Shown here: piece after piece, positions 1 to 64,000 of the stretch
Layout of the letters: each line of letters starts with the position of its first letter
Numbering within the stretch: position 1 is the first letter of the stretch
From: an uncultured delta proteobacterium
GTDB lineage: Bacteria > Desulfobacterota > Binatia > Binatales > Binataceae
DNA length: 64,000 bases
Assembly (NCBI GenBank): GCA_963794325.1
Contig: CAWCDG010000002.1
Coordinates: 416,001 to 480,000 of the forward strand
Direction: 5' to 3'
Notes under the pieces: generated by a model
What the model was told of the DNA's origin: nothing
Seen by the model: only the letters and a program-made list of their open reading frames with translations
Database searches by the model: none
Translations under genes and position numbers: made by a program

Positions 1-801
1 ATCTCGCGGCTCGCCGCACTCGATCTCACGACGCTGCTGGTTTACCGAATCGACTCGGTGGTGGACGGCGCACTGCCATTTTTGGCGTGGCAGTTCGACG
101 TCCTTTCTCCGCTGTGGCAGTTGATTGCGCCGGTGGCGATTGGGGTCGATGCGCTGACGAACATCGATTTGCTGATCGACGTCGACAACCTGATCGAATC
201 CGGCGGCCTGGTTACGGAGCTGACGCTGACCGAGGCGGCGCAGCGCGAACTGCTCAAGAACGCAATCGGGCTGCATCGATTTCGCGGTACGCCGTGGGCA
301 ATCAAGCAGGCGCTAGCATCGTTGGGATGGGAGCAGGTCGTTTTGCTCGAGGGTCAGACCAGCTGGGGCGGCGTCTCGTATCCGTCGAATCAGGGCTGGG
401 CGGTCTTTCGCGTCATCATTGATCTCGCCGTGGGACAGGGCGTCTCAATCGGCGCGTCGGCGACGGCGGCTGCGGCGGCGAATTTTTTTAAGCCGGCGCG
501 CGCGTGGCTCGATTCGGTATGGTTTGCAGTGCCGGGGATTTCCGACGTGGGGCCGAAGCCGTCGGACAAGCTGACGCTCGGCGGAATCGTGAAGTACCAA
601 CTCGACGCCGCGCCCGCGCCCAATGACAATGCGCTGGCTTTTGCGATTGCGACGGCATCGCTCACCGACCCGCACGGTCCGATTGTCCCCGCTTACGACG
701 GCCACTATCGGCATAGCGGGATCACTCACGGCGCCAATGAACCCGAAGTCGCGGACTCGGCGCTTATCCTTAACGGCGCGGCCGTTTTGCACGGAGGTTG
801 A
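1..801 (+). CDS. Phage tail/baseplate protein, P2 gpI-like (5' truncated by window edge)
   Basis: Frame +1 is open from base 1 (ISRLAALDLTTLLVYRIDSV...). Motifs LPFLAWQFDV and QRELLKNAIGLHRFRGTPWAIKQAL resemble Tail_P2_I proteins; C-terminal FKPARAWL. Confidence 0.8.
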   Translation: MSRLAALDLTTLLVYRIDSVVDGALPFLAWQFDVLSPLWQLIAPVAIGVDALTNIDLLIDVDNLIESGGLVTELTLTEAAQRELLKNAIGLHRFRGTPWAIKQALASLGWEQVVLLEGQTSWGGVSYPSNQGWAVFRVIIDLAVGQGVSIGASATAAAAANFFKPARAWLDSVWFAVPGISDVGPKPSDKLTLGGIVKYQLDAAPAPNDNALAFAIATASLTDPHGPIVPAYDGHYRHSGITHGANEPEVADSALILNGAAVLHGG

Positions 802-802
802 A

Positions 803-1267
803 ATGAGAAGGCCGATAGGAATCGTGCGGATACGAGTTGTCGAGCGCGGCCGCGTCGTCTGGCAACACGAGGGAACCAATCTTTTCGTGAACGCCGGGCG
901 GCCGGCGCTCGCGGCGCTGCTCGGTGGCGACACCGCGGGTGAATTTGCTGCGGCGGTGGGATTTGGTTCCGGCTCGGCAGCGCCGACGGTCACCGACACC
1001 GCGCTGACCGCGGCTGTGTATTACAAAGCGCTCGATGGTCACAGCGAGGACGGCAACGGCAGCTTGACGCTCAACTGGTCGCTGACGACGGCGGACACCG
1101 GCGCGCAGGGAATAACGATCCAGGAGTTGGCGATATTCGCGAATCATGGCAGCGCGATACTGCCGGGAACCGCCGCGCCGACCCCGATGCTCGCGCGCAA
1201 GACTATTGCACCAATAGTGTTTGGCGCGGGAATGAGTATTAGCGGTACGTGGACGCTTACTTTCTGA
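803..1267 (+). CDS. Phage tail-collar/fibre-associated protein
   Basis: ATG at 803 follows GGAGG and the upstream stop. NLFVNAGRPALAALLGG...VGFGSGSAAPTVTDTAL...IQELAIF resembles tail-collar fibre N-terminal domains. The ORF-track start at 623 is probably over-extended. Confidence 0.6.
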   Translation: MRRPIGIVRIRVVERGRVVWQHEGTNLFVNAGRPALAALLGGDTAGEFAAAVGFGSGSAAPTVTDTALTAAVYYKALDGHSEDGNGSLTLNWSLTTADTGAQGITIQELAIFANHGSAILPGTAAPTPMLARKTIAPIVFGAGMSISGTWTLTF

Positions 1268-1275
1268 GGTAGTCA

Positions 1276-1836
1276 ATGGCTACACTAATCGACGCAGCCG
1301 AGTTCACCTCAAATGAGGTTTACCAGATACAAGCGACCGATCCGGTCGAAGGCGCCGCCACTGGAGCGAGTTTCAGCGGTACTGGAATTTCGAATCAACC
1401 GCATCAGCAACTGGCTAATCGCACCGCGTTCTTGAAGCAGCGCCAGGACGTCAATATCTCGAATATCGGCCTGTTGCAGGCCTTCATGGCGAACTTCGCC
1501 GGCGCGATGGGCGCCAACGGCTACCTGGCTATTCCGCTAGCCGACGTGAATCGCGGATCGATCGTCGCGATCGTCCAGTGGGGCGCGATGTTTCCGGGCG
1601 GCGGGCTCGACAACGACACAAGCTACACGGTGACCTGGCCGACTGCCTTTCCCAACGCATGCGTGTGGTCGAGCGCGACCTTGTCGAACTCTCGGGCGCT
1701 AAGGAATGCCGGCCAGTTGATAGTCGACATAGTCAGTTTCACGACGACCACGGGAACCTTCAGATCGGATCTTATCGGCGGCGTCGCAAGCCAGCTCCCC
1801 AACGATGGCTTCTACTGGATGGCGATTGGATTTTAG
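1276..1836 (+). CDS. Short tail fibre protein with gp53-like C-terminal domain
   Basis: N-terminal YQIQATDPVEG...SNQPHQQLANRTAFLK is typical of Mu/P2-type fibre attachment regions; C-terminal GYLAIP...IVQWG...VTWPTAFPNAC...FYWMAIGF; GAGG RBS. Confidence 0.75.
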   Translation: MATLIDAAEFTSNEVYQIQATDPVEGAATGASFSGTGISNQPHQQLANRTAFLKQRQDVNISNIGLLQAFMANFAGAMGANGYLAIPLADVNRGSIVAIVQWGAMFPGGGLDNDTSYTVTWPTAFPNACVWSSATLSNSRALRNAGQLIVDIVSFTTTTGTFRSDLIGGVASQLPNDGFYWMAIGF

Positions 1837-1857
1837 GAAATCGACGGGAGCCGGCGG

Positions 1858-4512
1858 ATGGAGATGAATGTGAGACAAAAGATTTCGCCGGCGATTTGGC
1901 GCGCGATGTTCGCCACGTTGATCCTGCTGGTAGTTAGTGACGGGGCAAATGCGCAGAATCTGCCGCCGCCCGGAGCTTATCAGCCGATTCCCAACTTCAC
2001 CGGGGTAGGTGCGGGATTGCAGTTCCGCGAAGCGATCAACCAGCGCTTCGCCGGCAACCAGCCGATCGCGCCTTCAATCGTCACCCCTACCTTCGTCAAC
2101 CTGCCGCCCGAGCAGGACGGGATGCTCCTCTTCTGCAAGGACTGCAAGAGCGCGACGCCGTGCGTAAGTGGCGGAGCGGGTGCTTTTGCTCTCGGCACTC
2201 GCGGACAGTGGGCGTGCGCGGGCGCGGCTCTGGAAGCCACTCTCAACGCAAACGGCAATAAGGTCTCGAACCTTGCGAGCGGCACCGTCAATGGAGACGC
2301 GGTCGCGTTTGGCCAGACTGGAGCGCAGCTCAACACGATTTCAGGCTCGAAGCTCGACGGCAGCGACGCTATCTCGAACGTCAGCGTCAACGGCGTCAAG
2401 AACGTGAGAGCATTCGGCGCGACTGGTTCGCTGGCGACCGCGTCGGCTACGACCATCGCCGGCAACGCAACGGTCACCGTCAATTCAATCGGGGATTTCA
2501 AAATCGGGAATTGGGTGAAGCTCGATCATGCGGGCGCCGCCTCGAACGCGAATGCTCCGACCGGCGTGACCGTGGTCCCGAACAGTTACGGGATGAATCC
2601 CAATCCGACCTCGGATATCACTAAAACTGTGGCGAACGGCGGCGGCTGTCAGGTCGATACCGCCACCACTAACAGCGCGCACAACACTGCGTGCAACGTT
2701 TCGTATACCTATCAGATTGTCGGAGTGAGCCAGGGCGGCGGATGGTCGGCGCCGACGGGCGCGGTATCGACCAGCGCGGGGCCGGCGACGCTGAGCACAA
2801 ACAATAACCTCCTGTTGAGTTGGACCGGCGCTGCCAACGACATCGCGTATCTGATCTATTCGTGCAGTGGCGCTTCATGCACGCCGAGCCTGCACGCGGT
2901 AGTGCCTCACGCCGGACCGCTGGGCGCCACGGCGGAATCCTATCGCGACTTCGGGCATGCGTTCGGCACCGATGAAGATTTCGGTACGGCGATCCGCTCG
3001 AGCAGCGCGGCGCAGGATCTGTTCGCGCAGATTACGGGCGTAAGCGGGACCAACGTGACTCTGTCGGTAGCGCCGGCGCAGACTGGATCGTCCACGATGC
3101 GCCACGATGACAGCGTGCCGATCAACGCGGCGATCAGTTCGATCTGCTCGCATAGCGCGACGACCGGCACAGTCGGCGGCATCGTCGAGTTCCCCGCGAC
3201 CTCGACTTACCCACTCGCCCAGTCGCTCAACCTCTACGGATGCTGGGGCGTCACGCTCTCAGTGACCGGCGCTCAGAACGGCGACGGCGGACGTCCGGTC
3301 GAACTCGAGTGGCACGGCGTCACCGGCGGCACCGTCATCAATATGAACAAGGCGGCCGACTCCCGAGTGGCGGGGCTGTCAGTCTCGGGAATCAATGGGA
3401 ATACGGCGGGCGTGATCCTCGACGTGGACAATTACCCGACCGGCGGAAGCGGTGACAATCTGGCGACGCAGAACGATACGTTCGAGCGGCTGGAACTCGG
3501 CCGGGCGGGCATCGGCATTCGCGTCGCGAATCGATCGGGCGCCAACGTCCAGGACCTGAGCTTTCGCGACGTGCAGATCTCGAATCCGTCGAACGGGCAG
3601 GGCGGCATGTGGGGCTACTTCTTCGGCGGCCTCGGCCAGACGTACAACGAAGAGATCCGCGGCGGCCTGATCGCCGGCCATGACGTCGCGATCGTCTCGG
3701 CATTCGTCGGACAACTCGAAATTTACGGCACCGACTTCGAGCAGAACAAAATCGAGGCATGGACTATCGATCGCTTCGGCGGCGGTGCCGACGGCAACAT
3801 GATGTTTTCCGGCGTGACCAGCGAGAGCGCTCAATATTTCATCTACGACAATTCGGGCAGCAACCCCTCGAACTTCATCGTCGATGCGAGCCGAATCGCG
3901 GACGCCCCGGGACCGAACGGATACGTGATGCAGTTGAGCCGGCCAATCGCAATCAAAAGTTCATGGGTTTGCAGCGGCGGGACTACGGTTTGCGGAATCA
4001 GCAACGGCAACGCGCCGAGTCCAAACCCGATTTTTTCGATGCAGAGCAATTACGGCGACGCGATCCCGTTTCGCAACGGCGACGGCAGCAACTCGCCCGA
4101 CACGGTGCTCTTCACTGAGTTTACCGATTTGGTTGCAGCCGGCGCCGTTCGAATCGGCTACTTGAGCCATACACCGAACATCGAAGCATGCTCGAACGCC
4201 GGCGCGGTCTCGACCAGCACCACGCTCGTGTTCTCGACCAATTCGTGCCAGAAAATTTCCACCGCGACGACCGGACTCACCTATACGCTATCGACGACCG
4301 GGCTGGTCGCCGATCAAGTTGTGACCATCGAGTCCTACATCACCGGCGCAATTTCCGCGGGCCCTGTATTCGCGACCTCAAGCGGCGCAATCAAATGGAC
4401 CGGCGGTTCGGCGCCGACCTCGAGCATCGCCGGCGGCTACGTGGACGTGTTGAGACTGAAGTGGGACGGCGCCAACTGGCTCGAGCTCAGCCGCAGCATC
4501 GGCGACCATTGA
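1858..4512 (+). CDS. Tailspike-like right-handed beta-helix protein with apparent signal peptide
   Basis: NVRAFGATG...HDDSVPINAAI...GGIVEFP resembles a pectate_lyase_3-type beta-helix start. Also an FN3-like insert, a fibre-like C-terminus (IKWTGGSAPT...DVLRLKWDGANW), and a hydrophobic N-terminus ending ANA-Q. Confidence 0.6.
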   Translation: MEMNVRQKISPAIWRAMFATLILLVVSDGANAQNLPPPGAYQPIPNFTGVGAGLQFREAINQRFAGNQPIAPSIVTPTFVNLPPEQDGMLLFCKDCKSATPCVSGGAGAFALGTRGQWACAGAALEATLNANGNKVSNLASGTVNGDAVAFGQTGAQLNTISGSKLDGSDAISNVSVNGVKNVRAFGATGSLATASATTIAGNATVTVNSIGDFKIGNWVKLDHAGAASNANAPTGVTVVPNSYGMNPNPTSDITKTVANGGGCQVDTATTNSAHNTACNVSYTYQIVGVSQGGGWSAPTGAVSTSAGPATLSTNNNLLLSWTGAANDIAYLIYSCSGASCTPSLHAVVPHAGPLGATAESYRDFGHAFGTDEDFGTAIRSSSAAQDLFAQITGVSGTNVTLSVAPAQTGSSTMRHDDSVPINAAISSICSHSATTGTVGGIVEFPATSTYPLAQSLNLYGCWGVTLSVTGAQNGDGGRPVELEWHGVTGGTVINMNKAADSRVAGLSVSGINGNTAGVILDVDNYPTGGSGDNLATQNDTFERLELGRAGIGIRVANRSGANVQDLSFRDVQISNPSNGQGGMWGYFFGGLGQTYNEEIRGGLIAGHDVAIVSAFVGQLEIYGTDFEQNKIEAWTIDRFGGGADGNMMFSGVTSESAQYFIYDNSGSNPSNFIVDASRIADAPGPNGYVMQLSRPIAIKSSWVCSGGTTVCGISNGNAPSPNPIFSMQSNYGDAIPFRNGDGSNSPDTVLFTEFTDLVAAGAVRIGYLSHTPNIEACSNAGAVSTSTTLVFSTNSCQKISTATTGLTYTLSTTGLVADQVVTIESYITGAISAGPVFATSSGAIKWTGGSAPTSSIAGGYVDVLRLKWDGANWLELSRSIGDH

Positions 4513-4518
4513 TCGGCG

Positions 4519-5968
4519 TCAACCGAGACGCTCGATAATTTGTTCCATCGCGATTCCGCGTGAACCTTTGACCAGCAGAACGTCGCCCGGATGGATCAAT
4601 CCGGCGACTATTTTTGCGGCGGCGACACTGTCGGGCGATGTGAGGACGTCGATCGCGTTTGTATCGCGAAAGACGACTTCGCGCGCGTGATTCATTTCGG
4701 GGCCGACGGCGACGAATGCGGCCGGACGCGCTCGCATCACGTCGCGAATGGCGTCCTGATGGGCCGCGGCCGACTGTTCGCCCAACTCGAGCATATCGCC
4801 CATCGCAATCACCAGGCGGGCGCCGAGACCGTCGGCGACCTCGCGCGCGGCTGCGAGCGCGGCGCGAATCGAGCGCGGATTCGAGTTGTAACTGTCATCG
4901 ATTACGAAGATGCCGTTGATCGAAGTGCTGGCGAGCCGGCCCGCGACCGGCTGGACGCCGGCGAGAGCGTGGGCGATCGCGGCGAGCTCGTGCGATTCGA
5001 GCGGCGCGGCGCGCATCGCGGCACCCCCGGCGATAGCGGCGGTGCAGTTGATCGCGGCGGCCTCTCCCAGCAGCGCAATTTCAGTTTCGATGAGAGGCGC
5101 GACTCCCTCTGCTACCAGGGCGCGATCGATTTCGATGCGAATACGCGAGCGGGTGCCGGCGCTTCGACCGATCAGCCGAACGTGAGCGTCAGGCGACTTG
5201 CCAAATGTGATTCGATTGAGATGTTTCGGAATCCGCGAGAGCACCATCGGTTCATCGGCGGACGCGACCGCATACTGTCGCGAGGTCGAGAACAGCGCGG
5301 CTTCTTCATCGGCGATATCGTCAAGCGTGCCCAGACCCTCGCTGTGCTCCAGATCGACGTTGAGGACCATCGCGACGTCCGGCTTGACGATCTGTGCAAG
5401 CTTTGGAATTTCGCCGCGCGTATTGGTGCCGCATTCGAGCACGGCCGCGCGATGCTCGCCGGTGAGCGTGAAAATGGTCATCGGCACGCCGATCAGATTG
5501 TTCAGGTTGCCGAACGTAGAGAGCGTCGATCCGAACAGCGCGCGAACCACCGCGGCAGTGAGTTCCTTGGTCGTGGTCTTTCCGACCGCCCCGCCGATCG
5601 CGATGAGCGGAAGGGCGCGGGCCGCGCGCGTGCGTGCCAGATGATGGTGCGCGAGCTGTCCCAGCGCGGTGAGAGTGTCGGCAACCTCGATGCAATCGAG
5701 GCCCGCATGACTTTGAGCACGCGTGACAATCGCCGCTACCGCTCCGCGCGCGGCCGCCTGCGTGAGATAGTCATGGCCATCGGACCCACTGCCTCGCAGT
5801 GCGACAAATATCGCGCCAGGCCTCGATCGATCGTGTATCGATGCTGACGCCGCGGATCCGATCACTGGCCGAGATAGTCGAGGTGCTGCTGACGACAGTG
5901 CCGCCGGTCGCCTCGACAACTCCGGCACGCGTGAACTCGCACTCATTGATCGGAATCGCCGTAGCCAT
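4519..5968 (-). CDS. murF: UDP-N-acetylmuramoyl-tripeptide--D-Ala-D-Ala ligase (one +1 frameshift near 5822)
   Basis: N-terminus MATAIP...GVSIDTRSIE (ORF 5771-5968) continues in another frame as PGAIFVALRG..DGHDY, GAVGKTTTKE, GNLNNLIGVP, DDSYNSNP, GDMLELG, LVKGSRG. Confidence 0.9.
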
Positions 5969-5988
5969 CGCGAATACATTGTGCCGAA

Positions 5989-8265
5989 TTGTCCGACCCG
6001 CTCATACCGTCCTCGCCGATCGCCGCCGCACCTGTTGATGCGCGCGAGGGTCGCCAACTGGACGCCGCCTCCGTCGCGCGTAATCCTGTTGCCGTGGCCC
6101 AAGCGCAGAAAGCGACCGAGACGATCGAGGGCATCCTCGATCAGGTCCTGTTCGCCAACGACAAGACCGGCTACTCGGTCGCGGTCGTCGTCATCCCGAA
6201 TGAGCATGGCGACTTTCGCCGCGTCACAGTCGTCGGCAATCTCGCCGGTCTCGAAGTCGGCTCGACCATCCGCGCGCTGGGCGGCTTCGAAAATCATCCA
6301 CGCTTCGGCGAGCAGTTCCATGTCGTCGATTTCGAAACGCTGCGCCCCGCCGGAGCCGTCGCGATCGAACGCTACCTCGCTTCGGAGATCAAAGGGATTG
6401 GCCGCAGGCTCGCGCGGCGAATTGCCGAGCACTTTGGCGACACGCTGGGCGAAGTACTGGACAACGCGCCCGAACGGATGCGCGAGGTGCCCGGCATCGG
6501 CGGCGCGGTCGCGCGCACCATCGCCGCCGCATGGCGCGACGCATCTGGCCTCCGCGAGCTGACCGTCTTTCTGCGCGGTCACGGCCTCGCCGCGACCCAC
6601 GCGCGGCGTATCCATAAGTTCTACGGCAAGGACGCGCTCGAGGTCGTGAAGCGCGATCCGTACGTGCTCGCGCGCACCATTCACGGCATCGGATTTCGCA
6701 CCGCCGACGCTATCGCGGAAAAACTCGGCATCCCGCGCAACTCTATCCAGCGCGCGCGCGCCGCCGTCCTCTACATCCTCGAACGCATGTCCGATGAGGG
6801 CCACGTCTATTCGCCGTTCGAGTATCTCGAAGGCCAGTTTCGCACCGCGCTCGACATGGACCCCGACCTCGCCCACGACGCCGTCAACGAGCTCGCCGCC
6901 AGCGGTGAGGTGATTGCCGAAGAAGCCGACGATCACATCGCGATTTATCTGGCCCGCCTGCACGAGGCCGAGGTCAACGTTGCCAAGCGAATCGCGGAAC
7001 TGAACGCAGGCCGCGCGATGAACAAGGACGTGATCGATCGCGCCGTCGCGGCCGCCATCAAATCATCCGAGTTGGAACTCTCAGCCGAGCAAAAGAGCGC
7101 ACTGCGATGCGCGCTGGCCAGCCGCGTCACCGTAATCACCGGCGGTCCCGGTACCGGAAAGACCACCTTGCTGCGCTCGCTGCTGGTTGCGCTCGCCGAC
7201 GTCGGTTTGAAGCCTACGCTCGCCGCGCCGACCGGACGCGCGGCTCGCCGGCTCCAGGACGCCGCGGGGCGCGACGCGAAGACGATTCACCGGCTGCTCG
7301 AATACGCTCCCGAGAGCGGCGGCTTTCTCCGCAACAAGAATTTTCCGCTGCGCACCAACTATCTGATCATCGACGAGGCCTCGATGATGGACGTCGAGCT
7401 CGCCTCGAGCCTGCTCTCCGCGCTGATGCCGAACTGTTCGCTGTTGCTGGTCGGCGATCGCGATCAGCTTCCGTCGGTCGGTCCCGGCAGCGTGCTCAAG
7501 GACGTGATCGCGTCGGACTTCGTCCCGGTCGTGCAGTTGAAGGAAGTCTATCGGCAGGCGCGCCGCAGCTTGATCGTCGCCAACGCGCATCGCCTGAATC
7601 GCGGCGAGTTCCCGCAGCTTTCCAACGACGCCGAAGGCGATTTTTTTTTCTTCGAGCGCAACGCTGCCGAGGACGTGCTCGCCACCATCAAACAACTCGT
7701 GCAGCAACGGCTGATCGGGCGCTTCGGAATCAACGACCCCCGCGAAATCCAGGTGCTGACTCCGATGAACCGCGGCCCACTCGGCACCCATCTTCTGAAT
7801 CGCGAGCTGCAAGCATTGCTGAATCCATCGGGTCGCGAACTTCGCTCCGGCGACCGGACGTTTCGAGAGGGAGATCGCGTCATCCAATTGCGCAACAATT
7901 ACGACAAGGCCGTTTTCAACGGCTCGATCGGCCGGATCGTCGCAATCAATTCTGAAAAAGCGCGCGTGAGCGTCACGTTCGAAGAGACTCACGCTGAGTA
8001 TGATCTGTCCGAACTAGACGAACTGGCCCTCGCCTACGCGATCTCGGTGCACAAGAGCCAGGGGAGCCAGTATCCCGCGATCGTGATGCCGATACATTCG
8101 AGCCACTACCTGATGCTCCGCCGCAACCTGCTCTACACCGCAATCACACGCGCCGAGCGGGTATGCGTGCTGGTCGGAACGAAGAGCGCGCTGCAGCAGG
8201 CGGTGCGCAATCAGGACGAGCGCCTGCGGTTCTCGCGCTTGGCCGCCCGATTGCACGTGGACTGA
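5989..8265 (+). CDS. recD2: ATP-dependent RecD2-like SF1B DNA helicase
   Basis: HhH repeats (IKGIGRRLA, VPGIG), Walker A GGPGTGKT, DEASM, LVGDRDQLPSVGPG, AYAISVHKSQGSQY, LLYTAITRA. Start position uncertain. Confidence 0.92.
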   Translation: MSDPLIPSSPIAAAPVDAREGRQLDAASVARNPVAVAQAQKATETIEGILDQVLFANDKTGYSVAVVVIPNEHGDFRRVTVVGNLAGLEVGSTIRALGGFENHPRFGEQFHVVDFETLRPAGAVAIERYLASEIKGIGRRLARRIAEHFGDTLGEVLDNAPERMREVPGIGGAVARTIAAAWRDASGLRELTVFLRGHGLAATHARRIHKFYGKDALEVVKRDPYVLARTIHGIGFRTADAIAEKLGIPRNSIQRARAAVLYILERMSDEGHVYSPFEYLEGQFRTALDMDPDLAHDAVNELAASGEVIAEEADDHIAIYLARLHEAEVNVAKRIAELNAGRAMNKDVIDRAVAAAIKSSELELSAEQKSALRCALASRVTVITGGPGTGKTTLLRSLLVALADVGLKPTLAAPTGRAARRLQDAAGRDAKTIHRLLEYAPESGGFLRNKNFPLRTNYLIIDEASMMDVELASSLLSALMPNCSLLLVGDRDQLPSVGPGSVLKDVIASDFVPVVQLKEVYRQARRSLIVANAHRLNRGEFPQLSNDAEGDFFFFERNAAEDVLATIKQLVQQRLIGRFGINDPREIQVLTPMNRGPLGTHLLNRELQALLNPSGRELRSGDRTFREGDRVIQLRNNYDKAVFNGSIGRIVAINSEKARVSVTFEETHAEYDLSELDELALAYAISVHKSQGSQYPAIVMPIHSSHYLMLRRNLLYTAITRAERVCVLVGTKSALQQAVRNQDERLRFSRLAARLHVD

Positions 8266-8269
8266 TAAA

Positions 8270-8914
8270 TCAGTGGTGTCCCATCAGACGGACGATCGCG
8301 AACACAATGACCCCGACAGTGAGCAGTACGATAAGCGGCGGTATCAGAACCGCAGCCAGCGCGCGCCACGCGGAGAATCGATGCACCTCGCCGATACACT
8401 TCAGCGAGACGAAGAATCCCCACACCGCGAGCACACCCTCGACCACCATAACTTTGTAAAATGCGGGATCGATCGCCGGCATCGTTCCCGGCGTCGTTGG
8501 AACCGGTATCGGGATGCCCATCAGGACTGCGAGCAACAGGACAGTCGCGGCGGCGATTCCGGGCACTTGCGACCAGGCTATCGCGGCGCGCATTTCGACT
8601 CGGCTCGCGACGCCGCCGAGCAGGCTCCCCGACCATTTGAAGACCGCGCCAAAGATGAAAAGAAACAGAACTCCGAGCGCTGCTCGAAATGCGACGCTTA
8701 CCGCGACCCAGAGCGGCCACAGCACCGACAGATTCGCGTTAGTGCCAAGCGCCTTCGACCATTGCTCCGCCAACGCGCTAATCGCCGGACCGACCGCAAC
8801 CAGTATGATTACATTGCGCGTCGGATCGGTATCGACGATTCGCCGCATCGTCGCGCGCGGCTCCGTCCATATCGTAAAGAAAGGTGTGATTGAGTTGCCG
8901 GTCCCGTCGGCCAT
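8270..8914 (-). CDS. Yip1-family membrane protein
   Basis: PFFTIWTEPRATMRRI N-terminus, about five TM segments, EVHRFSAWRAL motif. Confidence 0.75.
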   Translation of the reverse strand: MADGTGNSITPFFTIWTEPRATMRRIVDTDPTRNVIILVAVGPAISALAEQWSKALGTNANLSVLWPLWVAVSVAFRAALGVLFLFIFGAVFKWSGSLLGGVASRVEMRAAIAWSQVPGIAAATVLLLAVLMGIPIPVPTTPGTMPAIDPAFYKVMVVEGVLAVWGFFVSLKCIGEVHRFSAWRALAAVLIPPLIVLLTVGVIVFAIVRLMGHH

Positions 8915-9014
8915 GGAAGCTGTCTCGCTGCGACTCTCGCCACGCTAGCATCTTGGGCGCATCGCGCAACAGCGCGATTGACTCAGATTCGCGATGCGAA
9001 CTACGATCGCGAAG

Positions 9015-9323
9015 ATGAAACGCCTCAACTCGATTCTTCTGGCCGCGTTGCTTGCGGGATCCGTGCACGCTTACGGATGCGTCTTCGTCCAATCGAGTGC
9101 GATCGCCGATCGTGCGGGCGCCGGCAATCCGATCACCGCGAATGCGAGCGACCTCGGATACCTTCACCTGATCGCGCCGCAAGGACTGACCCAGACCGCG
9201 CTTTCGAATCTGCTGAGCAGCTGCGCCACCGGCAAAGTGTCGGGCGTGACGACCGAGCTTCAGATGCGAGATTTCTTTCTGGTCCAGTCGTACAACGTGT
9301 CAGTCAGCGGCACCTGCAGCTAG
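9015..9323 (+). CDS. Small exported protein/lipoprotein, unknown function
   Basis: MKRLNSILLAALLAGSVHAYGC signal/lipobox-like start; two further Cys. Confidence 0.55.
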   Translation: MKRLNSILLAALLAGSVHAYGCVFVQSSAIADRAGAGNPITANASDLGYLHLIAPQGLTQTALSNLLSSCATGKVSGVTTELQMRDFFLVQSYNVSVSGTCS

Positions 9324-9820
9324 CGGATCTTGACGGCGGGCTTTTCCGACGGTGGCCGGCTGCGCTTGCCGCGCACCGGCCGCAGCGCACGAAGAAAACT
9401 CATCACTGCCTCAGCCTCCGATCGCACCGCATCGGGATCGTGACCGGCTTGCTCCAGCGCTTGCTCGACGTCCGCAATAGTCTTTGCCCAATCGTTCTTG
9501 TACTTGCGATTCAGCTCCTTCCACGCCACGCCCGCCAGCGCGTCCGTGACATTCGCCGGCGGACGATAAAATCCACGCGCGATCAGCACCGCGATCGCCG
9601 GATAACCGACGTAGCCCTGCCAGTACGACGCGTTGTCGTTCGACGCGATCTCGCGCCCGTCGGCGGACGTCTCGACCTCATAAGTCTTCGCTCCGTCCGA
9701 CGAGGTTACCGTCGCCCGCCGCTCGTCCTCGATTCGCACCCGTCCGTCGCCAATCGCGCCGAGCGCCTCGTACACCTTGATCAGCGGCGGCATTTTCCAC
9801 TGCGATGCTGGCATAGCCAT
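9320..9820 (-). CDS. Hypothetical protein
   Basis: 166-aa ORF with normal composition (KVYEALGAIGDGRV...SNDNASYWQGYVGYPAIAVL); fills the gap between neighbours. Confidence 0.7.
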   Translation of the reverse strand: MAMPASQWKMPPLIKVYEALGAIGDGRVRIEDERRATVTSSDGAKTYEVETSADGREIASNDNASYWQGYVGYPAIAVLIARGFYRPPANVTDALAGVAWKELNRKYKNDWAKTIADVEQALEQAGHDPDAVRSEAEAVMSFLRALRPVRGKRSRPPSEKPAVKIR

Positions 9821-9873
9821 CTCTAATCGATCATATTCGACATCACGTCAATCAATCTGGAGACCATGAAAAA

Positions 9874-10335
9874 GTGAGAAACGCGATGGCAAATCCACCA
9901 ATCGGCAAACTCGACCATATCGGAATCGCGGTTAAGAGCGTCGCCGAGGCGCGCAAGTTTTTCGAGGACACGCTCGGCGCCAGCTTCGTGTTCGAAGCGG
10001 CCAACGAAGCAGCCGGCTACAAGCTCGCCGCGCTCGATCTGAGCGGATTGTCAATCGAGCTCCTGGAGCCGCTCGGAGAGAATTCGTTCCTGCACAAATT
10101 TCTCGAAAAGCGCGGCGAGGGGATGCATCACCTGACCTTCAACGTCCCGGACTGCAAAGAGAAGACCGCCGCTTTGAAAGAGCAGGGCGTTCGCATCGTC
10201 GACGAAACCCGATGGTCGTCCACCAGCTTCGAATCTTTCATCTCCCCGCGCTCATCGCACGGAGTACTAATCCAACTAGGCTCGGGCTACCCAACCCTCA
10301 ACAGCGATCCAGCCTGGACCCGGAAGAAGGACTAA
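9874..10335 (+). CDS. VOC-family protein (methylmalonyl-CoA epimerase-like)
   Basis: LDHIGIAV, IELLEP, KFLEKRGEGMHHL, FISPRSSHGVLIQL. Start may be ATG 9886. Confidence 0.85.
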   Translation: MRNAMANPPIGKLDHIGIAVKSVAEARKFFEDTLGASFVFEAANEAAGYKLAALDLSGLSIELLEPLGENSFLHKFLEKRGEGMHHLTFNVPDCKEKTAALKEQGVRIVDETRWSSTSFESFISPRSSHGVLIQLGSGYPTLNSDPAWTRKKD

Positions 10336-10347
10336 CCCTCCCCCCAA

Positions 10348-10460
10348 AAACTTCCTAACAGGGACGAAGTCCCGCATCTTTTCTTTAATACCGGGTGCAG
10401 GGGTCACCCCTGCCGCGGAAGCGTGAAACCCGCGGAGGGTTTCACATTCAATAAACTTCT
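10348..10460 (+). repeat. ~110-bp three-hairpin intergenic repeat, family A copy 1
   Basis: GGGAC-GAA-GTCCC / GCAGGGG-TCA-CCCCTGC / GTGAAACCC-N5-GGGTTTCAC; near-identical to 55771-55883 and (inverted) 47450-47553. Confidence 0.9.
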
Positions 10461-11240
10461 TTACCCAATCAGCCCCGGATTCGCGCCGCCGTCGATCGTG
10501 ACGTTCGCGCCATGAATGAACGCTGCGCGATCCGACGCGAGGAACATCACCAGGTCCGCAACTTCTTCAGCCTTGCCGGGACGTCCCAGCGGCGTCATTC
10601 GCTTCAGCACTTCATCCATATTACCGCCCGCGGCGCGTCGCTCGGTGAACACGCGCAACCGGTCGGTGAAAATCGGCCCTGGATTCACTCCGACCACGCG
10701 CACGCCATGCTTCGATCCCTCATTCGCCAGCGCCTTCGTAAAATGGTTAAGCGCGGCATTCGCCGATCCACCAATCATATATCCGCCAGTCGGAATCAGC
10801 CCGCCGGTCCCGATCACATTCACGATCACGCCGTGACCCTGGCGCTGCATTTGCGGCAAGACTTCGCGCGCCATCCGCACATAGCCGAAGAATTTGAGAT
10901 TCCAGTCCTCGAGCCACTCGTCGTCGGTAAGCTTCTGAAAGTCGCCCGGCCGCGCGCTGCCGGCATTGTTCACGAGGATGTCGATTTTGCCGAACGCCTC
11001 GACGCATCGCGCGACGACTCGCTTCACATCCTCCGGCTTGTTGAGGTCCGCCTGAATTGCCTCGACGCGCGCACCGTCGCGCCCGCGGGCCAGTTTCACG
11101 GTTTCATCCAGCGCTTCGCGGCCGCGCGCGCATACCAGCACCGACGCGCCTTCCAGTGCGAACCCGATTGCAGTCGCGCGCCCGATTCCTTTGCTGCCGC
11201 CCGTGACGATCGCCACTTTACCGCCGAGTCCGAGTTCCAT
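10461..11240 (-). CDS. SDR-family oxidoreductase
   Basis: TGGSKGIG, DILVNNAG, VVGVNPGP, PLGRPG, IDGG. Confidence 0.92.
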   Translation of the reverse strand: MELGLGGKVAIVTGGSKGIGRATAIGFALEGASVLVCARGREALDETVKLARGRDGARVEAIQADLNKPEDVKRVVARCVEAFGKIDILVNNAGSARPGDFQKLTDDEWLEDWNLKFFGYVRMAREVLPQMQRQGHGVIVNVIGTGGLIPTGGYMIGGSANAALNHFTKALANEGSKHGVRVVGVNPGPIFTDRLRVFTERRAAGGNMDEVLKRMTPLGRPGKAEEVADLVMFLASDRAAFIHGANVTIDGGANPGLIG

Positions 11241-11362
11241 TGTGGATAACCTCTATAAGATTCCGTCGTCCAAGTTCACATCGCACCGTCGCGAGGGTCA
11301 ACCGCCTTAACATGACTCCTTCTATCTGACACGATTGCGGTAAGCGCCCCACGGCCTTTGCA

Positions 11363-13039
11363 ATGAAAGAACTGATCGTCTCCATCCTTCGCGACGCAAT
11401 CGGGCGGGCGCGCGCCGCCGGTCAATTAACCTCCGAAATTCCGGCCATCGGAATCGAGGCGCCGCGCGATTCTGCCCACGGCGACATCGCTTCGAACATC
11501 GCGCTGATTCTCGCAAAGCCCGAGCGTAAATCACCTCGTGCGATTGCCGAGATAATCAAGTCGCACGTCACGTTGCCCGCCGAGGTGAGCGAAGTCTCAG
11601 TCGCCGGTCCCGGCTTCATCAATTTCAAAATGTCGCCGGCGTACTGGCATTCTGAGATTCGCCGCGCCGCCGCCGCTGGCCGCGATTTCTGGAAACCTCG
11701 CGCATGGGAACTGCGCCCTGGCGCTGGCAAGAAAGTGCAAGTCGAATTTCTATCAGCCAATCCTACCGGCCCCGTGACTGTCGGCCACGGCCGCAACGCA
11801 GTCCTCGGCGACACGATCGCGCGTCTCTACGAGGCCGCGCGCTTTGACGTGACGCGCGAATATTATTTCAACGATGGCGGCCGCCAGATGAAGCTGCTCG
11901 GCGAGTCGGTCCGCGCGCGCTATCTGCAGGCCCATGGCATCGACGCCCCGATGCCTCCCGATGGCTACCAGGGCGAGTACATCGTCGACATCGCGCGCGC
12001 TCTGAAAGCCGAGCGCGGCGATTCGCTCATCTCTGTCACCGATCTCGAAATTTTCCGCTCGGTGGCTGTCAAAGCCATCTTCGCCGACATCAACCAGACC
12101 TGCACGCGCCTCGGAATCCGCTTCGACGTCTTCACCAACGAGCTCGATCTCTTCAACTCCGGCAAGGTCGATGCGGTCCTCAAGGCTCTCCACGATGCGG
12201 GCCTGACCTTCGAGCAGGACGGCGCAGTTTACCTGCGCGGCGAGCCGCTCGGACTTCCGAAAGACGCGGTGTTGGTGCGCAGCGGCCCCGACCGCCAGCC
12301 GACTTACCGCACTCCGGACATCGCCTATCACATCGAGAAGCTCAAGCGCGGCTTCGACTTGATCGTGGGCATCTTCGGCGCCGATCACATCGCCGAGCAT
12401 CAGGAGGTCGTCGCCGCCGTTAAGGCGCTCGGTTACGACATCGCTCCCATCCGCGCAATCATCTACCAGTTCGTCACGCTCACCCGCGCCGGCGAGAAAG
12501 TTAAAATGTCCACGCGCAAGGCGACCTACGTCACGCTCGACGAATTGATCGACGAAGTCGGCGCCGACGTCGTCCGATTTTTCTTTCTGTTCCGCAAATC
12601 CGACAGCCAGCTCGATTTCGATCTCGAGCTTGCCAAAAAGCAGGCGCCCGAGAATCCTGTCTTCTATGTCCAGTATGCGCACGCGCGCCTCGCCAGCATT
12701 TTCCGCGAGGGCGCCGCGAAAGATCTGATACTCCCGGCGGACACTTCTTCGATAGACCTCAACCTGCTCGGCCCCGAGGAACTCGATCTCGCCAAGCGCG
12801 CGCTCGGACTCCCCGACGTGATGTCCGCTGCCGCCGAGGCCCTCGAGCCGCATCGAATTCCATTCTATCTGCTCGACCTGGCCGGCGACTTCCATCGCTA
12901 CTACAACAAGCCCGCGAATCGTATAATTGGGCTGGATCGCCAGCTCAGTTTGGCGCGGATGTACATGGCGCAAATTCTCAACGACGCGATCGCGGGCGGT
13001 CTCGAGTTGCTCGGGGTGAGCGCTCCAGAGCGGATGTGA
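11363..13039 (+). CDS. argS: Arginine--tRNA ligase
   Basis: VAGPGFINF, VEFLSANPTGPVTVGHGR, EYYFNDGG, KMSTRK, NPVFYVQYAHAR, LLGVSAPERM. Confidence 0.97.
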   Translation: MKELIVSILRDAIGRARAAGQLTSEIPAIGIEAPRDSAHGDIASNIALILAKPERKSPRAIAEIIKSHVTLPAEVSEVSVAGPGFINFKMSPAYWHSEIRRAAAAGRDFWKPRAWELRPGAGKKVQVEFLSANPTGPVTVGHGRNAVLGDTIARLYEAARFDVTREYYFNDGGRQMKLLGESVRARYLQAHGIDAPMPPDGYQGEYIVDIARALKAERGDSLISVTDLEIFRSVAVKAIFADINQTCTRLGIRFDVFTNELDLFNSGKVDAVLKALHDAGLTFEQDGAVYLRGEPLGLPKDAVLVRSGPDRQPTYRTPDIAYHIEKLKRGFDLIVGIFGADHIAEHQEVVAAVKALGYDIAPIRAIIYQFVTLTRAGEKVKMSTRKATYVTLDELIDEVGADVVRFFFLFRKSDSQLDFDLELAKKQAPENPVFYVQYAHARLASIFREGAAKDLILPADTSSIDLNLLGPEELDLAKRALGLPDVMSAAAEALEPHRIPFYLLDLAGDFHRYYNKPANRIIGLDRQLSLARMYMAQILNDAIAGGLELLGVSAPERM

Positions 13040-13055
13040 AGGGACGGAGAAGGGG

Positions 13056-13739
13056 ATGCGATTCGAAATCAAGGCAGGTGGCGGCTTTCTGATTCTGCTC
13101 GGACTAGTCGGGTTGTCGGGCGCGGTCTTCGTGCTGGGATTGGTCGCGGGCTACGAGATGGCCCGTCAGACGCAGCCCGATGTGAATCAAATCTCCTCGA
13201 CTTACCCGCTGCCGAATGCGCCCGAAAAGCCCGCGCCCGTATCCGAGATGTCGCCCGCGGCTCAGGCGTCGGCGGCGATCGCGTCCGCACCGGCTCCCCG
13301 AACCGTCCCGGTAAAACCGCCGGCGCCCGCGATCAGCGAAAGCGACGCCAATCCCGCTTCGCATCCATCACCTGCCGCCGTCGCGCGTTTGAAACCGCCG
13401 CGCGAAGCGCCGGCGATTACTCCGCCGACATCGGAAGATGAAAACACCGACGAGGATACTGAAACGGCTTCAGCTCCCACCTCGCCATCGCGCGCGCTAC
13501 CGCCCGGCGCCAAGCCCTACAACATTCAGATCGAAGCCGTGATGGACAAGAGCGGGGCGGACGAGATGGTCTCGCGGCTGAAGGAACTGGGCTACAACGC
13601 CCAGGAAACAAAAGTCGCGCTCAACGGGCAGACCTGGTATCGCGTCCGCATCGGACCCTACGACAGCGCGGACGAAGCGACCGCCGCGCAAAACGAATTG
13701 CGCGAAAAATACAAGCAGGCCTACACGACCTCGCACTGA
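13056..13739 (+). CDS. SPOR-domain cell division protein (FtsN/DedD-like)
   Basis: N-terminal TM segment, Pro/Ala-rich linker, C-terminal YNIQI...WYRVRIGPY; follows argS. Confidence 0.85.
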   Translation: MRFEIKAGGGFLILLGLVGLSGAVFVLGLVAGYEMARQTQPDVNQISSTYPLPNAPEKPAPVSEMSPAAQASAAIASAPAPRTVPVKPPAPAISESDANPASHPSPAAVARLKPPREAPAITPPTSEDENTDEDTETASAPTSPSRALPPGAKPYNIQIEAVMDKSGADEMVSRLKELGYNAQETKVALNGQTWYRVRIGPYDSADEATAAQNELREKYKQAYTTSH

Positions 13740-13815
13740 GTAGGACGGAATTTATTCCGTCATGCAGCGGAATTTATTCCCTCAAGAAGAATCGACGAAA
13801 TAAATTTCGTCCTAC
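13740..13815. repeat. Inverted GTAG-type REP doublet (REPIN-like), family E
   Basis: GTAG-GACGGAAT-TT-ATTCCGTC ... GACGAAAT-AA-ATTTCGTC-CTAC, with a partial third unit GGAATTTATTCC between. Confidence 0.8.
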
Positions 13816-13817
13816 TA

Positions 13818-14543
13818 ATGGCCGACACCTACAACGACCGCCTCTTCAACGGCAATCGCGCGCGCCGCTTCCTGCATGAACGCCGCTTCTGGTGGCTGAC
13901 CGATCGGCTGCGCCGCTTGAGCATGCGCCGCGCCGACATAATCGAGATCGGATGCTACGACGCAAAGACGATCTCGTACCTCGAACGCAGCGATATCACC
14001 GTCAATCGATACGTCGGCTACGAGTCCGAGGACTACCTCGTTGACAGCGTGCGGGAGCAATGGGCTGCGCGCCCCGAAATCACGATCCTGAAATCGACGT
14101 CAGCGTCAGACATCGACCTGTCTCAGACCTTCGACGTTGGCATCTGCATGGAAACCCTCGAGCATCTTCCCGACGAACTCGTCGACGGCTACCTGGAGAT
14201 TCTTGCAAAGGTCGTGCGCGGCCCGGTCTTCTTCACGATCCCGGTCGAACGCGGCGCGATGCTGGTGGCGAAGCAACTCGGCTATCGCATCTTCGGAATG
14301 TACGGCGATCGCCTGTCCTGGCGCGATCTACTGAACGGCGCCCTAAGCCAAACCGACCGAATCCCCCGTCACGAACACGCCGGCTTCGACGACCGCCAGA
14401 TGATCAAGCGCATCGCGCACCACTTCAACGTCACAGAATCCGCCGGCCTCTTCGTCCCATATTTCACCACCCTAAATTTCACCGTCGGTATAGTCGGGTC
14501 AGCGCGCACAGTTGACAACGACTCGGCTCACCTTCATCATTAA
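13818..14543 (+). CDS. Class I SAM-dependent methyltransferase-like protein
   Basis: IIEIGCYDA motif I variant, FDVGICMETLEHLP, FFTIP. Confidence 0.7.
   Translation: MADTYNDRLFNGNRARRFLHERRFWWLTDRLRRLSMRRADIIEIGCYDAKTISYLERSDITVNRYVGYESEDYLVDSVREQWAARPEITILKSTSASDIDLSQTFDVGICMETLEHLPDELVDGYLEILAKVVRGPVFFTIPVERGAMLVAKQLGYRIFGMYGDRLSWRDLLNGALSQTDRIPRHEHAGFDDRQMIKRIAHHFNVTESAGLFVPYFTTLNFTVGIVGSARTVDNDSAHLHH
14512..14540 (+). promoter_or_regulatory. Putative sigma70 promoter for the trp leader
   Basis: TTGACA (14512-14517), 17-bp spacer, CATCAT (14535-14540), 10 nt before the leader ATG. Confidence 0.45.
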
Positions 14544-14550
14544 TCCTAAG

Positions 14551-14631
14551 ATGAAACTCACGAGCCGAAATGTTTGCGCGGGATGGTGGCGTTGGCACCT
14601 CGATGCACCCGCCTGCGCGCCGGCTTTGTAA
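14551..14631 (+). CDS. trpL: trp operon leader peptide (26 aa, MKLTSRNVCAGWWRWHLDAPACAPAL)
   Basis: TGG TGG CGT TGG cluster in a short ORF directly upstream of trpE and of a terminator hairpin. Confidence 0.85.
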   Translation: MKLTSRNVCAGWWRWHLDAPACAPAL

Positions 14632-14692
14632 TTCATCGCAAAACCGATTTCCCAAAAGGGCCGCAGGCAAAACCTGCGGCCCTTTTCTTTTT
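14611..14692 (+). terminator. trp attenuator: intrinsic terminator plus alternative antiterminator
   Basis: Stem AAAAGGGCCGCAGG-CAAAA-CCTGCGGCCCTTTT followed by CTTTTT (14654-14692). GCCTGCG at 14611 can instead pair with CGCAGGC in the terminator 5' arm. Confidence 0.85.
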
Positions 14693-14734
14693 GGATTTGA
14701 ACGACGGAGTCGAAAGTAAGCGAGGCAAACTGGA

Positions 14735-16240
14735 ATGTTGCAGCCCACGGAAAAAGAATTCGAACGTCTCGCGGCTGACGGATTCAACCTCATCCCCGTT
14801 TTCGAGGAAGTCGCCGCCGACCTCGAGACTCCCGTCTCCGCCTTCCTGAAAATCGCGCGCGGCGACTACGCCTTCCTGCTCGAAAGCGTCCGCGGCGGCG
14901 AGAAATGGGGCCGCTACACCTTCCTCGGCAGTGATCCCTTCATGGTAATGCGCGCGCGCAAAAACCGCATGGATATCATCCGGCCCGGCCGCGGCGTCGA
15001 GGTACGCTCCGTCGCCAACTCCTTTGAGGAGTTGCGCGCCGAGGTCAAGCGCTTCCGCTCCCCCGAGCTGCCCAACCTGCCGCGCTTCTTCGGCGGCGCC
15101 GTCGGCTTTCTCGCGTATGACATCGTGCGATGCTTCGAAAAGATTCCCGAGACCGCCACCGACGATCTCGGTACGCCCGATTTCCACCTGATGTTCACCG
15201 ACACGGTGCTCTGCTTCGACAACGTCCGCCAGACCCTCAAAGTCATCGCCAACGTTCCAGTCGAGGAATTCGCTTCGACGAAGATGGCCTATCAGAGCGC
15301 GCGCATCAAAATCGACGAGGTCCTCGAGCGCCTCAAGCGTCCCGCCGTGCCGCCGTTTCTTGAAGGTGCGAGCAACGTCCCCATCAACGACGCCTCCATC
15401 ACCTCGAACGTGACGCGCGAGGGCTACATGGCGATGGTTTCCGCGGCGAAGGAATATATTGCGGCCGGCGACGTCATCCAGGTCGTCCCGTCGCAGCGCT
15501 TCGAGGCACCGCTCACCGCGCATCCGTTCAACATCTACCGCAGCCTGCGCACGATTAACCCCTCGCCCTACATGTTCTACTTGCGCCTCGGCGATCAAAC
15601 GCTGGTCGGCGCCTCGCCCGAAGTGATGGTCCGGGTCGAAGGCCGCGAGATAACGCTGCGGCCGATCGCCGGCACCCGCCGCCGCGGCGTCACCGAAGCC
15701 GAGGACCGCGAACTCGAAGCCGAGTTGCTCGCCGATCCCAAGGAACGCGCCGAGCACGTGATGCTGGTCGACCTCGGCCGCAACGACGTCGGCCGCGTCT
15801 CCGAAATCGGCTCGGTGAAAGTGACCGAGCTGATGGTCGTCGAGCGCTATTCGCACGTGATGCACATCGTGTCGAATGTCACCGGCGTGCTGCGCGAAGG
15901 ATGCGACGCGTTCGACGCTTTCGCGGCCACTTTTCCGCAAGGCACCGTCTCCGGCGCGCCGAAAATCCGCGCGATGGAAATCATCGACGAGCTCGAATCG
16001 GTGCGGCGCGGAGTGTACGCAGGCGCAGTCGGCTATTTCAGCTACACCGGCAACACCGACACGGCGATCGCGCTGCGCACGCTGCTGATCAAAGGCAATC
16101 GCGTCTATATCCAGGCGGGCGGCGGCGTCGTCGCCGACTCGGACCCCGGCGCCGAGTTCGAGGAATCGGTGAACAAGGCTCGCGCGATGGTGCGGGCGCT
16201 CCAGGCCGCGCGCGATTTCGAAACGGCGGCGAAGAGGTAA
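14735..16240 (+). CDS. trpE: Anthranilate synthase component I
   Basis: [63 protein letters not shown]. Confidence 0.97.
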
Positions 16241-16245
16241 GTCGC

Positions 16246-16860
16246 ATGGCAGGAAATAAAAACATTCACGTGCTGATGATCGATAACTACGACTCGTTTA
16301 CCTACAACATCGTGCAGTATCTCGGCGAGCTCGGCGCTGAGGTCACAGTCAAGCGCAACGACGCCATCGACGTCGCCGGCGTCCGCGCGCTTCATCCCAA
16401 CGCGGTCGTCATCTCGCCGGGTCCTTGCACTCCCACCGAGGCCGGAATCTCGCTGACGCTTTTGCGCGAGATGGCCGGCGAAGTTCCGATACTCGGCGTG
16501 TGCCTCGGCCTGCAATGTATCGGCGAGGCGTTCGGCGGCAAGGTGGTGCGCGCGGATCGCCTGATGCACGGCAAGACCTCGCCGATAATCCACGACGGCA
16601 AAACAATCTTCGCGAACATCCCAAGTCCGTTCGACGCGATGCGCTATCATTCGCTGCTGGTCGACGCCGCGTCGATTCCGCCGACGCTGCACGTCAGCGC
16701 CCGCACAGCGGAAAACGAAATCATGGGCCTTCGCCACAAGCAGCACGCGGTCGAAGGCGTGCAGTTTCATCCCGAGTCGATTCTGACCTTCGAGGGCAAG
16801 CATCTGCTGCAAAACTTTCTCGACGGCCTCAACAAAAACAAAAACGGAATCGCACGATGA
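16246..16860 (+). CDS. trpG: Anthranilate synthase component II (glutamine amidotransferase)
   Basis: [34 protein letters not shown]; ATG at 16246. Confidence 0.95.
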
Positions 16861-17879
16861 ACGAACTGCACGACGCACTGCAAGCGCTCATCGACGGTCG
16901 CTCGCTCACCGACGCTGAGTCCGAACGCGCGATCGGCGAGATTATGGACGGAGGCGAGCCCGACGCAGTCGTCGGTGCATTCCTGGTCGCGTTGAAAATC
17001 AAAGGCGCCGAGGCCGACGAGCTGGCAGGTGCGGTGCGCGCGATGCTGAAGCGGGCGCGTCCGCTCAATCTTCGCGACGGCAACGTGCTCGACACCTGCG
17101 GCACCGGGGGCGACGGCGCCAGCACCTTCAACATCTCGACTGGCGCCGCGTTGATCGCGGCGGCGGCGGGCGTGCCGGTCGCCAAGCACGGCAACCGCGC
17201 GATCAGCGGCACCGTCGGCACGGCCGACGTGCTCGAAGCGATGGGCGTGAAGATCGATTGCGATCCCGACGGGCTGAAGCGATGCCTCGACGAAGCGGGA
17301 TGCTGTCACATCTTCGCGCAGTCGTATCATCCCGCGTTCAAGAAAATTGCGCCGCTGAGACGCGAGCTCCGAATCCGCACCATCTTCAATCTGATGGGGT
17401 CGCTCGGCAACCCGGCGCGTCCTCGCTTTCATTTGTTGGGCGTCGCCGAAGAGAATCTGATCCGGCCGATGGCGAACGCGCTGAAGGCACTTGGCACGCG
17501 GCGCGCGATGGTCGTTCACGGCGGCGACGGAATCGACGAAATCGCGATCAGCGGCCCGACGAAAATTGTGGAACTCCGCGACGGCGATCTGACGGAATAC
17601 GAAATCACACCGGAGAGCCTCGGCGTCTCGCGCGGCGACCATCGCGCGCTGGTGATCAAGAATATAGATGATGCGGTGCGGGTTCTGCGCGGCGCGCTTG
17701 ATGGCGGCGCGGGGCCGGCGCAAGATGTCCTCGCGCTCAACGGCGGCGCCGCAATCTACCTCGGTGGCAAGGCCGCGTCGATAAAAGAAGGTGTCGATGC
17801 GGCGCGCGAAATTATCGCCACGCGCCGCGGACTGGAAGTCCTTGAAAAGCTGCGCCGCGCCAGCAACGGAATACAATGA
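16857..17879 (+). CDS. trpD: Anthranilate phosphoribosyltransferase
   Basis: [29 protein letters not shown]; ATGA overlap with trpG. Confidence 0.95.
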
Positions 17880-18655
17880 GCTCGATCCTCGACAATATTT
17901 ATGCGGCCAAACGCGTCGAAGTGCGCGCTCGACGCGCGATCGTTTCGCCGATGGCGATCGTCGCCGAGGCGAATCGCGCACCCAGGCCGCGCGATTTCGT
18001 CGCGGCACTTCGCGCACATCGTCCCGCGATTATCGCGGAGATAAAGCGCGCGTCTCCGAGCAAGGGCGATATCATGCCGGGGCTCGATCCAGCCAACGTC
18101 GCGCGCGAATATGTCGCCGGCGGAGCCGCAGCGATCTCGGTTCTCACCGACGTCCATTTCAAAGGCACGCTCGACGATCTGCGAGCCGTCCGCGCCGCCG
18201 TGGACGCTCCGCTGTTGCGCAAGGACTTCATCTTCGAGCCATACCAGGTGTACGAAGCGCGGGCCGCCGGCGCGGACTGCATTTTGCTGATCGCCGCGAT
18301 GCTGAAAGAGGGCGAGCTGCGTTCGCTGGCGGCGCTTGCACGCGAACTTGGAATGGCGACGCTGGTCGAATCGCACAATCTCGAAGAGTTCGCACTGGCC
18401 GGGAAAATCGGCGCGGGCCTGATCGGCATCAACAACCGCGACCTGCATACTTTCGTGACCGATATCGCTGTGACCGAACGTCTGCTTGCCGGCTTCAAGG
18501 GCGACGCGCTGATTGTCACGGAAAGTGGAATCGATTCGCCCGACGATATTCGGCGTCTCGACGCTGCTGGCGCTCGCGCGTTTTTGGTCGGCGAAAGTTT
18601 GCTGAAAGCGGGCAAGCCGGGCACGAAACTCGACGAGCTGATGCGAGCGCTATGA
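17876..18655 (+). CDS. trpC: Indole-3-glycerol phosphate synthase
   Basis: IAEIKRASPSKG, LLRKDFI, GINNRDL, ESGI, LVGESL. Confidence 0.96.
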   Translation: MSSILDNIYAAKRVEVRARRAIVSPMAIVAEANRAPRPRDFVAALRAHRPAIIAEIKRASPSKGDIMPGLDPANVAREYVAGGAAAISVLTDVHFKGTLDDLRAVRAAVDAPLLRKDFIFEPYQVYEARAAGADCILLIAAMLKEGELRSLAALARELGMATLVESHNLEEFALAGKIGAGLIGINNRDLHTFVTDIAVTERLLAGFKGDALIVTESGIDSPDDIRRLDAAGARAFLVGESLLKAGKPGTKLDELMRAL

Positions 18656-19260
18656 CAGTACGAGTCAAAATCTGCGGCATCACTCGCGTCGAGGACGCGC
18701 GCGCAGCGATCGATGCGGGTGCCGATATGATTGGTCTGAACTTCTACGCGAAGAGTCCACGCTACATCGAGATCGATCGTGCCCGCGAGATTCGCGAGGC
18801 GATTGGCGCGCACGCATCCGTAGTCGGAGTCTTCGTCAACGCGAGTCGCAGCTATATAGATGAAAGACTGCGTGCTGTGTCGCTCAATATGATCCAGTTC
18901 TCCGGCGACGAGGATGACGCGGCGCTTCCGGGTTTGCCAGTTCCGTCGATTGTTACTCGCCGGTTCAGGCAAGGCGACGAATCGAGCATCGCGCCGCATC
19001 GCGCGGACTATGTGCTGTTCGACGCCTTCAATGAAGAGCTGTTGGGCGGCACCGGCAGCCGCATCCAGCTGGACCTGCTTCGCCGGCTCGACTTGAGCCA
19101 CGCGTTTGTCGCCGGCGGATTGAATCCCGACAACGTTGCGGAAGTCGCGGCGCTCGAACCTTACGCAGTCGATTGCGCCAGCGGTGTCGAATCGTCGCCG
19201 GGTGTAAAGGACCACGATAAACTGAGGAGCTTCGTCAATAATGCAAAACGTTCCCGATAG
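18652..19260 (+). CDS. trpF: Phosphoribosylanthranilate isomerase
   Basis: [42 protein letters not shown]; ATGA overlap. Confidence 0.93.
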
Positions 19261-20434
19261 CCGCGGCCACTTCGGCCAGTTCGGCGGAAAGTACGTCGCG
19301 GAAACCTTGATGCCCGCGCTGTTCGAGCTAGAGCGCGCATACAAGGAGGCGCGTCGCGATCCGAAATTTCGCGAGGAACTCGAAACTCGCTCGCGCGAGT
19401 TCGTCGGACGACCGACGCCGCTGTACTTGTGCGAGAATCTCACATCGAAACTCGGCGGCGCGAAAATTTATCTGAAGCGCGAGGATCTCTGCCACACCGG
19501 CGCGCACAAAGTGAACAACACGCTCGGCCAAGCTCTGCTCGCGGTGCGGATGAACAAGGCGCGCATCACGGCCGAGACCGGTGCGGGACAGCATGGCGTT
19601 GCGACCGCGACGATGGCTGCGCTGTTTCGCCGCGAATGCGAGGTCTTCATGGGTTCGGTGGACGTCGAGCGCCAATCGCTCAACGTCTTTCGGATGAAGC
19701 TGCTCGGCGCGAAGGTCACTCCGGTCGAGAGCGGCAGCAAGAGCCTGAAGGACGCGATGAACGAGGCGCTGCGCGACTGGATCGCGACCGTGCGCAATAC
19801 TTACTACCTGATTGGCACCACGGCGGGGCCGCATCCGTACCCGATGATCGTGCGCGACTTCCAGGCGGTCATCGGGCGCGAGGCGCGCCGCCAGATTCTC
19901 AAGCACGAGGGCCGTCTGCCCGACGTGCTGGTCGCATGCGTCAACGGCGGCTCGAACGCGATCGGACTTTTCTATCCGTTCATCAAAGACACCGGCGTGA
20001 AGATGGTTGGCGTCGAGGCCGCCGGTCTCGGCATCAGCGGCCCGCATCATGCCGCCACGATCACGACCGGCAGTGTCGGCGTTCTGCACGGCAACAAGAC
20101 CTACCTGCTGCAGGATGAGCTCGGGCAGATTCGTGAGACTCATTCGATTGCGGCGGGCCTCGATTATCCAGGCGTCGGCCCCGAGCATTCGTGGCTGAAT
20201 GACGTGGGCCGCGCCGAGTATACGTCAGTTACCGACGCCGAAGCGCTCGACGCTTTGAAGATGCTGTCCGAGACCGAGGGGATCATTCCGGCGCTCGAGA
20301 GTTCTCATGCGGTGGCGCATGCAATCAAGCTGGCGCCGCAGATGTCGAAGGAACAAATCATGATCGTGAATCTGTCGGGACGCGGCGACAAGGATATGCA
20401 GACGGTCGCCAAGGCGCTCGGGGTGACGGTGTAA
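19241..20434 (+). CDS. trpB: Tryptophan synthase beta chain
   Basis: [51 protein letters not shown]. Confidence 0.97.
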
Positions 20435-20436
20435 AC

Positions 20437-21279
20437 ATGGCAGCGGCGCATAGAATCAAACGCAAATTTCGCGAGCTGCGCGCGCGCAACGAGGCGGCGC
20501 TGATCCCGTACATCGTGGCCGGCGATCCCGATATGGATACGACGCGGAAGCTGGTGCTCGAACTCGAAGCGCGCGGCGCCGACCTGATAGAGCTGGGCGT
20601 GCCGTTCTCCGATCCGATGGCCGACGGGCCCGCCAATCAGCGTGCGTCGGCGCGCGGACTGGGCGCGGGCGCGTCTTTGGCTGCGATTCTCTCGATGGTG
20701 AGCGAGCTGCGCGCGGATACGCAGATCCCGCTGATCCTGTTCGGATACTACAACCCGATTTTTCACTACGGATGCGAGCGGCTCTGCGCCGACGCCGCGC
20801 GCGCGGGTGTCGACGCACTACTGGTGGTCGATTTGCCGCCCGAAGAATCTGGCGAGCTCAAGAAACCGGCGCGTGCCAACGGCCTTGACCTTATCTACCT
20901 GCTCGCGCCGACGACGCCGATAGATCGGAGCCGCGCGATCGCGCGCTCGGCCAGCGGTTTTCTCTACTATGTGTCGGTGACGGGCGTGACCGGCGCGCGC
21001 GCGCATCTCGACACGGGCATCGCCGAGCACATGCGCGAGATTCGCAGCGTGACCGATTTGCCGATTGGCGTCGGCTTCGGAATCTCGACGCCCGAGCAGG
21101 CCGCCGAGGTCGCGACGATGGCGGACGCGGTGGTGGTCGGCAGTGCGATTTCGCTTTTGATCGAGGCCCACGTAAAGTCGGGCGACGTGCCGGAGGCAGT
21201 AGGCGGCCTTATTGATGCAATGAAAAGCGCCATGAAGTCGGCGCGCATTGCGCCCACGGTGGAGAGTTCAAATGGCTGA
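20437..21279 (+). CDS. trpA: Tryptophan synthase alpha chain
   Basis: ELGVPFSDPMADGP, YYNPI, DLPPEE, GVTGAR, VGFGIS. Confidence 0.97.
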   Translation: MAAAHRIKRKFRELRARNEAALIPYIVAGDPDMDTTRKLVLELEARGADLIELGVPFSDPMADGPANQRASARGLGAGASLAAILSMVSELRADTQIPLILFGYYNPIFHYGCERLCADAARAGVDALLVVDLPPEESGELKKPARANGLDLIYLLAPTTPIDRSRAIARSASGFLYYVSVTGVTGARAHLDTGIAEHMREIRSVTDLPIGVGFGISTPEQAAEVATMADAVVVGSAISLLIEAHVKSGDVPEAVGGLIDAMKSAMKSARIAPTVESSNG

Positions 21280-22144
21280 GCGCGAACCGACGCCGATTGC
21301 GACGCAGGCAGTTTCGGACGACATCTGGTCGAAGTGCCCGTCGTGCAAGGAGATGGCGTTCCGCAAGGAAGTGGAGCGCAATCTGAACGTATGCCCCAAG
21401 TGCGGCTATCATTTCCGCGTCACGGTGCCGCAGCGGCTTTCGATCAGCGTCGATCGCGGTACCTGGCGCGAGCTGATGGCCGAGATGGCGATTGGCGATC
21501 CGCTCGGCTTCGTCGATTCGCGCCCCTATCCGAAGCGGATGGAACAGGCGCGCGCGAACAGCGGCCGCAACGACGCGGTGGTGGTGGGAATCGGCAAGAT
21601 CGAGAATCGGCCGGTCGCGATCGGCGTGATGGATTTCGAGTTCATGGGCGGCAGCATGGGTGTGGTGGTCGGCGAGAAGATCGCGCGGCTGTTCGACCTC
21701 GCGGGCGAACGCAAACTCCCGGTGATCATCTTCGTCGCATCGGGTGGCGCGCGGATGCAGGAAGGCGCGCTCTCGTTGATGCAGATGGCGAAAGTCTCAT
21801 CCGCCATCGCCCGATATCGCGACGCGCGCCTGCCGTACATTTCGGTACTCTGCGATCCGACTACCGGCGGCGTGGCCGCGTCGTTTGCGATGCTTGGTGA
21901 TTTGAATCTCTCCGAGCCGGGAGCCTTGATCGGTTTTGCTGGCCGTCGGGTGACGGCGCAAACCAGCGGTCAGGAGCTGCCGGAAAATTTTCAGCGCGCC
22001 GAATTTTTACTCGCGCACGGCATGCTCGACGCAATCGTCCCGCGTCACCAGATGCGCTTCACGCTGGCACGAATCCTCACGATGCTAACGAAGCCGCGAG
22101 GCAACCGCGGCGCAGGGAAGGGCGCGTCGAAGGGTAAGCGCTGA
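21272..22144 (+). CDS. accD: Acetyl-CoA carboxylase carboxyltransferase beta subunit
   Basis: Zn finger WSKCPSC...CPKC, FMGGSMG, SGGARMQEG, PTTGGV, FQRAEFL. Confidence 0.95.
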   Translation: MAEREPTPIATQAVSDDIWSKCPSCKEMAFRKEVERNLNVCPKCGYHFRVTVPQRLSISVDRGTWRELMAEMAIGDPLGFVDSRPYPKRMEQARANSGRNDAVVVGIGKIENRPVAIGVMDFEFMGGSMGVVVGEKIARLFDLAGERKLPVIIFVASGGARMQEGALSLMQMAKVSSAIARYRDARLPYISVLCDPTTGGVAASFAMLGDLNLSEPGALIGFAGRRVTAQTSGQELPENFQRAEFLLAHGMLDAIVPRHQMRFTLARILTMLTKPRGNRGAGKGASKGKR

Positions 22145-22201
22145 CCTGCACGGGGGGAATCTTCCGCCTTCCATCGTGAGCCGCTAAACTTCGGGCTGAC
22201 C

Positions 22202-23512
22202 ATGGACCAGCTCTCCAAAACTATCGACTGGCTCTATTCGCTCGAGGCGCGCGGCGAGATTTACAAGCTCGAGCGGATGGAGGCTGCTCTCGACCTCATC
22301 GGCAATCCGCATCGGCGAATTCGCGCCGTGCATATCGCGGGCACCAAGGGTAAGGGTTCTGTCGCCGCGATGCTCGACAGTTGCCTGCGCCAGGCTGGCT
22401 ACCGCACAGGACTCTATACGAAGCCGCATCTTGTGAACCTCGCGGAGCGGACGCGAATCTCAGGTGCCGAAATTCCCGCGGGGCTGATGCTCGACTATAT
22501 CGAGCGGCTGCGCGCGATCTACGACCGCGCGGCCATGGCGCTCACGTTCTTCGAGTTCACCGTCGCGATGATGTTCCTCTACTTCGCTAAGGAGAACGTC
22601 GATATCGCGATCGTCGAGACAGGACTTGGCGGGCGGCTCGATTCCACCAACGTCGTGACGCCGATATTGAGCGTGATCACGCCGATCGGTTTCGATCACA
22701 TGGAATATCTCGGCTACACGATCGCGGCGATTGCGGGCGAGAAGGGTGGCATCATCAAGAACGACATTCCGGTGGTGATTGGCGCGCGCGATGCCGAGGC
22801 GCGGCTGACGCTAACCTCTATCGCAGGCCAGCGTGGAAGTGCGGTGCGACTGATCGATCGCGATTTTTCTTACAAGTCGCACGCGCCGGCGCATCGATTG
22901 GACTACCACGGCCTCGGCCTGGAATTGCGCGATCTCGAGATTGGATTGGCGGGGCCGTTTCAACATGAGAACGCCGCGATTGCGGTTGCCACCCTCGAAG
23001 CCTTACGCTCGCAGGGCTGGCAAATTGACGAGAACGCAATCCGGACGGGTCTTCGGGACATCTACTGGCCGGGACGTTTCGACGTCGTATCGCAGCGGCC
23101 GCTCGTGATTCTCGACTGCGCGCATAACGAGATGAGTATCGCGGCGCTGCTCGAGACGATGACCGTCGAGCTTGGCCCGGATGTGAAACCGCGGCTGATA
23201 TTCGGATGCCAATCGGCGAAGGAATGGCCGCGGATGGCTGCGATGCTCGCGCCGCGCGTGCGCGATGTCACCCTGACGCGGGCCAAACCGAAGCTGCCGC
23301 TCGAGCCGGAGGAACTCGTCGCGCATTTCGCGGGGCATTGTCCGGCGCGCGTCGAGCGCGACCCAATGCGAGCGATCGAGCGCGTGATTTCAGAATTGGG
23401 GCCCGATGACGTGGCACTCGTTACGGGATCAGTGTATCTTATCGGCGAAGTTTACCCGTATTTTTTGACCCGCGAGGGGCGGAGTGGGTTGTTTACTGAA
23501 GCCGGCGCTTAA
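22202..23512 (+). CDS. folC: Folylpolyglutamate synthase/dihydrofolate synthase
   Basis: HIAGTKGKGS, ETGLGGRLDSTN, WPGRF, LDCAHN, TGSVYLIG. Confidence 0.95.
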   Translation: MDQLSKTIDWLYSLEARGEIYKLERMEAALDLIGNPHRRIRAVHIAGTKGKGSVAAMLDSCLRQAGYRTGLYTKPHLVNLAERTRISGAEIPAGLMLDYIERLRAIYDRAAMALTFFEFTVAMMFLYFAKENVDIAIVETGLGGRLDSTNVVTPILSVITPIGFDHMEYLGYTIAAIAGEKGGIIKNDIPVVIGARDAEARLTLTSIAGQRGSAVRLIDRDFSYKSHAPAHRLDYHGLGLELRDLEIGLAGPFQHENAAIAVATLEALRSQGWQIDENAIRTGLRDIYWPGRFDVVSQRPLVILDCAHNEMSIAALLETMTVELGPDVKPRLIFGCQSAKEWPRMAAMLAPRVRDVTLTRAKPKLPLEPEELVAHFAGHCPARVERDPMRAIERVISELGPDDVALVTGSVYLIGEVYPYFLTREGRSGLFTEAGA

Positions 23513-26096
23513 AAGAATCGCGATTGCGATGTTGTGGCTGTTGGCAGCAACGCTGGCACCGGCTATCGCGAGAGCAGATACGCCAGCCACAGGCCCCGCC
23601 AAATCGAACTCTAAGAAATCTGGAATTCCCTCCCCGGTGCGCGCCGCGCATGAAGAGCCGGTCAACGTCACCGGCCAGGAAACCATCTACGATTCGAAGA
23701 CCGATACCTTCGTCGTGAAGGGCGACGCCGTCATGACCCAGGGCGGCAGCGTGCTCAAGGCCGACGAGATCGATATCATGCGGCGCGACCGCAAGGCGCG
23801 CGCGATCGGCAATGTCCATTTGATCGATCCCGAAGTCGAGATGTGGGCGACTGATGGCACCATCGACATCACCAATGAGACGATGGTGCTGAACAACGCC
23901 AAGATATTGGCGAAACAAAACATTTATCATCTCGAAGGCAAGCAGATCATAAAGCAGGAGGGCCAGACCTACGAGGTAAAGAACGGATTCTTTACCACCT
24001 GCGGATGCGAGAAGGGCACGCCGTCATGGTCGATAAATGCCCAGCATATGGTGGTGAACATGGGGCAGACTGGGACCGCCACCAATGCGACCTTCAACGT
24101 AGCCGGCTATCCGGTGATTCCGACGCCGTATCTGATTTTTCCGGCCGACACTGATCGGCACAGCGGCTTGCTGAGCGGACGCGAGGGTCAATCTGGATTG
24201 CGCGGCTTCCAGTGGCTGCAGCCCTACTATATCGCCATCAACAAGAGTTCGGACGCGACCGTTGCGTTTGATGTCGAGACCTCGCAGCGGGTTGGCGGGC
24301 TGGCCGAGTATCGGTTGGTCAACGGCAAGGACGATTACCTGTGGGCGGACGGCGCATTCTACAACGAATCGCTCCGTTCGGCTGCGAATCGTCAGAACGA
24401 CATCGTCGATGGGCAAATCGCCGATCCGCATATCCCGATCGATCGCTACGGAATTATCGCGATGACGCGGCAACATATTACGGACGATCTGATCGCATAC
24501 GGCGACACGATTTCCGTGAGCGACAGCCTGTACTTGCGCGAGATGGATGTGTGGACGTTGTCGCGCGGCTTCACCTTCGGCCAGGGCGCGACCAACTTCG
24601 GCTCGACGACCAACGCGCCGTCGGATTTCGGATTGCTCTATCAGTTCAACAACGCGTACGCGCGGATGCAGGGCACCTGGAATCAGGATCTGATTCAGCC
24701 GCAGCAGTTCGCCCTGCAGCGGCTGCCTGATGCGACGGTGTCGGGCCGCCAGGAATTGTTCAACAACCTGATGTTCGCGGATTACGACGCTGAGGCGGTC
24801 GACTTCTACCGCTATCAGGGTATCGATGGCGGGCGCTTCTCTGCGAATCCCCGGGTCACGCTGCCATGGCGTTTGGGTGACTACCTCAATGGTTACGGGA
24901 CGGTCGGTGCGCAAGCCGTCGGGTACGATACGACCGGCCGCAACATCAAGATCTTTCCCGTCGGAACGACACCCGCCCAAGTCGCTGCCAACTCGACCTG
25001 TCCCAGCGGCGGCGGCGTTCAGCTCTCCTTCAACAATTGTGCAACGTTAAGCCCGTTCAGCAACGGCGGAACAACCGCGCGGCTCATCCCATACGCAAAA
25101 ACCGGAATTTCAACCGTCCTCGATCGCGTTTACGATTTCCAATGGAAATCGATCGAGAAGCTCAAAAACACCATCGAGCCGTTTGCCAACTATGCGTACG
25201 TGCCGCGCATCTACCAGGGCAATCTGCCGCTGTTCGATCAGACCGATCGCATGAATGCGCGCAGTCTCATCACTTACGGATTCACGACGCGGTTGTTCGC
25301 AAAGGTCAGGGAAGAGGCTCCGGAGCAGACGACTACTGACGCGACCCCGACCCAAGCTATAACGGGTACCGGCGGTTCCAACGTCGGGCCGTTCCATGAA
25401 GATGCGCTCTCGACTTCATTGGCGCCACACGGCGGGAGCATCGTCCGCGACGGCGAGCATTCCCAGGAACTCGGCTCGTTGACGATACAGCAGGCGTACG
25501 ACGTATCGAACGAGGTGACGGTTGACGGATCGAAGATCTCAGACATCGAGGGGCTGCTTAACGTTTACGCGACCCAGATTGCAACGCTGTCTTCGCAGCT
25601 CGATTACAATCCACGCTCCCATTCAGGGATAACCTTTGCCAACGCGGCCCTGGCTATTCAGCCGCCGTGGGGCGACAAGGGAGCGCCGATTTACCTCGGC
25701 AAAGCGCTGCAAGGCTCGTTCATCGAGTTCGCATACAACTACGCCAGCCGGACGGCGACGGTCTTTCCCGCGACCAGCAAGAACGCTGCGCAGTTCGTTT
25801 CGGGACGCGCGTACACCGACGTATTCGATCGCCTCGGCGTTTACATTGCCCCCAGCTACGATCTCGCGGACAACCGGAACCTGTCGACCGAATACGGCGT
25901 ACGATTGAAATCTCCATGCGATTGTTGGGCGGCCGATCTTGGAATTATCGATTCGACCAATCCCAACGAAGTACAGATCCAGTTCCAGCTGACCCTCGGC
26001 GGCCTGGGCTCAGTCGGACGCAGTCCGTTCGGACGCAACCCGTTCCAGACGCGCGGCCTGGTCGGCTCCCCAACCGGAGTCCTGCCGAATTACTAA
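23484..26096 (+). CDS. lptD: LPS-assembly protein LptD-like outer membrane protein
   Basis: Signal peptide, OstA-like beta-jellyroll, FTTC..PSW motif, RHSGLL, beta-barrel region, C-terminal CDCW. Start uncertain (23484 or 23529). Confidence 0.8.
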   Translation: MGCLLKPALKRIAIAMLWLLAATLAPAIARADTPATGPAKSNSKKSGIPSPVRAAHEEPVNVTGQETIYDSKTDTFVVKGDAVMTQGGSVLKADEIDIMRRDRKARAIGNVHLIDPEVEMWATDGTIDITNETMVLNNAKILAKQNIYHLEGKQIIKQEGQTYEVKNGFFTTCGCEKGTPSWSINAQHMVVNMGQTGTATNATFNVAGYPVIPTPYLIFPADTDRHSGLLSGREGQSGLRGFQWLQPYYIAINKSSDATVAFDVETSQRVGGLAEYRLVNGKDDYLWADGAFYNESLRSAANRQNDIVDGQIADPHIPIDRYGIIAMTRQHITDDLIAYGDTISVSDSLYLREMDVWTLSRGFTFGQGATNFGSTTNAPSDFGLLYQFNNAYARMQGTWNQDLIQPQQFALQRLPDATVSGRQELFNNLMFADYDAEAVDFYRYQGIDGGRFSANPRVTLPWRLGDYLNGYGTVGAQAVGYDTTGRNIKIFPVGTTPAQVAANSTCPSGGGVQLSFNNCATLSPFSNGGTTARLIPYAKTGISTVLDRVYDFQWKSIEKLKNTIEPFANYAYVPRIYQGNLPLFDQTDRMNARSLITYGFTTRLFAKVREEAPEQTTTDATPTQAITGTGGSNVGPFHEDALSTSLAPHGGSIVRDGEHSQELGSLTIQQAYDVSNEVTVDGSKISDIEGLLNVYATQIATLSSQLDYNPRSHSGITFANAALAIQPPWGDKGAPIYLGKALQGSFIEFAYNYASRTATVFPATSKNAAQFVSGRAYTDVFDRLGVYIAPSYDLADNRNLSTEYGVRLKSPCDCWAADLGIIDSTNPNEVQIQFQLTLGGLGSVGRSPFGRNPFQTRGLVGSPTGVLPNY

Positions 26097-26100
26097 GTTC

Positions 26101-26125
26101 AGTGGGGCGGGCCGCCGTGCCCGCC
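26101..26125 (+). repeat. REP-like palindrome, family D
   Basis: AGTGGGGCGGGCCGCCGTGCCCGCC, also found at 27116 and 58915 and as a variant at 58868. Confidence 0.8.
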
Positions 26126-26139
26126 CGCTCCTTGGCCTG

Positions 26140-27051
26140 CTAGAAATAAAGCAACGCGATATCCGCCAGGATCCACAGCGCGACCGCGAGCATCAGCTGC
26201 CGATCGCGCATCAACGCGCGCGCCGGGTCGCCACCTTCGTCGCGCTCGTCGATCAGGTAGAGATAGCGCAGGATTCCGAACGCGACGAACGGCACCGTCA
26301 AATAGAGATAGTGGGTGCCGAGCTTCGATTCGACTTCCGCCGACGCAGTGTAAATCATGTAGCTGACGAGAGTCGCGCCGGTGACGATCGAGATCATCTG
26401 ATCGACCAGCCGGACGCTGTACTCCGAGAGCGCGCTGCGATGCGCGATAGCGTCGTCGCCGAGCACGATCAGCTCGTGACGCCGGCGCGCCAGCACCAGG
26501 AACAGCGCCAGCACGAACGTGATGAAAACCAGCCATGGCGATACTTCGACATGAATCGCGACGCCGCCCGCGAATGCGCGCAACACAAAGCCGATCGCAA
26601 CCGCGATCACGTCGATGATCACGTGGTGCTTGGCCCACAGCGAATAGAACAACTGAAGCGCGACGTACAGCAGCGCGATTCCGACGAACTCGCGGCCCAG
26701 CACGATGCTCAACACAATCGCAATCGCGCCCAGCGTCAGCGCGGCACGGGTGGCGGCGGAAACCGTTATGTCGCCACGCGCCAGCGGGCGGTTGCACTTT
26801 TCGGGATTCAGCCGATCGGCCTCGCGGTCAGCGATGTCATTCAGAATATAGCCGGCGCTCGAAAGCGCGCAGAACGCGACGAACGCGATGCCTGCAAGAA
26901 CCACGTCGTGGAGCACGAACAGCCGCTGGCCGAACAGCAACGCCGCCAGCACCAACGCGTTCTTGATCCATTGATGCGGCCGCGCGAGGCGAAATATCGC
27001 GCTTATCCCGCCGGTCTGCGAACTATCGTCCAGCTTGGTCGCCGCATTCAT
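26140..27051 (-). CDS. UbiA-family prenyltransferase (decaprenyl-phosphate phosphoribosyltransferase-like)
   Basis: RPHQWIKN, YILNDIADREADRLNPEK..RPLARG, GFVLRA, PFVAFGILRYLYL. Confidence 0.88.
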   Translation of the reverse strand: MNAATKLDDSSQTGGISAIFRLARPHQWIKNALVLAALLFGQRLFVLHDVVLAGIAFVAFCALSSAGYILNDIADREADRLNPEKCNRPLARGDITVSAATRAALTLGAIAIVLSIVLGREFVGIALLYVALQLFYSLWAKHHVIIDVIAVAIGFVLRAFAGGVAIHVEVSPWLVFITFVLALFLVLARRRHELIVLGDDAIAHRSALSEYSVRLVDQMISIVTGATLVSYMIYTASAEVESKLGTHYLYLTVPFVAFGILRYLYLIDERDEGGDPARALMRDRQLMLAVALWILADIALLYF

Positions 27052-27110
27052 TGCATTTCGTTGTATAGGTCCGCGCTTCGCTGCCGCAAGATGGCGGTGG
27101 TGTCTTGTTT

Positions 27111-27286
27111 TTTATAGTGGGGCGGGCCGCCGTGCCCGCCATCGACGCGCGGGCGTCCGCGCCCACGCTTACCAATGAACGACTCCTCTCACTTCTACCG
27201 CAGACGCCTGCCGCACTGCAGAGTATCGCTGGACGCGGCCGCAACTTGGAGGAGAGATGACGGGCACATAGGCCGCCCCGCTGAAA
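27111..27286. repeat. Family D repeat (~70 bp) plus inverted partner
   Basis: 27111-27180 is nearly identical to 58910-58980; CGGGCACATAGGCCGCCCCGCTG at ~27261 is an inverted degenerate copy. Confidence 0.75.
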
Positions 27287-27351
27287 CCCGGACACTACCA
27301 GATGACTTTGGCACTTGACCGCGGGCCGCGGATGCGAAAACAGTACGCTCG

Positions 27352-28413
27352 ATGAGTACTTCGACCCAGGAAAAAACCGGTCCGTCGGCCACCGTCGATC
27401 TAGCCGGCCTCAAACGATTCCTCGATCAGCGCAAGCTCGGCGACACGGCCGCTCTTCGATCTGAAAACATTTCGTTTGGCCATTCCAACGAGGTTCACCT
27501 GATTCACTTCGACGGCCATTCGTGGGCCCTTAGACGCCCGCCGCGCGGACCGTTGCTCCCGACCGCGCACGACATGATGCGTGAATATCGCGTCATCAAA
27601 GCCCTGCAGGACACCGCTGTCCCCGTGCCGCGCGTGTACGCCGTGTGCGACGATTCGTCATACATCGGCGCGCCGTTCTACCTGATGGAGTATATGCGCG
27701 GCGACGTCGTGCGCGCCGACAACAAGCACTTCGCGCAGACTCCTGACCTGCGCCGCCAAGTCAGCGAGCAGATGGTCGATGTGCTCGTCGCGCTGCAGGA
27801 GGTCGATTGGCGCGCGGCCGGCCTCGAAGGGTTCGGGCGGCCGGACGGTTACCTCGAGCGCCAGCTCAAGCGATGGACCGATCAGCTCGAACGTACGATT
27901 CCGCATACGCGGCCGCTGCCGGTGATGGAAAAAGTTAAAGAGTGGCTGCGCGCGCGAATCCCCCAGTCGCCTGCGCCGACCATCGTCCACGGCGATTACA
28001 AGCTCGACAACGTGATGTTCGATCCGAAAACCTCGCGCGCGATCGCCGTGCTCGATTGGGAAATGTCGACGATTGGCGATCCACTCGCGGATTTCGGCTG
28101 GATGCTGACCTACTGGCCCGACCCGACCGACCTCGCATCAGGCGGCGTGATCGCCAGCATGCAGGCCGCCGAAGGATGGCTGACGCGTCGCGAGATGATC
28201 GATCGATACGAGAGCGTCACCGGACGTGCGATGCGCGACTTCCCGTTCTACCAGGCGTTTGCGCTGTTCAAGCTCGCCATCATCATGGAGGGCAGCTACG
28301 CCCGCTTCGTCCTCGGCCAGACCGACGATCCGCTGTTCGCACTGAGCAAGGAACGAGTCCCAGCGCTCGCCGACGCAGCGTGGTCGGTGTGCAACTCGAC
28401 GTCGGGTCACTAG
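27352..28413 (+). CDS. Phosphotransferase family protein (APH/ACAD10-like)
   Basis: GHSN, LRRPP..LLPTAHDM.RE, HGDYKLDN, VLDWEMSTIGDP. Confidence 0.9.
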   Translation: MSTSTQEKTGPSATVDLAGLKRFLDQRKLGDTAALRSENISFGHSNEVHLIHFDGHSWALRRPPRGPLLPTAHDMMREYRVIKALQDTAVPVPRVYAVCDDSSYIGAPFYLMEYMRGDVVRADNKHFAQTPDLRRQVSEQMVDVLVALQEVDWRAAGLEGFGRPDGYLERQLKRWTDQLERTIPHTRPLPVMEKVKEWLRARIPQSPAPTIVHGDYKLDNVMFDPKTSRAIAVLDWEMSTIGDPLADFGWMLTYWPDPTDLASGGVIASMQAAEGWLTRREMIDRYESVTGRAMRDFPFYQAFALFKLAIIMEGSYARFVLGQTDDPLFALSKERVPALADAAWSVCNSTSGH

Positions 28414-29261
28414 CGAGCGGCGGCGCGAAAGATCGATCGCAACCATCCGCGCGCTTCCGGATACTGCTCGACGTCGAGCACGAACTCCTGCCCGATGCCG
28501 ACCGTCTGCAGGCGCGTCGAGCTTCCGCAGTCAGTCCAGCGGCTCGGATCGCCATGATAGGTGAGGGCAGGGCGCCCGCCAGGTGCAAACCATGGCGGCA
28601 GCTCCCACACCGAACGACTCGATTGGCTGCGTGTGAGTATCAGCTCAGGTCTGATCCGATCGAAAGTTCCAGCACCGCTCGTTTTGAGGCCAATCGACGA
28701 AAGGCGGTCGCTCGCGAAGTAAAGAGTGTTGTTTTCGTATTCGACTAGACGCCTCGCGAAATGAGGATGTCCGGCCGCCCAGGGCTTTTCGGCGGCGATG
28801 TCTCTGGTAGCTGCGGCGACGTCCCCGACCTGCAGCCATCCAAAGATGACGTGAAGTTTCGGCGCGTCGCGGACGAAGCGGAACGCACCTCCGACTTTCT
28901 CGGCGCGGCGAAAATATCCGAAAAAAATAAACAGATCGCCTGGGCCGACGTCGTGGCGCGCGAGATGGCTCTGCGCGGCGCCGGCCTGTCCAAAGATTGG
29001 ACGCCATCCCGCGGCGCGCGCAATCGACTGGCGGCGCAAATCCGGATCGAGATGCGCACCGTCGCGACGGCGGACTCGTCTATGGGTCAGGTCTTCAACA
29101 ATTTGCGCGATCGATGACCCGTTGAACGATGAAAGTTTCGCGTATGACGCCGGCGCGTCGGCATCGGGAATCGGAAGCGAGCAAAGTCGCCCGTCGATAA
29201 TTGGACTCGGACACCCGCCATTGGCCGAATCAAATCCCTTGCGACTGAGTATCAGCTTCAT
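28410..29261 (-). CDS. Nucleotide modification-associated domain 3 (Nmad3)-like protein
   Basis: MKLILSRKGFDSANGG.PSPI...SLPIP, HLDPDL, FGQ..AAQSHL, GDLFIFFG.F, HVIFGWLQV, GQEFV. Family recalled from memory; no search run. Confidence 0.7.
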   Translation of the reverse strand: MKLILSRKGFDSANGGCPSPIIDGRLCSLPIPDADAPASYAKLSSFNGSSIAQIVEDLTHRRVRRRDGAHLDPDLRRQSIARAAGWRPIFGQAGAAQSHLARHDVGPGDLFIFFGYFRRAEKVGGAFRFVRDAPKLHVIFGWLQVGDVAAATRDIAAEKPWAAGHPHFARRLVEYENNTLYFASDRLSSIGLKTSGAGTFDRIRPELILTRSQSSRSVWELPPWFAPGGRPALTYHGDPSRWTDCGSSTRLQTVGIGQEFVLDVEQYPEARGWLRSIFRAAAR

Positions 29262-29288
29262 CGCACAAATCCGTTTCTCACTTCTTGC

Positions 29289-29396
29289 GTCATTCTGAGC
29301 GGAAGCTGCTGTAGCGAAGAATCTCGACGGACGCCTTGCGTGCGGCGTCCGTCAGTATGCGCTGCGGGCGAGATCCTTCGCTACGCTCAGGATGAC
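29289..29396. repeat. Inverted-repeat element, family C
   Basis: GTCATTCTGAGCG...AGCGAAGAATCTC ... GAGATCCTTCGCTACGCTCAGGATGAC; the same halves recur at 34593-34715. Confidence 0.85.
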
Positions 29397-29449
29397 GGAT
29401 CTGGCTCATGCTATATTTCTCCCCGAACTCTCCACAAGGAAAATTTTCA

Positions 29450-30106
29450 ATGCCGGATTCTGATCTGCTGGCCGAACTGGCGCGCTTTATCGAACGCATC
29501 ACCGCGATCGCCCGGACTGGTCTCGCCTTCAAGCCCGACGGCTTCGACTCCGAGCGCTACGAAGAATTGCTCAAGGAGGCTGCCAGGATGCATTCGATCG
29601 TCGCCGGTGCGAGCGACGACGACGCGGAACAATTGCGCCGCCAATGGCGTGAGCAGGTGATCGCGGGCTATGACGGCTACGTCACTGCGGCAGTTGGTGT
29701 CGGTATCATCGCGTTCAACCATCGGAACGAGCTGCTGATGATTCAGCGGCCGACCGGCAAGTGGTGGTATCCCACCGGATTCTGTGACGTCGGAGTATCG
29801 CCCGCCGAGAATGTCGCCAAGGAAGCGCGCGAGGAGACCGGGCTTATCGTTATACCCGAACGTCTGATCGGCGTGATCGACAACAAAAAATATGGCTCAC
29901 CGGCCCGCCATATCTACTCGATGCTTTTCTATTGCCGAATCGTCGGCGGAGAACTGACGCCGAATCCGCTCGAAGCGATTGCCGCCAGGTTCTTTCCGCT
30001 CGATCGGCTGCCGGAGCCGATGCATGCGCTCGATCGCAAGTGGATCGGACTCGCGCGCGAGTTCCACTTCGACGGCCGCATCGCGCCGTATTTCGATCCG
30101 CTGTGA
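29450..30106 (+). CDS. Nudix hydrolase with N-terminal Nudix_N domain
   Basis: AIARTGLAF...FDSERY; Nudix box PTGFCDVGVSPAENVAKEAREETG; AAGGA RBS before ATG 29450. Confidence 0.88.
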   Translation: MPDSDLLAELARFIERITAIARTGLAFKPDGFDSERYEELLKEAARMHSIVAGASDDDAEQLRRQWREQVIAGYDGYVTAAVGVGIIAFNHRNELLMIQRPTGKWWYPTGFCDVGVSPAENVAKEAREETGLIVIPERLIGVIDNKKYGSPARHIYSMLFYCRIVGGELTPNPLEAIAARFFPLDRLPEPMHALDRKWIGLAREFHFDGRIAPYFDPL

Positions 30107-30110
30107 GGTT

Positions 30111-30626
30111 CTAGCGAGTAGTCGCTTCGGCCGGGGTGGATTGAGCCTGGGTGGGCGGGGTTCCGCTGGTGCTCGCGCCGATCGAGATGATCATCATCCC
30201 CTGCTCATAGCGCGGACCCCCGACGATCAACGTGCCGTTGTTCTTGAGCTTGAGGTCGGTGGTCATCATCGGGCGCGTCCCGTCGAACAGCACGATCTCC
30301 ATCGCGATCATGTCGGCATCGATCGCGCGGGGTTGCACATGGAGAATCTTGCCGCCCGGCAGCGTGAACGCGATCATCTTGCCGCAATCGGTCTCCCCTT
30401 CGTTGTGACCGATCAGGCTGTAGGTCGTAAATCCGAAAAGCCCGCGCAGCTTCTTGTCCATTCCACCGAGCCGCGGGTCCGTACCTTCGTTGGTATCCGC
30501 CGCCATTACCGAGTCGATGTAAACATAGACCTGCTTTGGCGGCGGCTGCGCATATGGCAGACCCTGCGTTCCAAAGGTCGTGATCGCAATGATGAGAAAG
30601 GTGAGCCTACCGGGACGCAGCGTCAT
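30111..30626 (-). CDS. Exported hypothetical protein, likely co-transcribed with the ECF sigma/anti-sigma
   Basis: Hydrophobic N-terminus; 6 bp from the anti-sigma gene. Confidence 0.7.
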   Translation of the reverse strand: MTLRPGRLTFLIIAITTFGTQGLPYAQPPPKQVYVYIDSVMAADTNEGTDPRLGGMDKKLRGLFGFTTYSLIGHNEGETDCGKMIAFTLPGGKILHVQPRAIDADMIAMEIVLFDGTRPMMTTDLKLKNNGTLIVGGPRYEQGMMIISIGASTSGTPPTQAQSTPAEATTR

Positions 30627-30632
30627 AGCGGC

Positions 30633-31217
30633 CTACGGCTGATCCGGCAGCCAGATGACCGTCGTATCTCTTCGAGGCTCGCTCCAGACTGCGACCGAAT
30701 GGTTGGCTGACTCGAGTCGTGAGATGTCGGCGTGAGAATCGTTGTCCTCCATCGTGGGCTCGTTGGCTGCCGCGGTCGCAACTTGATTGGCCGGCGGGGC
30801 GGAAGCGTTCTGATCTGAACTGGCGACTACCGTCGGCTGCGTCCCTCGATTGGCGAATTGGCGCGCATACGGCGTCATCAGAACTATCGTCATGATCGCT
30901 GCCGCTGCTACCGCACCGCCCCACGCGACGCCCGATCCGACCGAGTCCAACTGGCGCCGAATGAAACGTTCGATTCTCGTGAGCACTGGCTGCGGCAGAC
31001 GATCGAGTCGCGCGATTACCGCGCTCGAGAATCCAGCCAGCGAAGGCGCGGCTGTGATCGATCTGAGGTTTCGTCCGAGAGTCGAATAGTCTCCGAGAAC
31101 GGCCGTGCATGATTCGCATCGCGCCAGATGAAACGCGACTTCCTGCATCTCGTTCGGTTCGAGTTCAGAGTCCTCGAACGCGCCGAGCATCATGCTTATT
31201 TCACTACATTCAGCCAT
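30633..31217 (-). CDS. Zinc-binding (zf-HC2) transmembrane anti-sigma factor
   Basis: HLARCESC (HxxxCxxC), a central TM helix, directly after the ECF sigma gene. Confidence 0.88.
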   Translation of the reverse strand: MAECSEISMMLGAFEDSELEPNEMQEVAFHLARCESCTAVLGDYSTLGRNLRSITAAPSLAGFSSAVIARLDRLPQPVLTRIERFIRRQLDSVGSGVAWGGAVAAAAIMTIVLMTPYARQFANRGTQPTVVASSDQNASAPPANQVATAAANEPTMEDNDSHADISRLESANHSVAVWSEPRRDTTVIWLPDQP

Positions 31218-31226
31218 AGATGTCGC

Positions 31227-31805
31227 TCAGTTCCCGCCCACGTCCTTCAAGATGTTACGCAGGTGCGTGCGTGCATAATGCAACCTGCTCATGACCGTTC
31301 CTCTTGGGCACTGCAAAACGTCGCTAATTTCGTCGTACGACATTCCTTCGACTTCGCGTAGAAGTATCACTGCGCGATGTTCTGGCGTCAACTCCTCCAG
31401 CGCTTGCTTTAGCCGCGCCGAGAGTTCACTACGACTGACTTCCTTGAACGAGTCTCCTGCGGTCGTCGGCAGCTTGCTGATCTCGTTTTCGGCATCTTCT
31501 CCGTGAAGAACAACGTGGCGTCCCTCGCGCCGCCAGAAATCGATCGCGAGGTTGGCCGCGATTCGATAAAGCCAGGTTGAGAAGCTCGAGCGGGATTCGA
31601 ACTTCGACAGGTTTTCGTAGGCGCGGACAAAAGTTTCTTGCGCCAGTTCAATCGCATCATCCTGATTGTGCACCACTGCCAGCGCGACGCCGACCACCCG
31701 GCGCTGGTATCGTTCCACCAAAACGCCGAACGCTTCCGAATCGCCCTTGCGCGAGCGTTCGATAAGTTCGGCTTCATCACCGTCGTGGCGGCCTGGTGTT
31801 CTCAA
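31227..31805 (-). CDS. ECF sigma-70 factor (RpoE-like)
   Basis: GDSEAFGVLVERYQ, SSFSTWLYRIA, LREVEGMSYDEI, GTVMSRLHYAR. Confidence 0.93.
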   Translation of the reverse strand: MRTPGRHDGDEAELIERSRKGDSEAFGVLVERYQRRVVGVALAVVHNQDDAIELAQETFVRAYENLSKFESRSSFSTWLYRIAANLAIDFWRREGRHVVLHGEDAENEISKLPTTAGDSFKEVSRSELSARLKQALEELTPEHRAVILLREVEGMSYDEISDVLQCPRGTVMSRLHYARTHLRNILKDVGGN

Positions 31806-31848
31806 CTTGAGTAGACGCAGTTGCGGGCGACTAAATTCAGCGAAGTGT

Positions 31849-34446
31849 TCATCCGGCCGCGCCGCCCATCTCGGCCCAGTTCGGACCGGATTTCAGCTCT
31901 ACTTTCAGTGGGATTTTGAGTTCGGCGACCCCCTCCATTTCGCGTTTTGCCAGTTTTGCCGCTTCTTGCCATTCGTTTTCGGGTGCTTCGAGCAGTAGTT
32001 CGTCATGCACTTGCAGTATCATTCGAGCGCCGAGGCCGCGTTCCTTGAGCACCCGGTCCAGTCGTATCATAGCGAGTTTTATCAGGTCTGCCGCAGTGCC
32101 CTGGATCGGGGTGTTGATAGCTATTCGCTCTGCTTGCGCCCTCGCGCCGCCCGGCTGCGAGTTGAGCTCGGGCAGATAACGCCGACGCCCGTACATTGTG
32201 GTTACGTATCCGGTGGTCCGCGCGATTCGAACGGTGTCGTCCAGCCATGCGCGCACGCCCGGCAGCCGCTCGAAGTAGCGCTTGATGTAGTCCGAGGCTT
32301 CCGACAGCGCAATCCCGAGCTCGCCCGCCAGCCGCTGCGCACCCATCCCGTAGATAATCCCGAAGTTTATCACCTTCGCCAGCCGCCGCGCCTCGGCGTT
32401 GACCTTGTCCGGCGTGACTCCGAGCACCTCGGTTGCAGTGCGGATGTGGATGTCCTCGCCGGTCGTGAACGCCTCGACCAGAGTTTTGTCTCCCGACAGA
32501 TGAGCCATCACGCGCAGATCGATTTGCGAATAATCGGCCGACACGAACACGCACCCCGGCTTCGGCACGAATGCCCGGCGAATCCGGCGCCCCTCAACGC
32601 TGCGAGTCGGGATATTCTGCAGATTCGGATCGCTCGAGCTGACCCGTCCCGTAGGCACCAGCGCCTGATGCCACGTTGTATGGATTCGGCCGGTGCCCGA
32701 TCGGATCACCTCCGACAGCGCGTCGGCGTACGTCGATTTCAATTTCGAAACGGTGCGGTACTCGATCAGCTTGCGCGGCATCGGATGCACCGCAGCGAGC
32801 TTTTCGAGCGTGTCGGCGTCGGTGGAAAATCCACTCTTGGTTTTTTTCAGTCCCTTGGCCGACAGCTTCAGATGAGTAAACAGAACCTCGCGCAACTGGA
32901 TGGGCGAGTTGAGATTGAACTCGCGGCCCGCCAGCTCGTAGCATTCGCGCTCCAGCCGGCTCATCTCTTCGGCGAATTCCTTCGAGATGATCTTGAGCGC
33001 GTCGCCGTCGATTCCGATTCCGGCGGTTTCCATCTCGGCCAGTATCGGCGCGATCGGCATCTCGATTTCGTTGTACATCGAGGTGAGCCCGTCGCCTTCC
33101 AGACGCTCCGTAAGCGCTTCGCGAAGATTTCTGATGAGTGCCGCGTTGGTGCCCGGCGGGCTGCTGGCGCCCAGCGGAGCCAAATATTCGTGATAAAGAT
33201 GGGTCAGCGACGGCTCGCCCTGTCCTGAATTGATCAGAAAGCCCGCGAGCATCGTGTCGAAATCGACGCCCTTGAGCGCGATTCTATGCCGCGCGAACGC
33301 CTCGATTTGATTCTTCAGATCGTGACACGACTTGAGCGGATGCTCGGCGCTCAGCAGAGATGCCGCGCTTGCGATTTCATCCTGTTCGACAACGATCGTC
33401 GTATCGGCGCCACCAATCTGCAACGTGTCCTGCCCTGTTTCAGATTCGGTGAGATCGACTGCAATCCGAGGCGCAGCAGCGAGCACCTTGAGCGCATCCG
33501 TCAGATCTTTTCCGCGGACCGCTGCCGCGGGCTTCGCCGTCGACTCCAGACCCGGCAGGTCCGCCTGCGACGGCGATATCTCGCGGATAATCGAATTGAA
33601 CTCCAGCTCGCGCATGAGCTCCGCGCCCAGCTTCTCGTCGACGCCATGCCATGCGAACTCGTCGGGCTCTATTTTGAGCGGCATGTCGGTCTCGATGCGG
33701 ACCAACTTCCGCGCGAGGTCCACCGCCGCACGATGCTCCGCGAGCAGCCCCGCGACTTTTTTCGCGCCGCGAATCCCCGACTCTTCAATGCGATCGAGGT
33801 TTTCGTAGAGTTGCTTGATCCCGCCGAATTTCTGAATCAGCGCCGCCGCCGTCTTCTCGCCGACTCCCGGCACGCCCTTGATATTGTCGATAGTGTCGCC
33901 CGTGAGCGCCTGAATCTCGATCAGCGCCGACGGCTCGACGCCGAAGCGCTCGCGCACCTCGCGCGTCCCGATTCGCCGGTCGCGCATCGTGTCCCACAAC
34001 GTCACGTGCGGCCCGACCAACTGCATGAAATCCTTGTCGGCCGTGATCAGTGTGACGACAAAATCCTCTTTCGCCGCGCGCTTGGCCAGCGTGCCGATCA
34101 CGTCGTCAGCCTCGAAGCCTTCGATCATCAGCGACTTGATTCGAAACGCCTCGACCGCGCGATGGATATACGGAATCTGCACGATCAGGTCGTTGGGCGC
34201 CTCGCTGCGGTTCGCCTTGTAGTCGGCGAACAGGTCGTCGCGAAAAGTTCTCTTGGGCGAGTCGAACACGATCGCGATATGCGACGGACGCGCGTCCTTG
34301 AGCAGCTTCAACAGCATCCGGATAAAGCCGAAGACCGCCTGGGTCGGCAGCCCGCGCGAGGTATTCATCGGCGGCAACGCATGAAACGCGCGAAAGATGT
34401 ACCCGGAGCCATCGACCAGAATCAGTTGTTTCCGTTCCGCAGCCAT
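31849..34446 (-). CDS. polA: DNA polymerase I
   Basis: LVDGSGYIFRAFHA, EADDVIGT, GVPGVGEKTA, SSSDPNLQNIP, ADYSQIDLR, INFGIIYG, LQVHDELL. Confidence 0.97.
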   Translation of the reverse strand: MAAERKQLILVDGSGYIFRAFHALPPMNTSRGLPTQAVFGFIRMLLKLLKDARPSHIAIVFDSPKRTFRDDLFADYKANRSEAPNDLIVQIPYIHRAVEAFRIKSLMIEGFEADDVIGTLAKRAAKEDFVVTLITADKDFMQLVGPHVTLWDTMRDRRIGTREVRERFGVEPSALIEIQALTGDTIDNIKGVPGVGEKTAAALIQKFGGIKQLYENLDRIEESGIRGAKKVAGLLAEHRAAVDLARKLVRIETDMPLKIEPDEFAWHGVDEKLGAELMRELEFNSIIREISPSQADLPGLESTAKPAAAVRGKDLTDALKVLAAAPRIAVDLTESETGQDTLQIGGADTTIVVEQDEIASAASLLSAEHPLKSCHDLKNQIEAFARHRIALKGVDFDTMLAGFLINSGQGEPSLTHLYHEYLAPLGASSPPGTNAALIRNLREALTERLEGDGLTSMYNEIEMPIAPILAEMETAGIGIDGDALKIISKEFAEEMSRLERECYELAGREFNLNSPIQLREVLFTHLKLSAKGLKKTKSGFSTDADTLEKLAAVHPMPRKLIEYRTVSKLKSTYADALSEVIRSGTGRIHTTWHQALVPTGRVSSSDPNLQNIPTRSVEGRRIRRAFVPKPGCVFVSADYSQIDLRVMAHLSGDKTLVEAFTTGEDIHIRTATEVLGVTPDKVNAEARRLAKVINFGIIYGMGAQRLAGELGIALSEASDYIKRYFERLPGVRAWLDDTVRIARTTGYVTTMYGRRRYLPELNSQPGGARAQAERIAINTPIQGTAADLIKLAMIRLDRVLKERGLGARMILQVHDELLLEAPENEWQEAAKLAKREMEGVAELKIPLKVELKSGPNWAEMGGAAG

Positions 34447-34592
34447 CAGTCGAAACTATCCGATACGGTTCTGAAAACAAAAGCATCGTCAAAAGTAAAT
34501 CGCTTGGGTCATTAGCTCTCCCCACAATTTCAGGGATTCAAGAATGCAGAGAGAGTCGATGTTGGTGCTGAAGCGAAACGCGCTGGGCGCGC

Positions 34593-34715
34593 GAGATCCT
34601 TCGCTGCGCTCAGGATGACACCAAAAAGCAAATGCCCACACGCGTCATTCTGAGCGAAAGCTGCTGTAGCGAAGAATCTCGGCGGACGCTCCGGCGTCCG
34701 GCGTCAGCTATGCGC
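34593..34715. repeat. Family C repeat halves in swapped order
   Basis: GAGATCCTTCGCTGCGCTCAGGATGAC (34593-34619), then GTCATTCTGAGCGAAAGCTGCTGTAGCGAAGAATCTC (34644-34680). Confidence 0.8.
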
Positions 34716-35147
34716 GAATCTGCGGAACTCCTGCCAGCTAAAGAGATGCCGATTCGCGGGCAACTGAAAGCCACTTATCGCTTGGCGATTCTCACGATTC
34801 GGTCCAGTCGGGTTTTCGTGGCTAACTTTATTTCAGGAAGAGTGCCGAAAAAGCTGCGACTCTCAGATATGATTCCATCGCGCTTCAGGTTTCGAACGCT
34901 CGCCTTGGTATTTCTGACCCCAGAGCGCTTGCTGTTGGTGCGATTTTTCATGCGCGACTCTACCGCTGAGATTAACACACCCCTTTCGGACCGGCCAACC
35001 GAACCCTTGAGCATCGAGCAACTGTATTGACAGTTTGGGCTGGCGTGTTTAATTAGTCGGTTGCCTTGTGGTGGATCGAATTGTCGTGCCACTCTGTTCG
35101 TCAATTGATTGGAACCATCGCGATGGCTCTGGAATTGGACGACCTGA

Positions 35148-35915
35148 ATGATTGAGGTTAAAAACCTAACTAAAGCCTACGGCAACTTTGTCGCGGTTAA
35201 AGACGTATCGTTCAAAGCCGAGAGCGGTTCTATCCTCGGCTTCCTCGGCCCCAACGGCGCTGGCAAGACCACGACGATGCGAATCATCACCGGCTACATG
35301 CCTGCGACTGCGGGCACCGTGGTGATTGACGGACTCGATATTTTCTCGCAGTCGCTCGAGGCACGCCGCAAAATCGGCTACCTGCCCGAGAATCCGCCGC
35401 TGTATCCTGACATGCGGGTCGAGGCTTATCTGCGATTCGTCGCGAAACTGCGCGATGTTCCGCGCGCAAAGATTGACCAGGCGCTCGATCACGTTCTCGA
35501 CGTTTGCGGACTGACCGACATGGCGCATCGGATATGTGGCCAACTCTCGAAAGGCTATCGACAGCGCGTCGGGCTGGCCCAGGCGCTGATTCACGATCCG
35601 CCCGTGCTGGTCCTCGACGAGCCGACCATCGGTCTCGACCCGCGTCAGATTCACGAAATCCGCGGACTGATTCACAATCTATCGGGCAATCGGACGGTCG
35701 TGCTCTCGACCCACATCCTGCCCGAGGTCTCGCAGATCTGCGACAAGGTCGTCATCATTGCCGACGGCCGCGTCGTGCTCGAGGAATATCTGAAGAAGCT
35801 GCCCGCCGGGACTTCGCTCGAAGATATTTTCCTGACCGCGATTACCAAGGAGCATCACGAGGACGGCGCCACGGCCGAGGAAAAGCTGGAGGAGGTCGGA
35901 GCGGGGCATACCTAG
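35148..35915 (+). CDS. ABC transporter ATP-binding protein (GldA-like)
   Basis: GPNGAGKTT, LSKGYRQRVG, LDEPTIGLDP, LSTHIL. Confidence 0.93.
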   Translation: MIEVKNLTKAYGNFVAVKDVSFKAESGSILGFLGPNGAGKTTTMRIITGYMPATAGTVVIDGLDIFSQSLEARRKIGYLPENPPLYPDMRVEAYLRFVAKLRDVPRAKIDQALDHVLDVCGLTDMAHRICGQLSKGYRQRVGLAQALIHDPPVLVLDEPTIGLDPRQIHEIRGLIHNLSGNRTVVLSTHILPEVSQICDKVVIIADGRVVLEEYLKKLPAGTSLEDIFLTAITKEHHEDGATAEEKLEEVGAGHT

Positions 35916-35933
35916 ACCACCCGTGTCGCTCGA

Positions 35934-36707
35934 ATGAAAAATTCTTTGACAATCGCGGGCAAGGAGCTCGCGGGATATTTCCTGCAGCCGGTCGCCTACG
36001 TCGTGATGACGGTGTTCCTACTGCTGGGCGGCTTCTTTTTCTTCGCGCTGCTGCGCTACTTCGAAGTGACGCTGACGGCATACGCCGCGATGCAAAATCC
36101 TGAAGTGCTGCAGAAATTGAATCTCAACGAGCGTGTCATCGAGCCGATGCTACACAATCTCGCGATCGTGCTCGTCATCCTGGTCCCGGCGATCACGATG
36201 CGCAGTTTTGCCGAGGAGAAGCGCACCGGCACTTACGAGCTTCTGCTCACCGCGCCTATTCGCACCGGCGAGATTGTCGCGGGAAAATTTATCGCGGCCG
36301 CCGCGTTCATGCTGATCATGATTGGGCTCGCCGGGATGTTCCCGCTGATCCTGATCGCGTTCGGCAATCCGGAAATTGGCGTGATGTTCGCGGGCTATCT
36401 CGGGCTGGCGTTCCTCGCGATCTCGTTCGTGTCGATCGGACTGTTCACCAGTTCGCTGACCCAGAATCAGATCATCGCGGCGATCAGTTGTTTCGGCCTG
36501 CTTCTGTTGCTGTTCGTGATTTCATGGCCGGCGCAGGCGGGCGGATCCTCGTTCTCCGATTTGCTGCGCTACCTGTCCCTGCCGGACCATTTCGCGCAGA
36601 TGGTCACCGGCATCATCGACACGCGCGACATCGTGTATTTCCTGAGTCTCATCTTCGTGGCGCTGTTCTTGACCCAACGTTCGGTCGAGTCCGCGCGCTG
36701 GCGGTAG
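35934..36707 (+). CDS. ABC-2 permease (GldF-like)
   Basis: PAITMRSFAEEKRTGTYELLLTAP, SSLTQNQIIAA; about six TM segments. Confidence 0.88.
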   Translation: MKNSLTIAGKELAGYFLQPVAYVVMTVFLLLGGFFFFALLRYFEVTLTAYAAMQNPEVLQKLNLNERVIEPMLHNLAIVLVILVPAITMRSFAEEKRTGTYELLLTAPIRTGEIVAGKFIAAAAFMLIMIGLAGMFPLILIAFGNPEIGVMFAGYLGLAFLAISFVSIGLFTSSLTQNQIIAAISCFGLLLLLFVISWPAQAGGSSFSDLLRYLSLPDHFAQMVTGIIDTRDIVYFLSLIFVALFLTQRSVESARWR

Positions 36708-36720
36708 GGGATAGGGGCGG

Positions 36721-38283
36721 ATGCGACGATCGGCGGCGTTGTACGGAATTCTCGGCCTGGTTCTGCTCACGTTCGGGCTGGTTGACTATTTTATTTCGAG
36801 CGGCTTTCGGCTGTTTGTATGGGTCAACCTGGCCGGCGGCGTCTTCGCGCTCGTTCTGTGGATTACGTCGAGCCGTACAGAGCTGGCCTCGATCACCACC
36901 GGACGCTCGGCCCGCTACGGCGCCAACGCCGCCATCTACTCGATTGCGTTCATTGGGTTGCTGATCGCGATTAACTACATTTCGTCGCTCCATCACACCC
37001 GGCTCGATCTCACGAGCGAGAAGGTTTACAGCCTGTCGAGCCAATCGATAAACGTGGTCAAGGGTCTGAAGAAGCCGCTCAAGTTGTACGGCTTCTTCCA
37101 GGGCGGCGAGAATCCGGCCGCGCGCGAACTCTACGAGACCTTCGCGTACTACTCGCCCAAGCTCACTTACGAGCTGGTCGATCCCGACAAGCATCCCGAG
37201 CTCGCCGAGCTTTTCAAAGTGTCGGTAATGGGCACCACGCATCTGCAGTACGGCGGCGACAAAGGCGAGGGCATCAACGTCACCGAGCTCAACGAGGAAG
37301 CGCTGACCAACGCGATCATTCGCGCAACCAAGAGCACCAAGAAGGTGATCGAGTTCCTCGACGGCCACGGTGAGGCCGATATCGACGATGCGGAAGGCCA
37401 GGACGGATACGGCACCATCAAGAAAGCTCTGGAGGGCGAGGGCTACGAGGTTCGCAAGCTCGAGCTCGCGCAACTTGCCAAGGTGCCCGATGACGCGAAC
37501 CTGGTCGTAGTCGCGGGACCGATCAAACCGCTCGGCCAGCACGAGATCGATGCGCTGAACGACTACCTGAAGCATGGCGGGCGCGTGATTGCGATGTACC
37601 GGCCGCAGCGCCCCGATAATCCGATCGACGAAAACGCGATGGTGAAGCTGGCCAGCGATTGGGGCGTCAAGGTCGGCAACGATATCGTCGTGGATCAAGT
37701 GGTGCGCCTGTTCGAAGGTCCCGCGCTCGGCCTCAATCCTTTCGTGCAGAATTACGGCGCGCATCCGATTACCAAGGATTTCAAGCAGCGCACCATGTTT
37801 CCGATGACGCGATCGCTCGCCGCCGAACCCAATCTGAAACCGGGACTTACGGTCACGCCGATCGCGAACACCAGCGATACCTCGTGGGCGGAGGTTGATC
37901 TCGACACGCTGTTCCGGCAGCAGAAGGCGGAGCTGACCGCCAAGGACACCCGCGGTCCGATCGCGGTGGTGATGGCAGTGGACGGCAACCTCGATCAGCT
38001 TGGCGTGGGCAAGGGCGATGCGCGCGTCGTGGTGTATGGCAGCACCGAGTTCGCCGACAACCAATACGTCACGCAGTTCTTCAACCGCGATTTTTTCATC
38101 AACAGCGCCGACTGGCTGACCGGCGAGGAAAACTCGATCTCGATCAGGCCTAAATCGATTCGAGCGTCGCGCTTCCGCCTGACCGAGGGACAGTTCTCGA
38201 TCGTGTTCGCATTCGCGGTGTTGCTGCTGCCCGAGCTGCTGCTGATTGCCGGGATCGTCGTGTGGTGGGAACGGCGTAATTGA
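36721..38283 (+). CDS. GldG-family ABC auxiliary protein
   Basis: RLDLTSEKVYSLS, EEALTNAI, FLDGHGE, NRDFFINSADWL, C-terminal TM segment plus WWERR. Confidence 0.85.
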   Translation: MRRSAALYGILGLVLLTFGLVDYFISSGFRLFVWVNLAGGVFALVLWITSSRTELASITTGRSARYGANAAIYSIAFIGLLIAINYISSLHHTRLDLTSEKVYSLSSQSINVVKGLKKPLKLYGFFQGGENPAARELYETFAYYSPKLTYELVDPDKHPELAELFKVSVMGTTHLQYGGDKGEGINVTELNEEALTNAIIRATKSTKKVIEFLDGHGEADIDDAEGQDGYGTIKKALEGEGYEVRKLELAQLAKVPDDANLVVVAGPIKPLGQHEIDALNDYLKHGGRVIAMYRPQRPDNPIDENAMVKLASDWGVKVGNDIVVDQVVRLFEGPALGLNPFVQNYGAHPITKDFKQRTMFPMTRSLAAEPNLKPGLTVTPIANTSDTSWAEVDLDTLFRQQKAELTAKDTRGPIAVVMAVDGNLDQLGVGKGDARVVVYGSTEFADNQYVTQFFNRDFFINSADWLTGEENSISIRPKSIRASRFRLTEGQFSIVFAFAVLLLPELLLIAGIVVWWERRN

Positions 38284-38312
38284 GGCGTCCCGCGAATCCG
38301 GCCTGATCACCG

Positions 38313-39725
38313 ATGCGCCCGCGCAACACTATTATCGTCCTGGTCCTTTTCGCGATTGTCGGCGGCTACGCCTTTATCGTCTCGCATTATTCGCAGACCG
38401 AGGCGACGCAGAAACTGATCAACGTCAAGCAGGACGATATCGCGAAGATCGAGCTCAAGTACTCTGACCGCGACATCGTGCTCGAGCGCGACAAAGGCAA
38501 GCCATGGCGGCTCGTGAAGCCAATCGGTACGGACGCCGACCAGGCGCAGTCCAACAATCTCGCGCACGCGATTGCCGATGGCGCGCTGGTTCGCACCGTG
38601 GATGACAAGCCGGCCGACCTCGCGCCCTTCGGGCTCAAGCCGCCGACTACCACTGTCACCGTTACCACTTTCGACAAGAAGACGTTGCCGTCGATCGAAG
38701 TCGGCAAGTCGACGCCGATCGGATTCAACACTTACGTCCGGCTCTCCAGCGGTCCGGCGGTGCTGCTGACGGAAGGCGCGTTCTCGGCCGGGATGAACAA
38801 GACGGTCAACGATTTGCGCGTCCGCGACCTGATGGCGTTCCAGATGGACGACGTTCAGAAACTCATCATCGCGCGCGACAATGGACAGACGGTTGAAATC
38901 GATCGCGATGGCGACAACTGGAAGATGGTCAAACCCGCGCCGTCGCCAGCCGACGACACCGCCGTCCGCTTGGCGCTCAGCACGCTGGTCAACGCGAAGG
39001 CGACGGACTTTATCAACGATGCGCCCGCGAACGTCAATCAATACGGCCTGGAAAAACCTCATCTGACGGCAACCGTCGTGCTCAAGAACGGCGAGCAGCA
39101 ATCGATGCTGTTCGGCTTCAAGCAAAAGGAGGAGGGCAAGACCGGGATTTACGTGCGGCGCGGAGAGCGCGCCCCGGTTTACGCGGTGGCCGAGTACGTG
39201 ATGACCAGCCTGGACAAGTCGCCGCTGGATTTCCGCGACAAGACGATTGTGAAGGTCGATCCCGAGTCGGTCGATTCGGTCAAGATCAAAAACTCCGATG
39301 GCGAGTTCACGCTCAAGCGCGCGCCAGTCGGAAAGTGGGACGTGTTAGTTGGCGGTAAGACGACGGAGGGCGATATTCCGGTCGTCGAGCGGCTCTTGAA
39401 TCAGCTCCGTGATCTTAAAGGCGAATCGATCGTCGCCGATCCGATGCCAAGTGCGCAGCCGTTCGGCCTCGACAATCCCGCACTCGAAGTCACGCTGATA
39501 GGCAAAGACGGCAAGCAGTTGGGCGCTATCAAGCTCGCAAAGATCAGCGTCAAGCTAACCGCCCCGCCAATCCCGGGCGAGCCGCCGCAGCGGTCCGAAT
39601 ACTACGCCACCTCAGCCGGGAGCAAAGCGGTGTACTCACTGAGCGATTTCAGCTTCGAGCAACTAAACAAACCCGCGCCTCTGTACATGGCAAAACCCCC
39701 CGAACCGCTCCCGCCGTCGAAGTAG
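38313..39725 (+). CDS. DUF4340-like domain protein (three repeats)
   Basis: N-terminal anchor; repeated W..VKP...D / (F/Y)GL..P units; typical neighbour of GldG clusters. Confidence 0.78.
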   Translation: MRPRNTIIVLVLFAIVGGYAFIVSHYSQTEATQKLINVKQDDIAKIELKYSDRDIVLERDKGKPWRLVKPIGTDADQAQSNNLAHAIADGALVRTVDDKPADLAPFGLKPPTTTVTVTTFDKKTLPSIEVGKSTPIGFNTYVRLSSGPAVLLTEGAFSAGMNKTVNDLRVRDLMAFQMDDVQKLIIARDNGQTVEIDRDGDNWKMVKPAPSPADDTAVRLALSTLVNAKATDFINDAPANVNQYGLEKPHLTATVVLKNGEQQSMLFGFKQKEEGKTGIYVRRGERAPVYAVAEYVMTSLDKSPLDFRDKTIVKVDPESVDSVKIKNSDGEFTLKRAPVGKWDVLVGGKTTEGDIPVVERLLNQLRDLKGESIVADPMPSAQPFGLDNPALEVTLIGKDGKQLGAIKLAKISVKLTAPPIPGEPPQRSEYYATSAGSKAVYSLSDFSFEQLNKPAPLYMAKPPEPLPPSK

Positions 39726-39737
39726 CCCTTTCTTTCT

Positions 39738-39775
39738 GGTTCCCCTTCCCACTTGGGAAGGGGTTAGGGGTTAGG
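39738..39775 (+). repeat. Hairpin plus G-rich tail repeat, family B
   Basis: GGTTCCCCTTCCC-ACTT-GGGAAGGGGTTAGGGGTTAGG. Confidence 0.85.
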
Positions 39776-39824
39776 TCGCCCGGATTTGCTGATCGAATGC
39801 ATTCGGATGTATTCTTTGTGAATA

Positions 39825-40088
39825 ATGGCCGCTGAAAAGACAACGACAGTGCGTATGGAAAGCCGCACCCTTAAACGCGTCGATAGTCTCGCTAATGCTC
39901 TGAGCCGTTCACGTGCATGGGTGATAAATCAGGCGGTCGAACGCTACCTCGACTACGAAGAATGGTTCGTCGGCGAGGTCAAGCATGCGCTCAAGCAAGT
40001 CGAAGCGGGCGAGGTTCTGGGCCACGGCGAGGTGGTAAAGAGGTTGGAGCGAAAGCGTGCGGCTGGACTGGGCTCGAGACGCCGCTAG
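39825..40088 (+). CDS. CopG/RHH-family antitoxin
   Basis: TTTVRM...VDSLANALSRSRAWVINQAVERYL..EEW; overlaps the toxin gene. Confidence 0.85.
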   Translation: MAAEKTTTVRMESRTLKRVDSLANALSRSRAWVINQAVERYLDYEEWFVGEVKHALKQVEAGEVLGHGEVVKRLERKRAAGLGSRRR

Positions 40089-40341
40089 CGACCTCGATTC
40101 GATCGAGGAGTACATTGGGCGCAACAATCCTGAAGCTGCGTTTCGAGCCCTCGCAGAAATCGTTGGACAAGTGGAAATACTGACCCAACACCCGGGTATC
40201 GGACGACCGGGCCGCGTCGATGGCACCCGCGAATTGGTGATCGCGGGACTGCCTTACGTCGTCGCATATCTTCATCGGGACGACACTGTCACTGTGTTGC
40301 GCGTACTTCACGGTGCGATGAAATGGCCTAAGCGGTTCTGA
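40057..40341 (+). CDS. RelE/ParE-family toxin
   Basis: LDW...A..DLDSIEEYI...NP.AA, GRPGRVDGTREL, VLRVLHG. Confidence 0.9.
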   Translation: MRLDWARDAASDLDSIEEYIGRNNPEAAFRALAEIVGQVEILTQHPGIGRPGRVDGTRELVIAGLPYVVAYLHRDDTVTVLRVLHGAMKWPKRF

Positions 40342-40469
40342 GCAGAGAGTTGGTTCGCGCGACGTCGGAGGCTTGCACTCAAGCGCGATTTCCGTCACTG
40401 CTCGCTTAGTGCAGGATTAGGATTGACGGAGCCGCCAATCTGCTGCGTCGTTACAGGAGGAGGATTCTG

Positions 40470-41180
40470 ATGAAGGCTGTCAGCCGTATCGTTTTGTGTC
40501 TGCTCGCCGTGTTTGTCGCAGCCGGATGCGCTTCGACCAACGTCACCCAGCAAACGCCCTTGAGTAGCCCGGGGCTCCCGCGACCCAATCAGATCTGGGT
40601 GTATAACTTCGTCGCAAATCCCGCTGACATGCCCGCAAACTCCTCGATCGGCGGCCAGGTCGGTGCGCCGAGCACGCCTCCGACGCCCGAGCAAATCCAG
40701 GAGGGCCGTCAGCTCGGCGCCCTCATCGCTCAGGAACTCGTCGCAGACATCAATGCGATGGGACTCTCCGCCATACAGGCCGGGCCGGGATCTTCGCCGC
40801 AAGTTGGCGACGGCGTGATCCGCGGTTATCTCGTATCGGTGCAGAGTGGGAGCGCAGTCCAGCGCTTCGTCATCGGATTCGGCGCTGGAACTTCGGAAAT
40901 GGACACGGTGGTGGAAGGCTATGCGGTCACGCCGCAAGGCTGGCGCAAACTCGGGTCGGGAACGCTTAGCTCCTCCGGGAACAAAACGCCGGGGATGGTC
41001 GTGCCTGCCGCAGTGGCGATTGCCACCGCCAACCCGATCGGCCTGATCGTTGTCGGCGGCGCGAAAATCTACGGCGAAACCAGTGGCAGGAGCGGACTCC
41101 AGGGTCGCGCGAAGGCGACTGCCGATCAAATCGCGGAGCAGCTCAAGTTGAGGTTCCAGGATCGCGGCTGGATCCAGTAA
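40470..41180 (+). CDS. Lipoprotein, DUF4410-like
   Basis: Lipobox VAAGC; IWVYNF, G....RFVIGFGAG; strong RBS AGGAGGAGG. Confidence 0.72.
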   Translation: MKAVSRIVLCLLAVFVAAGCASTNVTQQTPLSSPGLPRPNQIWVYNFVANPADMPANSSIGGQVGAPSTPPTPEQIQEGRQLGALIAQELVADINAMGLSAIQAGPGSSPQVGDGVIRGYLVSVQSGSAVQRFVIGFGAGTSEMDTVVEGYAVTPQGWRKLGSGTLSSSGNKTPGMVVPAAVAIATANPIGLIVVGGAKIYGETSGRSGLQGRAKATADQIAEQLKLRFQDRGWIQ

Positions 41181-41574
41181 CTTCAGATTCGGCGATTACG
41201 TGCGCGATCGCCTGAGCCGCCGTATGCGTGAGGCTCAGGTGAAATCGCGTGATCTGTTTGCGCTGTGCGAAGGCGGCGGCCTTGCCCGACAGCGCGATGG
41301 TCGGTGCTTTGCCGCGCTCGCGCACAACTTCGATTTCGCTCCATCCGACGTTGCGGTTCCATCCCGTGCCCATCGCCTTCATCGTCGCTTCCTTCGCCGC
41401 GAAACGCGCAGCATAGCTCTGGTAGCGGGGAAGCCCGCGCGACTCGCAATACTTGACCTCGCCGATCGTGAACACGCGGGCGCGAAAACGTTCGCCGGTT
41501 GCGGGCCTCGTTAGCGCGCGCTCGATGCGATCGACCTCGATGACGTCGATTCCGGTGCCTGCGATCTGGCTCAT
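41143..41574 (-). CDS. acpS: Holo-[acyl-carrier-protein] synthase
   Basis: GTGIDVIEVDRI, AARFAAKEA.MKAMGTG, HLSLTH. Confidence 0.93.
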   Translation of the reverse strand: MSQIAGTGIDVIEVDRIERALTRPATGERFRARVFTIGEVKYCESRGLPRYQSYAARFAAKEATMKAMGTGWNRNVGWSEIEVVRERGKAPTIALSGKAAAFAQRKQITRFHLSLTHTAAQAIAHVIAESEVTGSSRDPGTST

Positions 41575-41663
41575 CGCGAATGAGTATTAGCCGCGATGCG
41601 ATCGGATTCAATTGCGCGGGCTCGATGCGGATTCTATTGTTCATTCAGTACTCGGAGGAAGCG

Positions 41664-41894
41664 ATGGCGAAACTTTCGATCACTGTGAACAAGATCCGTT
41701 GCATCGGCAGCGGCGACTGCGTGGAAACGGCGCCGGCCGTGTTTCAACTCGACGCGGATGGCAAGTCCGAAGTCGTCAACCCGACTGGCGCGGGCGATTC
41801 GGTGATCATCTCGGCGGCGCGCTCGTGTCCGGTCAAGGCGATCACGGTCGTGGACGATACCGGCGTGCAGCTCTTCCCGCCGCCGAAAAAGTAG
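41664..41894 (+). CDS. Single-cluster ferredoxin (probably 3Fe-4S)
   Basis: CIGSGDC...AP.VF...AARSCPVKAI; GGAGG RBS. Confidence 0.88.
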   Translation: MAKLSITVNKIRCIGSGDCVETAPAVFQLDADGKSEVVNPTGAGDSVIISAARSCPVKAITVVDDTGVQLFPPPKK

Positions 41895-41909
41895 ACGACG
41901 GACCCAAAA

Positions 41910-42401
41910 GTGGCGATACGCAAGCATCGCGCCGGCGAGCTGGTAATCGAGCAGACCCGCGATTTCACGATCGTGCGGGCGATGCTGGCGCGCGGCGGCT
42001 TGACGACCGAAGGAATCGAATGGCCCGCCGCGTGCTATCTCGTCGCCTATTTCGGCGATGACCCAGTCGGCGTGATCGGAATCGAGCCGAAGATCGACGC
42101 GGCACTGATACGCTCGCTGTACGTGGATGAATCGATGCGCCGACGCGGCATCGGCGCGTCGCTAATTGCGGCGGCGCGCAAGGCGGCGCATACGCGTGGC
42201 GCGCGTCATCTGTATTGTTTCAGCGCCGAGGCTGCGTCGCTGTTTGATCGTCACGGTTTCAGAGTGGTTCCCGTCGGAGATGTCCTCGGAGCTTTGCCTG
42301 GAGTTCCTGAAGTCGAGTTCTTTCTCGCTCGGCCGGACGAGCTTGCGCGTGAGGTCGCGTACCATCTGGATATTTCGAGGGATGGTGTGATCGAGCGTTA
42401 G
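41910..42401 (+). CDS. GNAT-family N-acetyltransferase
   Basis: LIRSLYVDESMRRRGIGASL, FDRHGF. Confidence 0.85.
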   Translation: MAIRKHRAGELVIEQTRDFTIVRAMLARGGLTTEGIEWPAACYLVAYFGDDPVGVIGIEPKIDAALIRSLYVDESMRRRGIGASLIAAARKAAHTRGARHLYCFSAEAASLFDRHGFRVVPVGDVLGALPGVPEVEFFLARPDELAREVAYHLDISRDGVIER

Positions 42402-42402
42402 G

Positions 42403-43119
42403 CTACTTCGCTGGAACATAGCGGCCGAGATACCTGCCCTTCTCACTTGTCACGATCAGGTACGGATTCCACTTCAGCAACCGCGTGGCAAGGCGCGGCG
42501 TCATGTCGGGGCGGATTGTCTGTGGATTCGAGTTCATCGCATCGAGCGCGCGCGGCGACGGTCCAGCTTGGTCGATCGTCCCGAGCAGCACTCCGTCTGA
42601 ATTGAGCACCACGGCGCGCGGCGCCGAGTAATGGGCCGCGGCCGGATCGACGGAATCGTCGGGGCCAAGGCGCGCGAGATCATCGCTCATGAATTCGGCG
42701 ATCCGCACGCGGTCCGAGTAATGAATCCAGAACGATCGCAGGCCAGGCGCAAGGTTGTTCACGAAATATCGAAGCGCGCGCAGCCGCTCTGAGAGCGGAG
42801 CTGGCGGATCCATCGGCAATCCACGAATCATCCAATCGACTTTGCCGCGGAAGTAGTGGCGGACCTCGGTGAAGCTGATCAATTCGAGCTGCGCCGCAGC
42901 TCTCGCGCTCAGATCTCACAAGGAGTCGCGGCAATAGGCGACCACCGGGCAGTTGCTGTCGAGCAAATTCGGGGCATCGAGCAGGATGCGGCCGACAGGA
43001 AGATGAATCGCGCCGCGAATGTGCGTTCTCCGGTATTCGTGCGAGGGCAGAACGTCGACGATCTGCACTGCGCGAGCGGCGAGCATCGCGGAGAGTTCAC
43101 GATGCCGGATTTCACGCAC
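42403..43119 (-). CDS. Rhodanese-CBS domain protein with in-frame TGA (candidate selenoprotein, 238 aa)
   Basis: ORFs 42916-43119 and 42403-42882 share one frame: ...VDVLPSHEY...HIRGAIHLP...VVAYCRDSL-TGA-DLSARAAAQLELISFTEVRHYFRGKVDW..GLP, followed by a CBS-like pair. Confidence 0.8.
42877..42915 (-). promoter_or_regulatory. Putative bacterial SECIS element
   Basis: mRNA after UGA: GAUCUGAGCGCGA-GAGCUGC-GGC-GCAGCUC-GAAUUGAUC. Perfect 7-bp stem with a G-initiated loop 20 nt after UGA. Confidence 0.65.
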
Positions 43120-43121
43120 GT

Positions 43122-44483
43122 CTAGCGCCGCATTGCGGCCAGCGCATCGAGCGCGGTTTGCACGATGGTCTCGCCGCTGCCGGCGGCGATGCGCGCCGTC
43201 TCGACTTCGTAACCGCGCTCGGGGTACGCGGCTCGGGTAGGAATGTAGCCGATGAGATCGTTGCAGTATCCGGCGACGAAAGTTTGCGCGAAGTGCGGGT
43301 TAGCTTTTATCGCGAGGCCGAGCTCGACGAAGAGTTCGCCCGGGATGCCGACTATTGCGATGTCGCCGACTGTGACGACGGTGATCGCGGTTGCGAGTTC
43401 GTGCCGCTCGATGTTGACGCGGCGGTCGCGGTGATTTTGCTCCTCGATGGCTTCCAGAGCGGCCAGCGAGGTCAGCGATTGCGCGTGATGGTCGCGCAGG
43501 CGCTTCAGTTGATAGCCGTCGCCGCCGCGATGGTTGTCGAGCGAGGATTGGGTCTGCGCGGCGCAAGCGCGTGCGGTCGCGAGATCGGCGTCGTTGTCCT
43601 TGAGCGCGAGCTTCAGCGGGATCCGGCGCGCCGCGATGCGCGCGTCGGCGATCGAGTGCGCATGCTCAAGCGCGTCGAAGCTGCCTCGACCCATCGCGCG
43701 GCCGTTGTTTTCCGCGACTTCGAAATTGCCGCGGCTGCGCGGATCGACGTTGCCGGTCGCACCCTGGATGAAAATCGAAACTGGTCGCGGGCCGCCGGCG
43801 GAAGCCGCGGATGCGATTTCGTCCATCGCGAAGCCAGGCCAGTCGCGCGAGTAGAGCAGATTGTCCTCGCACAGCACGACGCCGTGGCACGGATAGTTCA
43901 TCAGGGTCGCGATTGCACTGCCGTCCGCGCGGTATGCGCCGAGTACCGACGCTTGCGAATCGGCCGGACCGGAGTGGTTGGCGGCTATCTGAATCTGATG
44001 GCTCGGGCGCAGCAGCCGGCGATGAGTGCCGAGCGTGAACGGTGCAGCCGCCGCGCGGATCGTTGCGCGTTCGAGATTGGCGTTCGCCTCGATGATTGCG
44101 TCAGCAATCATGCCCGGCAGCGCGCGTTCCCATTCCAGGTCGCGGCCCTCGGAGGGCTTCGCGTCCGGGCGAGGGGTCGCGAAAATATTGAAGGCGGGCG
44201 CGGAGTGAGTATGAGTGGCGCAGACCAGGATCGAATCGGCCGGGATGTCGGTTTTTGCGGCCACGCGATTGCGGATGTCGTCGGCGATGCGGATCCCGAT
44301 CGCGAGCACATCGACGCCCGCGATTGCGATCTTGTTCTTGCCGTCGCTCAGCACGATCGCCTGCGCGGCGAGGTCGTCGTGTACGCCTGCGTTCAGGCCC
44401 ACTCGATTGCCATAACCGAGCATCGCGAGTCCGACCGGCGGTTCGAGTTTCACGCGCGCGGCGCCGGCATAGAGCGCACTCAT
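43122..44483 (-). CDS. Neutral/alkaline ceramidase-like amidohydrolase
   Basis: PPVG..MLGY..R...GVHDDL, ATHTHSAP, NYPCHG, SRDWPG, QGATGNVDP, IPGELF, GYIPT; ATGA overlap with the upstream DegT gene. Confidence 0.8.
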   Translation of the reverse strand: MSALYAGAARVKLEPPVGLAMLGYGNRVGLNAGVHDDLAAQAIVLSDGKNKIAIAGVDVLAIGIRIADDIRNRVAAKTDIPADSILVCATHTHSAPAFNIFATPRPDAKPSEGRDLEWERALPGMIADAIIEANANLERATIRAAAAPFTLGTHRRLLRPSHQIQIAANHSGPADSQASVLGAYRADGSAIATLMNYPCHGVVLCEDNLLYSRDWPGFAMDEIASAASAGGPRPVSIFIQGATGNVDPRSRGNFEVAENNGRAMGRGSFDALEHAHSIADARIAARRIPLKLALKDNDADLATARACAAQTQSSLDNHRGGDGYQLKRLRDHHAQSLTSLAALEAIEEQNHRDRRVNIERHELATAITVVTVGDIAIVGIPGELFVELGLAIKANPHFAQTFVAGYCNDLIGYIPTRAAYPERGYEVETARIAAGSGETIVQTALDALAAMRR

Positions 44484-45730
44484 TTCAGTTTGGCCGAGGC
44501 GATCTCGGCTGCTCCGGAAGCCACTTTGGCGGCCGCGCCGACAATGTCGTCGAAATCGCGGTCGCCGCCGAGCAGGCATTCATGCGGTATCGATACGAGC
44601 GCACGCTCGAACAACCGCTCGGCAACGGGGCAATCGATCGAGATGTTATCGGGATTTGCGCCGGCGAGTTCACACGCTTTGCGATACGCGGCGGACTCGC
44701 GCGGGAACAGTGACGATCGATAGACCGGATCGTTGGACACGCCGCATGGGATGCCTTCAGCACGCAACGCCCGCACGAAGCGATTGCGCGAGAGGCCGAG
44801 CGTGGTCTCATCGACCATGAAAACGAAAGCGTAGATCGTCTCGCGAGTGACGCGTGGATCGCGAGCGACGGGACTCAGTCCCTTGATTGCTGCGAGGCCC
44901 TTACGCAGCCGGGCGGCGGCGCGGCTCTTGTGCTCGATCTGATCCGGCAGGCGCGCAAGCTGCGCGAGCAGGATGCCGCACTGCCATTCCGTCATCCGGT
45001 AATTCGCGCCCATCAGCGGGCCCTCGAAATCGTCGTCGGGGCGGCGGCGTCCGCAATTGATGAGTGACTGGCATCGCTGCTCGAGTTCGGAGTCGTTGGT
45101 GGTGATCATTCCGCCTTCGCCCGCCGTCATCGGCTTCGAGGATTGAAAACTGAAGCATCCGAGAGCGCCGTGAGTTCCGACGCCTCGATCGCGGAACTGA
45201 GCGCCCGGGACATGCGCGCAATCCTCGACGATCGGAATCGAATGCGCGCGCGAAATTTCTGCGAGTGCGTCGAGATCCGCGAGTGACGCGCCGTAGTGGA
45301 CGGGGATGATCGCTTTAGTGCGCCGCGTGATCAGGCGCTTGACGGATTCGGGATCGATGCATGCGTTGACGGCGCTTACGTCGGCGAACACCGGACGCGC
45401 CATACATGCGATCGCTGCGTAAGGGGTCGCGGCGAAAGTGATTGCGGGGACGATGACCTCGTCGCCGGCTCCGATGCCGAGTGCTTTGAGCGCGACCTCG
45501 AGTGCACTGGTGCCGGACGTGGTCGGGATCGCGAAGCGCGCGTTCTGATATGCGGCGAATGCGGCGGCGAACTCACTGGCCTTGCGATTCGGGCTGGGAT
45601 ACCCACCCCAGCTTTGCGACGTGAGTACATCTTCGAGCTGCGCGCGTTCGCGAGCGTCGAAGACCGGCCACGCCGGGAAGGGGAGGGTGCGAAGCGGCTG
45701 TCCGCCAAGGATTGCGAGCGTCGAGGGCAT
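44480..45730 (-). CDS. DegT/DnrJ/EryC1/StrS PLP aminotransferase
   Basis: SGTSAL, GIGAGDEVIVP, EDCAH, FSFQSSKPMTAGEGG, GANYRM. Confidence 0.92.
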   Translation of the reverse strand: MPSTLAILGGQPLRTLPFPAWPVFDARERAQLEDVLTSQSWGGYPSPNRKASEFAAAFAAYQNARFAIPTTSGTSALEVALKALGIGAGDEVIVPAITFAATPYAAIACMARPVFADVSAVNACIDPESVKRLITRRTKAIIPVHYGASLADLDALAEISRAHSIPIVEDCAHVPGAQFRDRGVGTHGALGCFSFQSSKPMTAGEGGMITTNDSELEQRCQSLINCGRRRPDDDFEGPLMGANYRMTEWQCGILLAQLARLPDQIEHKSRAAARLRKGLAAIKGLSPVARDPRVTRETIYAFVFMVDETTLGLSRNRFVRALRAEGIPCGVSNDPVYRSSLFPRESAAYRKACELAGANPDNISIDCPVAERLFERALVSIPHECLLGGDRDFDDIVGAAAKVASGAAEIASAKLK

Positions 45731-45735
45731 CAGCA

Positions 45736-45769
45736 ATTAAAGTTAAACGATTACTTTAATATTAAGTAA
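45736..45769. promoter_or_regulatory. AT-rich overlapping inverted repeats (candidate operator)
   Basis: ATTAAAGT-N9-ACTTTAAT (45736-45760) and TTACTT-N7-AAGTAA (45751-45769), immediately upstream of the DegT start. Confidence 0.45.
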
Positions 45770-45795
45770 AATCACTCTGGTTCCCCTCCCACTCT

Positions 45796-45834
45796 GGTTC
45801 CCCTTCCCACTATGGGAAGGGGTTAGGGGTTAGG
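45796..45834 (+). repeat. Family B repeat
   Basis: GGTTCCCCTTCCC-ACTAT-GGGAAGGGGTTAGGGGTTAGG, preceded by a partial tandem copy. Confidence 0.85.
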
Positions 45835-45842
45835 TTGTCCGC

Positions 45843-46142
45843 CTACTTGCGCGCCACTTCTGCGAGGATCGAAATTTCCGGCCGGCCTGCAAGCAGCGCG
45901 CCGATCTTGCCGCCGAACTTTTTCATATGATCGGTCTTGCCGTGCGCGTCGAGTGCGGCCTGATCCTGGTAAACCTCGTAGTAGATGAACTCCGTGGGAT
46001 CCTTGGTGTTCTTGTGGAGCACGTAGGACAGCGTGCCGGGCTCGGCGGTTTTCACCGTCGCGATCATTTCCTTGCCCGCGGCCTCGAACTCGGCATCCTT
46101 GCCGGGCTGCACTTTCAGTTTCGCAATTACGGTAATCGGCAT
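45843..46142 (-). CDS. ABM-family protein (putative quinol monooxygenase)
   Basis: ITVIAKLKVQPGK, EPGTLSY, YEVYQDQAALDAH; GGAG RBS. Confidence 0.88.
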   Translation of the reverse strand: MPITVIAKLKVQPGKDAEFEAAGKEMIATVKTAEPGTLSYVLHKNTKDPTEFIYYEVYQDQAALDAHGKTDHMKKFGGKIGALLAGRPEISILAEVARK

Positions 46143-46301
46143 CGTCGGTCTCCTTCGAATTTCAGACTCATCTACCCTCGTATCGACATGCGCGCGGTTT
46201 TTCAAGGCGAATCGATCCGCGCCCGGCGGTCTTTCATTGTGCCGCGTGGTCGGTTAACGGTGAAAAGCCAAAAGCGAGATCGATCAGGGGAGAATATCAC
46301 G

Positions 46302-47444
46302 ATGCTTGGTTTTGATTTGACTGACGAGCAGATCGAACTGAAACAACTGGCGCATAAGTTCGCCGAGCAGGAAATAATTCCACGCGCGCGCGAATACGAC
46401 GAGAAAGAAATCTTTCCGGTCGACGTGTGCGAGAAGGCGTTCGCCGCAGGCCTGATGAACTTCGGAGTCCCGAAAGAGATGGGCGGCCCGGGACTCGGCG
46501 TGCTCGACACCAGCCTGATCGTCGAGGAGCTGAACTACGGATGCGCCGGAATCTCGAACGCGATCGGAGCCAATGACCTCGCGACGCTGCCGATTCTGAT
46601 CGCGGGCAACGACGATCAGAAGCGGACCTACCTCGGCCAGTTAATCAAGAAGCTGACCTTCTGCGCGTTCGCGATCACGGAGCCGGGTGCGGGCTCGGAC
46701 GTCGCCGCAATGAGCACGACCTACCGGCGCGAGGGCGACGAGTACATCCTCAACGGCACCAAGCATTTCATCTCGAACGGCTCGCGCGCGGATTGGTACG
46801 TCACGTTTGCGACCTCGGACAAGCGCCTTAAGCACAAGGGAATATCGTGCTTCGTGTTTCCGTCGAACGTGCCGGGAATCACGCGCAACCGGATGCATGG
46901 AAAGCTCGGGCAGCGCGCGGCTGACACCGGAGAAATCTTTTACGAGGACGTGCGGATTCCCGCCAGCGCGCTGGTCGGTCGCGAGGGCGAGGGCTTCAAG
47001 TACGCGATGGCGACCTTCGATCACAGCCGCCCCGAGATTGGCGCGATCGCGATTGGGATTGCGCAGCGTGCACTCGACGAATGCCTCAAGTACTCGAAGC
47101 AACGGACCGCGTTCGGGCAGCCGATCGCGAACTTCCAGGCGATCCAGTTCATGATGGCCGACATGGCGATCCAGATCGAAGCGATGCGGCTGCTCACCTA
47201 CAAAGCCGCATGGCTGGTCGATAAGGGCGAGGGCGCGAATACGATTTCCGCTTACGCGAAGGCCTTCAGCGCCGACGCAACGATGGAGATCACGACCAAC
47301 GCGGTGCAGATTTTCGGCGGTTATGGATACATGAAGGAGTATCCCGTCGAGAAGCTGATGCGCGACGCGAAGCTGTTACAGATCTATGAGGGCACGTCGC
47401 AAATCCAACGCGTCGTAATCGCGCGGAATCTGTTGAAGGAGTGA
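46302..47444 (+). CDS. Acyl-CoA dehydrogenase
   Basis: FAITEPGAGSD, LNGTKHFISNG, FQAIQFMMADM, QIFGGYGY, RDAKLLQIYEGTSQIQR. Confidence 0.95.
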   Translation: MLGFDLTDEQIELKQLAHKFAEQEIIPRAREYDEKEIFPVDVCEKAFAAGLMNFGVPKEMGGPGLGVLDTSLIVEELNYGCAGISNAIGANDLATLPILIAGNDDQKRTYLGQLIKKLTFCAFAITEPGAGSDVAAMSTTYRREGDEYILNGTKHFISNGSRADWYVTFATSDKRLKHKGISCFVFPSNVPGITRNRMHGKLGQRAADTGEIFYEDVRIPASALVGREGEGFKYAMATFDHSRPEIGAIAIGIAQRALDECLKYSKQRTAFGQPIANFQAIQFMMADMAIQIEAMRLLTYKAAWLVDKGEGANTISAYAKAFSADATMEITTNAVQIFGGYGYMKEYPVEKLMRDAKLLQIYEGTSQIQRVVIARNLLKE

Positions 47445-47449
47445 ACTGA

Positions 47450-47553
47450 AGAACTTTGTTGAATGTGAAACCCTTCGCGGGTTTCACGCTTCCGCGGCAG
47501 GGGTGACCCCTGCACCCAGTATTAAAAAACATGCGCGCGACGACTACGCGCGT
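47450..47553 (-). repeat. Family A repeat, copy 2 (inverted)
   Basis: Reverse complement of the GCAGGGG/CCCCTGC and GTGAAACCC/GGGTTTCAC hairpins; the first hairpin is replaced by a different GC stem. Confidence 0.88.
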
Positions 47554-47564
47554 TCCCACAATCC

Positions 47565-47602
47565 GGTTCCCCTTCCCGCGCGGGAAGGGGTTAGGGGTTA
47601 GG
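47565..47602 (+). repeat. Family B repeat
   Basis: GGTTCCCCTTCCC-GCGC-GGGAAGGGGTTAGGGGTTAGG. Confidence 0.85.
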
Positions 47603-47636
47603 TTCTTCGCGCGTGCGCGCGGTTCAAGATTCCGCG

Positions 47637-47930
47637 TTATTCCGCAGGTGGCGCGCCGCCCTGCTCGACGGGATGCGGAATCGGGGGGTCCTGGTCCGCG
47701 GGTTCTTTACCTGTGACGGATCCGACGTAGCCGCCCTGGTGATAGACGTCCACCTGGCCGGTGGTCGGGTCGGGCAGCAAATTCCATTCGTCAGGCGGCG
47801 GCGGATTTGGATCGGGCGGCATATAGACAATCGACTGTGGGGCAGGCGCCGGCGGCGGTTTCGCGGCGCATCCCGCGATCGCGATGGATAAAATTACAGG
47901 GAACGCGGCTCGCGAAATTCTTGCATTCAT
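47637..47930 (-). CDS. Small Pro-rich lipoprotein
   Basis: Lipobox IAGC after a hydrophobic stretch. Confidence 0.65.
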   Translation of the reverse strand: MNARISRAAFPVILSIAIAGCAAKPPPAPAPQSIVYMPPDPNPPPPDEWNLLPDPTTGQVDVYHQGGYVGSVTGKEPADQDPPIPHPVEQGGAPPAE

Positions 47931-48024
47931 GATGGCTGCTGAATCGCGCAAAAGAAAGGATTGCGATTATTGTGTCGCCAGATTGAACCGATCGCAAGTG
48001 CGATTTAAGCAGCCGCGGCGAGGG

Positions 48025-48966
48025 TTATTTCTGCGGGAGGCCGAGCACTTCGCGGAAGTGTTGAATGGTTTTTTCGAGGCCGGGCCGCAGCGCGGTGTGC
48101 GGCTCCCATCCTAGGACTTTTTTTGCGAGCTCGATATTTGGTTTGCGACGGACCGGATCGTCGGCGCGCGGATTCTTGAGCACTACCTTCGACGAGCTGC
48201 CCGAAAGCTGGATCGCCAGCTTGGCGAGCTCCTCCATCGTGAATTCATCCGGATTGCCGATGTTTACCGGACCGACGTGCGTGTCCTGATTCATCATGCG
48301 TACCAGCGCGTCGATAATGTCATCGACGTACGCAAACGATCGCGTTGATTTGCCGTTGCCGTAAATTTCCAGATTTTCGCCGCGCAATGCAGCAACGCAG
48401 AAGTTCGAAACCACGCGGCCATCGTTGATCGCCATCCGCGGGCCGTACGTGTTGAAGATGCGGACGATCCGGGTGTCGACGTTGTTCTGCCGGTGATAGT
48501 CCATCATCAGGCATTCGGCCACGCGCTTGCCCTCGTCGTAGCATGAGCGCACGCCGATCGGATTGACGTTGCCCCAGTACGACTCGGTCTGCGGATGCTC
48601 CTCGGGATCGCCGTAAACTTCGCTGGTCGAAGTGAGCAGGATGCGCGCGTGCACCCGCTTGGCCAGCCCGAGCATGTTAATCGTGCCCATCACGGAAGTC
48701 TTGATGGTCTTCACCGGGTTGTACTGGTAATGCACGGGCGATGCGGGACACGCGAGGCTGAAGATGCGATCGACTTCGAGCAGGATTGGCTCGACTACGT
48801 CGTGGCGGATGAATTCGAAGTTCCGGTTGCCGAGCAAGTGCATGATGTTGGCGCGCTTGCCGCTGAAAAAATTGTCGAGGCAGATGACTTCCTGGCCGTC
48901 GTTCAGTAAGCGCTCACATAGATGAGAGCCGAGGAATCCTGCGCCGCCGGTTACCAGTGTTCGCAC
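48025..48966 (-). CDS. UDP-glucuronate decarboxylase (NAD-dependent epimerase/dehydratase family)
   Basis: GTG start with GGAGG RBS; [43 protein letters not shown]. Confidence 0.92.
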
Positions 48967-48980
48967 GGGGGCCTCCCTGC

Positions 48981-50163
48981 TCAGCGGCGGTTTTCGCGCG
49001 CGATGGCGCGAACGGTTTCGATAACGTAGGCGACGTCCTCGTCGGTCATCGCGGCGTAGATTGGAAGCGACAAGCATCGGCTGAAAATGTCTTCGGCCAC
49101 CGGAAAATCGCCGTCGCGATAACCGTACATGCGCTGATAGTAGTGCATCGTATGCAGTGGGATGCAGTGCACCGAGCATCCGACGCCGCGCTCGCGCAGA
49201 ATCTCGACGAACTGATTGCGCCCGATCTTCAGGCGCTCGGGACGGATGCGCAGCACATAGAGATGCCAGGCGTGCTCGATGCCGGGCTCGGAATACGCGG
49301 CCTGCAGCGCGTCGTCGCCGCGGAAGGCCTCGTTGTAGGCGCGCGCGATTTCGCCGCGTCGCCGCATGAAGTCGTCGGCGCGCTTGAGCTGAGCCAATCC
49401 GATCGCGGCGTGCACGTCGGACAGGTTGTACTTGAAGCCCATGTCGTGGATTTCGTAATACCACGAGCCGCTCTTGTCGTAGCGCTTCCACGCGTCCTTG
49501 TTCATCCCGTGCAAACTGGCGACCGCGATTTTTTCCGCGAGCGCATCGTCGGACGTGGTGATCATGCCGCCCTCGGCGGTGGTGAAATTCTTGGTGGCGT
49601 AGAAAGCTGAAGCATGTGAGGTCGCCGATCGTGCCGATTTTCGCCATCCCGCGGCCGTCCATATGGCGCGCGGATCCGGCCGCGTGCGCGGCGTCCTCGA
49701 CGACTTTCAAATCGTAGCTGTGCGCGATGTTGAGGATCCGATCCATGTCGCAGGCGTGCCCGGCGAAGTGCACCGGCAGGATCGCGCGGACTCGTTTGTG
49801 CGCGCCGCTCTCGAGCGCCTCCTCGATGCGCGCGGGATTGATGTTGAAGGTTCCGGGATCGACGTCGACGAACACCGGCCGCGCGCCCAGGTAGCCGAGA
49901 ATCTCGGCGGTCGCGGTGAAGGTGAACGGCGTCGTGATAACCTCGTCACCGGGCCCGATGCCCAGCGCCCACAACGAGAGATGAAGCGCGCCGGTGCAAT
50001 GCGACAGCGCGAGCGCGTGCTTCGCGCCGACGTACTCCGCGAATTCGCTCTCGAAGCGCTTGGCCTTGGGGCCGGTGGTGATCCATCCGGAGCGCAGCGT
50101 GTCGAGAACCTCGCGCTCCTCGTCGGGTCCGATCGACGGACGATGAAATGCTATTTGTCGCAT
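48981..50163 (-). CDS. DegT-family sugar aminotransferase (one +1 frameshift near 49604)
   Basis: [25 protein letters not shown]. Removing one T restores [16 protein letters not shown], continuing into GFKYNLSD...LSLP. Confidence 0.88.
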
Positions 50164-50263
50164 CGTGTGTGATTCAGTGAAAAGTTGAATTCGGCGCAGT
50201 CCCGTTCGCGGGTCAGTTTCGGAGTATAAAGGATACGTCAAAACGGGAGCAAGGCAGGACTCG

Positions 50264-51926
50264 ATGAGGCGCGCAGGATGGGCCGCGGCAGCAGCGGTGA
50301 TTGGATGGTATGGGTTCGCGCTTTGGATTTTGCATCCGCTCACCGACGCGCCGGTGGTCGACAGCTGGCTGTACGGCTCTGCCGTGCGGCGGTTTCTGCG
50401 CACCGGCGAGATGAGGTTCGCCGGCTTCACGCAGGCCATGCCGATAGCGCAGGTTTTCTACGGCGTCGGATGGGCGCACGCATTCGGCGGCAACTCAGTG
50501 TCGCTGGAAATGTCCACCGTGATCCTCGCGGTGCTGTGCGGCTTGATGTTCCATGCGCTCGCGATCAAGTGCGGCGCGCCGCGATGGCAGGCGCTCGCCG
50601 CGACCGGCCTGCTGATCTGCAATCCTTGTTTCACCTTCCTGAGTTTTTCGTTCATGACCGAGATTCCGTTCCTGACCGCAATGATCGCGGCTCATCTGGC
50701 CTTCGCCAAGGCTGAAGGGCGGCACGAGCAGTTGTGGATGTGGTTGGCGGGCGACAATTGCAGTGATCGCATTTATGATCAGGCCGTTCGGCGCAATGGC
50801 GATCGCAGGATGCGTCGGCGCCATGATTATTTACGACGGGCGCGCGCCGCGAACGAATCGTTGGGATCGCGCGCGCTGGATCAAGATGATCGCGCCGTTC
50901 GCCGTCGCGCTGGCGATCTGCACCGCGCTGTGGCTTTGGCTGACCGTATTTGGCCCGAAGCCATGGGACTTGCAGATGAACGAAAATCATTTCCATTTTC
51001 TTTTTCTGGTGCCGTTGGCGCTCTACCTGCGCGCGGGCGTGCTCGGTCCACTGCTTTACCTGGGCACGGTATTATCGCCGCTTGCGCTGATGCAGCTCGC
51101 GACGCCGCGATGGCGTCGCGTCTTAATCGGTGGCGCCGCGATTCTTGCCTCCACGCTGATCCTCACATCGATGGACCATTCATTGCCGGTCACGCCCGAA
51201 TACAGTTGCTTCGGCGGATGGCACAACGTGCTGATCCTGCGCGGACAGGACAATCGCTTTTCATGGGACGACGGCTGGCAGTATGTCTTCCTGGTGCTCG
51301 CGAGCGTAGGCGCGGCGGGTTTGATCGTCGCGTTCTTGGCAATCTTCAAAACGCTCGGACGCGCGGCAGCGGCGATCGTGATAGCTGCGCTGATTTACTG
51401 GGCGGCGACCATCCCGCTCTGGTTCTACAACGATCGCTACTACCTGGTGATAGTCCCGGCGGCTGCGATCGTGCTGGCACTCGCGCCCTTGCCGCGAAGA
51501 AGAACGGTCCAGGCTGCGGCATTCGCGATGACGCTCGCGATGGGCCTGCTCTCACTCGGCGGGACCTTTGCATATCAGCGCGGGATGCAGGTGATTCTCG
51601 CTACGCGCAACGAATTGGAGCGCGAGGGTGTTCCGCGCTCAGCGATCGACGCCGGCTACGTGCTCAACGGCGAGGATCTCTATCGGTATCCAAAGCATGG
51701 AATTGAAACGATGGAACTTGAAGGCGGAATCCCGATGATCACGTCGCCGAAGATGAACGAATACACTATCGCGAGCGGACCGATCCCCGGCACCGAAATA
51801 GTGCGCCGCCTCAAGTGGCCCGGCCCGTTCGGACTCGGCCATCGATACTTCTACCTGGTCGAGAAGCACGTCGCGGATGATGAAATCCCGCCGAAAACCG
51901 CGCCGACCGACCAGAAGCGAAACTAG
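50264..51926 (+). CDS. GT-C fold (ArnT/PMT-like) membrane glycosyltransferase (one +1 frameshift near 50750)
   Basis: [21 protein letters not shown] and DRYYL motifs and many TM segments. The two ORFs join if one G of GGG 50749-50751 is removed. Confidence 0.72.
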
Positions 51927-52984
51927 CTGGCGCTGCCCGGTGCCGGACCCGGCATGATGTAGGTCGGGACGCCGGTCTTCTGCTCGACCGCTTTCTCGAG
52001 CTTCTGCATGTCGATCTGATCGGTGAGTCCCCGGCGATCGGCTTCCTTCTGCGCGTAGGCCCACAGGCCCGCGTACTTGCCGTACAAGTCTTCGTGGACC
52101 TCGACGTAGAGCGCGTCGCCACGCCATCCGAACTTCACCGGCTGATAGACGAACATCCCGGGCGTTCCGATTTTCACCTTGTTGAAGAACCGCTCGATGT
52201 CCTCAGGATAGAGCCGGATGCATCCGTGGCTGACTTCCATCCCTACGCCCCACGGCACGTTGGTCCCGTGAAACGCATACTCGGGCAGCGTCAGCTCGAT
52301 GCGGTAGTGCCCGAGCGGATTGTCGGGATCGTCGCCCGAGACCACGTGTTCCGCTTCGCCGTCACGCTCGAGATGTTCCTGGTAGATGTCATCGGGCACC
52401 ACCCAGGTGGGATTGCGCGTCTTGCCGCGGACCGTGAAAACTCCCTCCGGAGTTTTCCAATCGAAACGTCCGAGCCCAACCGGAAATGAGTAAACCACCG
52501 ACGGGGTGACTCCTCCTCCCGTGTGTTTTTTGCCGGTGACGAACTTGGCGGGCGTCACCTTGCCCTTGGGCTTGGTATGCAGCGGGCCGGTCGGCGACGG
52601 AAAATAATAGTAGATCCGCATCTCCGGGATGTTCATCACGATACCGACGCGCGGGGTATCGGGCAGGATGTGCTCGTCGGGCAGCACGATCACCCGGCCG
52701 GCCGGAGGCGCCCACCAGTCGATGGCGCCGTTGGCGTTGGAGATTTCCTTCGCCGTCACGCCGAACCATCGTCCAACGTCCAGCAGCGTGTCGCCCTTCT
52801 GTAGCTGGTACGTGATCAGATTGCCGATGATATCGTCCTTGCCGTGCGGAAGCGGGTAGGCGTAGAGCGGACGTTTCTCGAATTCGTCCTCGGTCCACGC
52901 GCCATGCGCCGCCGGAATCGCGACCAGCGCAATCAGCATTATGGCAGGGAATAATCGAGCTGAAATATTGATAAAGCGTTTCAT
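51923..52984 (-). CDS. L,D-transpeptidase (ErfK/YbiS-like) with LysM-like domain
   Basis: GDTLLDV, MNIPEMRIYY, PVGLGR, NPTW, NPLG, HGTN...VSHGCIRL; signal peptide. Confidence 0.9.
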   Translation of the reverse strand: MKRFINISARLFPAIMLIALVAIPAAHGAWTEDEFEKRPLYAYPLPHGKDDIIGNLITYQLQKGDTLLDVGRWFGVTAKEISNANGAIDWWAPPAGRVIVLPDEHILPDTPRVGIVMNIPEMRIYYYFPSPTGPLHTKPKGKVTPAKFVTGKKHTGGGVTPSVVYSFPVGLGRFDWKTPEGVFTVRGKTRNPTWVVPDDIYQEHLERDGEAEHVVSGDDPDNPLGHYRIELTLPEYAFHGTNVPWGVGMEVSHGCIRLYPEDIERFFNKVKIGTPGMFVYQPVKFGWRGDALYVEVHEDLYGKYAGLWAYAQKEADRRGLTDQIDMQKLEKAVEQKTGVPTYIMPGPAPGSAS

Positions 52985-53102
52985 GAAGCCCCAGGTGAGT
53001 TGGCGGCGAATCCGCGCGAGCAGTGAAAAGTCTCGCGGACGCCGTCGCATTGAGTGAAATTGTACCGGCGCGATCAGCCTGCAATCAACCTCGGATTCAC
53101 TG

Positions 53103-53211
53103 TCCCCCCTTTCTTTCCCACGGGAAAAGGGGTGAGGGGGATAGGACATGCGGAATCGTTACCTCAAATCCCCTTCCCCATTCTTTCTGGGGAAGGGGCC
53201 AGGGGTTAGGG
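53103..53211 (+). repeat. Two degenerate family B repeats
   Basis: TCCCCCCTTT...GGGAAAAGGGGTGAGGGGGATAGG and TCCCCTTCCCCA...TGGGGAAGGGGCCAGGGGTTAGGG. Confidence 0.6.
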
Positions 53212-53217
53212 CTCTGT

Positions 53218-55644
53218 TCAGTTGATACCTTCGTCGATCACCGCGTCCTGACCTTCCTCTTCCTTCTGGACTTCCGGGGCCGGCGGTGTCACCGCGATCG
53301 TCACCTTATCGATCGTGCCGGTGAATTTGTTGTCGCCTTCCTTGTAATCTTCGGTCACCGGCGTGGCGAGGTCCTCGCCGACATCCTCGGTTTCATCCGC
53401 TGAGAAGATGAACGGTATCGTGCGATCGATTCGGCCTTCGGCGACCTTGTCGCCATTGACGAAGAGTTGCCCGGTGCCGCCCTTGCCGACTCCGCCCCCG
53501 TCATAGTTGAACGCGAATTTCACGGTGACCTTGCCGGCTGGCAGCGCGTCTTTTGACTCGATCGTGTAGCGCTCCCGATTGAGCCAGTTGTAACAATACT
53601 TGAGCTTCCCATCCTTCACGTAAAGGCTCCAACCGGCGAAACGCCCGCCCTGCGCGACGATCACGCCTTGCGCCGTCTCTTGCGGTATCTCGATTTCGGC
53701 GGTGATGGTGTGCGAGCGATTTTTGATATCGAGCGTCGCGTTCTCCATCATCGCGGACATGCCGGGATAAAGCGTCACCGACGTCCGCCCCCACATCAGC
53801 GAAGGCCTGCCCGCAATTGTCGGCACAAAACGCTCAACGCGCCTGTCGTCCAATGGCAGGACGTTGTACTTTTCCGCCTCCGCGAGGAATAGCTGCTGAA
53901 GCTCCTTGAGCTTGTCTGGATACTTCGCCGCCAGGTCCTGCGACTGACTAAAGTCGTCGTTGGTGTTGTAGAGCTCCCACTTGTCCTCGCTGAACTTGGG
54001 CGGTATGTAGGCGACGTCCCACGGAATGCTATGCCGCGTCACCGCGGTCCAGCCGTCGTGATAGATCCCGCGGTTGCCAAACATCTCGAAGTATTGAGTT
54101 GTATGTTTGGTCGGCGCTTTGCCATCGGCGAAGGAGTAAACCATGCTCACTCCTTCCATCGGTTTCTGCTTGATGCCGTCAACGGTCTTCGGCTGCGGCA
54201 GTTTTGTCGCCGCCAGGATTGTAGGTGTGATATCGACCACGTGATGCCACTGCGGGCGGATACCGCCGGCATCCTTGATGACCGCAGGCCATGAAATCAC
54301 CATGCCGTTGCGCGTGCCGCCGTAGTGCGAGGCCACCTGCTTGGTCCACTGGAAAGGCGTGTCGCCCGCGAGCGCCCATCCAACTGGAATATGCGCAAAA
54401 CTGTTCGGGCCGCCGATATCGTCTAGATGGGCGAGGATATTCTGCGTTGTATCAGGTGCCCCGTTAAACGCGGCCATCTCATTAAGAGTCCCCTCGAGAC
54501 CGCCCTCTGCGCTCATGCCGTTGTCGCCTGCGATATATATCACGAGGGTGTTGTTGCGGACTCCCAGCTCGTTGAGACTGTCGAGCAAACGCCCAATCTC
54601 GTGGTCCGCGTATTCGCCAAAGCCGGCATAGTTTTCCATCAGCCGCGCGGCCACCTTCTTGTCGTCAGCGCTGAGTTCATCCCAGTGCTTGACGCCCGGC
54701 GCCCATGGGGCGAGTTGCGTGGTGTCCGGCACCACGCCTAGCTGCTTCTGACGCGCCAACGTCGTTTCGCGATATTTGTCCCATCCCTCATCGAACTTGC
54801 CCGCATACTTGTCCCTCCACTCCTTGGGCGTGTGATGGGGCGCATGGAGTGCGCCGGGCGCGAAATAGACAAAGAACGGTTTGTCCGGAGTCATCGTATG
54901 TTGGAACCGCATCCACGCGATCGCCTGATTCGTCATATCGGTCATGAAGTTGTATCCCGGCGTGTGCGGAGGCTCGACCTGCGTCACTCCGTCGAAGACC
55001 ATCGGCGCCCACTGGTTGGTTTCGCCGCCCAGAAACCCGTAGAACTTTTCAAACCCATCGCCGATTGGCCAACGTGTGAAGGGTCCCGATACGCTGATCT
55101 CCCAAGTCGGCGTCTGATGCATCTTGCCGAAGGCCGCGGTGTTGTACCCATTCAACTTGAGGATTTCGGCTACGGTGGCCGCCTGGTTCGGCCGCATCCC
55201 ATTGTTTCCCGGAGCGCTGGTTGCCAGTTCGGTGATCGATCCCATTCCGACCGAATGATGGTTGTGTCCGGTCAGGAGCGCCTGCCGTGTCGGCGAGCAG
55301 AGCGCGGCGGTGTGGAACTGCGTATAGCGCAGGCCCTCCTTCGCCAGTGCGTCCATTGTGGGCATGTTGACCCCGCCACCGAAGGTGCTCGGCGCGCCAA
55401 AGCCGATATCATCGAGCAGAATGACGACCACGTTGGGCGCACCCTCGGGCGGCCGCAGCGGCTTGATCGGCGGAAACTTGGCATCGCGCGCATCAAGCGG
55501 AACCTTCCCCGGATACTTGTACTGCGTATCCGGTATCGGCAACTGAGTGCGATCGATTTGTTGTGCGCCCGCAGGAACAGTCCTCGCGCCGATCAGCAAG
55601 AGTGCGCCTGCGATCACCAGAAATAACTTCATAATTTTTTCCAT
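53218..55644 (-). CDS. Exported arylsulfatase (Cys-type)
   Basis: Signal peptide, PNVVVILLDDIG, formylglycine motif CSPTR, GKMH, GDNG; LamG-like C-terminus. Confidence 0.93.
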   Translation of the reverse strand: MEKIMKLFLVIAGALLLIGARTVPAGAQQIDRTQLPIPDTQYKYPGKVPLDARDAKFPPIKPLRPPEGAPNVVVILLDDIGFGAPSTFGGGVNMPTMDALAKEGLRYTQFHTAALCSPTRQALLTGHNHHSVGMGSITELATSAPGNNGMRPNQAATVAEILKLNGYNTAAFGKMHQTPTWEISVSGPFTRWPIGDGFEKFYGFLGGETNQWAPMVFDGVTQVEPPHTPGYNFMTDMTNQAIAWMRFQHTMTPDKPFFVYFAPGALHAPHHTPKEWRDKYAGKFDEGWDKYRETTLARQKQLGVVPDTTQLAPWAPGVKHWDELSADDKKVAARLMENYAGFGEYADHEIGRLLDSLNELGVRNNTLVIYIAGDNGMSAEGGLEGTLNEMAAFNGAPDTTQNILAHLDDIGGPNSFAHIPVGWALAGDTPFQWTKQVASHYGGTRNGMVISWPAVIKDAGGIRPQWHHVVDITPTILAATKLPQPKTVDGIKQKPMEGVSMVYSFADGKAPTKHTTQYFEMFGNRGIYHDGWTAVTRHSIPWDVAYIPPKFSEDKWELYNTNDDFSQSQDLAAKYPDKLKELQQLFLAEAEKYNVLPLDDRRVERFVPTIAGRPSLMWGRTSVTLYPGMSAMMENATLDIKNRSHTITAEIEIPQETAQGVIVAQGGRFAGWSLYVKDGKLKYCYNWLNRERYTIESKDALPAGKVTVKFAFNYDGGGVGKGGTGQLFVNGDKVAEGRIDRTIPFIFSADETEDVGEDLATPVTEDYKEGDNKFTGTIDKVTIAVTPPAPEVQKEEEGQDAVIDEGIN

Positions 55645-55687
55645 TAGCCCCTCCCGATTGACGCTACGAATCTTACCTATCTATTCC

Positions 55688-55725
55688 GGTTCCCCTTCCC
55701 GCTCGGGAAGGGGTTAGGGGTTAGG
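55688..55725 (+). repeat. Family B repeat
   Basis: GGTTCCCCTTCCC-GCTC-GGGAAGGGGTTAGGGGTTAGG. Confidence 0.85.
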
Positions 55726-55770
55726 TTATCCGGCATCGACCACCATTTCGCTGCGCTCAGTATCTCAGAC

Positions 55771-55883
55771 AAAGAACTTCTAACAGGGACGAAGTCCCGC
55801 ATCCTGCTCTTAACACTGGGTGCAGGGGTCACCCCTGCCGCGGAAGCGTGAAACCCGCGAAGGGTTTCACATCCAATGAAGTG
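55771..55883 (+). repeat. Family A repeat, copy 3
   Basis: Near-identical to 10348-10460. Confidence 0.9.
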
Positions 55884-55922
55884 ATTTACCCTTCCAACTT
55901 TCCCGCAATTCACCCACCACAC

Positions 55923-58103
55923 TCACTCCCCAACCACCCTCAAATTCGCGAACTTCAACACCAGCAACTTAATGCCCCCGCGCTCGAAATTCACCCACGC
56001 CTTCGCCCCGTCGCCGCGCCCCTCGCGCCGCCGAACAACTCCGCGGCCGAAGGTCGGATGCACCACGCGCGCGCCGATCGAAAAACCATCGCCACCCGGC
56101 CCCGGCTCGTTGTCGGGTAGCTGGCTGTCGGCGTAATCGACGTAAGCCTCGCGCGGCGAGAGCGGACGTACCACTGCGGTGTGGCGTTCCGGGGCGATCC
56201 GCCGAATCAAAGCCGGGTCGATCTCGCGCATGAATCGCGATTGACGCGACTCCTGCCGCACGCCGTAGATTTCGCGCGAGAGCGTGTTGGTCAGGTAGAG
56301 CAATTGCCGCGCCCGCGTCATCCCGACGTAGCACAGCCGGCGTTCCTCCTCGACTTCGTCGTCAATGTCGGCGCTCCGGCTATGCGGGAACAGTCCTTCC
56401 TCCATACCGGCGATGAAAACAATCGGGTACTCGAGGCCCTTTGAAGTGTGCAGCGTCATCAGCGCCGCGCGCCCGCCACGGGAATCGATCTGCTCGCTAT
56501 CACTCACCAGCGCGACCCGTTCGAGAAACTCGGGCAGACCACCGCCGGATTTCTCGGCGTCGAAGGCGCTGGCCGCGGTCAGCATCTCGGCGAGATTCTG
56601 CTTGCGCATCGAGGCGTCGTCGAGCGTGTCGAGGTACGGTTCGAAACCGCTGCGCGCCACGACTTCTTCGACGATTCCGCGAACGCTCAACTCGGGCAGC
56701 CGACCCGCGAGATCGTGCATCCACGAATAGAGCATCCCGGCCTGCTTGGCGATTCTGAGCGCGACCTTCGAGTAAGTTTCGAGCCGGCCCATCGCCTCGA
56801 ACGCCGTGATACGTTGGCGCGCGGCCAGCTCGGTGATCGCCTCGAACGACTTCGCGCCAATCCCGCGCGGCGGCGTACCAACCATCCGCTCGAGACTGAC
56901 CGCGTCGGCCGGATTTGCGATCACCCGCAGGTAGGCGAGCAAATCCTTGATATCGCGCTGCTCATAAAATCGCACGCCGCCAACCACGTAATACGGGATT
57001 TTGCGGCGCACCAGCGCTTCTTCAATCGCGCGCGATTGTGCATTGACCCGGTAGAAAACGACGATGTCGGCGGGTCTGAATCCGCCGGAGCCGGTCAGCC
57101 GCGCGATTTCGAGCGCGATAAAATCAGCCTCGTCGCGCTCGGTGACCCCGGTGTAGTAGGTGACCGGCTCACCGGCGCCGTTCTCGGTCCACAGATTTTT
57201 AATCTTGCGTTCGGTGTTGTTGCGGATGACGCCGCCAGCCGCGGCGAGGATAGTCTTGGTCGACCGGTAATTCTGCTCCAGCTTGAAAATCTGCGCGGCC
57301 GGATAGTCGCGCTCGAAATCCAGGATGTTGCGAATGTCGGCGCCGCGCCATCGGTAAATCGATTGATCCTCGTCGCCCACCACGCACAGATTTCCCGACC
57401 GCGCGGCGAGCATCTTCACGATTAGATACTGCACGCGATTAGTGTCCTGGTACTCATCGACCAGCAGATGCGCCGCGCGCCGCTGCCATTTCTCGAGGAT
57501 TTCAGGAAAGCGATGGAACAGGATCCATGTTTGCAACTGCAAATCGCTGAAGTCCATCGCGTTCATCGTGCGCATCCGCTCCTGGTACAGCCGGTAAATC
57601 TGCGCGATCGAGGCTTCGCGTCCCGGCTGAGCGCTCGCGGCCATATCCTCAGGCGAGATCGCCTCGTTCTTCGCCTGCTCAATTCGCGCGCGCGCCAATT
57701 CCAGCGGCGGCGACTCGGCCAGCGCTGCATCTTCGAGCACGCGGCGAACCGTGGTCAACGAATCACCTTCGTCCAGGATCGAAAAGTTGCGATCGTAGCC
57801 CAGTGCGTGCCCTTCCTGGCGCAGGATTCGTGCGCACGCCGAATGAAACGTGCTGACCCACGGCAAGCGCGAATCATCACCGACCAGCGCCGCGACGCGC
57901 TCGCGCATCTCGTTGGCCGCCTTGTTGGTGAACGTCACCGCCAGCAACTCGAACGGCGCCGCCTTGCGCTCGGCCAGGATGTGGGCGATACGGTAGGTCA
58001 GCGCGCGAGTCTTGCCCGATCCCGCACCGGCCAGAATCAGTATCGGGCCGTCGGGCGCGAGCACGGCAGCGCGCTGTTCAGGATTCAATTCATCGAGATT
58101 CAC
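55923..58103 (-). CDS. UvrD/PcrA-family SF1A DNA helicase
   Basis: AGAGSGKT, VTFTNKAA, DEYQDTN, VGDEDQSIY, LEQNYRS, TLHTSKGLE, EERRLCYVGMTRA; Tudor-like C-terminus (HPTFG.G). Confidence 0.95.
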   Translation of the reverse strand: MNLDELNPEQRAAVLAPDGPILILAGAGSGKTRALTYRIAHILAERKAAPFELLAVTFTNKAANEMRERVAALVGDDSRLPWVSTFHSACARILRQEGHALGYDRNFSILDEGDSLTTVRRVLEDAALAESPPLELARARIEQAKNEAISPEDMAASAQPGREASIAQIYRLYQERMRTMNAMDFSDLQLQTWILFHRFPEILEKWQRRAAHLLVDEYQDTNRVQYLIVKMLAARSGNLCVVGDEDQSIYRWRGADIRNILDFERDYPAAQIFKLEQNYRSTKTILAAAGGVIRNNTERKIKNLWTENGAGEPVTYYTGVTERDEADFIALEIARLTGSGGFRPADIVVFYRVNAQSRAIEEALVRRKIPYYVVGGVRFYEQRDIKDLLAYLRVIANPADAVSLERMVGTPPRGIGAKSFEAITELAARQRITAFEAMGRLETYSKVALRIAKQAGMLYSWMHDLAGRLPELSVRGIVEEVVARSGFEPYLDTLDDASMRKQNLAEMLTAASAFDAEKSGGGLPEFLERVALVSDSEQIDSRGGRAALMTLHTSKGLEYPIVFIAGMEEGLFPHSRSADIDDEVEEERRLCYVGMTRARQLLYLTNTLSREIYGVRQESRQSRFMREIDPALIRRIAPERHTAVVRPLSPREAYVDYADSQLPDNEPGPGGDGFSIGARVVHPTFGRGVVRRREGRGDGAKAWVNFERGGIKLLVLKFANLRVVGE

Positions 58104-58191
58104 GGTGACCGTCGCAGCTTCAAAACTTCGGAGCGGAGTAAATCAAGATAGCGGCTCCGGCTCGCGTGGCAAAGCGAACGCGTAAAATTTT

Positions 58192-58785
58192 GTGGCGACC
58201 TACGAACCACACGACAAATTTTATCGCAAGGCGCGCGCGCTGGGATTGCCGTCGCGCGCCGCATTCAAGATTGAAGAAATAATTGCGCGCAACCGGCTCG
58301 TCGCCAATGGCGCGCGAATCGTCGACCTGGGATGCGCCCCCGGCGGATGGCTCGCGATCCTCGTCGCGTCGGCGGGGACAAGCGGGCGCGTAGTGGGAGT
58401 CGATCTCGCGCCGGTGAAGAATCCGCCGCACGGCGCGATCGCGATTGCCGGCGACATCCTGGATCCCGCGGTCGCAGCCCGAGTGCAGAGCGAACTCGGC
58501 GGACGCGCCGATCTCGTGACCAGCGACCTCGCGCCGAAGCTGACCGGGATTGCCGCGCGCGATGAAGCGCGATCGCGCGAGCTGATCGATTGCGCGCTGA
58601 CGTTCGCCACGACGGTGCTGAAACCGGGCGCCGCGATGGTCGCAAAGCTCTTCATGGGCGCCCAGTTCAAGCAAATCGTCGATTCATTCAAGCTGCATTT
58701 CGCCAGCGTCGAGGTCACCCGCACCAAGGCCAGCCGCCCCGGCTCGTCCGAGCTGTACGTCGTAGCCCGCGACTTCCGCAGCTGA
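58192..58785 (+). CDS. rlmE: RlmE/FtsJ 23S rRNA 2'-O-methyltransferase
   Basis: SRAAFKI, VDLGCAPGGW, SDLAP, K.F.G, ASR..SSELY. Confidence 0.9.
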   Translation: MATYEPHDKFYRKARALGLPSRAAFKIEEIIARNRLVANGARIVDLGCAPGGWLAILVASAGTSGRVVGVDLAPVKNPPHGAIAIAGDILDPAVAARVQSELGGRADLVTSDLAPKLTGIAARDEARSRELIDCALTFATTVLKPGAAMVAKLFMGAQFKQIVDSFKLHFASVEVTRTKASRPGSSELYVVARDFRS

Positions 58786-58862
58786 CGCAGCGTCTTGATT
58801 TCAAAATCTCTTCAGTGGGTCCAAAATGGCGGAGCTATCGAGAGTCGGAGCTCATGGGTTTT

Positions 58863-58980
58863 TATATAGTGGGGCGGGCCTATGTGCCCGCCATCACGCA
58901 CGGGCGTCGTTTATAGTGGGGCGGGCCGCCGTGCCCGCCATCGACGCGCGGGCGTCCCCGCCCGCGCTTACCAACGAGTG
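58863..58980 (+). repeat. Two tandem family D repeats
   Basis: TATAGTGGGGCGGGCC(TAT/GCC)GTGCCCGCCATC twice; the second copy extends as at 27111-27180. Confidence 0.82.
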
Positions 58981-59021
58981 ACCGCTTGGCTTCAGAATCC
59001 GCACGCGCGTAAAGTTTGGAT

Positions 59022-59843
59022 ATGAGAGCCGTCGGCGGCCGTCGTCTCAGCCTGTTGCTGCTGGCATGCCTCGTAGCGGCCTGCTCATGCGGCCGCTCGC
59101 TATTCGGTTCCTCCACCGCCGCGAAGGTCTCGCCCGACGAAGTGAGAGTCCAGGTCGCGCGCGTCGGCTTTGACAACGAAACCGGCGCGAACTATGTCCT
59201 CCTGCTCGACGAGAGCGACTCGCGCACGCTGCCAATCCTGATCGGCGAGAGCGAAGCGACTGCGATCCTCCTCGCGCTCCATGGAATCAAGCCCGAGCGC
59301 CCGCTGACCCATGATTTGGTGCGTTCGATCATCGGTCAGACCGGCAACCGCGTCGATCGAATCGAAATCGGCGACGTGCGCGACGAGATCTATTACGCGA
59401 CGATTTTCATGGACGGCGGCCGCTACACGATCGACAGCCGGCCCAGCGACGCCATCGCACTCGCGATGAACATGAACGCGCCGATTTACGTGAACAACAA
59501 ACTCTTCGAGTCGGCTCCCGCGACAGGGCTCGCCCCCGGCGGAAAAATCCCCGACACTGCGCACGCACTCGGACTCACCGTTGAACAGCTGACCCCCGAA
59601 CTTGCGAGCGCGTTCGGCGATCCCTCTGGACGCGGCGTGCTCGTGTCGGAGGTCGATTCCTCGGCGCAGAAGGCCGGCGTCGCGCGCGGCGATATCGTGG
59701 TCAAGATCGGAACGAGCGACGTCAAAGCGCTCGAAGACTTCAATCAGCAAGCTGCCAAGGTCAGGAACGGCGGCGCGACGCTCACCTTGAGCCGCGACGG
59801 CGCGAGCCGCACTGTCACGCTTGCTGCCGATGGATCTCGCTAG
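59022..59843 (+). CDS. Bifunctional nuclease (DUF151) domain fused to PDZ, with signal/lipobox-like N-terminus
   Basis: LPILIGESEATAI, RPLTHDL, IDSRPSDAIALA; C-terminal GVLVSEV..S.AQKAGV.RGDIV. Confidence 0.85.
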   Translation: MRAVGGRRLSLLLLACLVAACSCGRSLFGSSTAAKVSPDEVRVQVARVGFDNETGANYVLLLDESDSRTLPILIGESEATAILLALHGIKPERPLTHDLVRSIIGQTGNRVDRIEIGDVRDEIYYATIFMDGGRYTIDSRPSDAIALAMNMNAPIYVNNKLFESAPATGLAPGGKIPDTAHALGLTVEQLTPELASAFGDPSGRGVLVSEVDSSAQKAGVARGDIVVKIGTSDVKALEDFNQQAAKVRNGGATLTLSRDGASRTVTLAADGSR

Positions 59844-60148
59844 GCGGGACTCGCTACTCGCATCAGCTTGATCGCATGCTCGGGGCACGCGATCACGCAC
59901 AGTCCGCACGCGTGACATTCGTCGGCCCGAATCGCGAACGCTTGCCGATTGCCGTGCACCCACGCCTTCACTCGCGCGACCAGCGGGATTGCATGCTTGT
60001 CTTCATCGGCCAGCTTGCGCACTTCGAAAACGTCGTAGGGGCAAGCTTCGACGCAATCTTCCTTGGCCTCGCATCGCGTGCGATCGATCACCGGCGCGAA
60101 GATTCCTGCATCCTGCTTGCACTCCGCTTTCCGCGATTCGCTTGCCAC
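59840..60148 (-). CDS. Dicluster-type ferredoxin
   Basis: CEAKEDCVEACP and CHACGLCVIACP; GTG start inferred. Confidence 0.85.
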   Translation of the reverse strand: MASESRKAECKQDAGIFAPVIDRTRCEAKEDCVEACPYDVFEVRKLADEDKHAIPLVARVKAWVHGNRQAFAIRADECHACGLCVIACPEHAIKLMRVASPA

Positions 60149-60156
60149 CCGCGTTC

Positions 60157-61866
60157 TTATCCCACTTTCACCAGCACGCTTTCGATGAACCGCGAATCGA
60201 TCTCGCGCTCGCCGCCGAGGTTCGCGAATTCTTCTTCGATCAGATTCAAGCATGAATTCAGGAATGCCGAGGTGCGCTTTCGCGTCGCGTCGTCCATCCG
60301 CTCGGCCAGCGCGTGATTTATCCTGGTGCGAAATGCGTCGCTGAGGACGCCCGGCTGTCCGGTCATAATCGCCGCGCGCATCGCATTCAGCCGGCTGCCC
60401 TCGATCGGATCGATCGTCAAACGGTCGTCGAGCGCCAGCCGCGCGAGCCCGGTCAGAACCAACTGGCTGAGGCGCACGTCGCGCGCTGCCATCTGCGCGC
60501 GGAAGTTCGGCGACGAGATATCGATCGCAAACAACGCCCGGAACAATTCCGCGGCCGAATCGATCTGATCGAGAATCGCGTAGCTGAGATGCAAATCGCG
60601 CATGCTGCTGAAATCGCGCATCTCGACCGCGCCGCTGCCATCAAGCCCGCTGTAGAATCGCGGCTGTCGCGCCATGAAACCTGCGAGCGCCTCCTTATAA
60701 GGAGAGTCGAGGTACGAAATCTCGCGCACCTTGACGCTCGACAGGCCGAGTTTCTTGAGCGTCAACTCGGTGCTGGTCCGCAGATCGATCGTCAAGCTGA
60801 CCCCGAGGCGAAACAGTAGTTTCAGCGGCGTATCGCGCAGATGCTCGATCGCGCTCTGCAAGTCGCCGCCCGCCAGATGCTCGAGCGCCAGGTTCAAATA
60901 ATGATGCGTCATCTCGACTGCGACGCGCACCGCTTCGAGATCGCCGAAGTCCACCGCGCGCGCGACCAGCACCTGGTTGCTGACCATCGCCATCTCGCTG
61001 CGAAGCTGACGTTTCCCCTGCGCGGCGAATCCCGCGGTGAGCGCGGTGTTGAACAGCGACACGTCGCCGTCGGCAATCGCCGGCGCCATCTCGGGACTGA
61101 TCACTTCGTTATCGTCGGGCAAGTCGGCGCGGCTCGGCGGCTCGTACCCGGCGCGAATCGTCAAAAACTGCTCAGGCTTGAGGTACGCGAACACACTTTG
61201 CGCCTCGAAGAAGTCCGGAAAGCCGCGATCGCTCAAACGCGCCCGCCGGAACTGGTAGGCCTCTTCCTCGAGCTCGGCCTCGACCCCCCAATAGATTTCT
61301 TCCATCAGGCCGCCGAAGTAGTTGTAGTCGCGCTCGAACGCCTCTTCGAGGAAATCCGAAATGTGCTGCGAGATCGCGTCGTGACGGATGAACTCGATCA
61401 GATAATTTTCATCATATTGCGCGAAGCGGTTCGCGGTCGCGTCGGGTGACGATGCGGCGTCATCGATCCGATGCACCTTTATATAGCCGCGCAGCAGGAT
61501 CGACATCATCTCCATGTCGAGCCCCATCAGCGCATCGGCAAGTTTGCGCCGCCCGCCGTCGGCCATCGCTTCGATCCATTCGCGCATCCGATGCACGTTG
61601 GGCCGGTCGCGATTCCAGCAATCCAGATCGAACAGCGACTTGACCTGCTCCGGCATCGCGAGGCTGAGCAGATCGCCGGCGTCCGCGCTCCCGATTTCCT
61701 TGAGCGTGTAGAAAAGCGTCTCTGGCGAAAACGACTGGACCAGCCGCTCGGCCTCGGGCGCCGACAGAATCAAGTCGCGCTTCTGACGCGCAGGAAGGCC
61801 ATACAGGAATTCCAGCTTCTCCTGGAACGGAAGATTCAGAAATTCCGATTCGCCTCTTACCGCCAT
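60157..61866 (-). CDS. Conserved hypothetical protein (DUF6178-like)
   Basis: LFYTLKEIG..DA...PEQV..LFDLDCW, EEEAYQFRRARL.DRGFP. Family recalled from memory; no search run. Confidence 0.65.
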   Translation of the reverse strand: MAVRGESEFLNLPFQEKLEFLYGLPARQKRDLILSAPEAERLVQSFSPETLFYTLKEIGSADAGDLLSLAMPEQVKSLFDLDCWNRDRPNVHRMREWIEAMADGGRRKLADALMGLDMEMMSILLRGYIKVHRIDDAASSPDATANRFAQYDENYLIEFIRHDAISQHISDFLEEAFERDYNYFGGLMEEIYWGVEAELEEEAYQFRRARLSDRGFPDFFEAQSVFAYLKPEQFLTIRAGYEPPSRADLPDDNEVISPEMAPAIADGDVSLFNTALTAGFAAQGKRQLRSEMAMVSNQVLVARAVDFGDLEAVRVAVEMTHHYLNLALEHLAGGDLQSAIEHLRDTPLKLLFRLGVSLTIDLRTSTELTLKKLGLSSVKVREISYLDSPYKEALAGFMARQPRFYSGLDGSGAVEMRDFSSMRDLHLSYAILDQIDSAAELFRALFAIDISSPNFRAQMAARDVRLSQLVLTGLARLALDDRLTIDPIEGSRLNAMRAAIMTGQPGVLSDAFRTRINHALAERMDDATRKRTSAFLNSCLNLIEEEFANLGGEREIDSRFIESVLVKVG

Positions 61867-61994
61867 ATGCCTCGCCGCATGTGTTGCATCAAAGGCAAAG
61901 TACCGCGCGCTTCCACAACCGATCAACTAAGCCCGCATCTTTCGCTTGACCGCGCCCTCAGATAAGATCTTTCACATCGCATCAGAGCCGATTC

Positions 61995-62801
61995 TTGGCC
62001 TCTCCCAACTCGAAACATCCTGTCGCACTGACGATTGCGGGAAGCGATCCCGGCGGCGGTGCCGGCCTCCAGGCCGACCTTAAAACCTTCGCCGCGCTCG
62101 GCGTGTACGGATATTCCGTCATCACCGAGGTCATCGCGCAGAACAGCTTTCGCGTTGCCGAGGTCGAAAACGTAACTGTCGAGATGGTCGAGGCGCAGCT
62201 TAACACGCTGGCCCTCGAATACGTTCCGCGCGCGGTCAAGACCGGGGTGCTGGCCAACGCGTCGATCGTCAAGGCGGTCGCGCGCGCCATCGAACGTCTC
62301 AAATTGCCGGCGCCCGTGGTCGATCCCGTGATCGTGTCGAGCAGCGGCGCGCTGCTGATCGGGCCAAAAGGCGAGCGCGCGATTCGCAAGCGGCTGATTC
62401 CGATCGCGCGTATCGTGACGCCCAATATTGCCGAGGCCGAAGTGCTGTCGCGCATTCGAATCGATTCCGACGCCGCGATTCGCGAGGCCGCGATCAAGAT
62501 AATCAAGCTCGGCGCGCGAGCGATCGTCATCAAGGGCGGCCATCGCAGGGACAACCGGTACGCAAAGGATTTGTTTTACGATGGTCGCCGTTTCATCGAG
62601 CTCAAAAGCCCGCGAATCGCAGGCGGCGGTGCGCATGGAACAGGATGCGCGTTCTCGGCGGCGATCGCGGCGCATCTGGCGCGCGGCGCAAGCCTAGAGG
62701 ACGCGGTCCGCGGCGCGAAACGCTACGTGACCGCTGCGCTCAGGCACAGCTTCAAACTGGGCAAGGGCCGCGCCCTCCTCGATCACTTCGCGCGCAGCTG
62801 A
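61995..62801 (+). CDS. thiD: Hydroxymethylpyrimidine/phosphomethylpyrimidine kinase
   Basis: [43 protein letters not shown]. Confidence 0.95.
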
Positions 62802-62969
62802 ATCTTCGTCGCGCGCTGGCCTTGCCCGCGAGCATCAAACTCCAAAGTAAAAAATTTACCAAAAAAGGATTTTGCGAGGTTGATATTGCTTCGTCGAGCG
62901 AACGAATGGTATTAAAAGTGTACTTTTCGTAGCTTAAATGCCGGCCCGGGGGAAAGGGGGAACGTTGGT

Positions 62970-64000
62970 ATGGTGCGCAGGGGAATTTTTGGCATTGCAG
63001 CTATCGGGATGATCGCGGCGCTCTCATTTTGGGGCGCGAGCGCAGCTTACGCGCGGAACTCATCCGCTGCGGTTCCGAGCTGCGGATCTAACGCGGTCGG
63101 CATCGAGTTCAAAAACGAGCTGAGCTATCCAATCTGGCTCGGCGAGCAGGGTCCGTCCGTCATCGCGCCGATCGTAAAGGGCGACATCGATTGGAAAATT
63201 GGGAAGGGCAAGTCCGTGGATCTTTGCCTGCCCAAGGGCTACGCGAGCGCTAACTTCTGGGCCCGCACCGAGTGCCAGTTCGACACCTACTACCCGACCA
63301 GCTGCAGCAAAACGAACAAGTGCGGCGCCGGTGAGGACTGCTTCGGCGGGCGATGCGTTCCCGATTGCAGCGGTGATCAGACCGACGCGTACTGCCAGAC
63401 ACAATTGTCCGGCAATCCCAATGCGACCTGCTTCGACAGTAAATACTGCCTCGTGACTCCGATTTGCGCGACCGGAGACTGCAACGGGCAGTACTCGTGT
63501 ACCACTAGTTCAAAAGGGACGGTAACCAGGATTGGTCCCTCGGGGCCGACTTCTCTGTTTGAGCCAACCGTCGATCAGAACGACAACAAGACCTTCTACG
63601 ACGTCAGCCTCGCCTCGGGATACAACGTGCCGATCGAGGTTACGCCTTCGATCACTCCCTCGGGAACTTGCCAGGGATCCAAATGCGTCTCCGATCTGCT
63701 CACTTCCTGTGCCTCGGCCCTGCAGATTACCACCGCGCCGACTGCGACCGTCGGACCGATCAATTGCGGCGTCGGACTCTACTGCCAAAGCGGCGCATGC
63801 GTGAACCAGACATGCGTGATCGGATGCAACGATCCCGGCGACCAGTGCACCAGTATCGACCCGAACTGCACCAATCCAGCCAACGACGGGGCGCTCCAGT
63901 GCTGCACCAACGTTCCAAGCGGAGCCGGCTTCACCGCCGATGGCGCTGACTTCGTGGATATGTACCTGGTCAAGAACTATTCGGGAGCAATAGACTCGGC
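62970..64000 (+). CDS. Secreted thaumatin-like (PR-5/GH152-like) Cys-rich protein, 3' truncated
   Basis: Open frame from ATG 62970 to the window end. Signal peptide, then FKNELSYPIW, FWARTEC, CATGDC, PTSLFE, FYDVSLASGYNVP, C.SDLLTSC..LQ. Confidence 0.85.
   Translation, partial: MVRRGIFGIAAIGMIAALSFWGASAAYARNSSAAVPSCGSNAVGIEFKNELSYPIWLGEQGPSVIAPIVKGDIDWKIGKGKSVDLCLPKGYASANFWARTECQFDTYYPTSCSKTNKCGAGEDCFGGRCVPDCSGDQTDAYCQTQLSGNPNATCFDSKYCLVTPICATGDCNGQYSCTTSSKGTVTRIGPSGPTSLFEPTVDQNDNKTFYDVSLASGYNVPIEVTPSITPSGTCQGSKCVSDLLTSCASALQITTAPTATVGPINCGVGLYCQSGACVNQTCVIGCNDPGDQCTSIDPNCTNPANDGALQCCTNVPSGAGFTADGADFVDMYLVKNYSGAIDS

Follow-up and report, generated by a model that had tools for sequence, protein, structure and literature searches.

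On the minus strand of the window (the whole stretch of 64,000 nucleotides that was analysed), positions 43119 to 42403 very probably constitute one gene for a 238-residue selenoprotein, composed of a rhodanese domain, a linker of helices and a tail resembling a divergent CBS pair, with a UGA decoded by SelB and, as we propose, a Cys63/Sec68 pair. The core of this reading, the prediction that UGA codon 68 encodes selenocysteine (Sec) within one polypeptide, is almost certainly correct. The features of the gene are listed in Table 1.

The original prediction held that two separately called ORFs form one reading frame broken by the TGA at 42916-42918, and retranslation of the minus strand bore this out. 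The 238 codons lie in a single frame of which this TGA is the sole interruption. Translation with TGA as U gave 238 residues containing one U, at position 68, in the context ...VVAYCRDSL-U-DLSARAAAQLE..., and translation with table 11 gave two ORFs of 67 aa (43119-42916) and 159 aa (42882-42403). The GTG start is located 2 nt past the TAG of a ceramidase-like gene upstream, and the start column of the orthologues is occupied by ATG or GTG (M/VREI...). In orthologues carrying Cys at codon 68 (Cys forms), the gene is one uninterrupted ORF of 235-240 aa. As had also been anticipated, annotation splits the gene: public protein sets mostly hold the truncated C-terminal fragment, named 'hypothetical protein' or, once, 'CBS domain-containing protein', and 91 of the 120 database clusters listed are pieces of 136-173 aa starting directly after the TGA. 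A read-level check for TGC or TGG had been suggested; contigs of three public soil runs (from one study, and one of them may be the source sample) cover positions 42916-42918 and show TGA with no variant. Among RNA runs, none was listed as containing the gene.

Table 1. Features of the rhodanese-CBS selenoprotein gene (positions within the window).
Feature	Positions	Strand	Remarks
Whole gene	42403..43119	-	238 codons + TAG stop (42405-42403); GTG start at 43119
Rhodanese homology domain, residues 8-97	42829..43098	-	Pfam PF00581, E 8.5e-12
Cys63 codon TGC, canonical rhodanese catalytic Cys	42931..42933	-	Alignment with solved rhodaneses
UGA codon 68, predicted to be read as selenocysteine; loop position +5	42916..42918	-	TGA/TGC column in relatives
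SECIS-type hairpin GAGCUGC-GGC-GCAGCUC	42886..42902	-	7 bp here, 8 bp in most relatives
Conserved helical linker, residues 105-139 (LSERxRALPYFVNNLAPGLRxxWI)	42703..42807	-	Alignment and model
Divergent CBS-pair-like C-terminal domain, residues 140-238	42406..42702	-	Pfam CBS and alignment with homologue P0123

Homologues had been expected to carry either Cys or TGA at codon 68, which proved to be the case at the DNA level. The GTDB set comprises 57 species loci, labelled Binatus, Binataceae or unnamed (delta)proteobacterial MAGs with the single exception of one labelled Acidiferrales, and the motif is visible in 56 of them. The column reads TGA in 45 of these 56 species genomes and TGC (Cys) in 11, with no other codon. 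In a same-genus set of 30 loci, which overlaps the GTDB set, we counted 21 TGA and 8 TGC, the region being missing in one locus. The column is visible in 30 of 37 metagenome loci and is TGA in all 30, and it holds Cys in five full-length proteins that are more distant (52-55% identity). An in-frame UGA opposite the Cys of homologues is the pattern expected of a selenoprotein. Since the relatives are closely akin, these Sec/Cys counts are not independent events, and about four Sec/Cys changes suffice on the tree of relatives. One database cluster, P0008, available as protein sequence only, carries Trp at this position. When metagenome contigs were searched with a degenerate DNA pattern, nothing matched P0008, and a scan of metagenome contigs for its relatives, which included a TGG pattern, missed the contig of P0008 itself (87% identity at best); its nearest metagenome relatives showing the column have TGA in 30 out of 30 cases.

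The presence of selA, selB, selD and tRNA-Sec in the genome was the next point raised by the prediction, and all four were identified. The tRNA-Sec scored 72 bits and was called SeC with anticodon tca by ARAGORN, and SelA (570 bits), SelB (375 bits) and SelD (377 bits) all scored above their cut-offs, selD itself containing one TGA. Among the genomes with the TGA form, 20 of 21 have a selA match, the remaining genome being 64% complete. Of the eight Cys-form genomes, four (98, 94, 96 and 82% complete) yielded neither selA, nor an above-cut-off selB, nor a match at the level of tRNA-Sec.

We then considered the hairpin downstream of the UGA. The perfect stem GAGCUGC/GCAGCUC and the loop starting with G are present as described; the distance of 20 nt given for it is that from the UGA to the loop, and the stem begins 13 nt past the UGA. 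The family form of the hairpin is CGRGCUGC-GGC-GCAGCUCG, and the window copy is one base pair short of most relatives because AGA replaces CGR. According to the legend of Fig. 2 in PMC13188914, bacterial SECIS elements have a loop of 3-9 nt that has G within its first two nucleotides, a stem of 4-16 bp, a UGA-to-loop distance of 16-37 nt and an energy of at most -7.5 kcal/mol. The present hairpin falls within these published ranges, with a 3-nt GGC loop, a 7-8 bp stem, a spacing of 20 nt and -11.8 kcal/mol. Additional GAUC/GAUC pairing at the base had also been proposed and is possible in the window copy, but it is not conserved, as most relatives have GACC after the UGA and the 3' partner varies; the 44-nt fold of the window copy pairs CUGA/UCAG in its place.

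Folding energy by itself does not set the hairpin apart from chance; comparison with relatives does. Of the stretches folded, only the isolated 24-nt hairpin (-11.8 kcal/mol) stood out against shuffles, with z -2.49. The 44-nt stretch gave z -0.58, with 53 of 200 shuffles folding equally well in this 61% G+C DNA, and the 60-nt stretch gave z +0.81, the minimum-energy fold of the window copy being without the hairpin. Among relatives, all seven core pairs are possible in 44 of 45 TGA forms versus 3 of 11 Cys forms (Fisher p 1e-6, uncorrected for kinship), the hairpin being degraded in 8 of the 11 Cys forms; a C-A mismatch interrupts the stem of one TGA form, L097. Part of the stem conservation is at the protein level, because the stem encodes a conserved Ala-Ala-Ala-Gln-Leu. 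At the codon level, codons +6 to +9 (Ala-Ala-Ala-Gln, in the stem) are invariant across the 21 TGA forms. Of the 78 conserved columns whose amino acid has at least four codons, only 7 do not vary, and three of these seven are the stem Ala codons; the run of four invariant codons has a permutation p of 0.006. Third-position identity in TGA forms is 0.90 in the stem versus 0.60 gene-wide, and in Cys forms 0.78 versus 0.75, so that the synonymous sites of the stem Ala codons are frozen solely in TGA forms. The hairpin is conserved beyond the needs of the protein and in a manner tied to the UGA, and the view of it as a SECIS-like element is upheld. The same hairpin is kept in L051, a rhodanese-CBS homologue from another family of the class (31% identity) that also has C-x4-U, with one compensatory change from U-A to C-G. 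Over the eight pairs, three never vary, three vary on one side, one departs through unpaired cells and one shows a double change; the covariation score is weak, being reached by 30 of 500 shuffles, with the double change in one sequence only. Scanning 42300-43300 against Rfam with an E limit of 10 returned three unrelated matches at chance level and none at the hairpin, a blank that we do not count against a SECIS.

Regarding the protein, the rhodanese fold was predicted to continue across the TGA with the stop in the catalytic loop, five residues after Cys, and both points stand. The Pfam rhodanese match (45.9 bits for a cut-off of 22.2) spans codon 68, and profile, fold and loop Cys all agree with a rhodanese domain. 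In the AlphaFold2 model, residues 1-100 have 10-residue block means of pLDDT between 76 and 94. The best Foldseek match is 3nhv (probability 1.00, TM 0.70 on the target, E 8.8e-8), and a probability of 1.00 was also obtained for 3tp9, 6mxv and 5ve3, with Cys63 placed opposite the loop Cys in these chains. Because Cys63 matches the catalytic Cys of rhodaneses with solved structures, U68 takes loop position +5. Cys63 is invariant in alignment A1, and its codon is invariant in both the TGA and the Cys groups.

The linker contains the invariant columns E111, A115, Y118, N122, L123, P125, R128, W131 and R137, and the model places helices at 109-123 and 125-134. It is specific to the Binataceae family, matched no known family, and is mostly missing from the homologue P0123, in which a 27-residue gap faces query residues 112-138. 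The C-terminal part is highly conserved among relatives, and its tentative assignment as a divergent CBS pair comes from two observations. The whole protein scores 25.7 bits with Pfam CBS (PF00571) for a cut-off of 24, no single stretch passing (the best being 193-232), and such matches occur in 6 of 18 family members. P0123, a full-length homologue at 31% identity, has two clear CBS stretches (E 9.5e-14), and the query tail aligns over its length. The model of the tail (residues 140-238) is of moderate to low confidence, with 10-residue block means of pLDDT between 47 and 75.

Several other explanations of the in-frame UGA were weighed. A nonsense pseudogene, in which a Cys codon TGC or TGT mutated to TGA in a dead or dying gene, is barely conceivable: although one substitution turns TGC into TGA, relatives with Cys forms exist, and a few relatives carry further stops or frameshifts (G033 with four TGA and one TAA, G011 with two TGA), the TGA column is shared by the 45 species genomes and the 30 metagenome loci described above, and both halves remain in frame at 49-78% protein identity. 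The strong conservation of the C-terminal part indicates that the sequence downstream of the TGA is not evolving neutrally, and a hairpin conserved only alongside TGA, in a genome with Sec machinery, also argues against gene decay. Reading of the UGA as an ordinary residue, either Trp or Cys through a near-cognate tRNA or through a lineage-wide reassignment of UGA, is highly improbable. The Trp of P0008 fits it, but TGA is present in all 30 loci of its relatives in which the column is visible, and this Trp may therefore stem from a gene caller using a table with TGA as Trp. Moreover, 19 of the window's 37 long high-GC3 frames end in TGA (a crude count), indicating that it is an ordinary stop here; the genome has the full Sec machinery, and TGC is used in relatives where this machinery was not found. 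We also find it very unlikely that the locus makes two products, a 67-residue peptide ending at the UGA and a separate 159-aa CBS protein from TTG 42882. This would match the pieces produced by gene callers, including the 91 listed clusters, and one source labels its piece as a CBS domain protein. Against it, the pieces begin at different codons across relatives (LIGF..., MSARAAAQ..., VRAAAQ..., MDPPAP...), so that there is no conserved internal start, the rhodanese fold needs residues from before as well as after the TGA, and the Cys forms are single ORFs.

If the protein is, as we predict, a selenoprotein with one Sec, the role of this residue has to be considered. UGA codon 68 would be decoded by SelB with Sec-tRNA(Sec), directed by the in-frame hairpin downstream, and the active-site loop that the retained catalytic Cys63 opens would end with Sec68 (C-R-D-S-L-U). 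Tentatively, and with chances a little short of even, we propose from the alignments a Cys63/Sec68 redox pair in this loop, which is consistent with the invariance of both Cys63 and the U/C column, with the C-x4-C spacing of the solved rhodanese BH2092 and with the UxxxxU motif of the selenoprotein TsoB (both described below). Cys63 would take up sulfane sulfur or another electrophile, Sec68 would resolve the Cys63 adduct via a selenenylsulfide, and this would be re-reduced by a cellular thiol reductant; the putative CBS pair could serve in dimerisation or ligand sensing. Another arrangement, in which a genuine Sec68 is the carrier, as a perselenide or a selenosulfide to a partner, and Cys63 is auxiliary, appears somewhat unlikely. 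Codon 68 is the sole column switching between Sec and Cys, and selenols outdo thiols both as nucleophiles and as leaving groups, which would suit a carrier; yet Cys63 is invariant and, by alignment, occupies the position that bears the persulfide in characterised rhodaneses. The present observations fit this arrangement and the redox pair alike.

We compared the protein with known systems. Five forms of rhodanese-domain selenoproteins, all predicted, are catalogued in PMC13188914 and PMC9312934. Forms 1 to 4 have the motifs UxxS, UxxG, CxU (NF041203, rhodanese_LYCAU) and UxxG, and form 5 is TsoB (NF045694), resembling a rhodanese/DsbD fusion, for which the PMC13188914 table gives the motif UxxxxU. 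Like the window protein, forms 1 to 4 carry Sec within or at the active-site loop of a rhodanese domain and were found through Sec/Cys pairing and a SECIS, but none of the forms listed there has CxxxxU or a CBS tail. The UxxS string of form 1 (PF00581) also fits U68-D-L-S71, a comparison made by motif string. The window protein scores 20.6 bits with NF041203, far below the cut-off of 115, which places it outside form 3, and Sec is 2 residues past Cys in that form versus 5 here. TsoB has two reactive residues four apart, like C63-x4-U68, a column correspondence taken from the motif as tabulated, and at the level of the domain NF045694 matches P0002 weakly (E 0.00055, residues 16-104). With 18.1 bits for a cut-off of 805 the window protein does not belong to TsoB either, the 572-position model including a DsbD-like part and two Sec, whereas the window protein has Cys first, one predicted Sec and a putative CBS pair. 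By motif, a CxxxxU with the catalytic Cys retained and a CBS fusion are both absent from the rhodanese selenoproteins catalogued in these two sources.

The best fold match, BH2092 of Bacillus halodurans (PDB 3nhv and 3o3w), has the same spacing as C-x4-C, and its loop YCWGPACNGATKAAA aligns column by column with YCRDSLCDLSARAAA of the window protein. This structural-genomics rhodanese differs in having Cys instead of Sec, in being a single domain without linker or CBS tail, and in its identity of only ~24%. The closest counterparts are the Binataceae Cys forms ('rhodanese-like domain-containing protein [Candidatus Binatus sp.]'), which have the same architecture and neighbours at 66-72% identity and differ by TGC for TGA. 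The literature searched, mostly outside subscription journals, yielded no description of a selenoprotein combining rhodanese and CBS domains and no relevant description of selenocysteine in Binatota. Among the 57 loci, the neighbours were a ceramidase-like gene upstream (40 loci), a DegT aminotransferase (38), a GNAT (45) and a ferredoxin (44); we draw no functional link from this synteny because all loci come from one bacterial family.

The protein would represent a sixth rhodanese selenoprotein arrangement, in which the catalytic Cys is kept, Sec is at the last loop position and a CBS pair is attached, and its family is dominant in an abundant, uncultured soil lineage (Binataceae). Since the public fragments are devoid of the rhodanese half, annotation, domain statistics and selenoproteome counts are wrong at this locus for the phylum. 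The Sec/Cys pairs within one genus offer a clean natural system, with Cys where no Sec machinery was found and a hairpin that decays afterwards. They could be used to follow the erosion of a SECIS after a Sec-to-Cys switch and the contribution of Sec at the putative resolving position of the rhodanese loop.

Finally, a broader reading, which we consider unlikely, is that the C-x4-U rhodanese, instead of acting as a metabolic sulfurtransferase, is a portable selenium-based redox or sulfane-sulfur switch placed on varied output modules in Binatia, where formation and reduction of the Cys-Sec selenenylsulfide would gate the attached domain. To our knowledge, there is no described precedent for a selenoprotein sensor class of this kind. 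Whereas the window protein joins this loop to a putative CBS pair, in the same genome a loop of the same kind, CGKFTU, heads a potassium-channel pore protein, which has its own hairpin with a GGUC loop and for which Cys-form orthologues exist.

The rhodanese-CBS gene is very probably a genuine, unannotated selenoprotein gene, and its decoding is well supported by computation. As the original prediction held, two separately called ORFs form one frame broken only by a TGA. With translation table 11, the gene is called as ORFs of 67 aa (43119-42916) and 159 aa (from a TTG at 42882), and the read-through protein carries the loop V-V-A-Y-C63-R-D-S-L-U68-D-L-S-A-R-A-A-A-Q-L-E. The GTG start lies 2 nt past the stop of an upstream neutral-ceramidase-like gene, and orthologues start at the same position with ATG or GTG. 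Sequencing reads with TGC or TGG would have counted against the selenoprotein reading; the codon is identical in contigs of three public soil runs from one study, one of which may be the source sample, and a 3600-base contig in one run spans the whole gene. By a crude count, TGA terminates 19 of the 37 long high-GC3 frames in the window; it is thus an ordinary stop here, and the lineage has not reassigned it. On the other side, a convergent GNAT acetyltransferase gene ends 1 nt from the stop of the rhodanese-CBS gene, and a DegT-type aminotransferase gene lies upstream of the ceramidase-like gene. This order (GNAT, rhodanese-CBS, ceramidase-like, DegT-type) is retained in 38-45 of 57 related loci.

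Features of the rhodanese-CBS gene and its neighbors (window coordinates)
Feature	Position	Strand	Description
Rhodanese-CBS gene	43119 (GTG) to 42405-42403 (TAG)	minus	single frame, 238 codons
TGA codon 68	42918-42916	minus	sole interruption of the frame
Hairpin GAGCUGC-GGC-GCAGCUC	42902-42886	minus	begins 13 nt after the UGA
Helical linker, residues 105-139	42703-42807	minus	conserved, 35 residues, between the rhodanese and CBS parts
GNAT acetyltransferase gene	41910-42401	plus	convergent
Neutral-ceramidase-like gene	43122-44579	minus	upstream

Homologues were expected to show Cys or TGA at codon 68, and the DNA bears this out. When 61 genomes of the class were searched, full-length orthologues (60-74% identity) turned up only in the window's own genus, Candidatus Binatus (Binataceae), and 30 aligned loci read TGA in 21 cases and TGC in 8, the region being missing in one. 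A further scan, with each GTDB species represented by one genome and with some overlap with this set, gave 57 loci, all labeled Binatus, Binataceae or unnamed (delta)proteobacterial MAG except one Acidiferrales; the loop motif is present in 56 of them (45 TGA and 11 TGC), and TGA persists at the lowest protein identity of the set, 49%. Metagenome loci retrieved with the database protein P0008 (a JGI cluster) numbered 37, and TGA was read in 30 of the 30 where the column is visible. No codon besides TGA and TGC was seen in the DNA of the same-genus, GTDB species and metagenome loci, and five remoter full-length proteins (52-55% identity) have Cys. P0008 itself has Trp at this column, which may reflect gene prediction with a translation table that reads TGA as Trp; a TGG-bearing pattern included in the metagenome scan for its relatives retrieved no TGG locus, and its own contig was not recovered.

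Standard annotation splits the gene, as had been anticipated: among the best 120 of 387 protein clusters (E up to 0.001), 91 are C-terminal pieces of 136-173 aa with assorted start codons just past the TGA, named mostly "hypothetical protein" or, from one source, "CBS domain-containing protein". This variation of the start codons argues against a genuine separate downstream gene. The loop is present in the other 29 clusters, with Cys in 28 and Trp in 1.

The predicted stem GAGCUGC/GCAGCUC with a G-starting loop is present. With a GGC loop, a stem of 7-8 bp, a UGA-to-loop distance of 20 nt and an energy of -11.8 kcal/mol, it lies within all the bacterial SECIS ranges in the Fig. 2 legend of PMC13188914 (loop of 3-9 nt with a G within the first two positions, stem of 4-16 bp, 16-37 nt, and at most -7.5 kcal/mol). 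The window copy reads AGA where most relatives read CGR, a difference that gives those relatives an eighth C-G pair. The proposed additional GAUC/GAUC pairing at the base is not conserved among relatives, and an Rfam scan gave no match at the hairpin. Against shuffles, z was -0.58 for a 44-nt stretch and +0.81 for a 60-nt stretch, whose minimum-energy fold lacks the hairpin. Folding energy by itself is not persuasive in this G+C-rich DNA, and it is the comparative evidence that carries the case. The Ala-Ala-Ala-Gln codons (+6 to +9) are invariant across the 21 TGA forms (relatives with TGA at codon 68); among the 78 conserved columns whose amino acids have at least four codons, only 7 are invariant, three of the 7 being the stem Ala codons, and the permutation p for a run of four invariant codons is 0.006. 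At third positions, identity in TGA forms is 0.90 for the stem versus 0.60 for the gene, and in Cys forms (those with TGC) it is 0.78 versus 0.75. Of the 45 TGA forms in the species set, 44 allow the complete core of 7 pairs, compared with only 3 of the 11 Cys forms (Fisher p 1e-6, with no correction for kinship). The distant homologue L051, described below, adds a compensatory pair change to this evidence. Formal pair counting (98.5% of 344 cells paired, one double change only, the one in L051, a covariation score reached by 30 of 500 shuffles) is weaker evidence than these codon and stem comparisons.

The Sec machinery to be looked for was found in full in the window's genome, which is 85% complete: selA (570 bits), selB (375 bits), selD (377 bits) and tRNA-Sec (72 bits; called SeC, anticodon tca, by ARAGORN). 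A selA match (E up to 1e-30) occurs in 20 of 21 TGA-form genomes, one of these matches being incomplete and located where a contig ends; the remaining genome, which gave no match, is 64% complete. In the Cys-form genomes G002, G005, G008 and G014 (98, 94, 96 and 82% complete), selA, an above-cut-off selB and a tRNA-Sec-level match were not found: the selB search gave only N-terminal GTPase matches of 141-187 bits within positions 2-264, and the best tRNA-Sec score, at most 49.6 bits, is the level of tRNA-Ser and tRNA-Leu in the window's genome. Another Cys-form genome, G029, has such a GTPase-part match plus a full-length selB, and retains tRNA-Sec, with selA in two adjacent pieces; selA is intact in three of the 8 Cys-form genomes. 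Together, G002, G005, G008, G014 and G029 suggest that this one genus is in the course of losing the Sec trait. In a tree of 29 rows, from which the partial or disrupted loci L042, L045, L047, L048 and L049 were left out and to which four distant Cys proteins were added, the genus Cys forms are nested among Sec forms; about 4 label changes are needed, at least 3 being forced by starred branches. The family presents the usual selenoprotein picture of several Sec to Cys replacements, partly where Sec machinery was not found, followed by hairpin decay. The 61-genome search, the 30-locus counts, the codon statistics, the tree and the selA survey include one row from G024, a genome flagged as unpublished, on which no conclusion hinges. 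Separately, selD adjoins selB in the window's genome (G000:C4:1158546-1161572; loci L009 and L017) and is itself a candidate selenoprotein gene, because it contains one in-frame TGA (motif KAAGUAGK).

With the TGA read through, Pfam Rhodanese matches residues 8-97 (E 8.5e-12), so the fold continues across codon 68 as proposed. Pfam CBS matches weakly near the C-terminus (25.7 bits, cut-off 24) and in 6 of 18 family members. An AlphaFold2 model from an 18-row alignment has a mean pLDDT of 73.8, with 10-residue block means of 76-94 for residues 1-100 and 47-75 for residues 140-238, and rhodaneses, either single-domain or fused, head its fold matches (3nhv, 3tp9, 6mxv and 5ve3; probability 1.00). 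The C-terminal tail is probably a divergent CBS pair; the distant homologue P0123 contains two clear CBS stretches, and its alignment with the window protein extends over this tail. The linker gave no family match and is mostly missing from P0123 (27-residue gap); nine of its residues are invariant (E111, A115, Y118, N122, L123, P125, R128, W131 and R137).

The table of PMC13188914 lists five rhodanese selenoprotein forms: 1, UxxS; 2, UxxG; 3, CxU (NF041203); 4, UxxG; and 5, TsoB, UxxxxU (NF045694), three of which are among those listed in PMC9312934. As described there, none has CxxxxU or a CBS tail. The window protein scores far below cut-off with NF041203 (20.6 bits versus 115) and NF045694 (18.1 versus 805); U68-D-L-S71 would fit the UxxS string of form 1, whose Sec may occupy the same column. 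A profile search of PDB sequences aligned YCRDSLCDLSARAAA with YCWGPACNGATKAAA of BH2092 (3nhv, 3o3w), so that at least one solved structure contains a rhodanese loop of the C-x4-C type, in contrast to C-x4-U here. The literature search, with most subscription journals outside it, found no description of a Binataceae rhodanese-CBS selenoprotein family. In the collections searched, the family appears confined to Binataceae, plus one remoter homologue from a different family within the class (L051:900-1601, genome G054), so the architecture exists outside Binataceae. This 233-residue rhodanese and two-CBS protein (loop YCYDSQU) is 31% identical to the window protein over its length, and its gene keeps the hairpin as GGGCCGC-GGC-GCGGCUC, in which a compensatory change has replaced a U-A pair with C-G.

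The following points on function and mechanism are inferred. U68 is the final residue of the loop cradling the catalytic cysteine; in bovine rhodanese, the side chain in the corresponding loop position contacts the persulfide. Three observations lead us to favor tentatively, at somewhat less than even chance, a Cys63/Sec68 redox pair that would form a selenenylsulfide during turnover: Cys63 is invariant, as is the U/C column; Sec is at the loop end; and TsoB carries two Sec residues with this spacing, UxxxxU (PMC13188914, table). Sec68 could instead itself be the sulfur or selenium carrier, which we regard as less likely.

A second C-x4-U selenoprotein candidate was found in the same genome, outside the window (G000:C5:77708-78973; L050:1209-2474). 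This 421-aa protein joins an N-terminal rhodanese, with loop YCGKFTU, to a potassium-channel pore that matches Pfam Ion_trans_2 and has the filter TATSIGYGD. Because of this fusion, a bolder reading may be entertained, namely that the C-x4-U rhodanese module is a redox switch, a conjecture of low probability. In the gene for the channel fusion, a GGAGGC-GGUC-GCCUCU hairpin lies 3' of the UGA; Cys takes the place of Sec in its relatives from G006 and G012, and frames of this type with one TGA occur in about 17 same-genus genomes.
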